Origin: Methanobacteriota archaeon
GTDB taxonomy: Archaea > JAADCQ01 > Methanopyri > Methanopyrales > Methanopyraceae
Assembly: GCA_027064305.1 (NCBI GenBank)
Contig: JAMOPY010000040.1
Location: forward strand, 1-56,564
DNA length: 56,564 nucleotides
Direction: 5' to 3'
The notes beneath the pieces were generated by a model that made no database searches, was not told the origin of the DNA, and worked only from the letters and a program-made list of their open reading frames with translations. Of this stretch, positions 1 to 56,564 are shown piece by piece. Within the stretch, counting starts at the first letter, position 1; each line of letters begins with the position of its first letter. The position numbers and the translations under genes were made by a program.

Positions 1-188
1 AGGTCCGCGGCCCTGGCGAGGGCGTCCAGGACCGCCAGCTCCTCCGCGACCCGCCTGGTGAGCCCGAACCCGGTCCCCCGACCCCCGGCCACCCGGCACC
101 GGCACAGGTACCCGCGCACCCTCTCCACGGCGCCCCGGGAGATCCTAAACGGGCGGCGCAGCTCCAGCCTCACGGGCCTGACCCTCAA
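1..188 (-). CDS. N-terminal part of a probable enolase-superfamily (mandelate racemase/dipeptide epimerase-like) protein; runs off the window
   Basis: TTG at 188 reads MRVRPVRLELRRPFRISRGAVERVRG; LxxPFxISRG is typical of the MR/MLE N-terminus. Confidence 0.5.
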   Translation of the reverse strand, partial: MRVRPVRLELRRPFRISRGAVERVRGYLCRCRVAGGRGTGFGLTRRVAEELAVLDALARAAD

Positions 189-202
189 CCTCCCAACCCC
201 GG

Positions 203-988
203 GTGGTCGGGTTGCGGGACGTGCTCTGGGGGACGTTGGAGGCGATCGCGGTGATCGGGGCGGGTCACCTGCTGGCCCACGGGCTGGGCGCGGCCTCCTC
301 CCGGGTCGTGGGGCCCGTGCCGCTGGTGGTGCTGGGCGCGATCAATCCCCACGCGGCGCTCGCGGCGGCGCGCGAGGTGGGGCTCCGGGGGACCCGGCTC
401 CTGGTGGCGAAGCTCTCCTTCAACTCGCTCCCGTACCTGGCCTCCGTCTGGTGCACCTCGCTGGCGCTTCTGGGCCGGGAGGTGGGCGTCCCGTACGCCG
501 TGACGCTGACCCTGGTCGACGCGACCGAGACGCTGATCGGGGCGCTCGCGCTGCGCGGGATCCGAGTCGAGCCGCCGCGTCACCGGTCGTGGAGGGGCGC
601 GCTCCGGGCCGCGCTGCGGTCGACCGCCCGGGCGACCGTGTTCCTGGTTCCCGGGGTGGTGGCCGGGACGCTGCTGGCCCGCTGGGCGTCCGGGTGGCTC
701 GCTCACGGGACCGTGCTGGGTGCGTTCCTGGTGAACCCGGTGGCGGGGTGCTCCGTGCTGTCCGGGCTGCTGGGTGGGGGAGGGGTAAGCCCGGCGGAGG
801 CGTACCGGGCCGCCGTGACCGGTGCCGCGGTGGCGTACGTGGGGAGGTTCCTGCGCAGCTGCGGGCCCGTCACGGTGGCCGTCGCCGGGCCGGCGGAGGG
901 GGCCTGGCTCTCCGCCGCCACCACGCTCGCGGACGTGATCCTGGTGCTGGCGTACGGGGCGTTGGTGGGGAGGCTCGCCTTCGGTTAG
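203..988 (+). CDS. Hypothetical multi-pass membrane protein
   Basis: 261 aa with several hydrophobic segments; its stop overlaps the fen stop. Confidence 0.65.
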   Translation: MVGLRDVLWGTLEAIAVIGAGHLLAHGLGAASSRVVGPVPLVVLGAINPHAALAAAREVGLRGTRLLVAKLSFNSLPYLASVWCTSLALLGREVGVPYAVTLTLVDATETLIGALALRGIRVEPPRHRSWRGALRAALRSTARATVFLVPGVVAGTLLARWASGWLAHGTVLGAFLVNPVAGCSVLSGLLGGGGVSPAEAYRAAVTGAAVAYVGRFLRSCGPVTVAVAGPAEGAWLSAATTLADVILVLAYGALVGRLAFG

Positions 989-2031
989 AAGAACGCGTCC
1001 AGCGTCTCTTGCTTGCCCTTCCGCTCCAGCTCCCTCACGGCCTTCTTCAGCCGGTCGACCGCGCGTCGGACGCGGTCCTCGGAGAAATCGCGCTCCTTGA
1101 CCAGAAACTCGACGATCCCCTCCTCGTCCGGCTCCTCCCACTCGAGCTCGTAGTCGTCCGTGACCTCCGGCTCCAGGAACAGCGAGCGGATCTCCTCGGG
1201 GTCGGCGGGCAGGTGGCGCTCGATCTTGGGCCAGAGCTCGGTGTCCCTGAGCCCGTCCAGGGACCCGTACCGCCGGATCAGCTTGAGCGCCTGCTTGGGT
1301 CCTATCCCGGGGACCCCGTCGGGGTTGTAGTCCGTGCCCAGCAGGATGGCGAGGTCCACCAGCTGCTCCCGGGACTCCAGCCCCAGCTGGTCGAGCACGT
1401 CCTCCAGCCTCAGGAGCTCCGGTTTCACCTCGATGATCTCGCCGGTGTGCGGGTGCCTTCGTTGGCCCACGATCGTGAGGTTCCTCACGAGCCGCGGGGA
1501 CCCGAACAGGAGCGAGTCGTAGTCCTGGCTGCCGGCCGCCCACACGTCCCCTCGCCGCGCCATGTGCGCGCACTGGGCCTCGCCCTCGGACGGGGCCTGC
1601 ACCCAGGGGATGCCCATCAGGTCGAGCAGCCGCTTCGCGTCCTCGATCAGCTCGTCGCTGAGCCGCACGACCTGCCGGGCGTACTTCTCCCGCTCCTCCG
1701 GGGTCGAGGCCCGCTTCAGCCGTTCCTCCGCCTCCCGCTTCCGCTCCTCCCGCTCGCGCAGGGTTCGGCGCTTCAGCTCGGGTGGCTCCCCGTCGAACAC
1801 GTACACGGGCTTGATGCCCTCCTCCACCAGGTTCACCGTCCGGTACAGGAGCCCGTTCAGATGGCTGGTGATCCGGCCCTGAGAGTCCATGAGCGGGCGG
1901 CCGTCCTTCATGATCGTGGTCAGGAACTGGTACAGCGCGTTGAACGCGTCGATCGCGATCTCCCGGCCGGACAGGGCCTTCAGCTCCGTCTCCTCCGGCT
2001 CGATCAGCTCCCGCAGCTCCGACAGTCCCAC
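985..2031 (-). CDS. fen: Flap endonuclease 1
   Basis: IAIDAFNALYQF, VFDG, APSEGEAQ, SQDYDSLLFG, GTDYN motifs; C-terminal PIP box QETLDAFF; start moved to GTG 2031. Confidence 0.97.
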   Translation of the reverse strand: MGLSELRELIEPEETELKALSGREIAIDAFNALYQFLTTIMKDGRPLMDSQGRITSHLNGLLYRTVNLVEEGIKPVYVFDGEPPELKRRTLREREERKREAEERLKRASTPEEREKYARQVVRLSDELIEDAKRLLDLMGIPWVQAPSEGEAQCAHMARRGDVWAAGSQDYDSLLFGSPRLVRNLTIVGQRRHPHTGEIIEVKPELLRLEDVLDQLGLESREQLVDLAILLGTDYNPDGVPGIGPKQALKLIRRYGSLDGLRDTELWPKIERHLPADPEEIRSLFLEPEVTDDYELEWEEPDEEGIVEFLVKERDFSEDRVRRAVDRLKKAVRELERKGKQETLDAFF

Positions 2032-2079
2032 GGTTGGCCCCTCAACGGAGTGACCGGCCCGCACTTTTAACCCGTGGGG

Positions 2080-2142
2080 CGTCGGGTAAGTCCGCCCTCG
2101 TCATCCCGAACCGGTCAGGACCGAGGGCGCTCCTCATCCTCG
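2080..2142 (-). ncRNA. Box C/D sRNA overlapping the pyrK stop codon
   Basis: C AGGATGA (2140-2134), D' CTGA (2118-2115), C' GGGATGA (2107-2101), D CCGA (2085-2082); D guide complementary to 16S TAAGTCCGCC (12058-12067). Confidence 0.8.
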
Positions 2143-2915
2143 GGCAGGCCGGACGCGCCCCGGCGGACCCGGCCGAACTCCGTGCCCTCCAGCTCCTCCG
2201 CCCAGAAGACCGGGCCGTCCCGGCAGACGAGGAGCCCCCGGCCCAGCGCGCACGACCCGCACACGCCCTCCCCGCACTTGACGTACCGCACCACGCTCAC
2301 CTGGCAGGGCACCCGGAACCTCCGGGCGAGCTCCACCACGCGGGCGAGCATGGCCTCCGGACCGCAGGCGTACACCGCGTCCACGCGACCGTCCCGCAGC
2401 AGCCCCTCGAGCACGTCCGTCGGGTACCCCTTCCGCCCCGCGCTCCCGTCCTCCGTCGTCAGGTAAAACTCGTCCGAAAACCGCTCCAGCTCGCGGCGCC
2501 TGGGCAGGCGATCCCGGTGCGGGCCGCCCAGGATCCCGTGGACCCGGATCCCGCGCTCCCGCAGCCACCGGGCCAGGGGCACCAGCGGCGCGACCCCGGT
2601 CCCGCCGGCCACGACCGCGGCCCGACGCCCCACCGGTTCGAACGGTCGTCCGTAGGGGCCCCGCACCCACACCCAGTCCCCGGGCCGGAGCCGGGCGCAC
2701 CGCCTCGTGAACGGTCCCACCACCTCCACGGTTAGCACGAGCTCCCGCTCGTCGCCCCCGGAGAACGCCATCGGTTTCTCGTCCACGCCCGGGATTCCCA
2801 GCATCAGGAACTGCCCGGGGAGCCACCTCACCTCCTCCTCCGGCTCGAGCCGCAGCACGCGCGTGCGCTCGCACTCCCGCCGGTTCTCCACGACCCGGGC
2901 CGGCACCGGGTTCAC
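2115..2915 (-). CDS. pyrK: Dihydroorotate dehydrogenase electron transfer subunit
   Basis: PGQF, RGPYG, AGGTGVAP, ACGPE, KCGEGVCGSC...VCRDGPVF; GTG start overlaps the pyrD stop. Confidence 0.93.
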   Translation of the reverse strand: MNPVPARVVENRRECERTRVLRLEPEEEVRWLPGQFLMLGIPGVDEKPMAFSGGDERELVLTVEVVGPFTRRCARLRPGDWVWVRGPYGRPFEPVGRRAAVVAGGTGVAPLVPLARWLRERGIRVHGILGGPHRDRLPRRRELERFSDEFYLTTEDGSAGRKGYPTDVLEGLLRDGRVDAVYACGPEAMLARVVELARRFRVPCQVSVVRYVKCGEGVCGSCALGRGLLVCRDGPVFWAEELEGTEFGRVRRGASGLPEDEERPRS

Positions 2916-3868
2916 CCGACCCACCCCAACCGCCGCAGCCGCTCCTCGTACTCCGGAAGCGCCGCCCCGATCACCTCCTCAAAGTCACCGTACCCCAGGT
3001 CCCGGAGCGCCCGCTCGGCCTCCCGCGCGATCTCCGAGAAGGAGCGGTCCCGGGCGGCCGTGGCGACCTGCACGGCCCGGGCCCCCGCCATCAGGAACTC
3101 GAGCACGTCCTCGCCCGAGCGCACGCCGCCGACGCCGAGGATCTCCACCTCGTCGCCCAGCTCCAGGGCCAGGTCGGCCACGACCCGGAGGGCCACCGGC
3201 TTGAGGGCCGGACCGGAGAGTCCTCCCACGCCGGCCCCCAGGAGCGGGCTCGCGGTGCGCAGGTCGATCCGCAGGCACGGGCCCAGGGTGTTGACCGCCG
3301 TGAGCGCGTCCGCCCCCGCGTCCACGGCCGCCGCGGCCACCTCCAGTAGGGTGCGGCGGTCCACGTTCGGGGTTAGCTTGACGGAAACCGGGCCGTCGAA
3401 CGCGCCGACCACCGCCTCCACGATCTCCCCCACGAGCTCCGGGTCCGTGCCCAGCTCGGCCCCCATCCCCCGCCCCGCGTGCGGGCACGAGACGTTGACC
3501 TCCAGCCCGTCGACCTCCCCGCGGAGCCCCCTAGCCAGCCGCTCGAACCCCTCCGGGTCCTCCGCGGCGATGCTGGCGTACAGGGGCACGTCGTACCGCT
3601 CCCGGAAGGCGCGGAGCTCGCGCCGCATCCCCTCCAGCCCGGGGTTGGGCAGCCCCATCGCGTTGAGCGCGTACCCCTCGTCATCGAACGTCAGAAAGGC
3701 GGGGCCGGGATGGCCGTCGCGCGGCTCCTCGGTGATCGTCTTGGTGAACACGGCGGACGCGCCGCGCGTCACGGCGCTCTCCAGGCCGGGAAGGTGGGCG
3801 GCGAGGGCGCCGGAGGCGCAGGCCACCGGGTGCCTCCACTCGCGCCCCAGCACCCGCACGCGGCTCAC
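2912..3868 (-). CDS. pyrD: Dihydroorotate dehydrogenase catalytic subunit
   Basis: ASG, KTIT, NAMGLPNPG, NVSCPH, KLTPN, NT, GGLSG motifs. Confidence 0.95.
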   Translation of the reverse strand: MSRVRVLGREWRHPVACASGALAAHLPGLESAVTRGASAVFTKTITEEPRDGHPGPAFLTFDDEGYALNAMGLPNPGLEGMRRELRAFRERYDVPLYASIAAEDPEGFERLARGLRGEVDGLEVNVSCPHAGRGMGAELGTDPELVGEIVEAVVGAFDGPVSVKLTPNVDRRTLLEVAAAAVDAGADALTAVNTLGPCLRIDLRTASPLLGAGVGGLSGPALKPVALRVVADLALELGDEVEILGVGGVRSGEDVLEFLMAGARAVQVATAARDRSFSEIAREAERALRDLGYGDFEEVIGAALPEYEERLRRLGWVG

Positions 3869-4473
3869 CCGAGGAACCGAACCTTGATCCGACTCACCCC
3901 GTCCAGCGCCCGGTCCATGTCGGTCAGCGCCCGCTCGATCTCCAGCACCAACGGGGCCACGTCCCCACCCAACCCCTCCTCCGACAGCAGCGAGCGGAGC
4001 TCCGTCCTTACCTTTTCCTCCTCCTCCCGCACCTCCTCCGCGCGCTTCGCGGCCTCCTCCACGTCCTCCTCCAGCTTTTCCACCGCCTCCCGGAGCCCGG
4101 AGGCCAGCTTCGCGATCATCTCCGCGACCCGGTCGATCCTCTCCCGCTGCTCCTCGCTGAGCTCGTCGTAGCTCCCTATCAGGAGCGAGACCACGCTGAG
4201 CAGCGCCTCCGCCGCGCGTCGAACGTTCTCCGCGATGTAGTTCAGGTCCTCCCGGACGACCGGGACCATGGGACCGCTCTCCATCTCCTCCTCGACGCGG
4301 TCCCGGAGCTCGGTCACCTCCTCGCTCAGGGACTCCTGCCGCTCCTCCAGGTCCTTACTGGGCCCGTCACCCAGCGCGTCGTGGACGAGGGAGCACGCCT
4401 CGATCATCGCGTCCAGCTCCTCGAGCAGCACGGTCAGGGCCCGCTCCGCGGGGCGGGTGCTCGGGCGGAGCAT
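3865..4473 (-). CDS. PhoU-like/DUF47 phosphate transport regulator
   Basis: Helical acidic 202 aa protein (C-terminal part of the 3865..5175 ORF) directly downstream of a PiT transporter. Confidence 0.75.
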   Translation of the reverse strand: MLRPSTRPAERALTVLLEELDAMIEACSLVHDALGDGPSKDLEERQESLSEEVTELRDRVEEEMESGPMVPVVREDLNYIAENVRRAAEALLSVVSLLIGSYDELSEEQRERIDRVAEMIAKLASGLREAVEKLEEDVEEAAKRAEEVREEEEKVRTELRSLLSEEGLGGDVAPLVLEIERALTDMDRALDGVSRIKVRFLG

Positions 4474-4478
4474 CAAGC

Positions 4479-5444
4479 TCAGACCGCCCCTTTGGCCAGG
4501 AGGTATAGGCGAGCGAGCGCGAAGGCCATGAGGAACGCCCCGACGGGGCTCGCGACCCAGGTTATGAGAATCTTCCTGACCGTGTACAGGTTCAACTCTC
4601 CCTGAGACAGCCCCACCCCGATGACCGCGCCCGAGGTCGTCTCGTTGATCGAGATCGGGAGGCCGAACTCCGAGGCGCCGTGGGTCACCATCGCGGCGGA
4701 GAGCTGGGCGGAGAAGGCCGTAATCGGGTCGAGCTTGGTGATCTTGCGCCCCACGGTCTCGATCACGCGGGAGCCGGCCGTCAGGGCGCCCAGGGAGATC
4801 ATGACGCCGCCGATCACGGACGCCGTTCGGACGTCCAGCACCCCCGCCATCACGAGCGGGGCGACCGCGTTGGCCGCGTTGTTCGCCCCGATGGAGTACG
4901 CCACGTAACAGCCGGAGACCATGAGGAACAGCCTCATCATGCGCTCCAGCTCGCCCAGCGAGCGCCGCCTGGAGCGCAGCTCCCTGCGCAGCCACCGCGA
5001 GATCACGTACGCGGGCGCGGCGGCGATCGTGGGCGCGACCAGCCAGCTCACGGCGATCTCGGAGAGCTTGTCCCAGTTCACGGGGAGCCCGAGGGCGTAC
5101 CCCGTCCCGGCGATGGCGCCCACGGTGGCCTGGGTGGTGGAGATCGGTACGCCGAGCATGACCGCCACGTGGCACCAGACGGCCGCGACGAACACGGTCG
5201 CGCCCGCCAGGACGGGGTCCAGGTGGGCCTGGACCACGCCCTTACCCAGCGTCTTGACGACCTTGTGCCCCTCCAGCACGGCGCCCGCGGTCGTGAACAC
5301 GGCGATCAGGAGGACGGCCCGCCGGATCGTGAGCACGCCGGCCCCTACCGCCGATCCCATCGCGGCGCCCGCGTCGTCCGCCCCGATCGTCCAGCCCATG
5401 TACAGGGACGGGATCGCCACCGCCAGGAGGTCGAGAAGGCTCAC
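4479..5444 (-). CDS. Inorganic phosphate transporter, PiT family
   Basis: GADDA and GANNAANA signatures, GVPISTTQ, GSRVIETVG..IT.L; hydrophobic. Confidence 0.9.
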   Translation of the reverse strand: MSLLDLLAVAIPSLYMGWTIGADDAGAAMGSAVGAGVLTIRRAVLLIAVFTTAGAVLEGHKVVKTLGKGVVQAHLDPVLAGATVFVAAVWCHVAVMLGVPISTTQATVGAIAGTGYALGLPVNWDKLSEIAVSWLVAPTIAAAPAYVISRWLRRELRSRRRSLGELERMMRLFLMVSGCYVAYSIGANNAANAVAPLVMAGVLDVRTASVIGGVMISLGALTAGSRVIETVGRKITKLDPITAFSAQLSAAMVTHGASEFGLPISINETTSGAVIGVGLSQGELNLYTVRKILITWVASPVGAFLMAFALARLYLLAKGAV

Positions 5445-5462
5445 ACTCGCACCCCGTGGCTC

Positions 5463-5518
5463 CCTCGGCTCGGCTCTCCGTCGTCATACCTCGGACTGGG
5501 GCTGCCTCCTCATCGGGC
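5463..5518 (-). ncRNA. Box C/D sRNA; guides match the 23S peptidyl-transferase region
   Basis: C CCGATGA (5516-5510), D' CCGA, C' GGTATGA, D CCGA (5468-5465); targets CTGGGGCTG and TCGGCTCT match the conserved 23S sequence GAUGUCGGCUC...CCUGGGGCUG (recalled; 23S is not in the window). Confidence 0.75.
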
Positions 5519-5524
5519 CCCTCC

Positions 5525-5580
5525 TTTCACGGGGGACCGCCTCATCACGGTGTCAGGAGGGGTGAATCCAGTCATCGGGA
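5525..5580 (-). ncRNA. Box C/D sRNA targeting 16S
   Basis: C CCGATGA (5578-5572), D' CTGA, C' GTGATGA, D GTGA (5530-5527); guides complementary to 16S AGGGGTGAA (11870-11878) and GGGGGACCGCC (11893-11903). Confidence 0.85.
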
Positions 5581-5593
5581 CCCGGCTCCCACG

Positions 5594-5601
5594 TATAAAA
5601 A
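5594..5601 (-). promoter_or_regulatory. TATA box for the sRNA-sRNA-pit-pyrD-pyrK unit
   Basis: TTTTTATA on the minus strand, about 16-23 nt upstream of the box C at 5578. Confidence 0.6.
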
Positions 5602-5611
5602 GTGGACGGTG

Positions 5612-5668
5612 GCTCAGAGCGGGAGTAACTCGTCATCCGCGCGTCGGCTAGCGAAACGCTCATCACGG
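5612..5668 (-). ncRNA. Box C/D sRNA directly after fibrillarin; guides match 23S H69-H70
   Basis: C GTGATGA (5666-5660), D' CCGA, C' CGGATGA, D CTGA (5617-5614); targets GCGGGAGTAACT and TAGCGAAA resemble conserved 23S GGCGGGAGUAACUAU and GGUAGCGAAA (recalled). Confidence 0.85.
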
Positions 5669-5678
5669 TCGGGCCGGG

Positions 5679-6377
5679 TTACCCCTGGTACTCCGCCACG
5701 ATGCCCACGTGATCGCGCTCGTACGGCTCCAGGTCGATGACCTCCAGGATCTCGAAGCCCCGCTCCTCCAGCTTCCGCTCCTCCTCCCGGAACACTTCCT
5801 CCGGCTCCTTCGTCACGTCGATCGAACGGGCCTTGACCGCCACGATGATGACGCCGCCCGGCTTCAGGAACGCCTCCGCGTTGTCCGCCACGACCTCCGC
5901 CTGCTTCGGCTGCGCGATGTCCTGGTAGATCACGTCCACCTGCTCCACGATCTCCGCGTACTCGTGCGGCTTGGTCGCGTCGCCCAGGATCGGGACCATG
6001 TTCGGCCGCTTCTCGCACACCGGGATCAGCTCCTGCATCATTCGCGACGCGAACTCCACGCAGTACTCGATCCCCTCCTCCCTGATGATGTCCGACACGT
6101 GCGAGGGCGTCGTACCCGCCGCCGCGCCCAGGTAGAGGACCTTGCTCCCCTCCTCGAACGGGAAGTGCTCCATCCCGTTCATGATCATCGCGGCCAGCTT
6201 GCTCCGGTTGGGCTCCCACACTCGGTACTCCGTCCCGTCCTGCTTGACCAACCGCTCCCCGTACACCTGATGACCGGGCACCAGGTTCTCCGTCGCGGGC
6301 TTCCGCGTCCCGTCCTCGAAGATCGCCCAGTACACGCCCTCAAACTCCTCGTGCGGCTCGATCTCGATCTCCACCAT
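5679..6377 (-). CDS. flpA: Fibrillarin-like rRNA/tRNA 2'-O-methyltransferase
   Basis: VYGE, YRVWEPNRSKLAA, VLYLGAAAGTTPSHVSD, DIAQPKQ, KARSIDVT. Confidence 0.98.
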   Translation of the reverse strand: MVEIEIEPHEEFEGVYWAIFEDGTRKPATENLVPGHQVYGERLVKQDGTEYRVWEPNRSKLAAMIMNGMEHFPFEEGSKVLYLGAAAGTTPSHVSDIIREEGIEYCVEFASRMMQELIPVCEKRPNMVPILGDATKPHEYAEIVEQVDVIYQDIAQPKQAEVVADNAEAFLKPGGVIIVAVKARSIDVTKEPEEVFREEERKLEERGFEILEVIDLEPYERDHVGIVAEYQG

Positions 6378-6420
6378 CCGGCCCCACCCCCGTGGACCGT
6401 GGGGTTAGGAGGGGAAAAAT

Positions 6421-7695
6421 TCAGCGCCGGCGGGAGCGACGCCTCCGATCCCGACGCGAGCGCCGGGGCGAGCGCCGCCGCCGACCCCCGCGACGACCAC
6501 CGCGACGACCGCGCGGCGGCCGACCGCGCCCGCGCCGCTTCGGCGGCCGCGGGTACTTCTCCTTGATCTCCTTCACCCGCTGCTCCAGCTGCCGCTTCAG
6601 CTCGTCGCCCCGGTACTCGCCCGAGTACGCGTCGATCCGCGCCGCGATCGCCAGCTTGCCCGCCAGCGCCCGCGCGATCTTACCCCGCTGCCACCACGGG
6701 CTCCGGTGAATGAGCGGGTGCTGGAAGATCACCCCGTGCTTCGGCGGCTTCGTGCCCTTCGTCAGGTGCCGGAACAGCGCCTTCTCCGCGCCCAGCAGCT
6801 GGATCGTGCTCGCCGGCAGCCGCGCCATCTCCTTCAGCCCGCCGGCCAGCGCGATCAGCCGCGCCCCGATCAGCGGGCCCACCAGCGCCTTGATGTTCGG
6901 GGCCACGTCGTCCATCGACTCGTCGATGTACTCCGCCGTCTTCCGCCGGATCTCGTACAGCTCCCGCGCGATCTCCGCCACCCGCTGCACGGCCCGCAGG
7001 TCCTTCTCGTCCATCTCCGCCCCCATCGAGTCCTTCGCCGCCTCCTCCAGCTTCTCCGCCAGGTGGTCCGGGAAGTCCGGCAGCACCTCCTTGATCCGCT
7101 CCTTCGTGAAGTTGTCCCGGTGCCCCAGCTCCGCCACCAACGTCACGAAGTCATCGTGTTTCTTCACGATCTTGTTGATCTCCGGGAAGTGGATCCCGTA
7201 CCACTCCCGCACCCGATCCGTCAGGATGTTCAGGATCCGGTCGATGTCGTCGATCGTGTTGATCGCCTGGATGATCATCTGGTCCCGCTCCTCGACCGTC
7301 TCCCGCACCTTCCGCTTCGACAGCTTGATCCCGACCTCGTACGCCAGCTCCGCGAACTCCTCCTCCGACCCGACCACGCCCGCCTCCACGGCCAGCTCCC
7401 GCGCCCGCTCCCGCAGGATCTCGCCCGCCACGTTCGGAAACTCCACGATCAGCTCGCCGTCCACCACCTCCTCCAGCCGCTGCCGGTCCGCCTTCGTCCC
7501 CTCGAAGTTGATCGTGTCCGCCTCCAACCGGGAGAGCAGCTTCTCCTCCTCCTCCAACACCTCTCCGCGCTCCTTCCGGATCAACCGCTCCACGATCTCG
7601 TCCGGGTCCGACGGGAACGGCTCGCTGTCGATCAGGTTCCCCTCCTCATCGAACGCGTACACGCCCGTGATGTTCTCGGCCACGTACACGCCCAA
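6421..7695 (-). CDS. nop5: C/D box RNP protein Nop5 (Nop56/58)
   Basis: REWYGIHFPE, PASTIQLLGAEKALF, PKHGVIF, RGKIARALAGK; Arg-rich tail. Confidence 0.98.
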   Translation of the reverse strand: MGVYVAENITGVYAFDEEGNLIDSEPFPSDPDEIVERLIRKERGEVLEEEEKLLSRLEADTINFEGTKADRQRLEEVVDGELIVEFPNVAGEILRERARELAVEAGVVGSEEEFAELAYEVGIKLSKRKVRETVEERDQMIIQAINTIDDIDRILNILTDRVREWYGIHFPEINKIVKKHDDFVTLVAELGHRDNFTKERIKEVLPDFPDHLAEKLEEAAKDSMGAEMDEKDLRAVQRVAEIARELYEIRRKTAEYIDESMDDVAPNIKALVGPLIGARLIALAGGLKEMARLPASTIQLLGAEKALFRHLTKGTKPPKHGVIFQHPLIHRSPWWQRGKIARALAGKLAIAARIDAYSGEYRGDELKRQLEQRVKEIKEKYPRPPKRRGRGRPPRGRRGGRRGGRRRRSPRRSRRDRRRRSRRR

Positions 7696-7823
7696 CGCGC
7701 CCGCACCCCCTCGATCATCGACCCCTCACCGCCGAGGGCCCGCGACACCTCAGAAAAACCCTCGTTTCCCATTCCCGCGCGGCGCGCGCCCACCCACGCT
7801 CCCGAGTTATTTGAACCCTTTTC

Positions 7824-8810
7824 TCACCCGCGCACCTCGAACCCCTCGTTCCGCGGCTCCGACACGATCACCTCGCCCCCCACCCCCCGCTCCCTCAGGA
7901 ACCGCTCCAACTCCCGCGCCACGCCGCCCGCCGACGCCGAGTCGCACACCGCGTACACCGTCGGACCGAACGAGCTCAACCCCGCCCCGTACGCGCCCGC
8001 CTCCCGCGCCACCTCCATCAACTCCCGCACCACCGCGTCCTGCAGCCCCACCTCCACCCGCTTGAACCCCAACCCCTGCACCTCATCCACCGCCCGACCG
8101 AACGCCTCCGCGTCACCCTCCGCCACCGCCGGCAGCATCACCATCAGCACCAACCGACACACCCGCTCCACCTCCCGCGCCGGCACCGGGCAGTACCGCC
8201 GGAAGATGTCCACCTCCTCCTCCCCGTGCGCCCCCCGCCGAACCTCCGGGATCGCCAGCACGAACCGCCAGTCCCCCGGCACCTCCAACCGCGCCACCAC
8301 CGGCGCCGGCGGCACCTCCCCCGACGCCGCCGACGGCTTGAACCCCTCCTTACCCCCCGGACCGAACCGGTGCCCCCCATCCACGATGAACCCACCACCC
8401 TCGAACGCCGCCACCCCGATCCCCGACGTCCCACCGCGACCCAGCAGGTCCGCCAGCCCCCGCACGTCGTAATCCTCCACCCCGAACGCCTCCAACACGC
8501 CCACCGCCACCGACAACGTCGCCTGCGTCCCCGAGCCCAACCCCACGTGCTCCGGGTACGACCGCCGCACCACCACCCGCACCCCGCCCTCCAGCCCGAA
8601 CCCCTCCAACACCGCCCGCGCCGCCCGCTCCGCCTTCACCGCCACCTCCCCCTCACCCTCCACCGTCACCCCCTCCTCCGCCCGCTCCACCTCGAACTCC
8701 ATCCACGGCCGCTCCAACGTCACCCCCACGCTCCCGTCCACCCGACCCAACCCACCGTGCAGGTCGATCAGCGTCACGTGCAGCCGCGAGACCGACCGCA
8801 CCACGACCAA
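7824..8810 (-). CDS. mptG: Beta-ribofuranosylaminobenzene 5'-phosphate synthase (GHMP family)
   Basis: SRLHVTLID, HVGLGSGTQ, GRGGTSGIG, GGFIVDGGH, SSFGPTVY; TTG 8810 follows an SD-like GGGGTG. Confidence 0.9.
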   Translation of the reverse strand: MVVVRSVSRLHVTLIDLHGGLGRVDGSVGVTLERPWMEFEVERAEEGVTVEGEGEVAVKAERAARAVLEGFGLEGGVRVVVRRSYPEHVGLGSGTQATLSVAVGVLEAFGVEDYDVRGLADLLGRGGTSGIGVAAFEGGGFIVDGGHRFGPGGKEGFKPSAASGEVPPAPVVARLEVPGDWRFVLAIPEVRRGAHGEEEVDIFRRYCPVPAREVERVCRLVLMVMLPAVAEGDAEAFGRAVDEVQGLGFKRVEVGLQDAVVRELMEVAREAGAYGAGLSSFGPTVYAVCDSASAGGVARELERFLRERGVGGEVIVSEPRNEGFEVRG

Positions 8811-8864
8811 GACCCGGGCACCCCTCACCCCCACCCAAGGGAAAGCGTAAAACCGCTGCGACCC

Positions 8865-8929
8865 GGTCGGGGGCCGTGGAGGCCGATCATCGGGAACCCC
8901 CTCACCCCCGGACTAGCTCCCCATCCCGG
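8865..8929 (-). ncRNA. Possible box C/D sRNA
   Basis: Degenerate C GGGATGG, D' GTGA, C' CCGATGA, D CCGA at sRNA spacing; one guide has only an 8-nt match to 16S (CGGACTAG, 12005-12012). Confidence 0.45.
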
Positions 8930-8940
8930 GGCCCACCCAC

Positions 8941-9492
8941 TTGCACGCGCTCGAGCGCGTCCTACGGCTCCTCCAGGACCTCGAATCCCACCTCGAGGGC
9001 GCCGCCGACCTCCCCGAGCCCGAGCCCATCGCCCGCTTCGCCCTCCAGCGCACCACCCCCCACGACCTCCGCCTCTGCACCGCCATCGTCGAGACCGAAC
9101 TCGAGCTCTGGGAGGACTCCGGCCTCCACGTCCGCCCCGCCCTCCACCCCTACGTCGCCGAACGCCTCGGCGCGTACACCCTCGACGACCGCCTCATCGG
9201 CCGCCTCCTCGACTACCCCGACTGCTGCATCGAACACTTCCTCCAGGGCCGCACCCACTACGACCACGACCCACCCACCACCGTCGTCCTCACCGAGGGC
9301 TTCGTCCCCTGCCGGGCCACCTGCGACCCCGCCCGCCGCGCCCACCTCCTCGAGACCACCGACGACCCCACCCCCTACCGCGAGCTCGAGCGCGAGCTCG
9401 AACAAGCCCTCCACCGCCTCGGCGCCCCCACCTACCACTCCGCCTACCAAGGCTTCTACGAGATCCACCGCCCGGGCGGGCCCCACCCATGA
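8941..9492 (+). CDS. DUF483-like archaeal protein
   Basis: RPALHPYV...GRLLDYPDCC...F and FVPC...C motifs; ATGA overlap with the next gene. Confidence 0.7.
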   Translation: MHALERVLRLLQDLESHLEGAADLPEPEPIARFALQRTTPHDLRLCTAIVETELELWEDSGLHVRPALHPYVAERLGAYTLDDRLIGRLLDYPDCCIEHFLQGRTHYDHDPPTTVVLTEGFVPCRATCDPARRAHLLETTDDPTPYRELERELEQALHRLGAPTYHSAYQGFYEIHRPGGPHP

Positions 9493-10322
9493 AACGCTTC
9501 AAAACCCACGTCCCCGGCCTCGACGACCTCATCGGCGGCGGACTCCCCCACCGCGGCGTCACCCTCCTCCTCGGACCCCCCGGCACCCCCCGCCAACTCC
9601 TCCTCGAGAACGTCCTCTGGAACGCCCTCGAACGCGACCACCGCGTCCTCCTCCTCACCACCGGCACCAGCCCCCACGAACTCCTCCGCCGCGCCGAGGA
9701 GTACGGCCACGACCTCCGCGAACCCCACCAACGCGGCGACCTCACCATCCTCAACGCCTTCAGCATCCGCGCCGGCGTCTACCACCGCACCCTCGGCGAG
9801 ATCGTCCAGGACCTCAACCCACACCGCCTCCGCGACCAACTCCTACAACACGACCACGACCTCCTCCTCATCGACCTCCTCCAACCCATCCACCGCGACG
9901 ACCCCGACCGCTACCTCCACACCCTCACCACCCTCAAGATCGTCGCCCTCGAACGCGACACCACCATCCTCGCCGGCTGCACCTCCGACCTCGCCCAACA
10001 CCACGCCGACCTCCCCGACACCCTCCTCCGCACCGACGCCCACGAACTCCACGGCGCCCTCACCTACAGCCTCCTCCCCCTCACCACCCAACCACCCCAC
10101 CTCCCCAAGTACCGCGCCCCCCTCACCCTCCTCGACGACGGCACCGTCCTCGTCCACCACGACAAGATCCTCGACCCCCACACCGGCGACATCCGCGACG
10201 CCGACGACCACATCGACCGCACCTTCCACGTCCCCCAAGACGTCGCCCGCGACGCCACCGAGGACTCCGACGTCCTCGAAGACCTCGACCAACTCCTCCG
10301 CGAACTCGACGAAGAGGGATGA
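9489..10322 (+). CDS. RecA-superfamily (KaiC/RAD55-like) ATPase with a degenerate Walker A
   Basis: MKRFKTHVPGLDDLIGGGLP...LLLGPPGTPRQ...LLLID; C-terminal part of the 8226..10322 ORF. Confidence 0.8.
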   Translation: MKRFKTHVPGLDDLIGGGLPHRGVTLLLGPPGTPRQLLLENVLWNALERDHRVLLLTTGTSPHELLRRAEEYGHDLREPHQRGDLTILNAFSIRAGVYHRTLGEIVQDLNPHRLRDQLLQHDHDLLLIDLLQPIHRDDPDRYLHTLTTLKIVALERDTTILAGCTSDLAQHHADLPDTLLRTDAHELHGALTYSLLPLTTQPPHLPKYRAPLTLLDDGTVLVHHDKILDPHTGDIRDADDHIDRTFHVPQDVARDATEDSDVLEDLDQLLRELDEEG

Positions 10323-10378
10323 CGACACGGCCACGGGAGGCGACCACACCGGGATGACCGCAACCCGCCCACCCGACC
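10314..10378 (+). ncRNA. Probable box C/D sRNA whose box C contains the ATPase stop codon
   Basis: C GGGATGA (10316-10322), D' GCGA, C' GGGATGA (10351-10357), D CCGA (10373-10376); target not in the window. Confidence 0.6.
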
Positions 10379-10415
10379 GCACCCATTAAACCCCGAAAGC
10401 CGGCACCATCCCCGG

Positions 10416-10496
10416 GGGCGGCCGGGATGACGCGGGGATTAGCCCCAGCTTGAGCCACCCGCGATGATAGGTCCCGAGGGTGCCGACCGGCCGCCC
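10416..10496 (+). ncRNA. Box C/D sRNA targeting the 5' domain of 16S
   Basis: 10-bp terminal stem; C GGGATGA, D' TTGA, C' GCGATGA, D CCGA; guides pair perfectly with 16S 11358-11372 (15 nt) and 11327-11337 (11 nt). Confidence 0.92.
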
Positions 10497-10507
10497 GACC
10501 GCGACAA

Positions 10508-10528
10508 TCGTTACGAAGAACGTAACGA
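10508..10528. repeat. 21-bp palindrome, copy 1 (TCGTTACG AAGAA CGTAACGA)
   Basis: Perfect 8-5-8 inverted repeat just after a C/D sRNA. Confidence 0.85.
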
Positions 10529-10531
10529 CAA

Positions 10532-10594
10532 CCGGGATGACGACTGCCCGCGAAGGGGAGGCCCACCCGATGACCTACCCACCCTTGACCGACC
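10532..10594 (+). ncRNA. Possible box C/D sRNA, antisense to the LAGLIDADG 3' end
   Basis: C GGGATGA (10534-10540), C' CCGATGA (10567-10573), D CCGA (10589-10592); D' is degenerate. Confidence 0.5.
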
Positions 10595-10963
10595 ACGCCT
10601 CCCGCACCCGCTCCAACCCCTCCCGCGACCCGTGCACGCCCGCCTCCAACAGCTCCAACACCCTCCCCAACCGCTCCAACGCGCCCCGCTTCACCACCAC
10701 CCTACCCACCATCAGATCCACGAACCGACGCAGGTCCTCCCGACGGTAGATCTCGAGGTACCACACGCCGTCGCGCCGACGGTACAGGTGCCCCATCCCG
10801 AGCGTCTCACGGATCTCCTCGAGCACCCCCCCCGCTCCTTCTGCACGAAGACCACCTTGGTGGAAACCCGGTAACCCGCCCGGTACCGCCCATCCCGCAC
10901 GAACCGGACCACCACCGACCCCTCACCGTCGAAGAAACCCGCCACGTAGTCCAGCGAGACCAA
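10575..10963 (-). pseudogene. Single-motif LAGLIDADG homing-endonuclease-like gene split by a frameshift in a G8 run
   Basis: MVSLDYVAGFFDGEGSV...FVQKERG continues in another frame as VLEEIRETLGMGHLY...; the break is at the C8 run 10826-10833 on the + strand. Confidence 0.85.
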
Positions 10964-11030
10964 GCGACCGCACCCCCACCGCCCGCGCGCCCACCCCCGA
11001 TAAACCCCGCGATCCCGCCCCGAACCGTAC

Positions 11031-11046
11031 CGAAATCTTCATATAG
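11031..11046 (+). promoter_or_regulatory. Probable 16S rRNA promoter (BRE/TATA)
   Basis: CGAAATC TTCATATA, an AT-rich patch about 165 nt upstream of mature 16S. Confidence 0.55.
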
Positions 11047-11141
11047 AACGACCTTACCGCCCCCGACGGACGCGAGGGAGAGCCCCCCGATGGGGCCCCG
11101 GGCAACCCCGGGGGGAACCACCCCCGGGGCCCCGGGGCCGA

Positions 11142-11179
11142 CGCAAGCCCGCCCCCCGGGGCCGTGACGGCCCCGCCGC
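11142..11179 (+). other. 5' arm of the 16S processing stem (relaxed bulge-helix-bulge)
   Basis: Pairs with 12740-12777 as 21-bp and 10-bp helices around CGTGACG/AACGACA. Confidence 0.85.
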
Positions 11180-11208
11180 GGACCCAAATCCTTGCGGCCG
11201 CCACCCTA

Positions 11209-12724
<1,516 letters not shown>

Positions 12725-12739
12725 AGCGGAGGGGATGAT

Positions 12740-12777
12740 GCGGCGGGGCAACGACAGCCCCGGGGGGCGGGCTTGCG
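12740..12777 (+). other. 3' arm of the 16S processing stem
   Basis: Reverse complement of 11142-11179 except for the BHB-like core. Confidence 0.85.
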
Positions 12778-12804
12778 CGGGGGGCGATGACCTCCTTCCG
12801 AGAA

Positions 12805-12825
12805 TCGTTACGAGTTCCTTAACGA
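12805..12825. repeat. 21-bp palindrome, copy 2 (TCGTTACG AGTTC CTTAACGA)
   Basis: One mismatch to consensus; just past the 16S processing stem. Confidence 0.85.
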
Positions 12826-12828
12826 ATC

Positions 12829-12891
12829 GGGCGTGATGAATCACTCCCCTGCTGAGGGCGCCGCTGATGACTTTTCCTCCGACTGAGCGCC
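12829..12891 (+). ncRNA. Box C/D sRNA with canonical boxes, probably targeting 23S
   Basis: C GTGATGA (12833-12839), D' CTGA, C' CTGATGA, D CTGA (12883-12886); targets AGGGGAGTGA and GGAGGAAAAG resemble conserved 23S domain I sequences (recalled). Confidence 0.9.
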
Positions 12892-12952
12892 GGGATGATC
12901 GCAGTCCCGCAGGCGTACCGCGCCGGATGACGAGCCCTTTTAGGGGTGACCG
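12891..12952 (+). ncRNA. Box C/D sRNA targeting 16S
   Basis: C GGGATGA (12892-12898), C' CGGATGA, D GTGA (12946-12949); guides pair with 16S 11826-11835 and 11751-11761 (one G-U). Confidence 0.75.
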
Positions 12953-12963
12953 CCCCGGGCCAA

Positions 12964-12984
12964 TCGTTACGGATTTCATAACGT
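12964..12984. repeat. 21-bp palindrome, copy 3 (TCGTTACG GATTT CATAACGT)
   Basis: Directly after the last sRNA of the 16S trailer. Confidence 0.8.
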
Positions 12985-13044
12985 TGGATCGCCGGGTTAA
13001 TGGGCGGGGGTGCCGGGCCCGGGTCGGGGCGTCCGGCCTTGTCC

Positions 13045-13488
13045 ATGGTGGACGTGACGGGGAAGCGGGAGCAGGTGCGCATCGCGGAGGCTCGCGGGTT
13101 CCTGAGGCTGTCGGAGGAGGGTGTGGAGGCGCTGAGGAGGCGGGAGTCGCACCCGGAGGGGAAGGGTGACCCGATCGAGGCGGCGAGGTTGGCGGCGATG
13201 CTGGCGGTCAAGCGGACGCCGGAGCTGGTTCCGCACTGTCATCCGGTGCGGATTACGGGGGTCGACGTGGACGTGGAGGTGAAGGAGGATGGAGCGGAGA
13301 TGACGGTGCGGGTGAAGTCGGTGGGTCGGACGGGGGTGGAGATGGACGCGCTCACGGGGTTGGTGGTGGGGTTGGTCACGCTCTGGGACATGGTGAAGTA
13401 CGCGGAGAAGGATGAGGAGGGGCGGTACCCGCACACGAGGATCGAGGACGTGCGGGTGGTGAGGAAGGTCAAGAGGGACGTCGGGTGA
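13045..13488 (+). CDS. moaC: Cyclic pyranopterin monophosphate synthase
   Basis: MVDVTGK, KGD, AVKRTPELVPHCHP, TGVEMDAL, WDMVK. Confidence 0.95.
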   Translation: MVDVTGKREQVRIAEARGFLRLSEEGVEALRRRESHPEGKGDPIEAARLAAMLAVKRTPELVPHCHPVRITGVDVDVEVKEDGAEMTVRVKSVGRTGVEMDALTGLVVGLVTLWDMVKYAEKDEEGRYPHTRIEDVRVVRKVKRDVG

Positions 13489-13513
13489 GTGGTTTTTCCG
13501 CCCGCCTCGTCGC

Positions 13514-14035
13514 CTAGGCCTTGCCTTGGGCGTGGGCGACGGCGTGGGGTAGTAGTTCGAGGAGGAGTTCGGCGCCGAGTTCGGCGGCGTGGGGGGAGCC
13601 GGGGAGGCAGGCGACGGGGGTTTGGTTCACGACGTACATCTCGGCGCGGGTGAGGGCGGCGTGGGCGCCGATCTCCTTCTCGGAGTGGCGGCGGAAGAGC
13701 TCGCCGAAGCCGGGGAGGCGTTTGTCGGCGATGCGTTCGAGGGCTTCGATGGTGGTGTCGGTGGGGGTGATGCCGGTGCCGCCGGTGGTGATGATGGCGT
13801 GGGCGCGTTCGGTGAGCCATTTGACGGCGCCGGTGATCATGTCGGGCTGGTCGGGGGTGAGGAGTCGGTAGCGGACCTCGTGGCCGGCTTCTTCGAGCTT
13901 TCGTTGGAGGGTGTCGCCGGAGGGGTCGTCGGGGTCGTCGCCGCGGGCGGCCTGTTCGAACTTGCTGGTGCTGATGGTGATGATGGCGAGGTGGAGGGTC
14001 TCGGGGGCGTGTTGTAGGTGTTCGTGGAGGGTCAG
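13514..14035 (-). CDS. moaB: Molybdenum cofactor biosynthesis protein MoaB/MogA; apparent CTG start
   Basis: IITISTS, DPSG, TTGGTGITPTD.T.EA, LPGFGELFR, LPGSPHA; no ATG/GTG/TTG near the 5' end. Confidence 0.9.
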   Translation of the reverse strand: MTLHEHLQHAPETLHLAIITISTSKFEQAARGDDPDDPSGDTLQRKLEEAGHEVRYRLLTPDQPDMITGAVKWLTERAHAIITTGGTGITPTDTTIEALERIADKRLPGFGELFRRHSEKEIGAHAALTRAEMYVVNQTPVACLPGSPHAAELGAELLLELLPHAVAHAQGKA

Positions 14036-14061
14036 GGTGGGGTCCCCCGTTGGTCTCGGGG

Positions 14062-15333
14062 TTAGCGTGTTCGTAGGAGGCGTTTGGCGAGGGGTTGGGC
14101 CCAGGTGGCTTCGAGGATGACGCTGAGGAGGATGGTGAGGAAGGTGGCGACGAGGATGGTGCCGGCGAGGGCGTGTGGGGGCATTTGTCGGGTGATGTGG
14201 GGTGGGAGTAGGTGGGGGTGGGTGGTGATCTTGGTGTAGACGGTGCCGACGAGGGCGGCGGGGACGACGCCGCGGGGGCCTTCGAGGGCCAGGTAGAGGC
14301 GCTCTTTCAGGGTGAGGGGTTCCTTGGGGGGCAGGTAGGTGCCGGCGAGGACGCCGAGGGGTCGGGCGAGGAAGATGTTGCCGAGGGCGCAGAGGAGTCC
14401 GCCGAGCCAGTATCGTTTCAGGAGTGGGAGGCTGACGCAGGCGCCGAGGGTGGTGAAGACGATGATGCGGACGACGGTGGAGAGTTCCTCCATGAAGCCT
14501 TTGAGGAATTGGAGGTCCTCTCGGAGGTGCTCGTGTTCGGTGAGTCGGTTGCCGATGTACATGCCCAGGATGGCCACGGCCATGAATCCGCTCAGTTCGT
14601 ACCCGGTGAGGTGGGGTATGGTTTCCTCGCAGAGGTACCAGGTGGCGAGGGCGGCGCCGAGGGTGATGGGGACGACGTACTCCTTGAAGGGTTCTCGGGC
14701 GAGGAGTTGTTCGAGTGCGGCGCCCGCGATCGCGCCGGCGGCGGCGCCGCCGGCGGCGAGGGAGAGGAAGAGGGCGATGGGGTTGTGGTGGGCTCCGATG
14801 CCGATGGTGGAGAGGGAGGTCTTGGTGAGTACGACGCCGAGTGGGTCGTTGAACACGCTCTCGGCGATGAGGGTGGTGGAGATCTCGGCGGGTAGGTCGA
14901 GCTTGGTGAAGACGGGGATGAGGGTGGCGGGGTCGGTGGCGCACGTGATGGCCCCGTAGAGGAAGCCGATGGGGCTGAGGGGGTTCACGTGGAAGGCGAG
15001 GTTGAAGATGAGGGAGGAGAGGGCGGCCGTGATGAGGAGGGTGATGAGGTCGAGCTTGGCGACGAGGGTGGCGACGCGGCGGAGGACGTCGATGCTGATC
15101 TCGAAGCCGCCGTCGAGGAGGATGATGATGAGTCCGACGGTGCCTAGGAAGGGGAAGATTTGCTGGGCGTGTTCGGGTCGGATGATGCCGGTGAGGGGAC
15201 CGAGGAGGAATCCGAGGAGGAGTAGGAAGGGGATGTCGGGGAGTCGGGCTTCCTCGGAGAGTCGGGCGACGATGGCGCCGAGGGTGAGTAGTAGGGCGGT
15301 GTAGCCGAGGAGGGTGAAGAACCCGAACTTCGT
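14062..15333 (-). CDS. nhaP: CPA1/NhaP-type Na+/H+ antiporter; apparent ACG start
   Basis: ATDPATLIP, ESVFNDP, GPRGVVPA; the frame stays open 115 codons upstream of the called GTG and includes LPDIPFLLLLGFLLGP and GLIIILLDGGF. Confidence 0.9.
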   Translation of the reverse strand, partial: TKFGFFTLLGYTALLLTLGAIVARLSEEARLPDIPFLLLLGFLLGPLTGIIRPEHAQQIFPFLGTVGLIIILLDGGFEISIDVLRRVATLVAKLDLITLLITAALSSLIFNLAFHVNPLSPIGFLYGAITCATDPATLIPVFTKLDLPAEISTTLIAESVFNDPLGVVLTKTSLSTIGIGAHHNPIALFLSLAAGGAAAGAIAGAALEQLLAREPFKEYVVPITLGAALATWYLCEETIPHLTGYELSGFMAVAILGMYIGNRLTEHEHLREDLQFLKGFMEELSTVVRIIVFTTLGACVSLPLLKRYWLGGLLCALGNIFLARPLGVLAGTYLPPKEPLTLKERLYLALEGPRGVVPAALVGTVYTKITTHPHLLPPHITRQMPPHALAGTILVATFLTILLSVILEATWAQPLAKRLLRTR

Positions 15334-15352
15334 CGGTGCTCCCCCCGCCGTT

Positions 15353-15916
15353 TTAGGCCTTGGTGCACAGTTTGGCGAAGTTCTTCAGGATGTCGGGGCC
15401 GTACTCGGTGTATTTGAGCTCGGGATGGAACTGGACGCCGTAGAGTGGGAGTTCACGGTGGCGCATGGCCTCGACCTCGCACTTGTCGGAGCGGGCGGTG
15501 ACGAGGAACTCGTCCGGGACCTCCTTGACCTCGTCGCGGTGTGAGGTCCAGGCGGTGATGCGGTCGGGGAGTCCCTCGAAGATGCCCTCGTGGTCGAGGA
15601 TTTCGATCTCGGTGCGGGCGTAGTCTTCGCGGCCGGCGGCCCAGTCGACCCGGCCGCCGAAGACCTCGGCCATGAGCTGATGGCCGAGGCAGATGCCGAG
15701 GATGGGGAGCTCGCCGGCGAGTTCTTCGATGATCTGGGGGGAGTTGCCGGCGCGGTCGCGGGAGGGGCCGCCGCTGATGATGACGCCGTCGGCGCGGCGG
15801 CGGATGTCGTCGGGGTCGGTGGTGTTGGGGACGATCTCGGCGGGGATGTTGAGGTAGTCGTAGTTCTTGCGGATGAGGTGGACGTACTGGCCGTGGTTGT
15901 CGACGATGAGGATCAA
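15353..15916 (-). CDS. guaAA: GMP synthase glutamine amidotransferase subunit
   Basis: VDNHGQY, ISGGP, PILGICLGHQL, SHRDEV, GVQFHPE. Confidence 0.95.
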   Translation of the reverse strand: MILIVDNHGQYVHLIRKNYDYLNIPAEIVPNTTDPDDIRRRADGVIISGGPSRDRAGNSPQIIEELAGELPILGICLGHQLMAEVFGGRVDWAAGREDYARTEIEILDHEGIFEGLPDRITAWTSHRDEVKEVPDEFLVTARSDKCEVEAMRHRELPLYGVQFHPELKYTEYGPDILKNFAKLCTKA

Positions 15917-15931
15917 GCGGGGGTGGGTCCC

Positions 15932-17158
15932 CTAGGCGAGTTCGACGTCGGAGCCGGCCATCTTGACGCCGGTGATGCGGGCGACGTCCTCGGAGAGGGC
16001 GCGGAGGTCCTCCTTCTCGAGGTTGTGCACGTCGGTCTTGCCGGCGAGTTGGGCGAGCATCTTACACTCCTCGGTGATGACCTTGAGGTAGTTGGCGACG
16101 CGTTCGGCGGCCTCGTCGACGTCGAGGTTCTTGCGGAGTTCGGGGTCCTGGGTGCAGATGCCCTTGGGGCACTTGCCGGTGTGGCACTGCATGCAGGCGG
16201 TGCAGCCCATGGCGATGAGGACGCCGGTGCAGACGTACACGGCGTCGGCGCCGAGGGCGAGGGCCTTGGCCACGTCGGCCCCGTCGCGGATGCCGCCGGA
16301 GATGATGATATCGACCTCGTCGCGGAGTCCGAGCTCGTTGAGGGCCTCGACGGCCTGGACGAGGGCTGCGATGGTGGGGATGCCGGCGTTCTCGGTGGCG
16401 ATCTCGGGGGAGGCGCCGGTCCCGCCCTGCATGCCGTCGATCGCGATGATGTCGGCGCCGGCCTTGGCCGCGATCTTGACGTCCTCCTTGACGCGGCCGG
16501 GGCTGTACTTGACGATGATCGGGACCTTCCAGTCGGTGATCTCGCGGAGCTGCTCGATTTTCATCTTGAGGTCCTCAGGCCCGACGATGTCCATGTGCCG
16601 GGCCGGGGAGAGCGCGTCGGTGCCCTCGGGGATGCCGCGGATCTCCGCGATCTCCTTGGTCACCTTTTCGCCCATGAGGTGGCCGCCCATGCCGGGCTTG
16701 GCGCCCTGTCCGATCTTGATCTCGATCGCGTCCGCGGCGTTGAGGTACTCGGCGGACACGCCGAAGCGGCCGGACGCGTACTGGGCGATGAGCCACTCGG
16801 CCTCCTCGCGCTCCTCGGGGAGCATGCCGCCCTCGCCGGTGTTGGTCGCGGTCCCGACCTTGGCGGTGCCTCGGGCGACCGCGATCTTGGCCTCCCGGCT
16901 CAGGGCGCCGAAGGACATCGCGCCGACGAGGACGGGCGTGTCCAGCTTGAGGGGCCGCTCGGCGAACCGGTCCCCGAGCACGGTCTTGGTCCGGCACGGC
17001 TCCCGGTACTTGTCGATGGGCGGGCGGGAGACCTGGGCGGGTACGATGACCAGGTCGTCGAAGTGCGGGACCTTGCGGCTCGTGCCGAACCCTCGGACCA
17101 CGTACTGCCCGGTCTCGGCCTTCTGCTGGATCTCCTTCACGTGGTCACGCCACCACAC
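15932..17158 (-). CDS. Archaeal glutamate synthase FMN-binding subunit
   Basis: AMSFGALS, NTGEGG, QYASGRFGV, EIKIGQGAKPGMGGHL, GCTACMQCHTGKCPKGICTQ. Confidence 0.95.
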   Translation of the reverse strand: MWWRDHVKEIQQKAETGQYVVRGFGTSRKVPHFDDLVIVPAQVSRPPIDKYREPCRTKTVLGDRFAERPLKLDTPVLVGAMSFGALSREAKIAVARGTAKVGTATNTGEGGMLPEEREEAEWLIAQYASGRFGVSAEYLNAADAIEIKIGQGAKPGMGGHLMGEKVTKEIAEIRGIPEGTDALSPARHMDIVGPEDLKMKIEQLREITDWKVPIIVKYSPGRVKEDVKIAAKAGADIIAIDGMQGGTGASPEIATENAGIPTIAALVQAVEALNELGLRDEVDIIISGGIRDGADVAKALALGADAVYVCTGVLIAMGCTACMQCHTGKCPKGICTQDPELRKNLDVDEAAERVANYLKVITEECKMLAQLAGKTDVHNLEKEDLRALSEDVARITGVKMAGSDVELA

Positions 17159-17311
17159 CCGCGGCCGCCCCCGGGGAGCGTTCCGCGTTCACCCGGGGGG
17201 AGGGTGTTTTAAACCGGTCGGGAGTCCTCGGGCCGGGGAGGAGCGCCCCGCGGGCCCGATCGCGACCACAGGTTTTTTAAGTCCGGTCCGGAGGGGGCGG
17301 GACCGGGGGGA

Positions 17312-17388
17312 GGCCCCGCAGTCTAGCCTGGATAGGACGCGGGCCTGCGGAGCCCGTAGCCCGGGTTCAAATCCCGGCGGGGCCACCA
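17312..17388 (+). tRNA. tRNA-Arg(GCG) with genomic C8 and encoded CCA
   Basis: GGCCCCG/CGGGGCC acceptor stem, anticodon GCG 17347-17349, TTCAAAT T-loop, C at position 8 (17319); TATA TTTTTTAA at 17273-17280. Confidence 0.97.
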
Positions 17389-17397
17389 GTCGGCGCA

Positions 17398-17418
17398 TCG
17401 TTACGATTATCGTAACTA
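17398..17418. repeat. 21-bp palindrome, copy 4 (TCGTTACG ATTAT CGTAACTA)
   Basis: 9 nt after the tRNA CCA; overlaps the rimI stop. Confidence 0.85.
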
Positions 17419-17895
17419 TTTTCGCAGCCGCTTGACCATGATGACGGCCGTCTCCCCGTCCTGGTAGTACCCCGGTTCCCGCCGCTCCACCCGGTACCCC
17501 AGCCGCTCGTAGAACCGGCGCGCGGGGAAGTTGGACTCCCGCACCTCCAGCCGCACCACGTCGCACCCGCGCTCCCGGATCCGGCGCTCCGCCTCCCGCA
17601 TGAGGATCGTGCCGATCCCGCACCGCCGGTGCTCCGGGTGTACGGCGATGGAGACGATGTGACCCTCGTTCAGCCACCTCCGGACCTCGAAGATGACGTA
17701 CCCGACCACGCGCCCGTGCACCTCCGCCACCAGGAAACCCTCCGGGTTGTTGGACAGGGTGTACAGGAAGACGTAGGTGGGGTAGGGGGACTTCGGGAAC
17801 GCCAGCTCCTCGATCTCGGTGATCTCGGGGATGTCCCGCCGGTGCGCCCGGCGCACCCGGACGCGACGTCCCCGGCGGTCCACGTACTCGATCAC
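17416..17895 (-). CDS. rimI: RimI/Ard1-like N-acetyltransferase
   Basis: GHIVSIAVHPEHRRCGIG, LEVRESN..A..FY..LGY, YYQDGE. Confidence 0.9.
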   Translation of the reverse strand: MIEYVDRRGRRVRVRRAHRRDIPEITEIEELAFPKSPYPTYVFLYTLSNNPEGFLVAEVHGRVVGYVIFEVRRWLNEGHIVSIAVHPEHRRCGIGTILMREAERRIRERGCDVVRLEVRESNFPARRFYERLGYRVERREPGYYQDGETAVIMVKRLRK

Positions 17896-18470
17896 TCCTT
17901 CCGGCAACGCTCCAACCACCATCGGCGCACGCGCTTCAGCAGGGTCTGGGCGCATCGGTCGCAGAAGTTCGGGGACTTCCGGTCCACGTGCATCACGGTG
18001 CTGGAAAAGCTCATCACGCACCGGGGATCGTCGCAGTGCTCCAGGCCGAAGGTGTGGCCGAGCTCGTGCGTGACCTCCTTCACGACCCGTTCCAGGTAGC
18101 GGTCTCGATCCTCGTCCAGCAGCCGGGCCACCGAGACCACGGCCTCACGGCCGTTCACTCGGGCCAGCCCGAAGATGAAGTTCAGCCCGGGCTCGTACAG
18201 GTCCTCGCGCGTGAGCCCTACGATCCGGTGGCACCGTCCGTCCACCTCGGTGAGCCGCTCGAGCAGGGCCTTCCCGAGGTACTGGCCGCGCGCCTCGGAG
18301 TACGCGTCCTCGGGCAGGCTCGCCCTGAGCTCCCGGATCTCCAGGGGCCCGAGGTACCGTCGAAGGTGCCGGGACAGCCGGTCCCGGATCTCGGGGAACC
18401 TCGGGATCGGTTCCCCCATCTCCACGAGCCCGAGGATCAGCCGGGACGTCCCGCCCCCGGTCATCTCCAC
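17892..18470 (-). CDS. amzA: Archaemetzincin zinc protease
   Basis: RGQY, LNFIFGLA, KEVTHELGHTFGLEHCDDPRCVMSFS...FCDRC. Confidence 0.93.
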   Translation of the reverse strand: MEMTGGGTSRLILGLVEMGEPIPRFPEIRDRLSRHLRRYLGPLEIRELRASLPEDAYSEARGQYLGKALLERLTEVDGRCHRIVGLTREDLYEPGLNFIFGLARVNGREAVVSVARLLDEDRDRYLERVVKEVTHELGHTFGLEHCDDPRCVMSFSSTVMHVDRKSPNFCDRCAQTLLKRVRRWWLERCRKE

Positions 18471-18695
18471 TCACCTCACGCGGCAGGTTAACACGACGGT
18501 GCCGACCATTAGGAGGAGGAAGCCCGCGAGCCCCATCACCCGGTCCCCTCCCCGGCGGGCGCAGATGATCACGTCGAGGGCTCCGACGAGGAGGGAGAGC
18601 ACTCCGAGGGGCCAGACGGGCCCGCCGAGGAGGGCGACGGCGAGCGCCGCGAGGAGGAGGATCGCGGAGATCCGGGCGATCCGGTTGAGGTCCAC
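18471..18695 (-). CDS. Small membrane protein (about 74 aa)
   Basis: GTG after GGGGGAGG; three hydrophobic segments; abuts amzA. Confidence 0.65.
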   Translation of the reverse strand: MDLNRIARISAILLLAALAVALLGGPVWPLGVLSLLVGALDVIICARRGGDRVMGLAGFLLLMVGTVVLTCRVR

Positions 18696-18708
18696 CCGGC
18701 CTCCCCCA

Positions 18709-18729
18709 TCGTTACGATTATCATAACGA
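18709..18729. repeat. 21-bp palindrome, copy 5 (TCGTTACG ATTAT CATAACGA)
   Basis: About 10 nt past the 5S rRNA 3' end. Confidence 0.85.
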
Positions 18730-18739
18730 TTTTCGGGGT

Positions 18740-18870
18740 GGACGGCGGCGGCATCCCGGGCTTCCCGCGCCCTCTCGGAGCGCAGTACCACCCGGGACGC
18801 GGCCGGGCTTAACTTCCGGGTTCGAGATGTGGCCCGGGTGTGGCCCCGGCCGCTGTGGCCGCCGCCGTCC
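18740..18870 (-). rRNA. rrf: 5S rRNA (stand-alone)
   Basis: Minus strand reads GGCGGCCACAGCGG...CACACCCGG...TCGAACCCGGAAGTTAAGCCC...GGTACTGCG..CCGAGAGG; 13-bp terminal stem; TATAAGTA upstream at about 18890-18897. Confidence 0.95.
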
Positions 18871-18907
18871 CCGCGCGTCCAACCCCGCCTACTTATAGTT
18901 TTCTCCC

Positions 18908-19678
18908 TCAGCGGTCGTAGAACTCCAGGGCGTTCTCGGCCGTGGTCTCCACGACCCTGCCGACCGGCTCCCCCTTCACCTCGGCCACGAGCTCCACGAT
19001 CCGCCAGACGTTCGCGGGCTCGTTCCGCCTCCCCCGCTCGGGCGAGAGGTACGGGCTGTCCGTCTCGGTCAGGGCGCGGTCCAGCGGCACGGACTCAAGC
19101 AGCCGTCGGGTGCGGTCGGTTGGGCCGCGGATGACGTGGATGGTGGAGAGGGAGACGTAGTGTCCCTCCTCCGCGATCCGCCGGGCGAGCTCCGGCGGGC
19201 CGTCGTAGCAGTGGAACATGGCGGTCACGTCGTGCTCCCTCAGGATCCGGAAGGCGTCCTCCTCCGCCTCCCGGGCGTGGATCACGACCGGCTTGTCGAG
19301 CTCCTCGGCGAGCCGGAGGAACCGCTCGAAGACCTCGCGCATGCGCTCGCGCTCCTTGGACCGTTTCACGTAGTGATAGTCCAGTCCGATCTCGCCGATC
19401 GCCGCCAGCTCGTCCGCGTGTTCCCGGATGAGTCGGACGATCTCGTCGATGGCCCGGTCCTGCATTCGGGGGGCCCGGGGCGGGTGCAGGCCGATCGTGG
19501 GGAACACGAAGCCCTCGAACCGGCGGGCCAGCTCGAGGGTGCGCCGGGCGGTGCCGGGGGTGACCCCGCAGTCGTACACGCGCAGGACCCGCTCCCGGGC
19601 GCGTTCGACGACCTCGTCCACGTCCCTCCGGAAGTGGTCGAAGCAGAGGTGGCAGTGGGCGTCCACGGGCCGGTTCAA
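18908..19678 (-). CDS. tatD: TatD-family deoxyribonuclease
   Basis: DAHCH, GLHP, AIGEIGLDY, IHAREA, FHCY, ETDSPYL. Confidence 0.93.
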   Translation of the reverse strand: MNRPVDAHCHLCFDHFRRDVDEVVERARERVLRVYDCGVTPGTARRTLELARRFEGFVFPTIGLHPPRAPRMQDRAIDEIVRLIREHADELAAIGEIGLDYHYVKRSKERERMREVFERFLRLAEELDKPVVIHAREAEEDAFRILREHDVTAMFHCYDGPPELARRIAEEGHYVSLSTIHVIRGPTDRTRRLLESVPLDRALTETDSPYLSPERGRRNEPANVWRIVELVAEVKGEPVGRVVETTAENALEFYDR

Positions 19679-19691
19679 GCCGGGAGCCCCC

Positions 19692-19751
19692 GGTCAGCGA
19701 AAGGGCTGGCTCCTCATCGGCCTCGGGTAGGGAGGGCCTGCATCATCCCGA
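19692..19751 (-). ncRNA. Box C/D sRNA
   Basis: C GGGATGA (19749-19743), D' CCGA, C' CCGATGA, D CTGA (19697-19694); target not identified in the window. Confidence 0.8.
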
Positions 19752-19808
19752 GGCGCGGGGTGTTACCCAGAAAAGCCCCTTCGGTGCGCGCACCCGGGGG
19801 CCGTCGTC

Positions 19809-20297
19809 ATGGAGGATGGTGAGAAGCGGCGGATCCTGTCGGTGCTCGTGCGGGATCGTCCGGGGGTCATGCAGCGGGTCTCCGGCCTGTTCCGGCGGCG
19901 AGGGTTCAACATCGACTCGATCGCGGAGGGACCGTCGGAGCGGGAGGGGCTGGCGCGGATGACGCTCACGGTGCGCGGGGACGAGCGGACCATCGAGCAG
20001 GTCGTGAAGCAGCTTAACAAGCTTGTCGACGTGATCAAGGTCTCGGAGCTGGACCCGGAGCGCACGGTGGAGCGGCAGCTGGCGCTGGTGAAAATTAAGA
20101 CGAGGGACCGGGCGAGGGCGGCCGAGCTGGCGCGGGCGGCGGGCGCCGAGGTGGTGGACGTGGGGCGCGAGACGATCACGGTGGAGATCGTGGGAGAGCC
20201 GCGGGACGTGGAGTCGCTCCTGGAGCTCATGAACGACATCGGCAGCGTCGTGGAGATCGCGAGAACCGGGATCGTGGCGATGGAGCGGGAGTCCTGA
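19809..20297 (+). CDS. ilvN: Acetolactate synthase small (regulatory) subunit
   Basis: LSVLVRDRPGVMQRVSGLFRRRGFNIDS, EQVVKQLNKLVDV, EIARTG. Confidence 0.95.
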   Translation: MEDGEKRRILSVLVRDRPGVMQRVSGLFRRRGFNIDSIAEGPSEREGLARMTLTVRGDERTIEQVVKQLNKLVDVIKVSELDPERTVERQLALVKIKTRDRARAAELARAAGAEVVDVGRETITVEIVGEPRDVESLLELMNDIGSVVEIARTGIVAMERES

Positions 20298-20299
20298 GC

Positions 20300-22174
20300 T
20301 CAGCGTCCGAACCGCGGCCGCTCGCTGAGCCGCATCGGCGCGGTCAGCGGCACCCGCGGCTTGCCCTCCGTCTCCCGCTCGAGCCGCTCGACGAGCTCCT
20401 CGAGCGTCATCTCCACCCGCTTCTGCTCCTTGAGCGTTGACTCCTCCCGGATCGTCACCGACAGCGTGCCCTTCTCCACCTCCTCCTCTCCGATAACCAC
20501 CACGTAGGGTACCCACTCCTTGCCCGCGTCCCTGATCTTCCTGCCCACCGGCTCGTCCCGGTCGTCCAGATCGACCCGGAACCCCTCCTCCCGCAGCCGC
20601 TCGGCCACCTTCTCCGCCTCGTCCAGCACCTTCTCGGACACCGGGATCACCCGCACCTGCACGGGGGACAGCCAGGTCGGCAGCGTGGGCAGCCGACCCT
20701 CCCGTTCGAACCGCTTCTGCTGGTGCTCGAGCAGCGCGCAGATCACCCGCTCCAGGCTGCCGGTGGGTGAACAGTGCAGGATCACCGGGTGCCGCTCCTC
20801 CCCGGACTCGTCCGCGAACGTGATGTCGAACCGCTCCCCGCTCTCCACGTCGATCTGCACGGTCGGGTTCTCGATGGGCCGGCCCAGGCTGTCGATGAAC
20901 GCGAAGTCCACCTTGCACTCCCAGTAGTGCTTCCGCTCGGAGAGCACCTCCACGAGGATTGGCTTGGAGTCCCCGTACACCTCCTCCACGGCCTCGGCCA
21001 GCCCCTCGAGCACCTCGGGTCGCTCGTCCAGGAAGTCCTCCGTGACCCGCAGCACGACCTCGTACTCCAGCCCCAGCTCCCGCCCCACCTCCAGGCACAG
21101 CCTCGCCTGCTCCAGGAACTCCTCCACCGCCTGGTCCATGTCGGCGCACACCGTGTGCAGGTCCGGCATCGTGAACGCCCGCAGTCGCTTCAGCCCGACC
21201 ACCTCGCCGCTCTGCTCCAGCCGGAAGCTCTGCGACAGCTCGTACACCTTGAACGGCAGGTGCCGTCGGCTCAGCGTCGTGTCGGCGAGCAGCCGGAACG
21301 CCCCGAAGCAGGCCGCGTACCGGAGCATCAGCGCCCGGTTGCCCGCCCGCAGCCGGTACTGCCGCTCGCCGAACCGGTCCGCGTGCTCCCGGATCGCCTC
21401 CTCGCCCAGGTCGTACATAACCGGCGTCTCCACCACCGCCGCGCCCATCCCCGCCATCAGGTCCTCCACGTACTCCGCCAGGCACCGTCGGATCACGTGC
21501 CCGTACGGGTACCAGCGCACGTGACCCACGTCCGCCGCCGGCTCGTGATCGCAGATCCCCTTCTCCCGCATCAACCGCACGTGGGCCGGCTCCTCCCCGC
21601 CCGACTCCCGCTCCTCGCCCAGCTCGTGCAGCACCAGCCGTCGGAAGTCCTCGGGGCACTCCGACAGGTCCACCTCCTCCACGTCCCTCAGCTCACCGTC
21701 CACGTACACCATGAACGACGACTCGACCTCCCGCTCCTCCCCCGCCTCGGCCGCCTCCGGGGTGACCGTGCGGGACAGCTCCGAGAGCGGGTGCCCCTTG
21801 CAGGCCAGCCGGAACGCCTTGTACCAGCCGAAGGGGGCGCGCACCACCTCGTACCCACGCTCCCGCAGGAGCTCCTCCATCCTCCTCAGCACCTCGACGG
21901 CCACGTCCGGGGAGGCCAGATCCTCCGCGAGGTGCGCGTACGGGTACAGGACGATCCGATCCACCTTCAGCTCGCCGGCGACGTCCTCCACCTCCCGCAC
22001 GGCCGCCTCGGCGACCGCCTCCGGGTCCTCCTCGTCGACCTCCTGCACCGCCGCGAACACGACCAGGCAGTCCTCCACCTCCGCCTCCTTCGTCGGCGGC
22101 TCCTCCTCCGCGATCCCGGTCCTCTGCCGCGCCTCGAACGCCATCTCGTCCGCGTGAATGAGCAGCATCCTCAC
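20300..22174 (-). CDS. thrS: Threonine--tRNA ligase, archaeal type with editing domain
   Basis: MRMLLIHAD, YPYAHL, APFGWYK, CKGHPLSELSR, LRYAACFG, PDLHT, LHCSPTGSLER. Confidence 0.97.
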   Translation of the reverse strand: MRMLLIHADEMAFEARQRTGIAEEEPPTKEAEVEDCLVVFAAVQEVDEEDPEAVAEAAVREVEDVAGELKVDRIVLYPYAHLAEDLASPDVAVEVLRRMEELLRERGYEVVRAPFGWYKAFRLACKGHPLSELSRTVTPEAAEAGEEREVESSFMVYVDGELRDVEEVDLSECPEDFRRLVLHELGEERESGGEEPAHVRLMREKGICDHEPAADVGHVRWYPYGHVIRRCLAEYVEDLMAGMGAAVVETPVMYDLGEEAIREHADRFGERQYRLRAGNRALMLRYAACFGAFRLLADTTLSRRHLPFKVYELSQSFRLEQSGEVVGLKRLRAFTMPDLHTVCADMDQAVEEFLEQARLCLEVGRELGLEYEVVLRVTEDFLDERPEVLEGLAEAVEEVYGDSKPILVEVLSERKHYWECKVDFAFIDSLGRPIENPTVQIDVESGERFDITFADESGEERHPVILHCSPTGSLERVICALLEHQQKRFEREGRLPTLPTWLSPVQVRVIPVSEKVLDEAEKVAERLREEGFRVDLDDRDEPVGRKIRDAGKEWVPYVVVIGEEEVEKGTLSVTIREESTLKEQKRVEMTLEELVERLERETEGKPRVPLTAPMRLSERPRFGR

Positions 22175-22289
22175 CCGGCGAGCCCCGGGCCGGGTCCCCG
22201 ACCCCAGCTGATAGCATCATCGGCCTCGGGTGCAGAAAGGAAACGCCAACGTTCACGGACGTGACCGACGGGCGCGCCCGCTTAAAAAC

Positions 22290-22309
22290 CGTTCCATCCT
22301 GGTCGAACG
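22290..22309. promoter_or_regulatory. MsvR-like box CGTTCCA-N6-TCGAACG upstream of the CMD gene
   Basis: One mismatch to TTCGA-N6-TCGAA; adjacent to CTTAAAAA. Confidence 0.55.
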
Positions 22310-22360
22310 CGATCCACGCTTAACCGGAGCGCGCGATGCACCGTGCGGGGTGCCCAACTC

Positions 22361-22702
22361 ATGTCCAGGCAGCCCGGAGAACCCGCCCGGGACGAGGAGG
22401 AGAAGGGCCTCATCGCCGTGAAGTACGCCCGGGAGATGCTGGGTGACGAGTACGCGGACCTCGTGGAGAAGATGCACGAGCTCGTCTGGAAGGAGTCCCC
22501 CTTGGACCCCAAGACGACGCACCTGATCGCGCTCGCCCTGGCCGCGGCGTCCGGGGACGACCGTCGGGTGGAGCTGATCGCCGAGACGGCCAAGAACGTC
22601 GCGGACGTGACGGACGAGGAGATCGCCGCCACGCTGGCCCTCGTGGCGTGGGTGGAGGGCGTGTCCAAGTCGACTAGGGCCTGGGGCGTTCTTCGTCGCT
22701 AG
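22361..22702 (+). CDS. Carboxymuconolactone decarboxylase (CMD/AhpD-like) family protein
   Basis: SPLDPKTTHLIALALAAA...VTDEEIA signature; no CxxC. Confidence 0.8.
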   Translation: MSRQPGEPARDEEEKGLIAVKYAREMLGDEYADLVEKMHELVWKESPLDPKTTHLIALALAAASGDDRRVELIAETAKNVADVTDEEIAATLALVAWVEGVSKSTRAWGVLRR

Positions 22703-23411
22703 CGGGCTCCGCCACGAACACGCATCGGCCCGCCCCCTCACCGCAGCACTCCACCTCCCGGGCCCGGTACCGCCTGCCCCGGAGCTCCGACAGGAACCCG
22801 GCGATGATCCCGGCCTCCAGGGGACACGCGGGACCGTACGGCAGGTCCGAGCACTCGCGGCACCCCTCGATCTCCACGATCACTCGGTCTCCGTCCCTCC
22901 GCACCCTCACGTCGTCCGCTATGGGGCTCAGGTACTCCTCCAGCCTACCCTCGTCCCCGCCCTTCCGAGCCAGCCGGCGGCCGATCTCCCTCCCGATCTC
23001 GTACAGGACCTCCTGAGCGTCGATCCCCAGCGACTCGATCACCGACCGGTAGGCGGCCGAGATCGCGAGCAGGATCGAGGTCCTCGGGTCCCTCCCCCGC
23101 TCCAACGCCCTGGCCACGTACTTCACGGCGTCATCCAGCCGGGGACCCGACACGGTGACCGGGCGACCTGCCAACCCGTAGTAGCGTCGCGGCCTCGGCA
23201 CGCCCCGCTCCTCCCGCACGACGCGGACCAGCCCGGCCCGCTCCAGCTCCTTCAGGTGGTGGTGCACCGTCGACTTGGACATGCCCAGCTCCCGGGCCAG
23301 GTCGGACAGCGTCATCGGTCCACGCTCTCGGAGCAGCTCCAGGATCCGGCGCCGAGACTCGCTGTTCAAGGCCCGGGCCATATCTTCTGGAACGTTAACT
23401 AAAAGCCTCAT
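22674..23411 (-). CDS. msvR: ArsR-type HTH plus V4R regulator (MsvR-like)
   Basis: ALNSESRRRILELL...MSKSTVHHHLKELERAGLV; V4R with CRECS, CPLEAGIIAG, EVECC, CVF. Confidence 0.85.
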   Translation of the reverse strand: MRLLVNVPEDMARALNSESRRRILELLRERGPMTLSDLARELGMSKSTVHHHLKELERAGLVRVVREERGVPRPRRYYGLAGRPVTVSGPRLDDAVKYVARALERGRDPRTSILLAISAAYRSVIESLGIDAQEVLYEIGREIGRRLARKGGDEGRLEEYLSPIADDVRVRRDGDRVIVEIEGCRECSDLPYGPACPLEAGIIAGFLSELRGRRYRAREVECCGEGAGRCVFVAEPASDEERPRP

Positions 23412-23454
23412 GCTGAGACCCCCCGCTGGGCCGTCCCGCTCCCGGGATCGCCGG

Positions 23455-23474
23455 TGTTCGATGCTCATCTAATT
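23455..23474. promoter_or_regulatory. Degenerate MsvR-like box upstream of msvR
   Basis: TGTTCGA-N6-TCTAATT. Confidence 0.4.
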
Positions 23475-23515
23475 TGCCCGGTTGGGTGCCCGGGTGAGTT
23501 GGGGAGGAGGGGGCG

Positions 23516-23977
23516 TTACCCCTCCTCCCGAATGATGACCCGGCAGTGGCTGCGCTCTATGGGATCATGCTCCAGCTTCACGTCGTCCCGACCCATCGCC
23601 CTGAGCACTTCCTCCATGGTCGTCACGAACGGGCACACGTTGTACCCGAACACCGCCTCGCGCAGCTTCGGATGCCGCTCCACGAACTCCTCCACCAGGT
23701 CCCGGGTGCAGATCTTGCAACCCTTGATCTCCACCACCGTCCCCGAGTCCTCCTCGGTCACCTCGGGGTCCGCGCCCAGCAGGCTCTCCGCGGCCTCCCG
23801 AATCAGGTCGACGGGGTCGTACTCCTCCATCTCCCGATGCTCCCGAAGCAGGGCCCGGGCGGCGTTGCGGCACACGGACCGCCTCAGGGCCGGGGCCCGG
23901 TTACCCAGCAGCTCCGCGGAGGTCACCACGTACGAGTACATGAACGCGCGCAGGAAGTCCCGGGGACCGATCTCCAT
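23516..23977 (-). CDS. Small Cys-containing V4R-like hypothetical protein
   Basis: VVEIKGCKIC, NVCPF, C-terminal CRVII pattern; lies between frhB-like and msvR. Confidence 0.65.
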   Translation of the reverse strand: MEIGPRDFLRAFMYSYVVTSAELLGNRAPALRRSVCRNAARALLREHREMEEYDPVDLIREAAESLLGADPEVTEEDSGTVVEIKGCKICTRDLVEEFVERHPKLREAVFGYNVCPFVTTMEEVLRAMGRDDVKLEHDPIERSHCRVIIREEG

Positions 23978-24024
23978 CCCGACTTCCCCTGCGGGGGAAC
24001 GGGGCCGGGTGGTAAAAAAATGGA

Positions 24025-24936
24025 TCACGGGCCCGAGGGGTGGTAGGGGCGCCACGTCGCGCACCGGGAGTCGCGCACCCGCTCCCGCTTGTCCCGGGCC
24101 AGCCGCTCCAGCACCTTCGGATCGCCCTCACTCACCTCCCGGGTCTCCAGCCTCCCGGCGTCCACGGCGGACTGCAGGATCTCCTCGCCCCGGTCGGTGC
24201 GCGTCAGCACGACGTTCCAACCGTCCGGGGCGCCCGTGGATCCGACGCTCACGTCCGCGTCCTCGGCCGTCAGGTCGGCGCAGAAGTGGCACGCCTCGTT
24301 AGCGTACCGGCTCAGCCGCGAGACGGGCACCGTCCGCTCCTCGCCGTCCTCGGTGACCACGGTGAACTTGCCCGCCGTGATGTCCATGCGTTCCACCCGT
24401 GAGGGGTCGACCCCGAGCTCCTCGCGCAGCAGGCGTTGCAGGTTCTCGTACTCCAGGTTCTCGGAGCAGAAGATGCCCACGAGCAGTCGAACGCGCTCCG
24501 CGACGTCGGCCACCCCGTGCGCGTACCGCTCCGCCTTCCGCACGGCGGTGACCTGGCACGGCGTGCCGACCAGGGCGACGGACTCGTGGGCGCTCACGGC
24601 CTCCTCGAGCAGGCTCACGTTCGGTGAGATGGCGTACTTCGAGCCCGCCGCCTCGAGCAGCTCCTCCGGGCTCGTGACGACGGTGGGCTCGGGCTTCCAC
24701 GGGTCGGACCCGGTCGTCGCCACGATCGCGGCCTCGACGAGCCCCTCCTCGAGCGCGTGGGTGAGGAGGGCGGTGGTGACTCCGCCGTCCTGGCCGGCCT
24801 CGCGGACGCGCTCGTCCGTGGCCCGGGCCAGGTACGCGCTCCGGTACGGTCCCACGAGCTCGGGGTCGAGCTCCTCACCGCCGTCGCGCCGGCTCCTGCC
24901 GAGTACCTTCCGCAGCAGACCGCGCACGGGTTTCAC
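24025..24936 (-). CDS. F420-binding FrhB-like subunit
   Basis: QDGGVTTALL, AAGSKY, VGTPCQ, GIFCSEN, CHFCAD..AEDADVSVGS. Confidence 0.93.
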   Translation of the reverse strand: MKPVRGLLRKVLGRSRRDGGEELDPELVGPYRSAYLARATDERVREAGQDGGVTTALLTHALEEGLVEAAIVATTGSDPWKPEPTVVTSPEELLEAAGSKYAISPNVSLLEEAVSAHESVALVGTPCQVTAVRKAERYAHGVADVAERVRLLVGIFCSENLEYENLQRLLREELGVDPSRVERMDITAGKFTVVTEDGEERTVPVSRLSRYANEACHFCADLTAEDADVSVGSTGAPDGWNVVLTRTDRGEEILQSAVDAGRLETREVSEGDPKVLERLARDKRERVRDSRCATWRPYHPSGP

Positions 24937-24943
24937 CCCCCGG

Positions 24944-25660
24944 CTACGGCCGGAACGATCTCGGACAGACGACGAAGCACGTGCCGCATCGAATGCATCG
25001 TTCCTGACGGACCTCGGGCTTCTCGTCGAGCTCGATGGCCCGCGCCGGGCACGCGGCGGCGCACGTGCCGCAGCCCACGCAGAACAGGTCCCTCTCGATG
25101 ACGTCCAGGTCGCAGCCCAGGCACAGGTCCTTGTTGGACGTCAGCAGGACGTCCTCCACCTCCAGCTCCGGGCCGCGGACGGGCGCGGGCAGGTCCGGGG
25201 CCAGCCCGTGGAAGTCCCCGGACAGGACCCGGTACGGCTCGAGTCGGTCCTCGTCGCCCTCCTCCAGCGCCCGGAGGAAGGCGGCGATGGCGTCCTCGGT
25301 GGGCGGGCAGCCCGGGATCGCGTAGTCCGTGCCGGCGAACTTGGCGGCCGGGAACACCGTGAAGTGGTACCGGGCGGGCTCCCGCATGCCGATCGCGTGC
25401 CGGGCGAAGCCCCCGGTGGCGGCGCAGGAGCCCAGCGTCACGACCGTGTCGGCCGAGGTCACCGCCCGCTCGAGCCGCTCCTGGGCCTCCGCGTCCTCGA
25501 AGTCCACGGCGCCCTCCACGAACAGGACGTCCACGTCGGGCACTTCCCCGTCGTCCGTCAGGCTCGACCAGGCCAGCTCGTGACCCGTCCTCCGGCAGGC
25601 GAGCTCCAGGTTCTCCGCGCAGGACCCGCAGGACATGAGGGAGAGCAGGGCCACCCTCAC
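24944..25660 (-). CDS. FrhG-like Fe-S small subunit
   Basis: SCGSC, VEGAV, GSCAATGG, IPGCPP, plus ferredoxin motifs CVGCGTCAAACP and CIRCGTCFVVCP. Confidence 0.92.
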   Translation of the reverse strand: MRVALLSLMSCGSCAENLELACRRTGHELAWSSLTDDGEVPDVDVLFVEGAVDFEDAEAQERLERAVTSADTVVTLGSCAATGGFARHAIGMREPARYHFTVFPAAKFAGTDYAIPGCPPTEDAIAAFLRALEEGDEDRLEPYRVLSGDFHGLAPDLPAPVRGPELEVEDVLLTSNKDLCLGCDLDVIERDLFCVGCGTCAAACPARAIELDEKPEVRQERCIRCGTCFVVCPRSFRP

Positions 25661-25672
25661 GGTGCGAACCCC

Positions 25673-26770
25673 CTAGTGCGTGAGGCACCGTCCGGACAGT
25701 CCGAGCGGGCGCAGGGCCGTCTCCACCTGCTCGACCTCCAGCCCGGTCAGCAGGTCGCCCGCGAGGGCCACCTTGAAGTTGGAAGGCGTGATCATCTCGG
25801 CCCAGTCCACGCGGCCGTTCCGGAGCCGCAGTCGGACGATCAGGGTCCCCTCAGGGGCCTCCACCGCGGCCGTCCCCTCGCCGGAGCCGGCCTCCGCCTC
25901 GGCGCGGAACTCGCCGGTCGCGTCCAGGCTCGAGGCGGTGTCCGCGATCCGGTCCAGCAGCTCCGTGAGCTCCTCGGCCCGGGCCACGTGGTGGTCGGCT
26001 GGGTGCTCCGCGCCTCCCCGCCGCGCGGCGGGTCCGACCAGCGCGGGCTCGCCGTCGTACCGGGCCACGTGGTTGGTGGCCAGGCTCCTCGTGGTCCTCA
26101 TACGGTAGAACTCCGAGGGGGGTAGGACCTCGATCCTGTCGGGGTCCACCTCGCCCGTGTACGTGTCCGAGACGCTCAGCTCGGTCGGCCGGATCCGGGA
26201 CTCCACGCTCACCTCCTCCCGGAGCTCGTCCGCGGCCGACTCCACCCGGTCCCGGAGCCCCTCCGCCGCCTCGGCCGCGTCCTTGGCCACGCTCTCGAGG
26301 CGCTCCACCGGCAGCCGCTCGAGCTCCAGCCCGCCCACGGTCACGGCCGGCGGGTGGTGGGGCTTGCCGCCCACCATCCTCAGGAGCTCTCGGGCCGCGC
26401 GGACGACCTCGTGGGCCTCCTCCGCCGCGCCCGGGACGGCGGAGGCCAGCGTCCGGGCGTGGGCGCGGACCACGTTGGCCATGTTCAGCAGCTCGCGGGC
26501 CCGCCTCGCGTCGTCCGGCACGCTCACGTTCAGGGCGTCCTCGGCCGCCTCCGCCACGGCCAGTCCGGCGCTGGCGTCGCAGCCGCGGCACACCCGCTCG
26601 GCGGCCACGATGGCGAACTCCACGGGCTTCTCCAGGACCAGCGTCTCCCAGGAGAGGGGGACGGTCGTGGAGCACACCTCGGCGTTCACGATCCGGCCGT
26701 CGGAGACCTCCGCCACGGCCCGCAGCTCGCCCGGCTCCCCGGTTTTGACCGTGAGGGTTTTCACCTCCAT
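25673..26770 (-). CDS. FrhA-like hydrogenase large-subunit homologue with a degenerate [NiFe] site
   Basis: ERVCRGC (L1), GGKPHHP, GPAAR, VEAPEG, ITPS, C-terminal PLGLSGRCLTH-stop (L2 remnant). Confidence 0.88.
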   Translation of the reverse strand: MEVKTLTVKTGEPGELRAVAEVSDGRIVNAEVCSTTVPLSWETLVLEKPVEFAIVAAERVCRGCDASAGLAVAEAAEDALNVSVPDDARRARELLNMANVVRAHARTLASAVPGAAEEAHEVVRAARELLRMVGGKPHHPPAVTVGGLELERLPVERLESVAKDAAEAAEGLRDRVESAADELREEVSVESRIRPTELSVSDTYTGEVDPDRIEVLPPSEFYRMRTTRSLATNHVARYDGEPALVGPAARRGGAEHPADHHVARAEELTELLDRIADTASSLDATGEFRAEAEAGSGEGTAAVEAPEGTLIVRLRLRNGRVDWAEMITPSNFKVALAGDLLTGLEVEQVETALRPLGLSGRCLTH

Positions 26771-26805
26771 GCCCACCACCGTCCCGGAAAACGGGTTGGG
26801 AGGAA

Positions 26806-28719
26806 TCAGATACCCAGGCGCTTCCGCTTCTCCTCGATCTTGTCGGCCAGGATCTCGGCGGCCTTCTCCATGTCCGTCTCGATGATCAGCTCGCCTCCGG
26901 TGAGATCCGGCAGGTCCTCGGTCAGCGTCTTCGTGACCACCTCGCTGCCGGTCACGGGCGGGACCGGGCTCACGTGCAGCGTGAGTCCCAGCGCCAGGGC
27001 CGAGGACGCGTCCGCCAGCGCCTGTTCCTCGAGCCACTGCGGCGCGCTCGCGACGGCCGGGACGTCCGGGATGTCGATCTCTTCGCCGGTCTGCTCCCGG
27101 AGGATCTCGGCGATCTCGAAGACCAGGTGCTCGATCTTACCGATCGCGAGGCACGGTCCGTAGTGGAGCACGGGCGGAATGCCCAGGTCCTCGCAGACCT
27201 GTCGGAGGTTCTCACCGGCGAGCTCGGCCGCCTCGGGGTTGAACAGGCCGGCGTTGGCCAGGGCGCCGTTCACGCAGCCGGCGCCGAGGACGAGGATGTC
27301 CCGCTTGATCATCTCCTTGGCCAGCGTGGCGGCCGGCACGTTGTGCCCACCGCTGGCCAGGTTCGTGCAGCCCACGATCGCGCAGACGCCGCGGATGGTG
27401 CCCTCCTGGATCAGCTTGAGCACGTTCTCCCAGCCGACCGCCTCCTCGATGGAGAAGTAGCCGAAGCCCACCACGTTCTCGTGCCGGTGCTCGGGCTCCA
27501 GGATCTTGTCCTCGTGCTTCGAGCGGCGCTCCTTGAACGCCTCGATGGCCCGCCTCACGGCCTCCTCGGCCACCTCCTCCGCGCGCTCCGGGTCCCACAG
27601 GATCAGCTCCGCGCCCCACACCTTGGCCACGTCGTCCACGGCGACCAGCTTGACGTCCAGCTTCTCCCCGTAGAACTTCAGGCCCGGGAACGTGCAGTTG
27701 AACTCGCTCACGATCGCGTCCACGAGGCCCGTCGCGGCCAGGGCCTCCGTCGTGAAGTTGTTGCCCGCGAAGCCCGCGTACGTGTCCGGCAGGTGCTCCG
27801 CGCGCGCCTCGAAGTCGTCACCGACGCACGTCGCCCCGATGATCCGGATCCCCTTGGCCCCGGCCTTCTTGGCCTCCTCCTCCAGCCGCTCGGCGGCGTC
27901 CGTGAGGTACTTCTGCAGGGACATCTGGTGCCCGGTGACCATGATGTTCACGTAGTCCGGGTCCAGGATGCCCGGGCCGCCCTCCGTCTTCGTGATCCGC
28001 GGGCTCCCGAAGAGGATGTCGTTGATCGTTTCCACGCCGAACAGGGAGACCGGGCCCGTGATCAGGCCCAGCCGGAGCACGTGCAGGAGCATGTCCTCCG
28101 GGTCCGAGTTCAGGTTCGTGCTCGTCTTCACCAGCGCGTCGTGAATCTCGGCCTTGGCGCCGCCCGGGATCAGCCCCATCTCCTCGTACATCTCGACCCG
28201 CCAGTCCGGCACGACGGCCTTGAACACCTCCGACTCCTCGTACCGGGGCCGGTAGATGTCCTCCAGGATGAAGTCCGCGATCTCCTCCGCCACGTCCTCG
28301 GGCTTGCCCGAGGCGTCTAGCCCGTACACCTCCGCCGCGTGCCGCAGGGCCTCCTCGTCCGCGACCTCGTACGGGGAGTCCTCGTCCGCCACGGACTTCA
28401 GGGCCCGCGCCGCGTTCTCCAGGCAGTGCACGTAGCACGCGGCGCCCGCGGCCACGTGCCGGAGGAAGTTGCGCGCCACGATCACGTCCGCCGTGGCGCC
28501 GCACACGCCGCGCGGCGTCTTCTCCGTGATCCGACAGGGACCGTTCGAGCAGATGTTGCACCACACGCCCTGCTTACCGTACGGGCACTTCGGGAACTGC
28601 ACCGGCCACCGGATGTGCGGGGTCTCGATCTCCGGGATCTCCTCGTTCAGCCGCTTCGCGTGCTCAACCAGCTCGCGGACGACCTCGTCCGTGTACGGGC
28701 ACCGCTCCTCCTCCGACAT
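26806..28719 (-). CDS. cooS: CooS-type Ni-CODH homologue with atypical catalytic residues
   Basis: CPYGKQGVWCNICSNGPC, RGVCGA, TGHQ, ATCVG, FNCTFP, VGCTN, GAGC, YGPC, PQWLEEQA. Confidence 0.93.
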   Translation of the reverse strand: MSEEERCPYTDEVVRELVEHAKRLNEEIPEIETPHIRWPVQFPKCPYGKQGVWCNICSNGPCRITEKTPRGVCGATADVIVARNFLRHVAAGAACYVHCLENAARALKSVADEDSPYEVADEEALRHAAEVYGLDASGKPEDVAEEIADFILEDIYRPRYEESEVFKAVVPDWRVEMYEEMGLIPGGAKAEIHDALVKTSTNLNSDPEDMLLHVLRLGLITGPVSLFGVETINDILFGSPRITKTEGGPGILDPDYVNIMVTGHQMSLQKYLTDAAERLEEEAKKAGAKGIRIIGATCVGDDFEARAEHLPDTYAGFAGNNFTTEALAATGLVDAIVSEFNCTFPGLKFYGEKLDVKLVAVDDVAKVWGAELILWDPERAEEVAEEAVRRAIEAFKERRSKHEDKILEPEHRHENVVGFGYFSIEEAVGWENVLKLIQEGTIRGVCAIVGCTNLASGGHNVPAATLAKEMIKRDILVLGAGCVNGALANAGLFNPEAAELAGENLRQVCEDLGIPPVLHYGPCLAIGKIEHLVFEIAEILREQTGEEIDIPDVPAVASAPQWLEEQALADASSALALGLTLHVSPVPPVTGSEVVTKTLTEDLPDLTGGELIIETDMEKAAEILADKIEEKRKRLGI

Positions 28720-28743
28720 GGAGATCCCCCGAGGCTCGGGGTA

Positions 28744-28803
28744 TGTTCGACCCGTATCGAACAGGGGGCCCGCCAATATAAATTTTTCGAACACCATCGA
28801 ACG
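28744..28803. promoter_or_regulatory. cooS promoter with two MsvR-like boxes flanking the TATA
   Basis: TGTTCGA-N6-TCGAACA (28744-28763), minus-strand TTTATA (28783-28778), TTTTCGA-N6-TCGAACG (28784-28803). Confidence 0.8.
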
Positions 28804-28846
28804 GCCGAATCCACTACACTACCGTTAAGGTGGAGTACAACCAACG

Positions 28847-29617
28847 TTACTTATCGGTCGCGGTCCGGCCCTCACCGAGCGCCCGCTCCAGCGCCCGGAG
28901 CGCCGCCCGGATGTGCAGCCGGGCCCCCACGTGCAGCGGGGTGTCACCCAGCCTCTCGTCCACCTCCATCGACGCCGTGCACGGGAAGGAGTGATGCGCC
29001 TCGAACGCCGCCTCCCTCACCGCCTCCGGCTCCGCGTCCACGCCCACCAGCCTCCGGGCCACGAACCACGTGCACCCGCACGGGGCCGACCGGATCACGC
29101 CGGCCCCCACCACGACCCCGCCCTCCACCCTCAGGGACAGTCGAGGGCGCCCGATCCGCCCCCTCTCGCAGAACCGCTCGGTCACGGGGCCGGGCGGCTC
29201 CAGGTCGCACCCCGGTCGGGCGATGGTGAGCTCCACCCCGGCCCCCTCGCAGGCCTCCCTCAGCCGATCCTCCGTCCACGGGTCGATCCAGTCGGGCGCC
29301 TCGACGGGAACGATCAGGGCCCGGATCTCGTACCGCTCCGGCAGCTCCATCAGCAGGTCGGGGTGCAGCCGGACCGCCAGCAGCACGTCGACCCGGGGCA
29401 GCTCGGGCAGGTACTCGTCCGGATCCTCGAGCATCTCGGGCAGCTCTTCGGGCCCGGGGAGCCGCTCCGCGGTGACCAGGTCGTCGAGCAGGGAGTACTC
29501 CCCGTACTTGCACCCGTCGCACGCGGATCCGCAGGCGCGGCAGTGACCGGGCTCGTTCACCAGGTTGGAGATCACCCTCTCCCCGAACGGGTGGGAGTAG
29601 AGGACGGCGAAGCGCAC
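28847..29617 (-). CDS. DUF166-family protein
   Basis: FGERVISNL, CRACGSACDGC, LHPD, SAPCGCTWFVA, HHSFPCTASM. Confidence 0.75.
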   Translation of the reverse strand: MRFAVLYSHPFGERVISNLVNEPGHCRACGSACDGCKYGEYSLLDDLVTAERLPGPEELPEMLEDPDEYLPELPRVDVLLAVRLHPDLLMELPERYEIRALIVPVEAPDWIDPWTEDRLREACEGAGVELTIARPGCDLEPPGPVTERFCERGRIGRPRLSLRVEGGVVVGAGVIRSAPCGCTWFVARRLVGVDAEPEAVREAAFEAHHSFPCTASMEVDERLGDTPLHVGARLHIRAALRALERALGEGRTATDK

Positions 29618-29667
29618 CCCTCTCACCCCGGGGTTCGGCCTCACGATCCTTCCGCCGCCCCGGATTA

Positions 29668-29688
29668 TCGTTTTGATAATCATAACGA
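29668..29688. repeat. 21-bp palindrome, copy 6 (TCGTTTTG ATAAT CATAACGA)
   Basis: 24 nt past the stop of the rubrerythrin-like gene. Confidence 0.7.
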
Positions 29689-29712
29689 TTCGCCCGGTGG
29701 GGGGGAAGGGGC

Positions 29713-30099
29713 CTACTCCTTCAGCCGCTCCAGGGCCGCCTCCAGCATCTTCTTGTGGTGCTTCTCGTCGTAGGCCGTGGCCTTCAGGATGGTGATCACC
29801 TCGTCGTCCAGCTCGTCGGAGTGGTGGTCCGCCTCGTCCATCCTCGTCTCGTGGGCGTTCTGCTCGCCCTCGATCATCTCCTCCATCTTCTCGATCAGCC
29901 CGTCCAGGCTGTTCTCCACCTTACCGGCGATCAGCGCCGCGGCGGCCGCGTGCCGGGCCTCGTCCATGGCGATCTGCTCCAGTAGGTCGGCCACGTCCGG
30001 GTAGCCCTGCTCCCGCGCGACGATGGCCATGGCCATGTAGATGCCCACCTCGGTGGTCTCACCCTTGAACCACTCCTCCAGGTACTTCTCGAACTCCAT
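29713..30099 (-). CDS. Rubrerythrin-like/ferritin-like di-iron protein
   Basis: GET.EVGIY.AMA..A..QGYP, DEARH, E, DEKHH di-iron motifs. Confidence 0.88.
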   Translation of the reverse strand: MEFEKYLEEWFKGETTEVGIYMAMAIVAREQGYPDVADLLEQIAMDEARHAAAAALIAGKVENSLDGLIEKMEEMIEGEQNAHETRMDEADHHSDELDDEVITILKATAYDEKHHKKMLEAALERLKE

Positions 30100-30137
30100 G
30101 CTCGGTCCACCCCCAGGCCCGGGGCCGGGCCCTCCCT

Positions 30138-30165
30138 TTTAAACTTTTTCGAATTTGATCGAACA
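30138..30165. promoter_or_regulatory. Promoter of the rubrerythrin-like gene with an MsvR-like box
   Basis: TTTAAA (30138-30143) next to TTTTCGA-N6-TCGAACA (30146-30165). Confidence 0.75.
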
Positions 30166-30281
30166 TTGCCGTGCCCGGTTCGTGAACCAGGGTCCCGATT
30201 CGGGAACCCGGGTGCCCGGTTTTAACGCGTCTTCTTTTTTACCGACCCGAAAGTACCGGGGGAAGGAGGGGGTGCCCCCCG

Positions 30282-30413
30282 ATGGGCCTCGGGCACGTGC
30301 TCTGGGCCCTGGTCGGCTCGGACCGGGAGGAGGGCGAGTCGGAGGAGGAGATGCCCGAGATGTGCTCGGCCCTGCTGGTCCCGCGGGTGATCGAGTCGGA
30401 GGCCCGGGTCTAG
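30282..30413 (+). CDS. Putative 43-aa small protein
   Basis: MGLGHVLWALVGSDREEGESEEEMPEMCSALLVPRVIESEARV; SD-like GGAGGGGGTG upstream, T-tract downstream. Confidence 0.5.
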   Translation: MGLGHVLWALVGSDREEGESEEEMPEMCSALLVPRVIESEARV

Positions 30414-30424
30414 GCCCGGGCCCC

Positions 30425-30440
30425 TTCTTTTTCCTTTTTT
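30425..30440 (+). terminator. Oligo-T terminator-like tract
   Basis: TTCTTTTTCCTTTTTT after the small ORF. Confidence 0.55.
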
Positions 30441-30453
30441 CCTCGCCGGCCCG

Positions 30454-32142
30454 TCACTCCTCGCCCAGGATGTCGCGGAGCTCGCCCCCGGGCGGCACCA
30501 TGGGGATGATCTCGTCCGGGTCGACGAGGACGTCCACCACGACGGTGCCCGGGGCCTCCAGCGCCTCTTCCACGGCCGATTCCAGGTCCGAAGGGTCGTC
30601 GACCAGGATCCCGGTCGCCCCGTACGACTCGGTCAGCTGCACGATGTCCGTGCGCTCGTCGAGCTTGGACTCGGACAGTCGCTCGTCGTAGAACAGGCGC
30701 TGCCACTGGGCGACCATGCCGAGCAGGCGGTTGTCCATGACGAACACCTTCACCTCGATGTCGTTGTCCACGGCCGTGGCCAGCTCCTGCGCGGTCATCA
30801 GGAAGCCGCCGTCCCCGACCACGGCGATCACGGTTTTCTCGGGCGCGGCCACCTTGGCCCCGATCGCGGCCGGTAGCCCGAAGCCCATGGTGCCCAGGCC
30901 GCCGGAGGAGATGAACTGTCGGGGCTCCTCGACGGGGAAGTACCGGGCCATCCACATCTGGTTCTGTCCCACGTCGGTGACGACGATGAAGTCCCGGTCT
31001 CGGAGCGCCTCGTGCAGGACGCGGACGAGCTCCTTCGGGTGCACGCGCTCCCCGGACTCGGTGGGCTCCGGTGGCAGCTCCACCTCGCGCTTGAGCTCCC
31101 GGATCCGGTCGCCCCAGCGCGTTCGGTCCCGGAGGCCCTTTCGGCGCTTCAGCTCCTTGATCAGGTCGCGCAGGACGAGCTTGGCGTCGCCCACGATGGG
31201 GACGTCCGCGGGCACGTTCTTGCCGATCTCGGCCGGGTCGATGTCGACGTGGATGATCTTGGCGTCCGGGGCGAACCCGGAGGGATCGCCGGTGGTGCGG
31301 TCGGAGAAGCGGCAGCCGACGGCGAGGAGCACGTCGCACTCGGTGAGGGCGTAGTTCGCGGCCTTGGTCCCGTGCATGCCGGCCATGCCGAGGGCCAGCG
31401 GGTGGTCCTCCGGGAACGCGCCCTTGCCCATCAGGGTGGTGGCGACGGGGGCGCCCAGGAGCTCCGCGAGCTCCACCAGCTCGCGGGTCGCGTTGGAGAG
31501 GACGCATCCGCCGCCCGCGAGGATGACGGGCCGCTCCGCCTCGGCCAGCAGCTCGGCCGCCCGCCGGATCTGACGCGGGTGCCCCCGCTTGACCACCTTC
31601 AGCCCCTCCACCTCGACCCGACGCGGGATCTCGGCCTCCGTCTCCGCCTCCTGCACGTCCTTGGGCACGTCGATGTGCACGGGCCCCGGGCGGCCCGCGG
31701 TCGCGACCTTGAACGCCTCGCGCACGACCTTGGGGACCTCCTCGGGCCGCCGGATCTGGTAGTTGTGCTTCGTGATCGGCATGAACACGCCCACGGCGTC
31801 GACCTCCTGGAACGCGTCCCGGCCGACCATCTCCGTGGGCACCTGGCCCGTGATCGCGATCACGGGGGAGGAGTCCATGTACGCCGTCGCGATCCCGGTC
31901 ACCAGGTTCGTGGCGCCCGGCCCGGACGTGGCCATGCAGACCCCCGGCTCACCCTTCACCCGCGCGTACCCGTCCGCCGCGTGGGCCGCGCCCTGCTCGT
32001 GCCGGACGAGCACGTGCTCGATGGCGACCTCGTCGTAGATCTCGTCGTACACGGGCAGGATGGCGCCGCCCGGGTACCCGAAGATGTGCCGCACACCCTC
32101 CTCCTTCAGGCACTCCACGAGCAGCCGGGCGCCCGTGGGCAA
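30454..32142 (-). CDS. ilvB: Acetolactate synthase large subunit
   Basis: FGYPGGAILP, RHEQGAAHAADGYAR, TSGPGATN, TDVGQNQMW, GDGGF. Confidence 0.97.
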   Translation of the reverse strand: MPTGARLLVECLKEEGVRHIFGYPGGAILPVYDEIYDEVAIEHVLVRHEQGAAHAADGYARVKGEPGVCMATSGPGATNLVTGIATAYMDSSPVIAITGQVPTEMVGRDAFQEVDAVGVFMPITKHNYQIRRPEEVPKVVREAFKVATAGRPGPVHIDVPKDVQEAETEAEIPRRVEVEGLKVVKRGHPRQIRRAAELLAEAERPVILAGGGCVLSNATRELVELAELLGAPVATTLMGKGAFPEDHPLALGMAGMHGTKAANYALTECDVLLAVGCRFSDRTTGDPSGFAPDAKIIHVDIDPAEIGKNVPADVPIVGDAKLVLRDLIKELKRRKGLRDRTRWGDRIRELKREVELPPEPTESGERVHPKELVRVLHEALRDRDFIVVTDVGQNQMWMARYFPVEEPRQFISSGGLGTMGFGLPAAIGAKVAAPEKTVIAVVGDGGFLMTAQELATAVDNDIEVKVFVMDNRLLGMVAQWQRLFYDERLSESKLDERTDIVQLTESYGATGILVDDPSDLESAVEEALEAPGTVVVDVLVDPDEIIPMVPPGGELRDILGEE

Positions 32143-32143
32143 C

Positions 32144-33415
32144 TCACCCACCCTCCACGAGCACGGGTTCACCGACCCTCCGGGACTCCTCCAGGTCGTA
32201 CACGCGATCCTCCAGGATGAGCCGCGTGGGTCGCCCGTACATCCGGAGCCCGTCGTAGGGGAACTTCCGGTCCTCCTCCATGAGTCTCTCGGCGCTCACC
32301 CGGAACTCCCGGGTCTCCACCACCGCGATCCGGGCCCGCCGGCCGGGGGCCACCTCCCCCAGGTCCTCGCGACCCAGGATCCGGGCCGGGTTCCGGGTGA
32401 TCATGTCCACGGCCCGCCGCAGCGACACCCCGTACCGGCGGTGCAGCGTGAGCGCCGCCGGCAGCAGCAGTCCCCCGGAGGAAACCCCGGAGGGCGCCTC
32501 CTCGAACCGATCCACCCGGGGGTGCGGCGCGTGATCGGTGGCCAGCACGTCCACCCGACCCCGCCGCACCCGCTCCAGCAGCCCGAGCCGTTGCCGCCGG
32601 CCCCGGATCGGCGGGTTCACCTTCAGCGTCGGGTCCCGCGCGTCCACCCTCAGCGTGTCGAAGAATAGGTGGTGCGGGGTCACCTCCACGGTCATTCCGG
32701 CCCGCCGGGCCAGGTCCACGGACTCGGGCAGCGTGGCGTGGCACACGTGCGCCCGACCGCCGACGGCCGAGACCGCCCCCGCCAGCAGCCCCACCGCGGT
32801 CGCCTCCGCCTCCGGGGGACGGTTCAGGTGATGGTCCAGTAGATCGCTCGCCCCGTCCTCGGACACCAGCTCCCCCAGCTCCGCGTGGAAGAGCACCGGC
32901 GCGTCGCCCGCGGCCCGTAGGATCCCGGGCACCTCCGACGGCTCGATGACCGGGGCGTCGGTGGACGGGGCCAGGAAGGCCTCCCCGAGGACGGGCGCCC
33001 CGGCGCTCACCAGCTCTCGCACGTTACCCTTGTCCCTCACGGCCCCGGACACGATGACCTCGATCAGGGCCCTGCGCCGGGCTCGTCTCTCCTTCTCCCG
33101 GAACGTCTCCGCGTCGACCGGGGCGGGCCGGGTGTTGGGCATGTCCACGGCGGTGGCCACGCCGCCGAGCAGCAGGCGCAGGGTCTCCGTCCGGAAGTCG
33201 AAGTCGTAGTCCGGGTGCGGGTCCCGGCAGTGCACGTGCAGGTCGATGGGCGCCGGCAGCGCCACCTCTCCCTCCCGCAGCCGGATCCTCCGGTCCACCT
33301 CCTCGCTGATCGAGCGGGAGACCCGCACGATCCACCCGTTCTCGACCAGCACCTTGGCCTCGACGATCCGACCCCGCCGGTAGACGCGCCCCTCGAGCAG
33401 CAGCCTCATGGTCAT
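32144..33415 (-). CDS. pyrC: Dihydroorotase
   Basis: IDLHVHCRDP, DMPNT, HAE, EVTPHHL, KVNPPIR, ATDHAPH. Confidence 0.92.
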   Translation of the reverse strand: MTMRLLLEGRVYRRGRIVEAKVLVENGWIVRVSRSISEEVDRRIRLREGEVALPAPIDLHVHCRDPHPDYDFDFRTETLRLLLGGVATAVDMPNTRPAPVDAETFREKERRARRRALIEVIVSGAVRDKGNVRELVSAGAPVLGEAFLAPSTDAPVIEPSEVPGILRAAGDAPVLFHAELGELVSEDGASDLLDHHLNRPPEAEATAVGLLAGAVSAVGGRAHVCHATLPESVDLARRAGMTVEVTPHHLFFDTLRVDARDPTLKVNPPIRGRRQRLGLLERVRRGRVDVLATDHAPHPRVDRFEEAPSGVSSGGLLLPAALTLHRRYGVSLRRAVDMITRNPARILGREDLGEVAPGRRARIAVVETREFRVSAERLMEEDRKFPYDGLRMYGRPTRLILEDRVYDLEESRRVGEPVLVEGG

Positions 33416-33891
33416 CAACACCTCAGGGTGGCCTTGAGCGCGTTGGGGTTCAGGAGGAGGTTGAGCGCGTCCTCGGGCCGGGTCACCACCACGTCCGCGG
33501 CGAGAAGGGTGCCGGTGTAGGCCCCCTCGGGACCGAGGACGCAGACGCCCAGGGCCGCGTGGCGCAGCATCAGCTCGTCGTTCGCTCCGTTGCCCACGGC
33601 CGCGCACCGTTCGGGCCCCAGCTCCAGCACGACCTCGCCCTTCCGCCGCCGCTCGTCGCCCGACACCCGCTCCACGCGCACGGAGTCCGATAGCCCGTGC
33701 CGCTCCAGCTCCCGATCCACGGTACCGTACGTATCGGCCGACAGCACCCTGACGTCCACCCGCTCGGCCAGCTCGCGCAGGAGGCGCGCCACCTCCTCGC
33801 TCAGCCGCCCTCCCGCGGCCAACGTCCCGTTGTAGTCCAGCAGCACGTGCTCCACGGTCAGCGTGCCGCGGCCCGGCACCTCCACCCGCAC
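33415..33891 (-). CDS. HAD-family soluble P-type-ATPase-like phosphatase
   Basis: LDYNGTLA, SADTYGT, VGNGAND, LLNPNALKATLR. Confidence 0.88.
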   Translation of the reverse strand: MRVEVPGRGTLTVEHVLLDYNGTLAAGGRLSEEVARLLRELAERVDVRVLSADTYGTVDRELERHGLSDSVRVERVSGDERRRKGEVVLELGPERCAAVGNGANDELMLRHAALGVCVLGPEGAYTGTLLAADVVVTRPEDALNLLLNPNALKATLRC

Positions 33892-35055
33892 CTACAGCAC
33901 CCCCTCTCGGAGGAGCTGGCGCAGCTTGTCCTCGGTCCGAACGTACCTTTTCCTCAGCACCGCGCGGACCCTCCCGTCCTCGTCCCGGTCCACCACCTCG
34001 ACCGAGTGGGTGCCCCCGGTGAGCCGCTTGACGAACTCCTCGTACCGTCGGTACCATCGCATCGAGGCGAAGGTGAGCGGGACCTCCTCCACGGCCCCCT
34101 CCCCGCGCCTCGCCCGCTCCAGCGCGCGGCGGAGGCCCTCCACGATGGCGCGCCCCACGTCCTCCGCCCGGCGCCTCAACTCCTCCTCGTCCTCCTCCCA
34201 CTCGAAGGACTGGAAGCCCTCCCGAATGGTGCGCGTCAGCACGAAGTCCCGGCCCAGGTCGAACGCGAACGTGAACGCCCACTCCAGCTCCTCCACGTGC
34301 GCGGCGTGCGTGGTGTACTTCAGCGGCCCCAGCCGCCGCTCCGGGTCCTTGATCACCACCCCCTCCCGGCCCTCCCGATCCAGCCTCCGGATGATGCGCG
34401 GGATCTCCTCCACCGCCTCGTCGACGCTGAACTCGCCGAAGCACCGAACGCGGCTCAGCCCGTACTCGTCCACGGCTTCCCTCTCCCTGAACGACCAGAA
34501 CCGCCCGTCCAGGTCGCGAACGTCGAACACGAAGAGCCCGACGTCCGGCGCCTCCGGGTACTCCTTCGACACGTACGGGTTCTCCCGCCCCACGAACTCC
34601 GCGCAGACCACGGCGTCCGGGTGATCCTCGAAGAACGCGCGCAGCGCCTCGCCGTACCGCTCCCGGACGCGGTGCGTGGTGTACGGGCAGATCAGCCCGC
34701 CCCGGGTCGCGGCGTAGATCTCGCCCTCCACCTCGAACACGCGCACGTTGTGCCCGTTCATCTTCTCTTCCACGATCACGCGGCCCTCCTCGCCGAACCG
34801 GTGCCGCAGCGCGGGCTCCAGCAGCAGGGCGCGCTCGATCTTCGGGAATCCGCGGACGACCAGGTCGTGCTCGGGCACGACGATCGTCCCGCGCTCGTGG
34901 CCCGAGAAGTCCCGGACGAGCCGGTAGTACTCGAAGTCCGGAAACGACAACCGCACGCGCCGGATCGTGCCCCGCTTCAGCGCCTCCCGGACCTTCCACT
35001 CCTCCGCCCCGAGCAGCTCCGACAGGTAATTAACGCCTTCCTCCGACCCGCTCAC
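33892..35055 (-). CDS. ATP-dependent RNA ligase (Pab1020/Rnl3 family)
   Basis: RGFPKIERA, EEKMNGHNVR, TRGGLICPYTT, EFVG.ENPY, REGVVIK, KYTT. Confidence 0.93.
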   Translation of the reverse strand: MSGSEEGVNYLSELLGAEEWKVREALKRGTIRRVRLSFPDFEYYRLVRDFSGHERGTIVVPEHDLVVRGFPKIERALLLEPALRHRFGEEGRVIVEEKMNGHNVRVFEVEGEIYAATRGGLICPYTTHRVRERYGEALRAFFEDHPDAVVCAEFVGRENPYVSKEYPEAPDVGLFVFDVRDLDGRFWSFREREAVDEYGLSRVRCFGEFSVDEAVEEIPRIIRRLDREGREGVVIKDPERRLGPLKYTTHAAHVEELEWAFTFAFDLGRDFVLTRTIREGFQSFEWEEDEEELRRRAEDVGRAIVEGLRRALERARRGEGAVEEVPLTFASMRWYRRYEEFVKRLTGGTHSVEVVDRDEDGRVRAVLRKRYVRTEDKLRQLLREGVL

Positions 35056-35086
35056 GGTCCCACCCCGGGCGCGGGGCGCTGGGGTC

Positions 35087-37291
35087 GTGGAGCGTAGGGA
35101 CGCGGTTCTGGCGCTCCTAACTTTCTTGCTCGGGGCGGGGATCGCGTCCCCCGCCCTGAACTACGGTTGGAACTGGTTCCCGAGCGGGGCCGACGCGCGG
35201 GGCCACATGACCAAGGTCTGGATGCTCGAGCGACTGTGGTCGCTCGGGGATCGTCCCTATCCACCGTGGTCCGACTACTGGTACTGCGGGTATCCTTTCC
35301 TGTGGTACTACCCGCCCCTCTCCTACTTCGTCCCCGCCCTGATGAGCCGCGCCACGGGGGCCGACGTGCTCACGGCGTGGAAGGTCTGGACCGTCCTCGC
35401 GTACGCGCTGGCGGGGCCCACCGTCTACGCGACGGCCCGACTCTTCGGGGCGGGACCGGCGTCCGCGTTCCTTGCGGCCTTCCTGTACCAGACCTCGTAC
35501 AACCACCTGGAGATCACGTTCACCGAGGGTCGCATTCCCACCGTCGCGGCCGTGGCCCTGTACGCGCTGGTTCCGGGACTCCTCGTCGCGCTGTACGACC
35601 CGCGCCGGGACCGGCGCAGGCTCGCCGGCCTTCTCGCCCTACTCCTCGCGCTGACGCTGCTCACGCACCACAGCACCGGTCTGGCCGCCCTGGCCCTGTG
35701 CCTCGCGTACGCGCTCCTGCGACTCCTTCACGCGACCGCCCAGGCGCTCCGGGGTCGGCTCGCGGTCCCGGACCTCCTGCCCGACCTGCCGGGCCACTTC
35801 TGGTCCCTCACGGCCGTGGTCCTCGCGCTGATGATCGCCGCCTGGTGGCTTTACCCCGCCCTGCACTACCGGACGTACCTGTATACGACCAAGCCCCGCT
35901 GGTGGGTGCACATGTCCTCGGTTCACGACCCGCTCGACCTCTTCGTGCCCGGGTACTGGAAGACGCGCTACGCCAAGTACGTCGGGGCCGCCCAGTTCTT
36001 CCTGGGCTGGGCGGGACTACTCCTGGCGGTCCGGCGCCGGTCCCGCGCCTTCCTGCCTTTCGCCGCGCTGCTCCCGTTGGCCGTCTTCCTCTCCTTCGGG
36101 CTCGTGCTGCAGCGGGAGATGGAGGCGATCGGGTTCGAGCCCAAGTGGTTCCTGATGTTCTCGACCCCGGTGCTGTGCGCGTTCGGGGGGCTGGCGGTCG
36201 AGCGGCTCCGGGCCGCCGTGAGCCCGCGCCGGCTCGCCCCGGTGCTGGCCCTGCTCTGCTGCGGGTGCCTCTGCGACGCGGCCCTGGGCCTCTACCACGC
36301 GGACCGTCCCGTGCACTACACCCGGTCCGAGCTGGCCGCGCTGCTGTGGGTGAAGGGGCACGCGGGCCCGTGGGACCGGGTGGCCGTGGTGGGGTACCGG
36401 GCGATGTGGGGGATGTCCCCGTACCTGACGGGGAGGCCGGCCGTGTTCGGCTGGTTCCGTGAGGGTACGACGATCCGGGACGTGATCGTTCAGTACCAGC
36501 GCTCCTTCAAGCGGAGGGAGGTGCACCGCGCGCTGTTCATCGGTCGGGTGCTGGGGACCCGCTACCTGGTGCTCAGCGCCCGCAAGCCGTACGCCCGGGA
36601 GTGCATGCGCGAGCTGCGGAGGCTGGGGCTGCGGCCCGTGCGGGACTACCGGTGGGTGCGGGTGTACGAGTTCCGCGTCCCGATGGGGTACGAGCTGGAC
36701 GGGGTGAAGTCGGTCTTCCTGGGCAACAAGTACCGGTACATGAGGTTGTGCAGGCTGGCCCGGTTCGACCCGAGGGTGGTGCCGGCCTACGCCTTCACCC
36801 GGAGCGTGCGGTGTCGGCTGGTTCGGGAGGCGCGCCCGGAGGTGGTCGTGATGGATCGGGCGCCCACGCCGGAGCAGGTGCGGGAGCTGCGGAGGTTGGG
36901 GGTGCGGAGGGTCCTGGTGATGACGTACGGGCCGGGCCGGGTGGAGACGGTGGAGGGGGTGCCGGTCCGTTACCTGCGTCCGCTGGAGATCGTCCGGGAG
37001 CTACCCCGCCGGCACCTGCGCCCGGTCGCCGTGCGCCTGGGGCACGCGCGGGTGTGGGTGGGGGGTCGGGGACTCGTGTGGGTGAAGGTGCCGTACTTCC
37101 CGTGCTGGCGGCCGGTCCGGGGGGAGCGGTTGGGTGGTATCGACAACATGTTGCTGATCCGAACGCCGGGGCCGACGGTGGTAGCGTTCCGGTGGAGGCC
37201 GTCCGGGTGGGTGTGTTCGGTCTCGGTAGCGGGGTTGGGGGTGTCGCTGCTGTTGGTGGCCCGGCGTCGGTCCGGTTCCCGATTGTTTTGA
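35087..37291 (+). CDS. PTPS-related (GT-C-like) membrane protein
   Basis: D..GH..K, WSDYWYCGYPFLWYYPPL, many TM segments and a soluble C-terminus. Confidence 0.8.
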   Translation: MERRDAVLALLTFLLGAGIASPALNYGWNWFPSGADARGHMTKVWMLERLWSLGDRPYPPWSDYWYCGYPFLWYYPPLSYFVPALMSRATGADVLTAWKVWTVLAYALAGPTVYATARLFGAGPASAFLAAFLYQTSYNHLEITFTEGRIPTVAAVALYALVPGLLVALYDPRRDRRRLAGLLALLLALTLLTHHSTGLAALALCLAYALLRLLHATAQALRGRLAVPDLLPDLPGHFWSLTAVVLALMIAAWWLYPALHYRTYLYTTKPRWWVHMSSVHDPLDLFVPGYWKTRYAKYVGAAQFFLGWAGLLLAVRRRSRAFLPFAALLPLAVFLSFGLVLQREMEAIGFEPKWFLMFSTPVLCAFGGLAVERLRAAVSPRRLAPVLALLCCGCLCDAALGLYHADRPVHYTRSELAALLWVKGHAGPWDRVAVVGYRAMWGMSPYLTGRPAVFGWFREGTTIRDVIVQYQRSFKRREVHRALFIGRVLGTRYLVLSARKPYARECMRELRRLGLRPVRDYRWVRVYEFRVPMGYELDGVKSVFLGNKYRYMRLCRLARFDPRVVPAYAFTRSVRCRLVREARPEVVVMDRAPTPEQVRELRRLGVRRVLVMTYGPGRVETVEGVPVRYLRPLEIVRELPRRHLRPVAVRLGHARVWVGGRGLVWVKVPYFPCWRPVRGERLGGIDNMLLIRTPGPTVVAFRWRPSGWVCSVSVAGLGVSLLLVARRRSGSRLF

Positions 37292-37303
37292 GTCTCGTAA
37301 CGA
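37283..37303. repeat. 21-bp palindrome, copy 7 (TTGTTTTG AGTCT CGTAACGA)
   Basis: At the junction of two convergent genes; right arm is perfect. Confidence 0.65.
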
Positions 37304-37317
37304 TACGCCGGGCGGGC

Positions 37318-38184
37318 TCAGAGACGCTCGGCGATGGCGTGCACGACGTCGCGCTCGGTGATGATGCCGACGAGCTCGCCCCCCTCCACGACGACCAGGC
37401 TGCCGACGTTGGCCCCGCGCATGGTGAGCACCGCCTCCTCGGCGTCGGTCTCGGGCTCGACGGTGATCACGTCCTCCGTCATGATGGACTCCACGGGCTC
37501 GCTCAGGACGTCCTCCACGCGGTCGGCGGCCCGGCCCTCGGTGGCCTGGGAGGAGACGTGGTGCAGCACGTCCGTCATGGTGACGATCCCCTGCAGCCGG
37601 CCCCCCTTCACCACGGGTAGCCGCCGGAACCCGCGCCGGAGCATGGTCCTCACGGCCTCCAGGATGGTGGTGCCCGGCTCGACGGTCTCGGGGTCCGGCG
37701 TCATGAGGTCCTCCACGCGCTCGTCCTCGAGCACCCGGTACAGGTCCATCGCGACGTCGCGCTCGGTGATGATGCCGACGAGGCGGTCGCGGTCCTCGAC
37801 GACGGGGAGGGCGCCCACGTCGAGCTCGAACATCGTGCGGACGGCCTTGCGGACGGTGTCGTACGGGGTGACGACGTACACGTCGGTCGTCATGATCGAG
37901 CGGGCGGGCTCGTGCAGGCCGAGGAGGAAGTTCCCGTCGTACCGTCGGTCGAGCAGCTCGCGCCGCTCCCCGGCGAGGTAATCGAGAACGTCGCGCCCGG
38001 TGACGAGCCCCACCAGGGACTCCCGCTCGGGCTCGATGATGGGGAGGCGGCGGAACCCGTACCGGGTCATCGTGTCGATGAGTCCCTTCACGGTCACCGT
38101 GGGCGGCACCGCGACGACGCGGGTCGTCGCGAGCCGCATGACGGAGGTCTCCGGGAGCCCGGAGGGCCCGGCCAGCACGGTCAC
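37318..38184 (-). CDS. CBS-domain protein (4 CBS)
   Basis: Repeated FRRLPI/V and LVGIITERD motifs. Confidence 0.9.
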   Translation of the reverse strand: MTVLAGPSGLPETSVMRLATTRVVAVPPTVTVKGLIDTMTRYGFRRLPIIEPERESLVGLVTGRDVLDYLAGERRELLDRRYDGNFLLGLHEPARSIMTTDVYVVTPYDTVRKAVRTMFELDVGALPVVEDRDRLVGIITERDVAMDLYRVLEDERVEDLMTPDPETVEPGTTILEAVRTMLRRGFRRLPVVKGGRLQGIVTMTDVLHHVSSQATEGRAADRVEDVLSEPVESIMTEDVITVEPETDAEEAVLTMRGANVGSLVVVEGGELVGIITERDVVHAIAERL

Positions 38185-38777
38185 TCCTCCTCCAGCTCGC
38201 TCTCGTCGATCTCCCGGCCCAGGATCTCCTCGTAGCACTCCGGGCAGACCCACATCCCGTCCACGAAGCGCAGCTCCTCCGAGTACGTCTCGCAGAGGTC
38301 GCACACGCCCTCGACCGTCTCCTCCACCTCCTCCGCCTCGCGCAGCTCCTCCTTGAACCGCTCCATCTCCTCCTCGATCGTCCGCAGGATGTGCGGCTCC
38401 ACGCGGAGGATGTCCTGCATGGTCACGATGCCCACGAGCCGGCCCTCCTCGTCCACGATCGGCAGCCGCCGGATCCCCTTATCCACCATGATCTCCACGG
38501 CCTCGTTCACGTCCACGTCCTCGTTGACCGTGATCACGGGCGAGGACATGATCTCCCGGGCGACCACCTCGTCCGGCCGGAGCCCGCGCGAGACGACCTT
38601 GATGACCAGGTCCCGCTCGGTCACGATCCCGATCGGCCGCTCCTCCTCGTCCACGATCACGACGCTGCCGATCCCGTGCTCCCGCATCTTGTAGGCCAGC
38701 TCCTCCGCGGTCTCGTTCTCCCCGCCCGTGACCACCCTGCGCTGGGCGATCTCTCCCACCGTGACGCTCCGCGCCAA
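38181..38777 (-). CDS. CBS-pair protein with C-terminal zinc ribbon
   Basis: IGSVVI, GIVTERD, IRRLPIV; CDLC...CPEC. Confidence 0.9.
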   Translation of the reverse strand: MARSVTVGEIAQRRVVTGGENETAEELAYKMREHGIGSVVIVDEEERPIGIVTERDLVIKVVSRGLRPDEVVAREIMSSPVITVNEDVDVNEAVEIMVDKGIRRLPIVDEEGRLVGIVTMQDILRVEPHILRTIEEEMERFKEELREAEEVEETVEGVCDLCETYSEELRFVDGMWVCPECYEEILGREIDESELEEE

Positions 38778-38952
38778 CGCCCCGATCCCCCGGACACCCC
38801 GCGCCCGCTCCAGGTATATCACCACCGGGAGCCGCGAGTGAACCGAGACGCTACTCGCCCCGAGGATGAAAACGGATAACTGCGATTCGCCCCGCGCCGC
38901 CGTCCTCCCGTATATAAACCGGGCGGGGGACGGATCCCCCGGGGTAGCCCGC

Positions 38953-40008
38953 ATGGCGGAGAAGGAGGTCTCGTTCGGGATCGAGCTGCTGCCGGACGAC
39001 AAGCCCACGAAGATCGCTCACCTGATCAAGGTGGCCGAGGACAACGGCTTCGAGTACGCGTGGATCTGCGACCACTACAACAACTACTCGTATATGGGCG
39101 TGCTGACCCTGGCGGCGGTGATCACGAGCAACATCCGGCTCGGGCCCGGAATCACGAACCCGTACACCCGACACCCGCTGGTCACGGCCAGCAACATCGC
39201 CACCCTGGACTGGATCTCCGGCGGCCGCGCCGTGATCGGCATGGGCCCGGGCGACAAGGCCACGTTCGAGAAGATGGGCATCCCCTTCCCGTGCAAGGTC
39301 CCGATCTGGAACTTCGAGAGCGAGGACGAGGTGGGCCCGGCGACCGCGATCCGCGAGGCCAAGGAGGTCATCTACGAGTACCTGAAGGGCGGGCCCGTCG
39401 AGTACGAGGGCGACTACGTGAAGACCGGGACCGCGGACGTGAACGCGCGCTCCATCCAGGGCGACAAGATCCCGTTCTACATGGGCGCCCAGGGCCCGAT
39501 CATGCTGAAGACCGCCGGTGAGATCGCGGACGGCGTGCTGGTGAACGCGTCCCACCCGAAGGACTTCGAGGAGGCCATCCCGCACATCGAGGAGGGAGCC
39601 AAGGAGGCGGACCGGAGCCTGGACGAGATCGACGTCGCCGCGTACACGTGCTTCTCCATCGACAAGGACGCGGACAAGGCCATCGAGGAGACGAAGATCG
39701 TCGTCGCGTTCATCGTCATGGGCGCGCCGGACGTCGTCCTGGAGCGGCACGACATCGACAAGGAGAAGGCCGAGCAGATCGCCGAGGCGATCGGCAAGGG
39801 CGACTTCGGCAAGGCCGTCAGCCTCGTCGACGAGGACATGATCGAGGCGTTCTCCATCGCCGGCGACCCGGACACGGTCGTCGACAAGATCGAGGAGCTG
39901 CTCAAGACCGGCGTGACGCAGGTGGTCGTCGGCTCACCGATCGGCCCGGACAAGGAGAAGGCCATCGAGCTCGTCGGCGAGGAGGTCATCCCGCACTTCA
40001 AGGAGTAG
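38953..40008 (+). CDS. mer: F420-dependent methylenetetrahydromethanopterin reductase
   Basis: FGIELLP, WICDHYNN, GITNPYTRHP, GPGDKATF, GAQGPIML, VGSPIGP; TATATAAA at 38911. Confidence 0.98.
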   Translation: MAEKEVSFGIELLPDDKPTKIAHLIKVAEDNGFEYAWICDHYNNYSYMGVLTLAAVITSNIRLGPGITNPYTRHPLVTASNIATLDWISGGRAVIGMGPGDKATFEKMGIPFPCKVPIWNFESEDEVGPATAIREAKEVIYEYLKGGPVEYEGDYVKTGTADVNARSIQGDKIPFYMGAQGPIMLKTAGEIADGVLVNASHPKDFEEAIPHIEEGAKEADRSLDEIDVAAYTCFSIDKDADKAIEETKIVVAFIVMGAPDVVLERHDIDKEKAEQIAEAIGKGDFGKAVSLVDEDMIEAFSIAGDPDTVVDKIEELLKTGVTQVVVGSPIGPDKEKAIELVGEEVIPHFKE

Positions 40009-40106
40009 CCCCCTCCACGCCCCCACCCCCTACTTCCATTCGACCTACTTCTACTCGAAAAAATACAAAGATCCCGGAGCAGGCGGTCACCGCGGGCCAC
40101 CGCGGC

Positions 40107-40556
40107 TTGCCCGTGTGGATGTCCGTGAAGCCCCGGTACGCCGACCTAATTCTGGACGGGCTGAAGACGGTCGAGGTGCGCCGGTGGCTGCCCACCACCA
40201 TCGCGAACGAGGACACGTGCGTGGTGTACGCCTCCAGCCCCACCAAGGCGGTCCTGGGCGAGGTCCGGATTGAAGGGATCCGCCGGGTGCGCGTGGACGA
40301 CAACCTGGACGAGCTCGCCGCCGCGGCCCGAGCGTCCCCCAGGGAGCTCCGGGAGTACCTCGACGGCAGGGACCACGCCTACCTGATCGAGCTCTCCAAC
40401 CCCAGGCGGTACCCGGAGCCGGTCCCGCTGCGGGAGCTGAAGCGGATCGTCCGGCGCGAGCTGGACCGCGAGTTCCACCCCAACCCGCTGTTCCGGATCG
40501 ACTACGAGCTGCTCAACGCGGTTCGCTCCGCCGCCGGCCTCCGCGTCTCGCTTTGA
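40107..40556 (+). CDS. ASCH/PUA-like domain protein
   Basis: MSVKPRYADLILDGLKTVEVRR, VYASSP..AVLGE, Y..PVPL. Confidence 0.85.
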   Translation: MPVWMSVKPRYADLILDGLKTVEVRRWLPTTIANEDTCVVYASSPTKAVLGEVRIEGIRRVRVDDNLDELAAAARASPRELREYLDGRDHAYLIELSNPRRYPEPVPLRELKRIVRRELDREFHPNPLFRIDYELLNAVRSAAGLRVSL

Positions 40557-40896
40557 TCAGCTCGAGCACCCGCCGCTTCTCCTCCTCGTCCTCCTCCAAC
40601 CGCTCGGCACCCCTCAGGATGCTCCCCTCGCCCACCCTCCTTACCTCGCGCAGCAGCAGCCTCGCCACCTCCTCCCGATGCACCAGGTCGCAGTTCTGGC
40701 AGCCCCACACCCGGGACCCGTTTCGGGACCGCACCCACTCACCCAGGTCCTCGTCCAGGCACGGGTACAGCGGGCAGAAGCACCAGGTGCAGTCCTGCCC
40801 CTCGAAGTGGCACGGGTAGTACTCGCAGTCCCTCCTCGGGCCGAGCGGCTCGCGCACGTCCTCCTCGTCCAGCCGCTCGAAGTACTCCCGGGCCAT
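40513..40896 (-). CDS. Cysteine-rich small-domain (zf-like) protein
   Basis: CEYYPCHFEGQDCTWCFCPLYPC...WGCQNCDLVH. Confidence 0.85.
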   Translation of the reverse strand: MAREYFERLDEEDVREPLGPRRDCEYYPCHFEGQDCTWCFCPLYPCLDEDLGEWVRSRNGSRVWGCQNCDLVHREEVARLLLREVRRVGEGSILRGAERLEEDEEEKRRVLELIKARRGGRRRSEPR

Positions 40897-40968
40897 GGGG
40901 TGCACGCGGCGCTCCCCCGATCGACACGGTAATATCTCGATCCGCAGCCGGGGTCGGGGGGATCCGAC

Positions 40969-41403
40969 TTGTTCAAAACGATCATGATCCCGACCGACGG
41001 GTCCGAGAACTCGAAGCGGGCGGCCGAGGTGGGGATCCGGCTCGCGAAGGAGTTCGACGCCAAGATCGTCGCCGTGCACGTGATCCCGCTCTGGAGCCCG
41101 CTGGGCACGAAACCCTCCTACGAGCTGCCCGAGGAGCTCGTGGAGGAGGCGGAGAGGGTGGTGAACGAGGTCTGCGAGATGGCCGAGGAGGAGGGGGTGG
41201 AGGCGGAGCCGGTCGTCGTGGAGTCCCCGTCCATCGTCCAGGGGATCGTGGAGGAGGCGCAGGACCGGGACGTGGACCTAATCGTGATGGGGACGCGGGG
41301 CCTGACCGGGGTGAAGGGATTCGTGCTGGGCAGCACGACGAAGGGGGTCATCGCCCGGGCCCCGTGCCCGGTGCTGGCCGTGCCTCCGGAGGAGTCGGAG
41401 TGA
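40969..41403 (+). CDS. Universal stress protein
   Basis: IMIPTDGSE, DLIVMGTRGLTG...LGSTT, PCPVL. Confidence 0.95.
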   Translation: MFKTIMIPTDGSENSKRAAEVGIRLAKEFDAKIVAVHVIPLWSPLGTKPSYELPEELVEEAERVVNEVCEMAEEEGVEAEPVVVESPSIVQGIVEEAQDRDVDLIVMGTRGLTGVKGFVLGSTTKGVIARAPCPVLAVPPEESE

Positions 41404-43341
41404 TCAGCCCCCTCGCTCCTCCACCCCCACCAGCCCGTACCCCACGTACACGAGCTTGTCCGGGGCGAGCGCGTCGATCACCTCCGACCGGTGCGTGATG
41501 ATGATCGCCGTGATCCCCAGCTCCCGGCACATCTCGGAGAAGCTGCGCGCCACCCGCATCGACGTCTTCGGGTCCAGGTGCGAGCAGAACTCGTCGATCA
41601 CGATCAGGTTCGCGCCCTCCGCGATCATCCGGGCCAGCCGGACCCGCTCCTTCTGACCCGGGGACAGGCGCTCGTAGGGGCTGCGGTACAGGACCGCGTC
41701 CGAGATCCCCGACCGGTTGAGGATCTCCACGGCCAGGTGCACGTCGCCCGTGACGGACACCAGGTCCTCGATGATGGTCACGCCCGGGTTGATGTCCGGC
41801 TCCACCTCACCCGGGATCATCGCCGCCAGCCGGGTGTTGTCGGGGAGCTCCACCCTCCCCTTGTCCGGCCGGTACATCTCCTCGACGAGCTCGCGCACGA
41901 CCTCCTCCGGCGTGGTGCCCATCGAGTAGAGGGCCCGCGACACGATGGGCGAGGAGAGCTTCCGGAGCAGCTCCCGCCGGATGGACTCCAGGAACTCATC
42001 GTGCGCGCCCATGATCATGCGTACGAGCGTCGTCTTGCCCGCCCCGCTGGGCCCCACGATCACCGCCAGCTCGCCCGGCTCCACCTCGAGGTTCACGTCC
42101 TGCAGCGCGTACTGCTGGATGCGCCGGTGCAGGACGCCGAACGCCTCCAACAGCTCCACGATCTCCCGGGGCAGCCCCTTCACGTCCAGCTCGGCCGTGA
42201 ACATCTTGTGCAGGCCCTTGACCCGGATTGGCCCCTCCAGCGGCTCCACCTCGAGCCGCTTCAGCCGGGATCGGTACAGCCGGCCCCCGTGCCGGCGCGC
42301 CAGCCGGTCCGACCGTAGGAACTCGGCGATCGCGCGCTTGGCCTCCCGCGTGAGCGGTTTCACCAGGTACGGCCGGCCCGAGCCCGTGTCCCAGAGGTAG
42401 ATGAAGCCGACGCTCTCGAAGATGGGGTGGTACCGGGCCATCTGCGCGATCACCTCGATCAGGTGCTTCTCCGCCTTCATCTCCGGCACGCGCGCCTCCC
42501 GGACCCACTCCACCGCCGCCCGGACCGCCGTGCGCCCGATCCCGTCCGCCCGGTACTCGGGGTGCACGACCACCCGGGCGATCCGCGCCGCGCGCGTGTC
42601 GCACCGGTGCAGGATCTCCTCCAGCGTCTTGCCCCGCTCCGGCTCGAACGTGGGGTGGAACCAGTCCTCGGAGAACACCTTCTCCCGGATGTTCCGCTCC
42701 ACGTCCCCGTCCAGCCGCCGGTTCAGCTTCGGGATGGGCGGGTCCACGCGCACGTACGCGACGATGTCCGGCTCGTACTCCTCCCCGTTGACCAGCTCCA
42801 GCACCATGAAGCGGGACGCGGGCAGCGAGCCCCGGATCGCCCGCAGCTCAACCCGCTCGGACCCGCACTTGGGGCACTCCTCCGGGCGGACGTTGGAGCG
42901 GATGACCTTCCCGCACTCCCGGCACGCCCAGATCGCCACCACGTCCTTCTCCGAGGCGTAGTGGTACTGCTCCAGGCTGACGATGTACTCGAAGTCCTCC
43001 CGGTAGATCGCCTCCCGGGCCCGGAGCTCGTACCGGTAGATCTCCCGGCCCAGCACGTCCGTGCGCTCCACGGTCAGCTCGGTCTCGAACGGGGGCCAGA
43101 CGCGCACCCACTCGCCCTCGTACTCCCGCTCCACGACCACGTCGTCCTCCTCGAGCGCGTCCACCTCCTCCCCCTCGGCGCCCCGGACGCGCACCCTCGT
43201 GCCCCGGGTCAGCCAGCCGGCGATCGTGCCGGGCAGGCGCAGGGTGACCCGCTCGCCCTCCTCCGTCTCGAGGACGACCCGACCCTCCCAGTAGTTTAAT
43301 CGCCGGCGCTTGAAGTCGTTCCTGACGGTACCAACGATCAA
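41404..43341 (-). CDS. GNAT acetyltransferase fused to an ABC-type ATPase, with zinc ribbon
   Basis: LEQYHY, CRECG..CPKCG, RIARVVVHPEYRADGIG, GPSGAGKTT, LSPGQKER, IDEF. Confidence 0.88.
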   Translation of the reverse strand: MIVGTVRNDFKRRRLNYWEGRVVLETEEGERVTLRLPGTIAGWLTRGTRVRVRGAEGEEVDALEEDDVVVEREYEGEWVRVWPPFETELTVERTDVLGREIYRYELRAREAIYREDFEYIVSLEQYHYASEKDVVAIWACRECGKVIRSNVRPEECPKCGSERVELRAIRGSLPASRFMVLELVNGEEYEPDIVAYVRVDPPIPKLNRRLDGDVERNIREKVFSEDWFHPTFEPERGKTLEEILHRCDTRAARIARVVVHPEYRADGIGRTAVRAAVEWVREARVPEMKAEKHLIEVIAQMARYHPIFESVGFIYLWDTGSGRPYLVKPLTREAKRAIAEFLRSDRLARRHGGRLYRSRLKRLEVEPLEGPIRVKGLHKMFTAELDVKGLPREIVELLEAFGVLHRRIQQYALQDVNLEVEPGELAVIVGPSGAGKTTLVRMIMGAHDEFLESIRRELLRKLSSPIVSRALYSMGTTPEEVVRELVEEMYRPDKGRVELPDNTRLAAMIPGEVEPDINPGVTIIEDLVSVTGDVHLAVEILNRSGISDAVLYRSPYERLSPGQKERVRLARMIAEGANLIVIDEFCSHLDPKTSMRVARSFSEMCRELGITAIIITHRSEVIDALAPDKLVYVGYGLVGVEERGG

Positions 43342-43366
43342 GGACGGCACCCCGGAGGTAGCGGGC

Positions 43367-44089
43367 TTGGAGATCCGGGTGGTCCTGGTCGAGCCCAAGT
43401 ACGATGGGAACGTGGGCCACGTGGCCCGGGTGATGAAGAACTTCGGGGTGAAGGAGCTTTTCCTCGTCCGACCCCGGGCCGAGCTCGGTGAGGTCTCGAT
43501 CGCCCGGGCGATGCACGCGGTGGACGTGCTGGAGCGCGCCCGGATCGTGAGCACGCTGGAGGAGGCCCTCGAGGACGTGGAGGCCGCCGTGGCCACCACC
43601 GCCGTGCTCGGCTCGACCCCCGCCCGGAACCCGCTGACCCCCTGGGAGGCCCGAGAGCAGCTCGCCGACCACGGGAAGGTCGCGCTGGTCTTCGGACCCG
43701 AGGACCGGGGCCTCCGCACGTGGGAGATCGAACTGTGCGACGCGACCGTGTTCATCCCCACCAGCGAGGAGTACCGCTCGATGAACCTGTCCCACGCCGT
43801 GGCCGTGCTCCTGTACGAGCTCACGAAGGACGAGCACGTGCCGGAGCGCTACGGCCGACCCGCGACCAAGCGGGAGAAGGAGGTGCTCGTGGGCGCGCTC
43901 GATCGGCTCATGCGCGCCCTCGGGATCGATGAGGTGCGTCGGGGGAACGTGCGAACGACGTTCCGTCGCTTCCTGGCCCGGGCCCGCTGCACCGACAAGG
44001 AGGTGAAGGCCCTGCTGTGGATCCTGGAGAAGGCCCGAAGGAGGGTGGAGGGGTACTCCCGCTCCGGCGACCCGGGGGGAGACCCGTGA
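43367..44089 (+). CDS. trmJ: TrmJ/YjtD SPOUT tRNA methyltransferase
   Basis: VVLVEPKYDGNVGHVARVMKNFG, VFGPEDRGL, IPTSEEYRSMNLSHAV; TTG after GGAGGT. Confidence 0.93.
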   Translation: MEIRVVLVEPKYDGNVGHVARVMKNFGVKELFLVRPRAELGEVSIARAMHAVDVLERARIVSTLEEALEDVEAAVATTAVLGSTPARNPLTPWEAREQLADHGKVALVFGPEDRGLRTWEIELCDATVFIPTSEEYRSMNLSHAVAVLLYELTKDEHVPERYGRPATKREKEVLVGALDRLMRALGIDEVRRGNVRTTFRRFLARARCTDKEVKALLWILEKARRRVEGYSRSGDPGGDP

Positions 44090-45183
44090 ACGTGGACTCC
44101 TCGATCCTCACGAACCTGATCTACATCATCCTCTCGTTCCTGGTGTTCTGGATCCTGGCGCAGCTCTACTACCGGTGGCTGCTCGTTCGGAGGATCCAGG
44201 GGGAGATCGACGAGATCTCCCGGATCGACGAGCGGGTCCAGGAGATCGTCGTCTCCCGGGCCCGGTGCGACCGGGACGAGGCCCGGACCATCGTCAAGCG
44301 CGCCGCGAACATGTTCATCGTGCAGCCCGTGCAGCTCGACCCGCACGGGATCATCGAGCGGCTGGAGAACCTCGTGGAGCGCAGCGAGGACAAGCTCCGT
44401 TCCTACGCCCGGATCCTGACCGGGAAGCGGAAGGGCGCGGACGTGGACAACATGAGCAAGGCCCTCAGCTGCGTGCTCACCATCCACGCCCTCACCCAGT
44501 ACCTCCGGCACCTCCTCCTCTCGGCCAAGAAGACGAACAACCTGCAGCTCCTCCTGCTCCTCACCATGGTCCTGCCCGAGCTCAAGCAGTACATCAAGAG
44601 CAACTACGAGGGCGCCAAGGCCTTTCTCGACTGCGTCCCCATCGGCGACAGCGTCGGCCCCATGGTCGCCGCCCGATTGATCGGGGACGCCGAGACGCGG
44701 GAGATCGAGCGGGACACCGTGGCGGCGGAGCGCGAGTACAAGGGGCGCCGCCTGGTCATCGTCAAGGCGAACGGCCCGGGCGGTAACCTGGGTCGACTGG
44801 GCCGCGCGGTCCGTCGGCTGGTGCGGGAGTACGGGGACGTGGCCAAGATCATCACCATCGACGCCGCCCTGAAGCTGGAGGGCGAGCGGACGGGGAAGGT
44901 GAGCGAGGGCGTGGGCGTCGCGATGGGCGACCCGGGGCACGAGAGCTACAAAATCGAGCAGATCGCCGCGGAAGAGGGGATCGACCTCGACGCGGTCGCG
45001 ATCAAGATGAGCGCGACCGAGGCCGTCACCCCGATGCCGAAGCCCGTGGTCGACGCCGTGGAGGAGGCCGCGAAGCGCGCGCTCCGGCTCGCCGAGGAGG
45101 CCCCCGAGGGCTCCACCGTCATCATCGTGGGCGTGGGGAACACCGTCGGCGTCCCGAACAACCGACCGTACACCGGGGGGTGA
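44086..45183 (+). CDS. DUF1512-family membrane-anchored protein
   Basis: PVQLDPHG, PIGDSVGP, KANGPG, IDAALKLEGE.TG.V.EGVGVAMG, GVGNTVG. Confidence 0.8.
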   Translation: MNVDSSILTNLIYIILSFLVFWILAQLYYRWLLVRRIQGEIDEISRIDERVQEIVVSRARCDRDEARTIVKRAANMFIVQPVQLDPHGIIERLENLVERSEDKLRSYARILTGKRKGADVDNMSKALSCVLTIHALTQYLRHLLLSAKKTNNLQLLLLLTMVLPELKQYIKSNYEGAKAFLDCVPIGDSVGPMVAARLIGDAETREIERDTVAAEREYKGRRLVIVKANGPGGNLGRLGRAVRRLVREYGDVAKIITIDAALKLEGERTGKVSEGVGVAMGDPGHESYKIEQIAAEEGIDLDAVAIKMSATEAVTPMPKPVVDAVEEAAKRALRLAEEAPEGSTVIIVGVGNTVGVPNNRPYTGG

Positions 45184-45190
45184 GCGCCGG

Positions 45191-46258
45191 CTGATCTGCC
45201 ACCGGTGCGGGCGCGAGGCGACCACGCTCATCGAGGGGCTGTGCCCCGAGTGCTTCCTCGAGGAGCACCCGATGATCCGGGTGCCGGAGGACCTGGAGGT
45301 GCGGGTCTGCGCCCAGTGCCTCAGCCGTCACACCGGGCTCCGCTGGGAGCACCCGCCCGGGGACGCGGAGGACGTCGAGTCCCTGCTCATCGAGTACGCC
45401 CTCCGCGCCCTGGAGGACGAGATGCGGGTCCTTCAGGGGGCCCGGGTGGACGTCCGGCCCCTGGAGGTCAAGGGCGAGCCGGGCGGCCCCGGCTCCCGCG
45501 TGCAGGTCGCGTTCCTGGTCGAGGGCGAGTGGGAGGTGGAGGGGGAGCGACTCCGCCGGGAGTATCACCTTAAGGTCCCGGTCACGTTCACCCTCTGCCA
45601 CCGGTGCATGAAGTACCGGTCCGGGTTCTACGAGGCCATCCTGCAGGTGCGCTCCTTCCGCGGCGGGCTCACGGAGTCCGAGCGGAAGGAGCTGGAGGAG
45701 TTCGTGACGCGGTCCGCGGAGTCCCTGCTCAAGCGCGACCCGATGGCCTTCATCTCGGACGTGAAGCACCGGGACGAGGGCATCGACTTCTACCTCGGCT
45801 CGACCAGCGCCGCCCGGAAGCTGGCCCGACGCCTCGTCGACCGGTTCGGCGGGACCGTGCGGGAGTCCCACGAGCTGGTCGGCGTCGACAAGGACACGGG
45901 CAAGCGGCGCTACCGCACGTCCATCTCCGTGCGGCTCCCACACCTCCGGCCCGGGGACGTGATCGAGCTCGAGGGCGCCCCGTACGAGGTCACGGGCGTG
46001 GGCGAGCGCTGCACCCTCCGCCGCCTGACGGACGGGACCCGGGTCCGCCGGGACTGGGAGGAGCTCGCGGAGGCCCGGCGCCTCAAGCCCGAGCCTGCCA
46101 TCGTCGTGAACACCGACCCGCCCCAGGTCGTGCTGGAGCGCACGGGCGAGACCCTCGACTGCTTCGACACCGGGGCCCTCGACGGGTTAGAAATAGGGCG
46201 GCGGGTGACGGTCGTCGTCCTGGACGAGGGCGCCGTGGTCCTACCCGAGGAGGACTGA
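45191..46258 (+). CDS. nmd3: Nmd3-family ribosome biogenesis protein; apparent CTG start
   Basis: CHRC...GLCPEC upstream of the first ATG, CAQC, CHRC, YEAILQVR, GIDFYLGS, LVGVD. Confidence 0.9.
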   Translation: MICHRCGREATTLIEGLCPECFLEEHPMIRVPEDLEVRVCAQCLSRHTGLRWEHPPGDAEDVESLLIEYALRALEDEMRVLQGARVDVRPLEVKGEPGGPGSRVQVAFLVEGEWEVEGERLRREYHLKVPVTFTLCHRCMKYRSGFYEAILQVRSFRGGLTESERKELEEFVTRSAESLLKRDPMAFISDVKHRDEGIDFYLGSTSAARKLARRLVDRFGGTVRESHELVGVDKDTGKRRYRTSISVRLPHLRPGDVIELEGAPYEVTGVGERCTLRRLTDGTRVRRDWEELAEARRLKPEPAIVVNTDPPQVVLERTGETLDCFDTGALDGLEIGRRVTVVVLDEGAVVLPEED

Positions 46259-46271
46259 CGGGGGGCGCGCC

Positions 46272-47243
46272 ATGGCGGAGGACGCCTGGGAGCTCGTCAC
46301 GCGCAACGCCGTCGAGATCGTCACGGAGGAGGAGCTCCGCCGGATACTCGAGGAGAAGGACGAGCCCGTCGCCTACGTCGGGTTCGAGCCCTCGGGCGAC
46401 ATCCACCTCGGGCACAAGCTCGTGATCGACAAGATGGTGGACCTCCAGCGGGCCGGGTTTCGGGTGATCATCCTGCTCGCCGACCTGCACGCGTACCTGA
46501 ACGAGAAGGGCTCCCTCGAGGAGGTGCGGGAGCTGGCCGAGTACAACAAGCGCTGCTTCACGGCCCTCGGCCTCGACCCCAAGCGCACGGAGTTCGTCCT
46601 CGGCTCCGAGTTCCAGCTCGAGGAGGACTACGCCCTCGACGTGTACCGCATGGCCCGCCACACGACCATGCGCCGCGCCCGCCGGAGCATGGACATGATC
46701 GCCCGCCGCGAGGAGAACCCACCCGTCTCCCAGGCCGTCTACCCGCTCATGCAGGCGCTCGACATCGTGCACCTCAACGTGGACCTCGCCGTGGGCGGCC
46801 TCGAGCAGCGGAAGATCCACATGCTCGCCCGGGACGTCCTGCCCAAGCTCGGCTACGACGCCCCCACCTGCCTGCACACCCCCATCATCCACGGGCTCGA
46901 CGGCGAGGAGAAGATGTCCTCGAGCAAGGGGAACTACATCGCCGTGAACGACGACCCCGAGACCATCCGCGAGAAGCTCCGGCGGGCCTACTGCCCGGCG
47001 GGCGAGGCCGAGGGCAACCCCGTCCTCGAGATCTACCGGTACTTCATCTTCCGCGAGTACGACGAGGTCACGATCGAGCGCCCCGAGAAGTACGGCGGGG
47101 ACGTGACCTACACCAGCTACGAGGAGCTCGAGCGCGACTTCGTCAACGAGGACCTCCACCCGCTCGACCTCAAGGAGAACGCCGCCCGGTACCTCGCCGA
47201 GATCCTCGAACCCGTGCGCAAGGCCGTGGGCACCCCCTCCTGA
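46272..47243 (+). CDS. tyrS: Tyrosine--tRNA ligase
   Basis: [39 protein letters not shown]. Confidence 0.98.
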
Positions 47244-47258
47244 CGGGGGCCCACCCCC

Positions 47259-47564
47259 TCGCGCCTCCGCGGCCGGCTCCTCCTCCGCGACCTGCCCCCG
47301 CCCCTCCGCGACGGTCCCCTCTGGGAGGGCGGACCCCGCGGCTTCCGCGCCCGCGCCCGCGTCGACGCGGACCGCGTGGAACTCACCTTCCGGGCCCGGA
47401 GCCCGGCCAAGGCCGCGTCGGGACTGGACGCGGTGCTCGCCTGCGTCCGCGTTTCCGAGGAACTACTTAACCTGGTACGGGAACGATCGGCCCGGGGTGA
47501 TCCCGGTGGGCAAGCGCATCGACGACGAGACCCTGAAGAAGATCCGGCTGCCCAAGGAGGGTGA
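47259..47564 (+). CDS. Probable KEOPS subunit Pcc1-like protein; start and stop uncertain
   Basis: Frame open from 47244: [12 protein letters not shown]...[39 protein letters not shown] resembles the Pcc1 pattern; fills the gap between tyrS and aIF-1A. Confidence 0.5.
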
Positions 47565-47841
47565 GATCTTCGGCGTCGTGGAGAAGATGCTCGGGGACGA
47601 CCGCGTCCAGGTCCGGTGCGTGGACGGGAAGACCCGGATCGCCCGCATCCCGGGCAAGATGCGCAAGCGCGTCTGGATCCGCGAGGGCGACGTCGTCCTC
47701 GTCAAACCCTGGGACTTCCAGCCGGAGCGCGCCGACGTCACCTGGCGGTACACCCGGGTCCAGGTGGACTGGCTCAAGCGCAAGGGCAAGCTGGACGAGC
47801 GGGTCATCAAGCTCCTCGAGGAGATCATCCCCGGCGGCTAA
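47506..47841 (+). CDS. eif1a: Translation initiation factor aIF-1A
   Basis: [43 protein letters not shown]. Confidence 0.97.
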
Positions 47842-47862
47842 CCCCGACCGGGAGGCGCCCCG

Positions 47863-48651
47863 TTGGCCGAGGACAAGTACTTCTCCGCCATCGAACGGGT
47901 CGACGTCGAGCCCCAGAAGGTGAAGCGCCTGGAGAAGACCCTCGAGGACCTCAAGGTCGAGGAGGAGGTCTTCGACCAGTACACCCTGATGACCCTCTAC
48001 GAGCTCTCCCGACGCGGCTACCTTGACGGGCTGATGGGCTTCGTCAAGACCGGGAAGGAGGCGAACGTCGCCCGGGGCGTCCGCGGCGACGAGCTCGTCG
48101 CCGTCAAGCTCTACCGCGTCGCCACCAGCGACTTCCGACGCATGTGGCGCTACATCCGGGGCGACCCCCGCTTCCACCGGATCGGGCGCAAGCGCCACCA
48201 GATCGTCTACGCCTGGGCCGAGAAGGAGTTCAAGAACCTCGCCCGCGCGTACGAGGCCGGCGTCCGCTGCCCCGAGCCCATCGCCCACATGAACAACGTC
48301 CTGATCATGGAGTTCATCGGCGACGACGAGGGCAACCCCTACCCCCTGATCAAGGACTACCCGCCCGAGGATGAGGAGACCGCGGAGGAGGTCTTCTGGG
48401 GCATCCTCGAGGACTACCGGCGCATGTACCGCCGGGCCGAGCTCGTGCACGGGGACCTCAGCGAGTACAACATCCTGTACGGGGGCGACGGAGACTACCG
48501 CATCATCGACTTCTCCCAGGGCGTCCTCCTCGACCACCCCCTGGCCGAGGAGCTCCTCCTCCGCGACATCCGCAACGTGACCAACTTCTTCACCCGACTC
48601 GGGGTCGACACGCCCCCCATCGACGAGCTCGTGGAGGAGATCCGGGGGTGA
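47863..48651 (+). CDS. rio1: RIO1 serine/threonine kinase
   Basis: TGKEANV, AVKLYR, WAEKEFKNL, MEFIG, HGDLSEYNIL, IDFSQ. Confidence 0.95.
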   Translation: MAEDKYFSAIERVDVEPQKVKRLEKTLEDLKVEEEVFDQYTLMTLYELSRRGYLDGLMGFVKTGKEANVARGVRGDELVAVKLYRVATSDFRRMWRYIRGDPRFHRIGRKRHQIVYAWAEKEFKNLARAYEAGVRCPEPIAHMNNVLIMEFIGDDEGNPYPLIKDYPPEDEETAEEVFWGILEDYRRMYRRAELVHGDLSEYNILYGGDGDYRIIDFSQGVLLDHPLAEELLLRDIRNVTNFFTRLGVDTPPIDELVEEIRG

Positions 48652-49301
48652 GCTCCGTGGCCGAGGAACCCCACGAGGAGGCGCCCGAGGGCGAACCCGA
48701 GCTGGCCGAGGAGTTCTACGAGCGGGTGGAGCGCGTCAAGATCCCCAAGGACCGGATCGGCGTGCTCATCGGCCGGAACGGCGAGACGAAGCGGTACATC
48801 GAGCGCAAGACCGGCGTCGAGCTGCGCATCGACAGCAAGACCGGGGAGGTGGAGATCCGACCGACCAAGCGCGTGAAGGACCCGCTCGACCTGCTCAAGG
48901 CCAAGGAGTGCGTGCTCGCCATCGGCCGCGGCTTCTCGCCCGAGCGCGCGTTCCGCCTCCTCCGGGAGGACGACGCCAGCCTCGAGATCATCAACCTGTA
49001 CGAGCTCGTCGGCCGCAATCCCAAGGCCCTCGAGCGACAGCGGGCCCGCATCATCGGCCGAGAGGGCCGCACCCGCGAGCTCATCGAGGAGCTCAGCGGG
49101 GCCGACGTCTCCATCCGAGGCAAAACCGTCGCCCTCATCGGCAAGCCCCGAGAGCTCGAGATCGCCCGCAAGGCCATCGAGATGCTCGCCTCCGGCGCCC
49201 CCCACGGCCGCGTGTACCGATACCTCGAGAGCGAGCGCCGCCGCATGAAGCGCGAGAAGCTGCGACTCTGGAAGGACTCCGAGCCCCCCGAGCTCCTCTG
49301 A
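48648..49301 (+). CDS. KH-domain pre-rRNA processing protein (Dim2/Pno1/Krr1-like)
   Basis: RIGVLIGRNGE, AIGRGFSPE.A, RIIGREGRTR, GAPHGRVY. Confidence 0.93.
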   Translation: MSSVAEEPHEEAPEGEPELAEEFYERVERVKIPKDRIGVLIGRNGETKRYIERKTGVELRIDSKTGEVEIRPTKRVKDPLDLLKAKECVLAIGRGFSPERAFRLLREDDASLEIINLYELVGRNPKALERQRARIIGREGRTRELIEELSGADVSIRGKTVALIGKPRELEIARKAIEMLASGAPHGRVYRYLESERRRMKREKLRLWKDSEPPELL

Positions 49302-49314
49302 CCGGGGCGCCACC

Positions 49315-50352
49315 ATGACCGCCCTTGACCGACTCCGCTCACTCGCCCGCCGCGTCCTCCGCTGCCTCGAGCACGACGAGCCCCTCGAGGTGCCCAAGCG
49401 CACCACCTCCAACATCCGGTACGACCCCGAACGGCGCGTGTACACCCTCGGCGACGACGCGTACCGACGCCGCCCGAACACCCTCCGCGGCGCCAAGAAA
49501 CTCGCCCAGATGATGAGCGTCGCCGCCTTCGCCAAGGAGCTCGTCGAGACCGGCCGCTCCGCCACCCTCCGCGAGCTGTACTACACGAGCGAGGGCTGGG
49601 ACCTCCCCTTCAAGGACCAGCGCGAGAGCGACGCCATCGTCGAGGACCTCGAGGCCGTCCTCGGGCTCAAGCGCGAGGAGTTCGGCATCTGGCCCGAGGA
49701 GGACGGGGCCGCCGTCTACGGCGACCTCCTCGTCGAGGAGGACGGGGTCAAGATCCACGCCGAGCGGGCCGGCATCAGCGGCTACAACATCCCACCCAAC
49801 GTGGACGCCGTCGAGCTCCTCGACTGCGGGGCCGAGCGCGTCATCGCCGTCGAGACCATGGGCATGTACCGACGCCTCGTTCAGGAGCGCGCCCACGAGA
49901 AGCTCGACGCCCTCATCGTCGGACTCAAAGGACAGGCCGCCCGAGCCACCCGCCGCCTCCTCCGCCGCCTCAACGAGGAGCTCGACCTCCCCGTGTACGT
50001 GTTCACCGACGGCGATCCCTACGGCTGGCACATATACATGGTCATCCGGAGCGGGAGCGCCAAGGCCGCCCACCTGAACCACGAGCTCGCCTGCCCCGAC
50101 GCCAAGTTCATCGGCGTCACCGCCACCGACATCGTCGAGTACGACCTCCCCACCGAACCCCTCACCGAGGCCGACCGCAAGCGCATCGAAGAGCTGAAAC
50201 GGGACCCCCGCTACGACAGCGAGTTCTGGCGGCGCGAGCTGGACCTCCTCGCCCGACTGGGCAAGAAGGCCGAGCAGCAGGCCTTCGCCAAGTACTCCCT
50301 CGACTACGTGGTCGAGGAGTACCTCCCGACCAAGCTGGAGGAGCTCGAGTGA
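49315..50352 (+). CDS. top6A: DNA topoisomerase VI subunit A
   Basis: TLRELYY, DQRESD, VET, KGQAARATR, FTDGDPYG, KAEQQA. Confidence 0.95.
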   Translation: MTALDRLRSLARRVLRCLEHDEPLEVPKRTTSNIRYDPERRVYTLGDDAYRRRPNTLRGAKKLAQMMSVAAFAKELVETGRSATLRELYYTSEGWDLPFKDQRESDAIVEDLEAVLGLKREEFGIWPEEDGAAVYGDLLVEEDGVKIHAERAGISGYNIPPNVDAVELLDCGAERVIAVETMGMYRRLVQERAHEKLDALIVGLKGQAARATRRLLRRLNEELDLPVYVFTDGDPYGWHIYMVIRSGSAKAAHLNHELACPDAKFIGVTATDIVEYDLPTEPLTEADRKRIEELKRDPRYDSEFWRRELDLLARLGKKAEQQAFAKYSLDYVVEEYLPTKLEELE

Positions 50353-50367
50353 CCGCGCCCCTGGGAA

Positions 50368-50388
50368 ACGTTGCAACGACCGTAACGA
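50368..50388. repeat. 21-bp palindrome, copy 8 (ACGTTGCA ACGAC CGTAACGA)
   Basis: Between convergent top6A and the secreted-protein gene; right arm is perfect. Confidence 0.65.
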
Positions 50389-50408
50389 TAGGCCCGGGGT
50401 GAGGGGGC

Positions 50409-51602
50409 CTAACCCGACCGGCGCCGAGGCAACGGCGGCACCACCGGGATCACCGGAAGCCCGTGCCTCCCACCCCGCTCGCCACCACCGGACGGCCGAC
50501 CGGACGGAGAGCCCGACGGCACCCGCTCCAACCACGCCGCCAACGCCGCCAGGCACCACCCCGTGGAGTACGCCCGACAGGCCACCTCCTGCGGCTTGCT
50601 CGGATCGTCCATCGACGGCCAGAACCACGACCCGTCCGGATCCTGACTCTTGGTGCTCAGCAGGAACTCCACGGCCCGTTTGACTCGATCGTCGAGCGGG
50701 TCCATCCCCGTCTTCATCAGGGCGAAGAGCACCCGAGCCGTCTTGTGCGGGCAGGGCGCCGCCGTCCCGTTCGGACCGTACACCGGGTCGTTCACCGAGG
50801 CGTGCGCCGCGAACGCCCCATCCTTCCGCTGGAACCCCAGCAACCCCTGCTGCAGCTTCGGCACGAAGCCCCGGTAGTAGCGATCCCCGGAGTAGTAGAA
50901 CGCCAGCAAGTCCCACGCGGTGAAGTCGATCTTGACCCCCTGCGAGATCAGGCCGCCCAGCGGGGACTTCGTCAGGACCCCCTCGATCCACCTCAACCCC
51001 TTCTTCACGTGCGGATCATCGGGCCCGTACTTGCCGGACCACTCCGCCAGCCAGACCACGATCGGCGTGCACCGGTACGGATCCTGCCAGGACCCCGGCC
51101 CGAACCCGCGCCACGACCCGTCGTCCCCCTGCAGGCTCATCAGCCGCTCCAGCGCCTCCGACACGTACCGATCCACCCCGTGCTTCCGGGCCACGTCCGG
51201 GAACCGCTTCTCCACCGCGATCAGCCCCATGAGCGCGTGAACGGTGTACATCCCCAGCCAGTCCTCGTGCGAGGTCTGCCCCGGGTAATCCCAGAACATC
51301 CTCCGATTCGGGTCCCAGCACCTCAGGATGTACGAAACGCCCCGATCCACGGCCTCCCGGATCCTCGGCCTCAGATCCTGCGGCGCCCGATCGTAGAACT
51401 CGGACAGTCCGAGCAGCACCACTCCCGTGTCCATGCTCGAGGACCGGTTGGTCCCCTCGTACAACCACCCACCGTCCGGCCGCTGATGCTCCACCAACCA
51501 CCGCGCCGCCTTCACGCACCGATCCTGCACCCGACCAACCAAGTCCGCCTGAACGGGCGCGGCCAGCAGCGCCAGACCGAGGAGGATCGCCACCCACCTC
51601 AT
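50409..51602 (-). CDS. Secreted prenyltransferase/squalene-cyclase-repeat (alpha-alpha barrel) protein
   Basis: Signal peptide; QW-like repeats WLVEHQRPDGGW, LMSLQGDDGSW, LLGFQRKDGAF; tail LPVIPVVPPLPRRR. Confidence 0.8.
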   Translation of the reverse strand: MRWVAILLGLALLAAPVQADLVGRVQDRCVKAARWLVEHQRPDGGWLYEGTNRSSSMDTGVVLLGLSEFYDRAPQDLRPRIREAVDRGVSYILRCWDPNRRMFWDYPGQTSHEDWLGMYTVHALMGLIAVEKRFPDVARKHGVDRYVSEALERLMSLQGDDGSWRGFGPGSWQDPYRCTPIVVWLAEWSGKYGPDDPHVKKGLRWIEGVLTKSPLGGLISQGVKIDFTAWDLLAFYYSGDRYYRGFVPKLQQGLLGFQRKDGAFAAHASVNDPVYGPNGTAAPCPHKTARVLFALMKTGMDPLDDRVKRAVEFLLSTKSQDPDGSWFWPSMDDPSKPQEVACRAYSTGWCLAALAAWLERVPSGSPSGRPSGGGERGGRHGLPVIPVVPPLPRRRSG

Positions 51603-51649
51603 CCGGCCCACCCCCAGCCGGAAGAAGGGGTGGTGGGAACGGGGCGAGC

Positions 51650-53059
51650 CTAGCGTCGCCGACCGAGCGCGGCCAGGAGGGCCAGCAGCGCGATCACCGG
51701 GCTCACCGGACTACCACTCTTACCACCCTGCTGCCGACCTCCCTGGCCGCCCGGCTGACTGGTCCGCTGCTGACCCTGGGCCGCACCGCCCGAGCCCACC
51801 TTCTGCTCCAGCCGACTGACCTTCTGCTGCAGCGCCCGCACCTCGTCGAACAGCCGCCCCACCGCCCAGTCCTTCACCGCCGGCGCGCACTCGATCGGGT
51901 TGGACTCCAGGCGGGCCTTCGTGACCCCCACGTCCGCCCACGCGTTCAGCCGGTCCAGCACGGACTCGAGGTCCTTCACCGCCTTCTGGATCTCGTCACG
52001 CGCCAGCTTTGCGTCCTCGGCCGCGGGCGGGAAGAAGTGACCGTACTGGTGCACGTACTCCTCGTACTCTTTCCACACTTTCTCAATGCTGAACAGCACC
52101 GCGAACGCCAGCGCCTCCTCCGGCAACGGCTGTCCGTAGACATCCTTACCCTGCCTGAACAGCTCGATCACCTTCTTCACTTCGTCCTTGGTGAAGCCGC
52201 CCGGGTGCGGCTGGTACTGACCGCCCTCCAGGTACGTCTCGACGAAGTTGTCGCCCAGGCCGAAGTGCTTCGCCTCCTTGTCGATGAGCTGGATCACGCG
52301 GTCCGGCATCAGCTGGCTGTCGCCGAAGACCGCGTTGATCAAGTCCCTCTTGATGGCGTTCGCCACGTCCTCGGGCGTCTCGCACTTGCTGAGGTCCAGC
52401 GTAATGGCGGACTGGTTGCCGTACACGTTGGCCGGGATCGTCACGCTCCCGAGGTTCTCGGCTACGCGCGCGGCCTTGTTCACCTCGTTGAAGATCGCCC
52501 GCCAGTTCCCGGACACGACCAGCCCCAGCACCGCCAGCGTCCGGGATGCGATGGCCGTCTTCAGGTCATCGGAGCCCTTGTGCTGCTCCCACGCGTCCCA
52601 CGTCTCACCCACCTTCTCCACGGCTCCCTCCCACGCGTGCGTCTCCTCGTGCACCTTCAGCGCCCACCGGGCCGGCTCCTGCGCCAGGTCGACCACGGTG
52701 CTGACGCGCTTGAACCAGTCCTTCCCCAGCTCGCCGATCCCGTAGATCAGCGCCCGGAAGTCGCCCGGGCCCACCTCCACCCACGAGCCGGACTCCGCGA
52801 CGTCGGTCCCCTGGAACGCCGCCTGGATCGCGTTCCTGTCGTCCTTGAACGCCATGTACGGGTACGCCGTGGGGATCACCTTCAGCCCGCACGGTGGCTG
52901 GAAGCCGCCGATGGTGTTGAGCGCCTCCCGGAGCTTGCCCCCGTACTCCTCGATCTTGGCGGCGTCCAGGTAGGCCTGTCGGTAGTCCTGCAGGGAGGCC
53001 GCGGCGGGGGCGCCGGCCAGGGCCAGCGCTCCAATCAGGGTGAGCAGCGCTAATCTCAC
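51650..53059 (-). CDS. Secreted, membrane-anchored surface protein of unknown function
   Basis: Signal peptide; Gly/Gln linker; C-terminal SPVSPVIALLALLAALGRRR. Confidence 0.8.
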   Translation of the reverse strand: MRLALLTLIGALALAGAPAAASLQDYRQAYLDAAKIEEYGGKLREALNTIGGFQPPCGLKVIPTAYPYMAFKDDRNAIQAAFQGTDVAESGSWVEVGPGDFRALIYGIGELGKDWFKRVSTVVDLAQEPARWALKVHEETHAWEGAVEKVGETWDAWEQHKGSDDLKTAIASRTLAVLGLVVSGNWRAIFNEVNKAARVAENLGSVTIPANVYGNQSAITLDLSKCETPEDVANAIKRDLINAVFGDSQLMPDRVIQLIDKEAKHFGLGDNFVETYLEGGQYQPHPGGFTKDEVKKVIELFRQGKDVYGQPLPEEALAFAVLFSIEKVWKEYEEYVHQYGHFFPPAAEDAKLARDEIQKAVKDLESVLDRLNAWADVGVTKARLESNPIECAPAVKDWAVGRLFDEVRALQQKVSRLEQKVGSGGAAQGQQRTSQPGGQGGRQQGGKSGSPVSPVIALLALLAALGRRR

Positions 53060-53196
53060 TTAGAGCAATCCCCCGTGGCACGTTGGTAGTACTTTCCGGC
53101 CCGGAGTTGTTACCGATGAGTACCAAAAAGGTTTCGGGAATGACCTTTATCGGGCCACCCGGGTCCCCGGTGCGATCCCCGGGGGAGACCGGGATC

Positions 53197-56100
53197 GTGC
53201 CGATCCCGCTCGTTCTTCTCCTGCTGACGGTGTCGATCCAGCCCGCGGGGGCCGCGGGCGCGCAACCGCTGCAGTTCCACGAGCCGGACGCGGGCGTGCC
53301 GCCGGGGGAGTACTGGGCGGACCCCTTGGGTCACCCCACCCCGTCCTTCTTCCGGGAGGTCGTGCTGCCGGACTCGAGGGGCCTGCTCGTCACCCCGCCA
53401 ACCCGGCTGGCGGGCCGCCCCTATCCGGAGAACGAGGCCCTGGTGGGGAGGCTCGAGGCGCGCTGGCGGGGGCTGGCGGGGAGGCCCAACCGGGAGAAGG
53501 TCGTGGCCCTGGTCTACTACAACTGGCCCCCGGGCCGGGAGTCCGTCACCGCCGATGGGCTGGACGTGTTCGGCTCGCTCGTTAACATCCTGGCCAATCT
53601 CAAGGCCGCGGGCTACGACGTGAGGACGCCCTGGGACCGGGAGCTGCTGGAGATCGCCCGGCTCGAGCGGGCTGGCCGGTGGGACGAGGCGGCCCGGCTG
53701 GTGAGGAGGCTCGAGGCCGAGCTCGCCCGGCTGGTCTGGCGGTACGGGATCAACGTGGGCTGGTGGAGCGGGGAGCGGCTGCGTCGGATGTACGAGGGTC
53801 GGGCCTACCTCGCGCTCATCCCCGTCGACGCGTACCGTCGGTGGTACGAGCGGCTGCCCGAGGTGGATCGGCTGTACGTGGAGGACGGTCTGCCCGGGCT
53901 CCTCTACGGGTACGCCCGGCTGCTGAGACCGCCGCTGGGCGGGCGGGAGCTGGAGTCGCTGAGGCGAGACCTGGAGGCGCTGCTGGCGGAGGCGCGGCGG
54001 CTGCTGTCGTCCGTGGGGCCGGTCGGGGTCGGTTCCGGCGATCCTAGGGAGCTCCAGGCCGCCCGGGAGGGGGCGCTGAGGGAGCTCTCCCGGCTGGCGG
54101 AGGCGGTGTTGGAGTACGCCTCGGGGCGCCTGGGCGCGTCGGAGCTCCGCCGGGCGTTCGAGCGGGCGTTGGAGGCGGGCCGGCGGCTGGAGCGGCTGCT
54201 GGGGTACCGCACGGGCCTGTTCGGGTGGGGGCCGCCGCCCGGGGACGTGATGGTCGTGGACGGGTACTTCGTGGTCCCGGGGCTGAGGTTCGGGAAGGTG
54301 CTGCTGGTGCCTCAGCCCCCGCGCGGCTGGCTCTGGGGCTCGCTGGAGTCGTCGGTCGCGTACCACTCGCTGCTGCTCCCGCCGCCGCACCACTACCTGG
54401 CCGTGTACCTGTGGCTGAAGCGGACGGTCGACGTCGTCGTGCACGTGGGCACGCACGGGACGCTGGAGTGGCTGCCGCTGCGTCGGACGCTCCCCTCGCA
54501 CGTGGACTTCCCGACGGTGCTGCTCGGGGACGTTCCGCACGTGTACCTATGGTGCGTGACGAGTGGGGAGCTGCTGAACGTCAAGTGGAGGACGAGCGCG
54601 GTGGTGATCGGGCACCTGCCGCCGCCCCCGGAGACGGCGACCGAGTTCTACCTGCGGACGCTCGTGGAGGCGCTGCACGAGTGCTTCCACTGGTTCCAGT
54701 CCGGCAGCCCGGGGCTCGCGGAGCGGTTGCGTCCGCTCATCCTGGAGGCGCTCCGCGTCACCCGGCTGTACGAGTGGATGGGTCTCTCCTGGGAGGACGT
54801 GGTCCGGATGGCGGGGACGGAGCGGGGCTTCGAGCGGCTGGTGGACCGGCTGCACCTCTACCTGCACGCGATGCAGGCCCACGGTGAGCGCCCGGTGCCG
54901 GCGAGCCTGGCGCGCTCGCTGCACGTGTACGGGCTGGTCACCTCGGACGAGGCGCGCGCCTACGTGCGCGCCGTCCTCTTCCGAGAGTTCCTGAGGCGGG
55001 AGCTCGAGCGCCGCGGGCTGAGCCTCGACGAGCTGGATCGGATGCTCCGGGGCCACCCCGACCGGGCCCTCCGGCTCCTGAACGAGCTCTGGGGCGAGTG
55101 GGACCGGCTGGTGTCCCACCCGGGGGAGCTGCGGTCCCTTTACCCCGACCTCTACCGGGAGGCGGAGCGGATCCGGCGGCTCGTGATCGAGTCCGCCCGG
55201 CTCGAGATCGAGAGTCTGCTGAGCGCGCTCTCCGGGCGCCGGATCCCGGTGGGGCCCCCGGGCGACCCCACCCTGGACCCCTCCGTGCTGCCCACGGGGC
55301 GCCTGCTGTACGCCCTGGACCCGAACGCGCTCCCGTCCGAGGCCGCCTGGAGGGCGACCGAGGGGTTGCGGCCGCCTCAACGACCCACCCTGTTCCTGCT
55401 CTCCGCCACGGACCTGATCAACGACCGCGGCGTCTCCCTGGCCTACCTGATGAGGAGCTCGGGCCTGGTGAGGCTCGCCGAGGGGTACGGGCTCACGGGC
55501 TCCCCGGTCTACGCCCCGGTCCTCGTCTGCCAGGGTCTGGAGTCCGTCTTCGCCCGGTGCACCCCGGGCCTCGCGCTGCTCAAGGCGCACCTGGCGTGCG
55601 TCCTTAGGGCCTCGGAGCGGTGCCCACCGTCGGAGCTGGAGCGGCTCCTGGAGCGGCTGCGGGGCGGGTGCCGGGACCCGGAACTCCGGGCCGCGCTCTC
55701 GAGGATCCACGTCGACCCGGGCCTGCTCCGCCGGGGTCTGGAGGCGCTGCGGCGGTGGTACGAGTCCCTCCCGGTCCGGGTGCTCGAGCTCCCGGACTTC
55801 CGACCGGACCCGAGCTGGTACGAGGCGTGGGCGGTGAAGTTCCTGTACGGGGTGCAGGTGGAGGGATTGCCGGTGGAGGAGGCCGCCCGACGCGCCGCCG
55901 CGGCCCTGTACGGGCCGGCCGACTACACGACGGGGGTGCGGGCGCTCGCCGAGCGGCTGGAGCCCCGCGAGTGGGACCTCTTCGTGGCCTCGCTGCCCGC
56001 CAAGCTGGGCCGGATCCTGCTGCCCGAGGGTCCCGTCTCGGACCCCGGGATGTTCGAGCTGGAGCTCCTGCTGGTCGACCAGCTCGTGAAGGCGGAGACC

Positions 56101-56564
56101 GACCGCATCTGGGGGGCCCTGGCGGAGGACGTCCTGGAGTTCGGCGTCGCCTGCCTCGCCCTCTCCCGGGCCGTGCGCGGCGCGTGCCTCGACCTGCTGC
56201 TCCTGGACCCGACCACCCGGGAGCTGACCCCGTTCCACGCGGAACTGCTGCGCGAGTTCCACTCGCTGTTCCTCGACCGGGACTGGATCCTCTCGCTGAG
56301 CACCCCGGGCCAGGCCGCCGCGCTCTTCGAGCGGGTGTCGAGGCTGCTGGGCCTGATCGCCGCGCTGAGCCCCGTCATCGAGTCCCCGGGCACCCCGGTG
56401 GAGGAGGCGCTCGCGGGCGCCCTGGGGCAGCTCCTGTACGAGGTCACCCACCGGTTGGTGCTCGACCGCGAGGTGGCCCGGCACCTGGAGCGGATCAACC
56501 CGTACGCGCTGGAGGCGATCACCGCCCGGGTCTTCCACCTGTACTACCGGGCCGGGGAGGCCCT
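53197..56564 (+). CDS. CobN/BchH-like chelatase homologue with N-terminal signal-like segment; runs off the window
   Basis: Frame open from GTG 53197: YYNWPPGR, QPPRGW, YHS..PPPHHYLAVYLW, HVGTHGTLEWLP, GDP....VLPTGR; absent from the ORF track because no stop is reached. Confidence 0.88.
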   Translation, partial: MPIPLVLLLLTVSIQPAGAAGAQPLQFHEPDAGVPPGEYWADPLGHPTPSFFREVVLPDSRGLLVTPPTRLAGRPYPENEALVGRLEARWRGLAGRPNREKVVALVYYNWPPGRESVTADGLDVFGSLVNILANLKAAGYDVRTPWDRELLEIARLERAGRWDEAARLVRRLEAELARLVWRYGINVGWWSGERLRRMYEGRAYLALIPVDAYRRWYERLPEVDRLYVEDGLPGLLYGYARLLRPPLGGRELESLRRDLEALLAEARRLLSSVGPVGVGSGDPRELQAAREGALRELSRLAEAVLEYASGRLGASELRRAFERALEAGRRLERLLGYRTGLFGWGPPPGDVMVVDGYFVVPGLRFGKVLLVPQPPRGWLWGSLESSVAYHSLLLPPPHHYLAVYLWLKRTVDVVVHVGTHGTLEWLPLRRTLPSHVDFPTVLLGDVPHVYLWCVTSGELLNVKWRTSAVVIGHLPPPPETATEFYLRTLVEALHECFHWFQSGSPGLAERLRPLILEALRVTRLYEWMGLSWEDVVRMAGTERGFERLVDRLHLYLHAMQAHGERPVPASLARSLHVYGLVTSDEARAYVRAVLFREFLRRELERRGLSLDELDRMLRGHPDRALRLLNELWGEWDRLVSHPGELRSLYPDLYREAERIRRLVIESARLEIESLLSALSGRRIPVGPPGDPTLDPSVLPTGRLLYALDPNALPSEAAWRATEGLRPPQRPTLFLLSATDLINDRGVSLAYLMRSSGLVRLAEGYGLTGSPVYAPVLVCQGLESVFARCTPGLALLKAHLACVLRASERCPPSELERLLERLRGGCRDPELRAALSRIHVDPGLLRRGLEALRRWYESLPVRVLELPDFRPDPSWYEAWAVKFLYGVQVEGLPVEEAARRAAAALYGPADYTTGVRALAERLEPREWDLFVASLPAKLGRILLPEGPVSDPGMFELELLLVDQLVKAETDRIWGALAEDVLEFGVACLALSRAVRGACLDLLLLDPTTRELTPFHAELLREFHSLFLDRDWILSLSTPGQAAALFERVSRLLGLIAALSPVIESPGTPVEEALAGALGQLLYEVTHRLVLDREVARHLERINPYALEAITARVFHLYYRAGEA

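Follow-up and report, generated by a model that had tools for sequence, protein, structure and literature searches.

A degenerate F420-reducing hydrogenase large subunit encoded with a clade C CODH-like protein in Methanopyrus, most likely retained as a scaffold

Gene cluster and active-site motifs of FrhA*

Within the window, i.e. the whole stretch of 56,564 nucleotides analyzed, a gene cluster encoding a CODH-family protein (CooS) and three proteins related to subunits of F420-reducing hydrogenase (termed FrhA*, FrhG* and FrhB*) was found (Table 1). The gene order cooS-frhA*-frhG*-frhB*-ORF is kept in all five relatives compared, with the genes for the DUF166 and rubrerythrin-like proteins upstream, and the ArsR-V4R regulator gene is located on the opposite side of the cluster in G003 and cut by the contig end in G005. 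The ORF behind frhB* (23516-24064) has mostly unnamed neighbors in the Atlas, some of them RdxA_C-like; a V4R label for this ORF was rejected, as it received no support from Pfam. The absence of frhD from the operon was not used as evidence, because the gap between canonical fruA and fruG also measures only approximately 160 bp. Overall, the operon, with cooS, frhG, frhB and a stress regulator, carries most of the functional information on frhA*.

Table 1. Genes, motifs and promoter boxes of the cooS-frhA*G*B* cluster (positions within the window).
Feature	Position	Strand	Basis
CMD/AhpD-like protein, convergent	22343..22702	+	PF02627
ArsR-type HTH + V4R regulator, MsvR-like architecture	22674..23468	-	in cluster in 5/5 relatives
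Conserved ORF immediately behind frhB*, no Pfam match	23516..24064	-	syntenic in 5/5 relatives
frhB*: F420/FAD-binding subunit	24025..24936	-	PRK09325, 334 bits (cut-off 269); TIGR03289, 286 bits (below cut-off 331.5)
frhG*: small subunit, proximal-cluster C11, C14, C79, C118 and 2x[4Fe-4S] ferredoxin domain	24944..25660	-	
frhA*: degenerate group 3a [NiFe]-hydrogenase large-subunit paralogue, 365 aa, His365 last	25673..26770	-	translation, homology, profiles, Foldseek
L2 remnant S359-G-R361-C362-L-T-H365 (Cys3 to Ser, new Arg, Cys4 retained)	25676..25696	-	translation and alignment
E307 at canopy Arg position	25850..25852	-	alignment to 4CI0 and orthologues
L1 CxxC (C61-R-G-C64), then D65	26579..26590	-	translation and alignment
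cooS, clade C (group C-3 type) CODH-family protein	26806..28719	-	profiles and alignment
TTCGA-N6-TCGAA box between TATA-like box and cooS start	28746..28761		motif scan
TTCGA-N6-TCGAA palindrome abutting AT-rich TATA-like box upstream of cooS	28786..28801		motif scan
DUF166 protein	28847..29683	-	PF02593
Rubrerythrin/ferritin-like protein, 128 aa	29713..30099	-	PF02915
TTCGA-N6-TCGAA box abutting TATA-like box of rubrerythrin-like gene	30148..30163		motif scan

Archaeal clade C cooS genes were previously described as adjoining F420-reducing hydrogenase genes in PMC3082573 and PMC13240472, the accessible portions of which leave the alpha subunit unremarked, and the same cooS genes are called unlinked in the accessible portion of PMC3328121. 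The neighborhood is therefore already published as that of an ordinary hydrogenase. A degenerate alpha subunit was not reported in the openly accessible papers covered by full-text searches, and the locus tags MJ0725-MJ0728 matched none of these papers.

The translation of frhA* (25676-26770, reverse strand) comprises 365 stop-free codons and is followed immediately by the stop codon TAG (25673-25675). Among solved structures, FrhA from F420-reducing hydrogenases is closest (4CI0, E value 5e-23), and the TIGR03295 profile scored 115 bits against a cut-off of 392.5. An AF2 model (mean pLDDT 71, pTM 0.75) predicts the large-subunit fold, its top Foldseek matches being FrhA structures with TMq values of 0.73-0.79 (0.79 to 6QGR); residues 360-365 were modeled with a pLDDT below 50.

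In comparison with FrhA of 4CI0, the motif RQEGH is represented by GEPGE (Arg to Gly, proton-gate Glu to Pro, His to Glu), APRG by APEG, with Glu replacing the canopy Arg, and YDPCLSCATH by LGLSGRCLTH, with loss of both the canopy Asp and Cys3. In Hyd-1 numbering, the missing residues are E28, R509, D574 and the terminal Ni ligand C576. Among the features by which hydrogenases are recognized, accompanying frhG and frhB genes are present, and the L1 motif RxCxxC has both cysteines in all 11 aligned Methanopyrus sequences but not in the Methanococci orthologues. Furthermore, Mg-site Glu42 and His365 are retained in Methanopyrus FrhA*. Four defining features place FrhA* outside [NiFe] hydrogenases: GLSGRCLTH stands in place of the L2 motif DPCxxCxxH with Cys/Sec3 and Cys4, the arginine of APRG is missing (APEG in 11/11), Pro13 occupies the position of the proton-gate Glu of RxEGH (11/11), and the stop codon follows His without a cleavable C-terminal extension (6/6 genomes).

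These losses are not attributable to chance or sequencing error, because they are identical in 11/11 aligned sequences, down to 54% identity, and the codon TCC is present in 6/6 genomes. Selenocysteine or a sequencing error at Ser359 (25694-25696, TCC and not TGA) was thus ruled out. A missed N-terminus was likewise rejected: the longer in-frame ORF starting with GTG (to 27037) overlaps cooS and lacks RxEGH, and the orthologues begin at the Met equivalent to 26770. Cys33 (26672-26674), located at an aromatic position of canonical FrhA, was found to be invariant in 11/11 Methanopyrus sequences; the corresponding segment is missing in Methanococci.

An earlier note on this DNA, made from the sequence alone, had described both cysteines of RVCRGC, the change of L2 to GLSGRCLTH with Ser encoded by TCC instead of a Sec TGA, EAPEG for EAPRG, the absent RxEGH and an end at His without extension, and all of these readings agree with the results above. 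The note had also proposed that H2 chemistry is lost. According to the accessible text of PMC10430524, the canopy Arg is strictly conserved in hydrogenases and its exchange for Lys leaves approximately 1-10% of H2 oxidation, and Glu28 and Cys576 form a coupled proton gate as described in the accessible part of PMC8020662. Since three features whose importance is known from mutagenesis are gone together, FrhA* is very probably devoid of H2 activity, as the note had suspected.

A separate FruA with the canonical motifs, a TGA codon at Cys3 and an extended C-terminus is encoded in 6/6 genomes; in the same genome as FrhA*, the FruA extension comprises approximately 22 residues. Reduction of F420 by H2 is therefore already covered. 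G002 encodes an extra large subunit (L032, G002:C1:1383474-1386860) with canonical-looking RVCGPC, EAPRG and NPCNSCASH motifs, which among the listed matches occurred only in this genome.

Conservation in Methanopyrus and divergence in Methanococci

The search for frhA* homologues yielded nine proteins of 54-99% identity, all named ones originating from Methanopyrus. The query and one further, fetched locus were added to the alignment (n=11, two rows being near-copies of the query), and C61, C64, D65, E307, S359, R361, C362, H365 as well as the end at His were common to all 11 sequences. Each of the six genomes of the class encodes one orthologue. In cultured species, orthologues are represented by the named records AAM01752.1 (M. 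kandleri AV19) and MJ0727 (M. jannaschii). A profile search of 1.84 billion representatives returned a single frhA*-family representative among its best 150 matches, the rest being ordinary-looking large subunits; it cannot show absence of frhA* elsewhere, because the Methanococci orthologue was itself missing among these 150. One metatranscriptome showed 5% shared words and provided 20 short contigs from related strains, of which one matched frhA* (195 bases, 25 differences), too weak a match to support transcription.

Simple NG86 estimates of dN/dS over five genome pairs, which are rough values for such GC-rich DNA, amounted to 0.20-0.44 for frhA*, 0.18-0.40 for frhB*, 0.11-0.26 for frhG*, 0.03-0.16 for cooS and 0.06-0.14 for fruA. 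The frhA* values are two to six times those of fruA and the highest or second-highest among the five genes. They bear out the claim of the earlier note that the intact ORF reflects selection and suggest that this selection is relaxed. In nine sequences, 25 of the 28 pocket positions, hand-picked after viewing the alignment, were invariant compared to 104 of 337 elsewhere; this invariance is no proof of a cofactor, because the positions were hand-picked and are buried.

Outside Methanopyrus, the nearest cooS was found in Methanocaldococcus (56% identity). In total, 40 Methanococci genomes were screened, of which 15 encode a 298-aa FrhA-like protein and 14 a near-identical cooS; three further genomes possess only a distant cooS (~35%). 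The FrhA-like gene is located directly behind the C-3 cooS in all 14 genomes having that cooS. The Methanococci orthologue has lost its first ~40 residues and, in 15/15 cases, Cys2 of L1 (Asn or Thr instead), and retains both L2 cysteines as CERC, including Cys3. The 14 unfused copies stop at the position of the mature terminus and lack the terminal His. Accordingly, three of the four cysteines are kept in each lineage, the third one being different. The earlier note had suggested checking whether orthologues share the substitutions: all states recur in 11/11 Methanopyrus sequences, but Ser is absent from Methanococci; the Arg-to-Glu exchange is common to both lineages, as are a new L2 Arg and an L1 acid.

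In G194 (L096:8309-9496, G194:C1), a complete genome without cooS, a diverged, degenerate FrhA is fused to the N-terminal half of FrhG, which contains the proximal cluster, in a protein of 395 aa. No frhB adjoins this alpha-G fusion, which may be either a relic or a minimal unit with a role of its own. Considering the Methanococci states and the erosion in the cooS-less G194, Ser359 is lineage-specific and the family largely cooS-dependent. All four proximal-cluster cysteines of FrhG* are kept in both lineages and also in the G194 fusion.

In unrooted trees, the cooS-linked copies of both lineages were separated from canonical copies for FrhG (99/99) and for FrhB (99/98, with a long-branch warning). 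The cooS-linked G and B copies thus share ancestry, common descent and transfer being indistinguishable in unrooted trees. A recent fru duplication restricted to Methanopyrus was rejected for FrhG (AU p=0.0086). In an FrhA tree, the two degenerate groups were joined at SH-aLRT 92 outside group 3a on long branches; this result was not relied on, because it originates from a quick tree with a long-branch warning.

The partner CooS and the oxidative-stress context

CooS possesses the six C-cluster ligands of CODH, one His and five Cys (H264, C298, C342, C451, C482, C523), and the B-cluster motif is present in the alignment. The acid-base residues His93 and Lys563 and the auxiliary Cys294 are represented by Tyr96, Gln566 and Thr297, and of the two D-cluster cysteines per monomer one remains (Cys45 and Trp53). 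Complete C-cluster ligands, Tyr/Gln for His/Lys and one D-cluster Cys characterize group C-3 of clade C in the accessible text of PMC6344411, and CooS, as judged by sequence, fits this group. In the sequence comparison of 124 CooS proteins (114 of them database proteins), the Tyr/Gln/Thr states were universal (114/114 others), and the second D-cluster Cys was lost in 9/9 proteins of the Methanopyrus/Methanococci type and kept in the 115 other clade C proteins aligned. The usual electron exit of CooS appears to be altered in the lineage that gained Frh partners.

A single N-terminal Cys of CooS, C7 (28699-28701), occurs in Methanopyrus and Methanococci and could either replace the missing ligand of the D-cluster or be left over from the N-terminal Cys motif of clade C. 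The cooS gene of G093 (L079:6534-8621, G093:C1) contains an internal duplication of ~57 codons and encodes 695 aa in an open frame. Canonical CdhA is encoded elsewhere in the five genomes tested, and in Methanopyrus genomes a second, divergent CdhA-like ORF of ~640-670 aa follows canonical cdhA (G000:C23:2864-4543). No cooC-like gene was observed among the ORFs listed for the operon.

Published data bearing on CO activity are in conflict. The DvCODH variant C301S, equivalent to Cys294, contained no Ni and was inactive, and mutants at the equivalent position were Ni-free and inactive in two enzymes according to the accessible part of PMC6168284, whereas the clade C CooS of T. kivui is cited in the accessible part of PMC13056359 as required for CO-dependent growth, its CO oxidation being low and the strain CO-adapted. 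For this reason, CO activity of Methanopyrus CooS is uncertain.

Within the 1.2-Mb assembly, the palindrome TTCGA-N6-TCGAA was detected at three sites, two in the cooS promoter and one in the rbr promoter (five shuffles: 0-2), and two of these boxes abut AT-rich TATA-like boxes. With one C-to-T variant allowed, it was present upstream of cooS and rbr in 5/5 relatives, and extra sites occurred elsewhere in some. Extra TTYGA-N6-TCGAA sites in G001 (G001:C1:389182, 484890, 737320 and 1168319) match sites in G002, have near-identical spacers and possibly mark other regulon members. In the accessible text of PMC3729527, the MsvR motif is given as TTCG-N7-9-CGAA, and MsvR represses an F420H2-oxidase gene when reduced. 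At the sequence level, both elements of an MsvR regulon, i.e. a regulator with ArsR-HTH and V4R domains and a TTCG-N7-9-CGAA promoter box, were found in the cluster. The looser TTCG-N8-CGAA was not enriched genome-wide (11 vs. 10-21 in shuffled sequences), nor was the literal MsvR consensus with up to three mismatches in the window (7 vs. 4.2 +/- 2.3), and a scan for sigma-70 promoters, a bacterial type irrelevant for archaea, gave no match.

In most of the Methanococci loci read (group g24), the operon is located among genes for SOR, peroxiredoxin, ferritin, rubrerythrin, FprA-like/flavodiiron and HCP proteins; this stress-gene island is reduced in G231 and G154. The box was absent from the seven g24 operon loci scanned. 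Moreover, a member of an unrelated archaeal family, G039 (L080:3599-9771, G039:C46), carries a clade C cooS with intact D-cluster cysteines and without frh genes. Next to this gene are the same TTCGA-N6-TCGAA box and genes for an ArsR-V4R protein, a DUF166 protein and subunit I of cytochrome bd, and the locus appears to represent a parallel stress module. In Methanopyrus, FprA was found in none of six genomes (one query), SOR in none of five (control positive) and an HCP-sized prismane protein in none of five; F420H2 derived from CO would consequently have no recognized O2 sink there.

Proposed function and comparison with known systems

The sequences themselves show the residue losses, the selection, the operon, the common origin of the G copies and of the B copies, and the promoter boxes, whereas a physical complex with CooS and regulation by stress are proposed. 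The explanation tentatively placed first is an H2-dead FrhA* scaffold in a redox-stress module, in which electrons would pass from F420H2 to CooS and reduce an oxidant. That FrhA* acts as a scaffold without catalysis of its own is probable; a flow from F420H2 to CooS is slightly favored, and a flow from CO to F420 is considered the less likely direction, though a plausible one.

FrhA* would keep the large-subunit fold, be unable to activate H2 and support FrhG* structurally, covering its proximal [4Fe-4S] domain and stabilizing the A-G-B assembly. In bacteria, clade C CooS is partnered by CooF and a flavin oxidoreductase; FrhG* and FrhB* would take over these positions, and the redox partner would therefore be F420. 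The neighboring MsvR-like regulator probably represses the operon and releases it on oxidation. F420H2 produced from H2 by Fru/Hmd would then deliver electrons via the flavin of FrhB* and the clusters of FrhG* to that of CooS. There, an oxidant derived from O2 or a nitrogen-oxide species may be reduced, or electrons disposed of, similar to hybrid-cluster proteins. This direction is proposed because of the CooS substitutions and because no F420H2 oxidase was recognized in Methanopyrus. The structural role, one of two options raised in the earlier note, is the best-supported one for FrhA*. Several observations speak against parts of this explanation: conservation of the pocket might exceed the need of a pure spacer; the retained proximal-cluster cysteines of FrhG* are a wire without destination; CO use by the T. 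kivui enzyme (cited in PMC13056359), the clade-wide occurrence of the Tyr/Gln/Thr states and the single query behind the FprA result count against the direction of flow; and the boxes missing from the Methanococci loci scanned, the reduced island in G231 and G154 and the lack of genome-wide enrichment of the looser motif count against the stress link.

The same H2-dead scaffold could alternatively belong to a CO:F420 oxidoreductase, possible but on balance unlikely, in which CooS oxidizes CO and supplies F420H2, thereby eliminating an inhibitor of hydrogenases or, during inactivation of these enzymes, supplying O2 detoxification. Electron transfer from CO to F420 is strongly exergonic, the C-cluster ligands are complete, and FprA-like genes adjoin the operon in g24 Methanococci. 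A role of this kind has been proposed for bacterial cooS-cooF-FNOR of clade C (accessible part of PMC13240472), and the link of the T. kivui CooS to CO use points the same way. However, His93, Lys563 and Cys294 are all substituted, no cooC-like gene is among the operon's ORFs, canonical CdhA is available elsewhere in the genomes tested (5/5), and the single FprA query found no match in Methanopyrus (0/6).

More doubtful is a rebuilt FrhA* site. Here, Cys1 and Cys4 would hold a mononuclear metal or thiol/persulfide redox center whose properties are adjusted by the new Glu, Arg and acid and which is connected to the FrhG* proximal cluster; this center could catalyze the reduction of peroxide or sulfane, sense the redox state or store nickel for CooS. 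Cys1, Cys4, the canopy Glu, the Arg at L2+2 and the acid after the Cys2 position are conserved in 11/11 Methanopyrus and 15/15 Methanococci sequences. In a set of 149 other large-subunit representatives, an Arg at L2+2 was found in 0/119 with a parsable motif, the canopy Glu in 3/136 regex matches and an acid after an intact Cys2 in 1/135. Retention of three of four cysteines by both lineages and of the proximal-cluster cysteines, G194 included, fits such a site. Yet the third Cys differs by lineage, the dN/dS of frhA* exceeds that of fruA severalfold, the leftover cysteines of MbsL are dispensable in the accessible text of PMC7684303, and the new Arg and acids could merely plug an empty cavity by salt bridges. 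The other option of the earlier note, that three cysteines plus the new Glu and Ser bind another metal, is accordingly weakened: a Ser-based site is argued against by the Methanococci, which keep Cys3 and lose Cys2 instead (15/15), and Cys1, Cys4 and the three new charged residues are what both lineages have in common. Different decay in Methanococci is expected of a scaffold.

A further-reaching version, rather unlikely, holds that the [NiFe] pocket was re-engineered once into a new catalytic center, before or during spread between Methanopyri and Methanococci. Cys1 and Cys4, the swapped Glu/Arg pair and the extra acid would form a metal-bound or purely thiol-based center, to which F420H2 supplies electrons via the intact proximal cluster. 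Two non-canonical active sites, an ex-hydrogenase and an ex-CODH one, would then share a single F420 wire, and the complex would represent the principal oxidant defense of Methanopyrus.

A decaying duplicate without present function, carried along in the operon, is improbable: the high dN/dS rank, the long branches and the eroded G194 fusion would suit it, but the frame is open in 6/6 Methanopyrus and 15/15 Methanococci genomes down to 45-55% identity, dN/dS is well below 1 and motifs are invariant. Least probable is a slow or sensory [NiFe] hydrogenase as given in database annotation, for which the retained fold, the bridging cysteines and Glu42/His365 of Methanopyrus and the existence of some true hydrogenases without a cleavable tail can be cited, since Arg, Glu gate, canopy Asp and Ni ligand are lost together and the Methanococci orthologues also lack a bridging Cys and the terminal His.

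Returning to the scaffold explanation, FrhA* is most likely a conserved pseudo-hydrogenase subunit of hot-vent methanogens, kept intact as a scaffold and part of an unstudied complex that, under oxygen stress, most likely connects F420 with an atypical protein resembling CO dehydrogenase. The results correct a standing annotation, as two papers, as far as their text was accessible, and databases treat the genes as an F420-reducing hydrogenase beside cooS. Moreover, they offer a handle on the function of clade C CooS, with F420 as partner and a candidate regulator identifiable, and may account for the ability of Methanopyrus to withstand oxidants although the usual F420H2 oxidase is missing.

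Among known systems, FrhAGB (group 3a; 4CI0, 3ZFS, 6QGR, 9R51) is the best sequence and fold match and shares the A-G-B gene set, the FrhG clusters, the FrhB motifs and, in Methanopyrus, the Mg-site Glu and His. It differs in that FrhA* lacks the Arg, Glu gate, canopy Asp, Cys3 and C-terminal extension and is co-encoded with cooS, true FruAGB being encoded separately in the genome. The bacterial clade C modules (cooS-cooF-FNOR, T. kivui CooS and the context of C. hydrogenoformans CODH-IV), as described in the accessible sources, have in common with this locus the Tyr/Gln CooS clade, ferredoxin and flavoprotein partners and proposed stress roles; unlike there, the partners here are Frh-derived and of F420 type, and the second D-cluster Cys is lost. 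CooS-V of C. hydrogenoformans, the second-best PDB match of CooS, and hybrid cluster proteins provide another parallel: in the accessible text of PMC9311411, CooS-V is a CODH scaffold without CO chemistry and with slow hydroxylamine turnover. CooS-V, however, has Glu at Cys295, whereas Methanopyrus CooS keeps that Cys and changes Cys294. The MsvR regulon (fpaA; Methanothermobacter/Methanosarcina) resembles the locus, as far as PMC3729527 was accessible, in its ArsR and V4R regulator and the TTCG-N8-CGAA repeat at BRE/TATA; the likeness is one of architecture, and the candidate targets here are cooS-frhA*G*B* and a ferritin-like gene instead of fpaA. Finally, in MbsL of MBS and NuoD of complex I the [NiFe] site was likewise lost and the fold kept as a scaffold with some cysteines left, those of MbsL (C85/C385) being non-catalytic in the accessible text of PMC7684303. 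Both are membrane-bound group 4 derivatives, whereas FrhA* is a soluble group 3a derivative that keeps three cysteines beside a normally spaced proximal CxxC of the small subunit. If the proposed function is true, FrhA* would represent a soluble group 3a counterpart of the MBS/complex I route, in which the metal site is lost and the large subunit reused.
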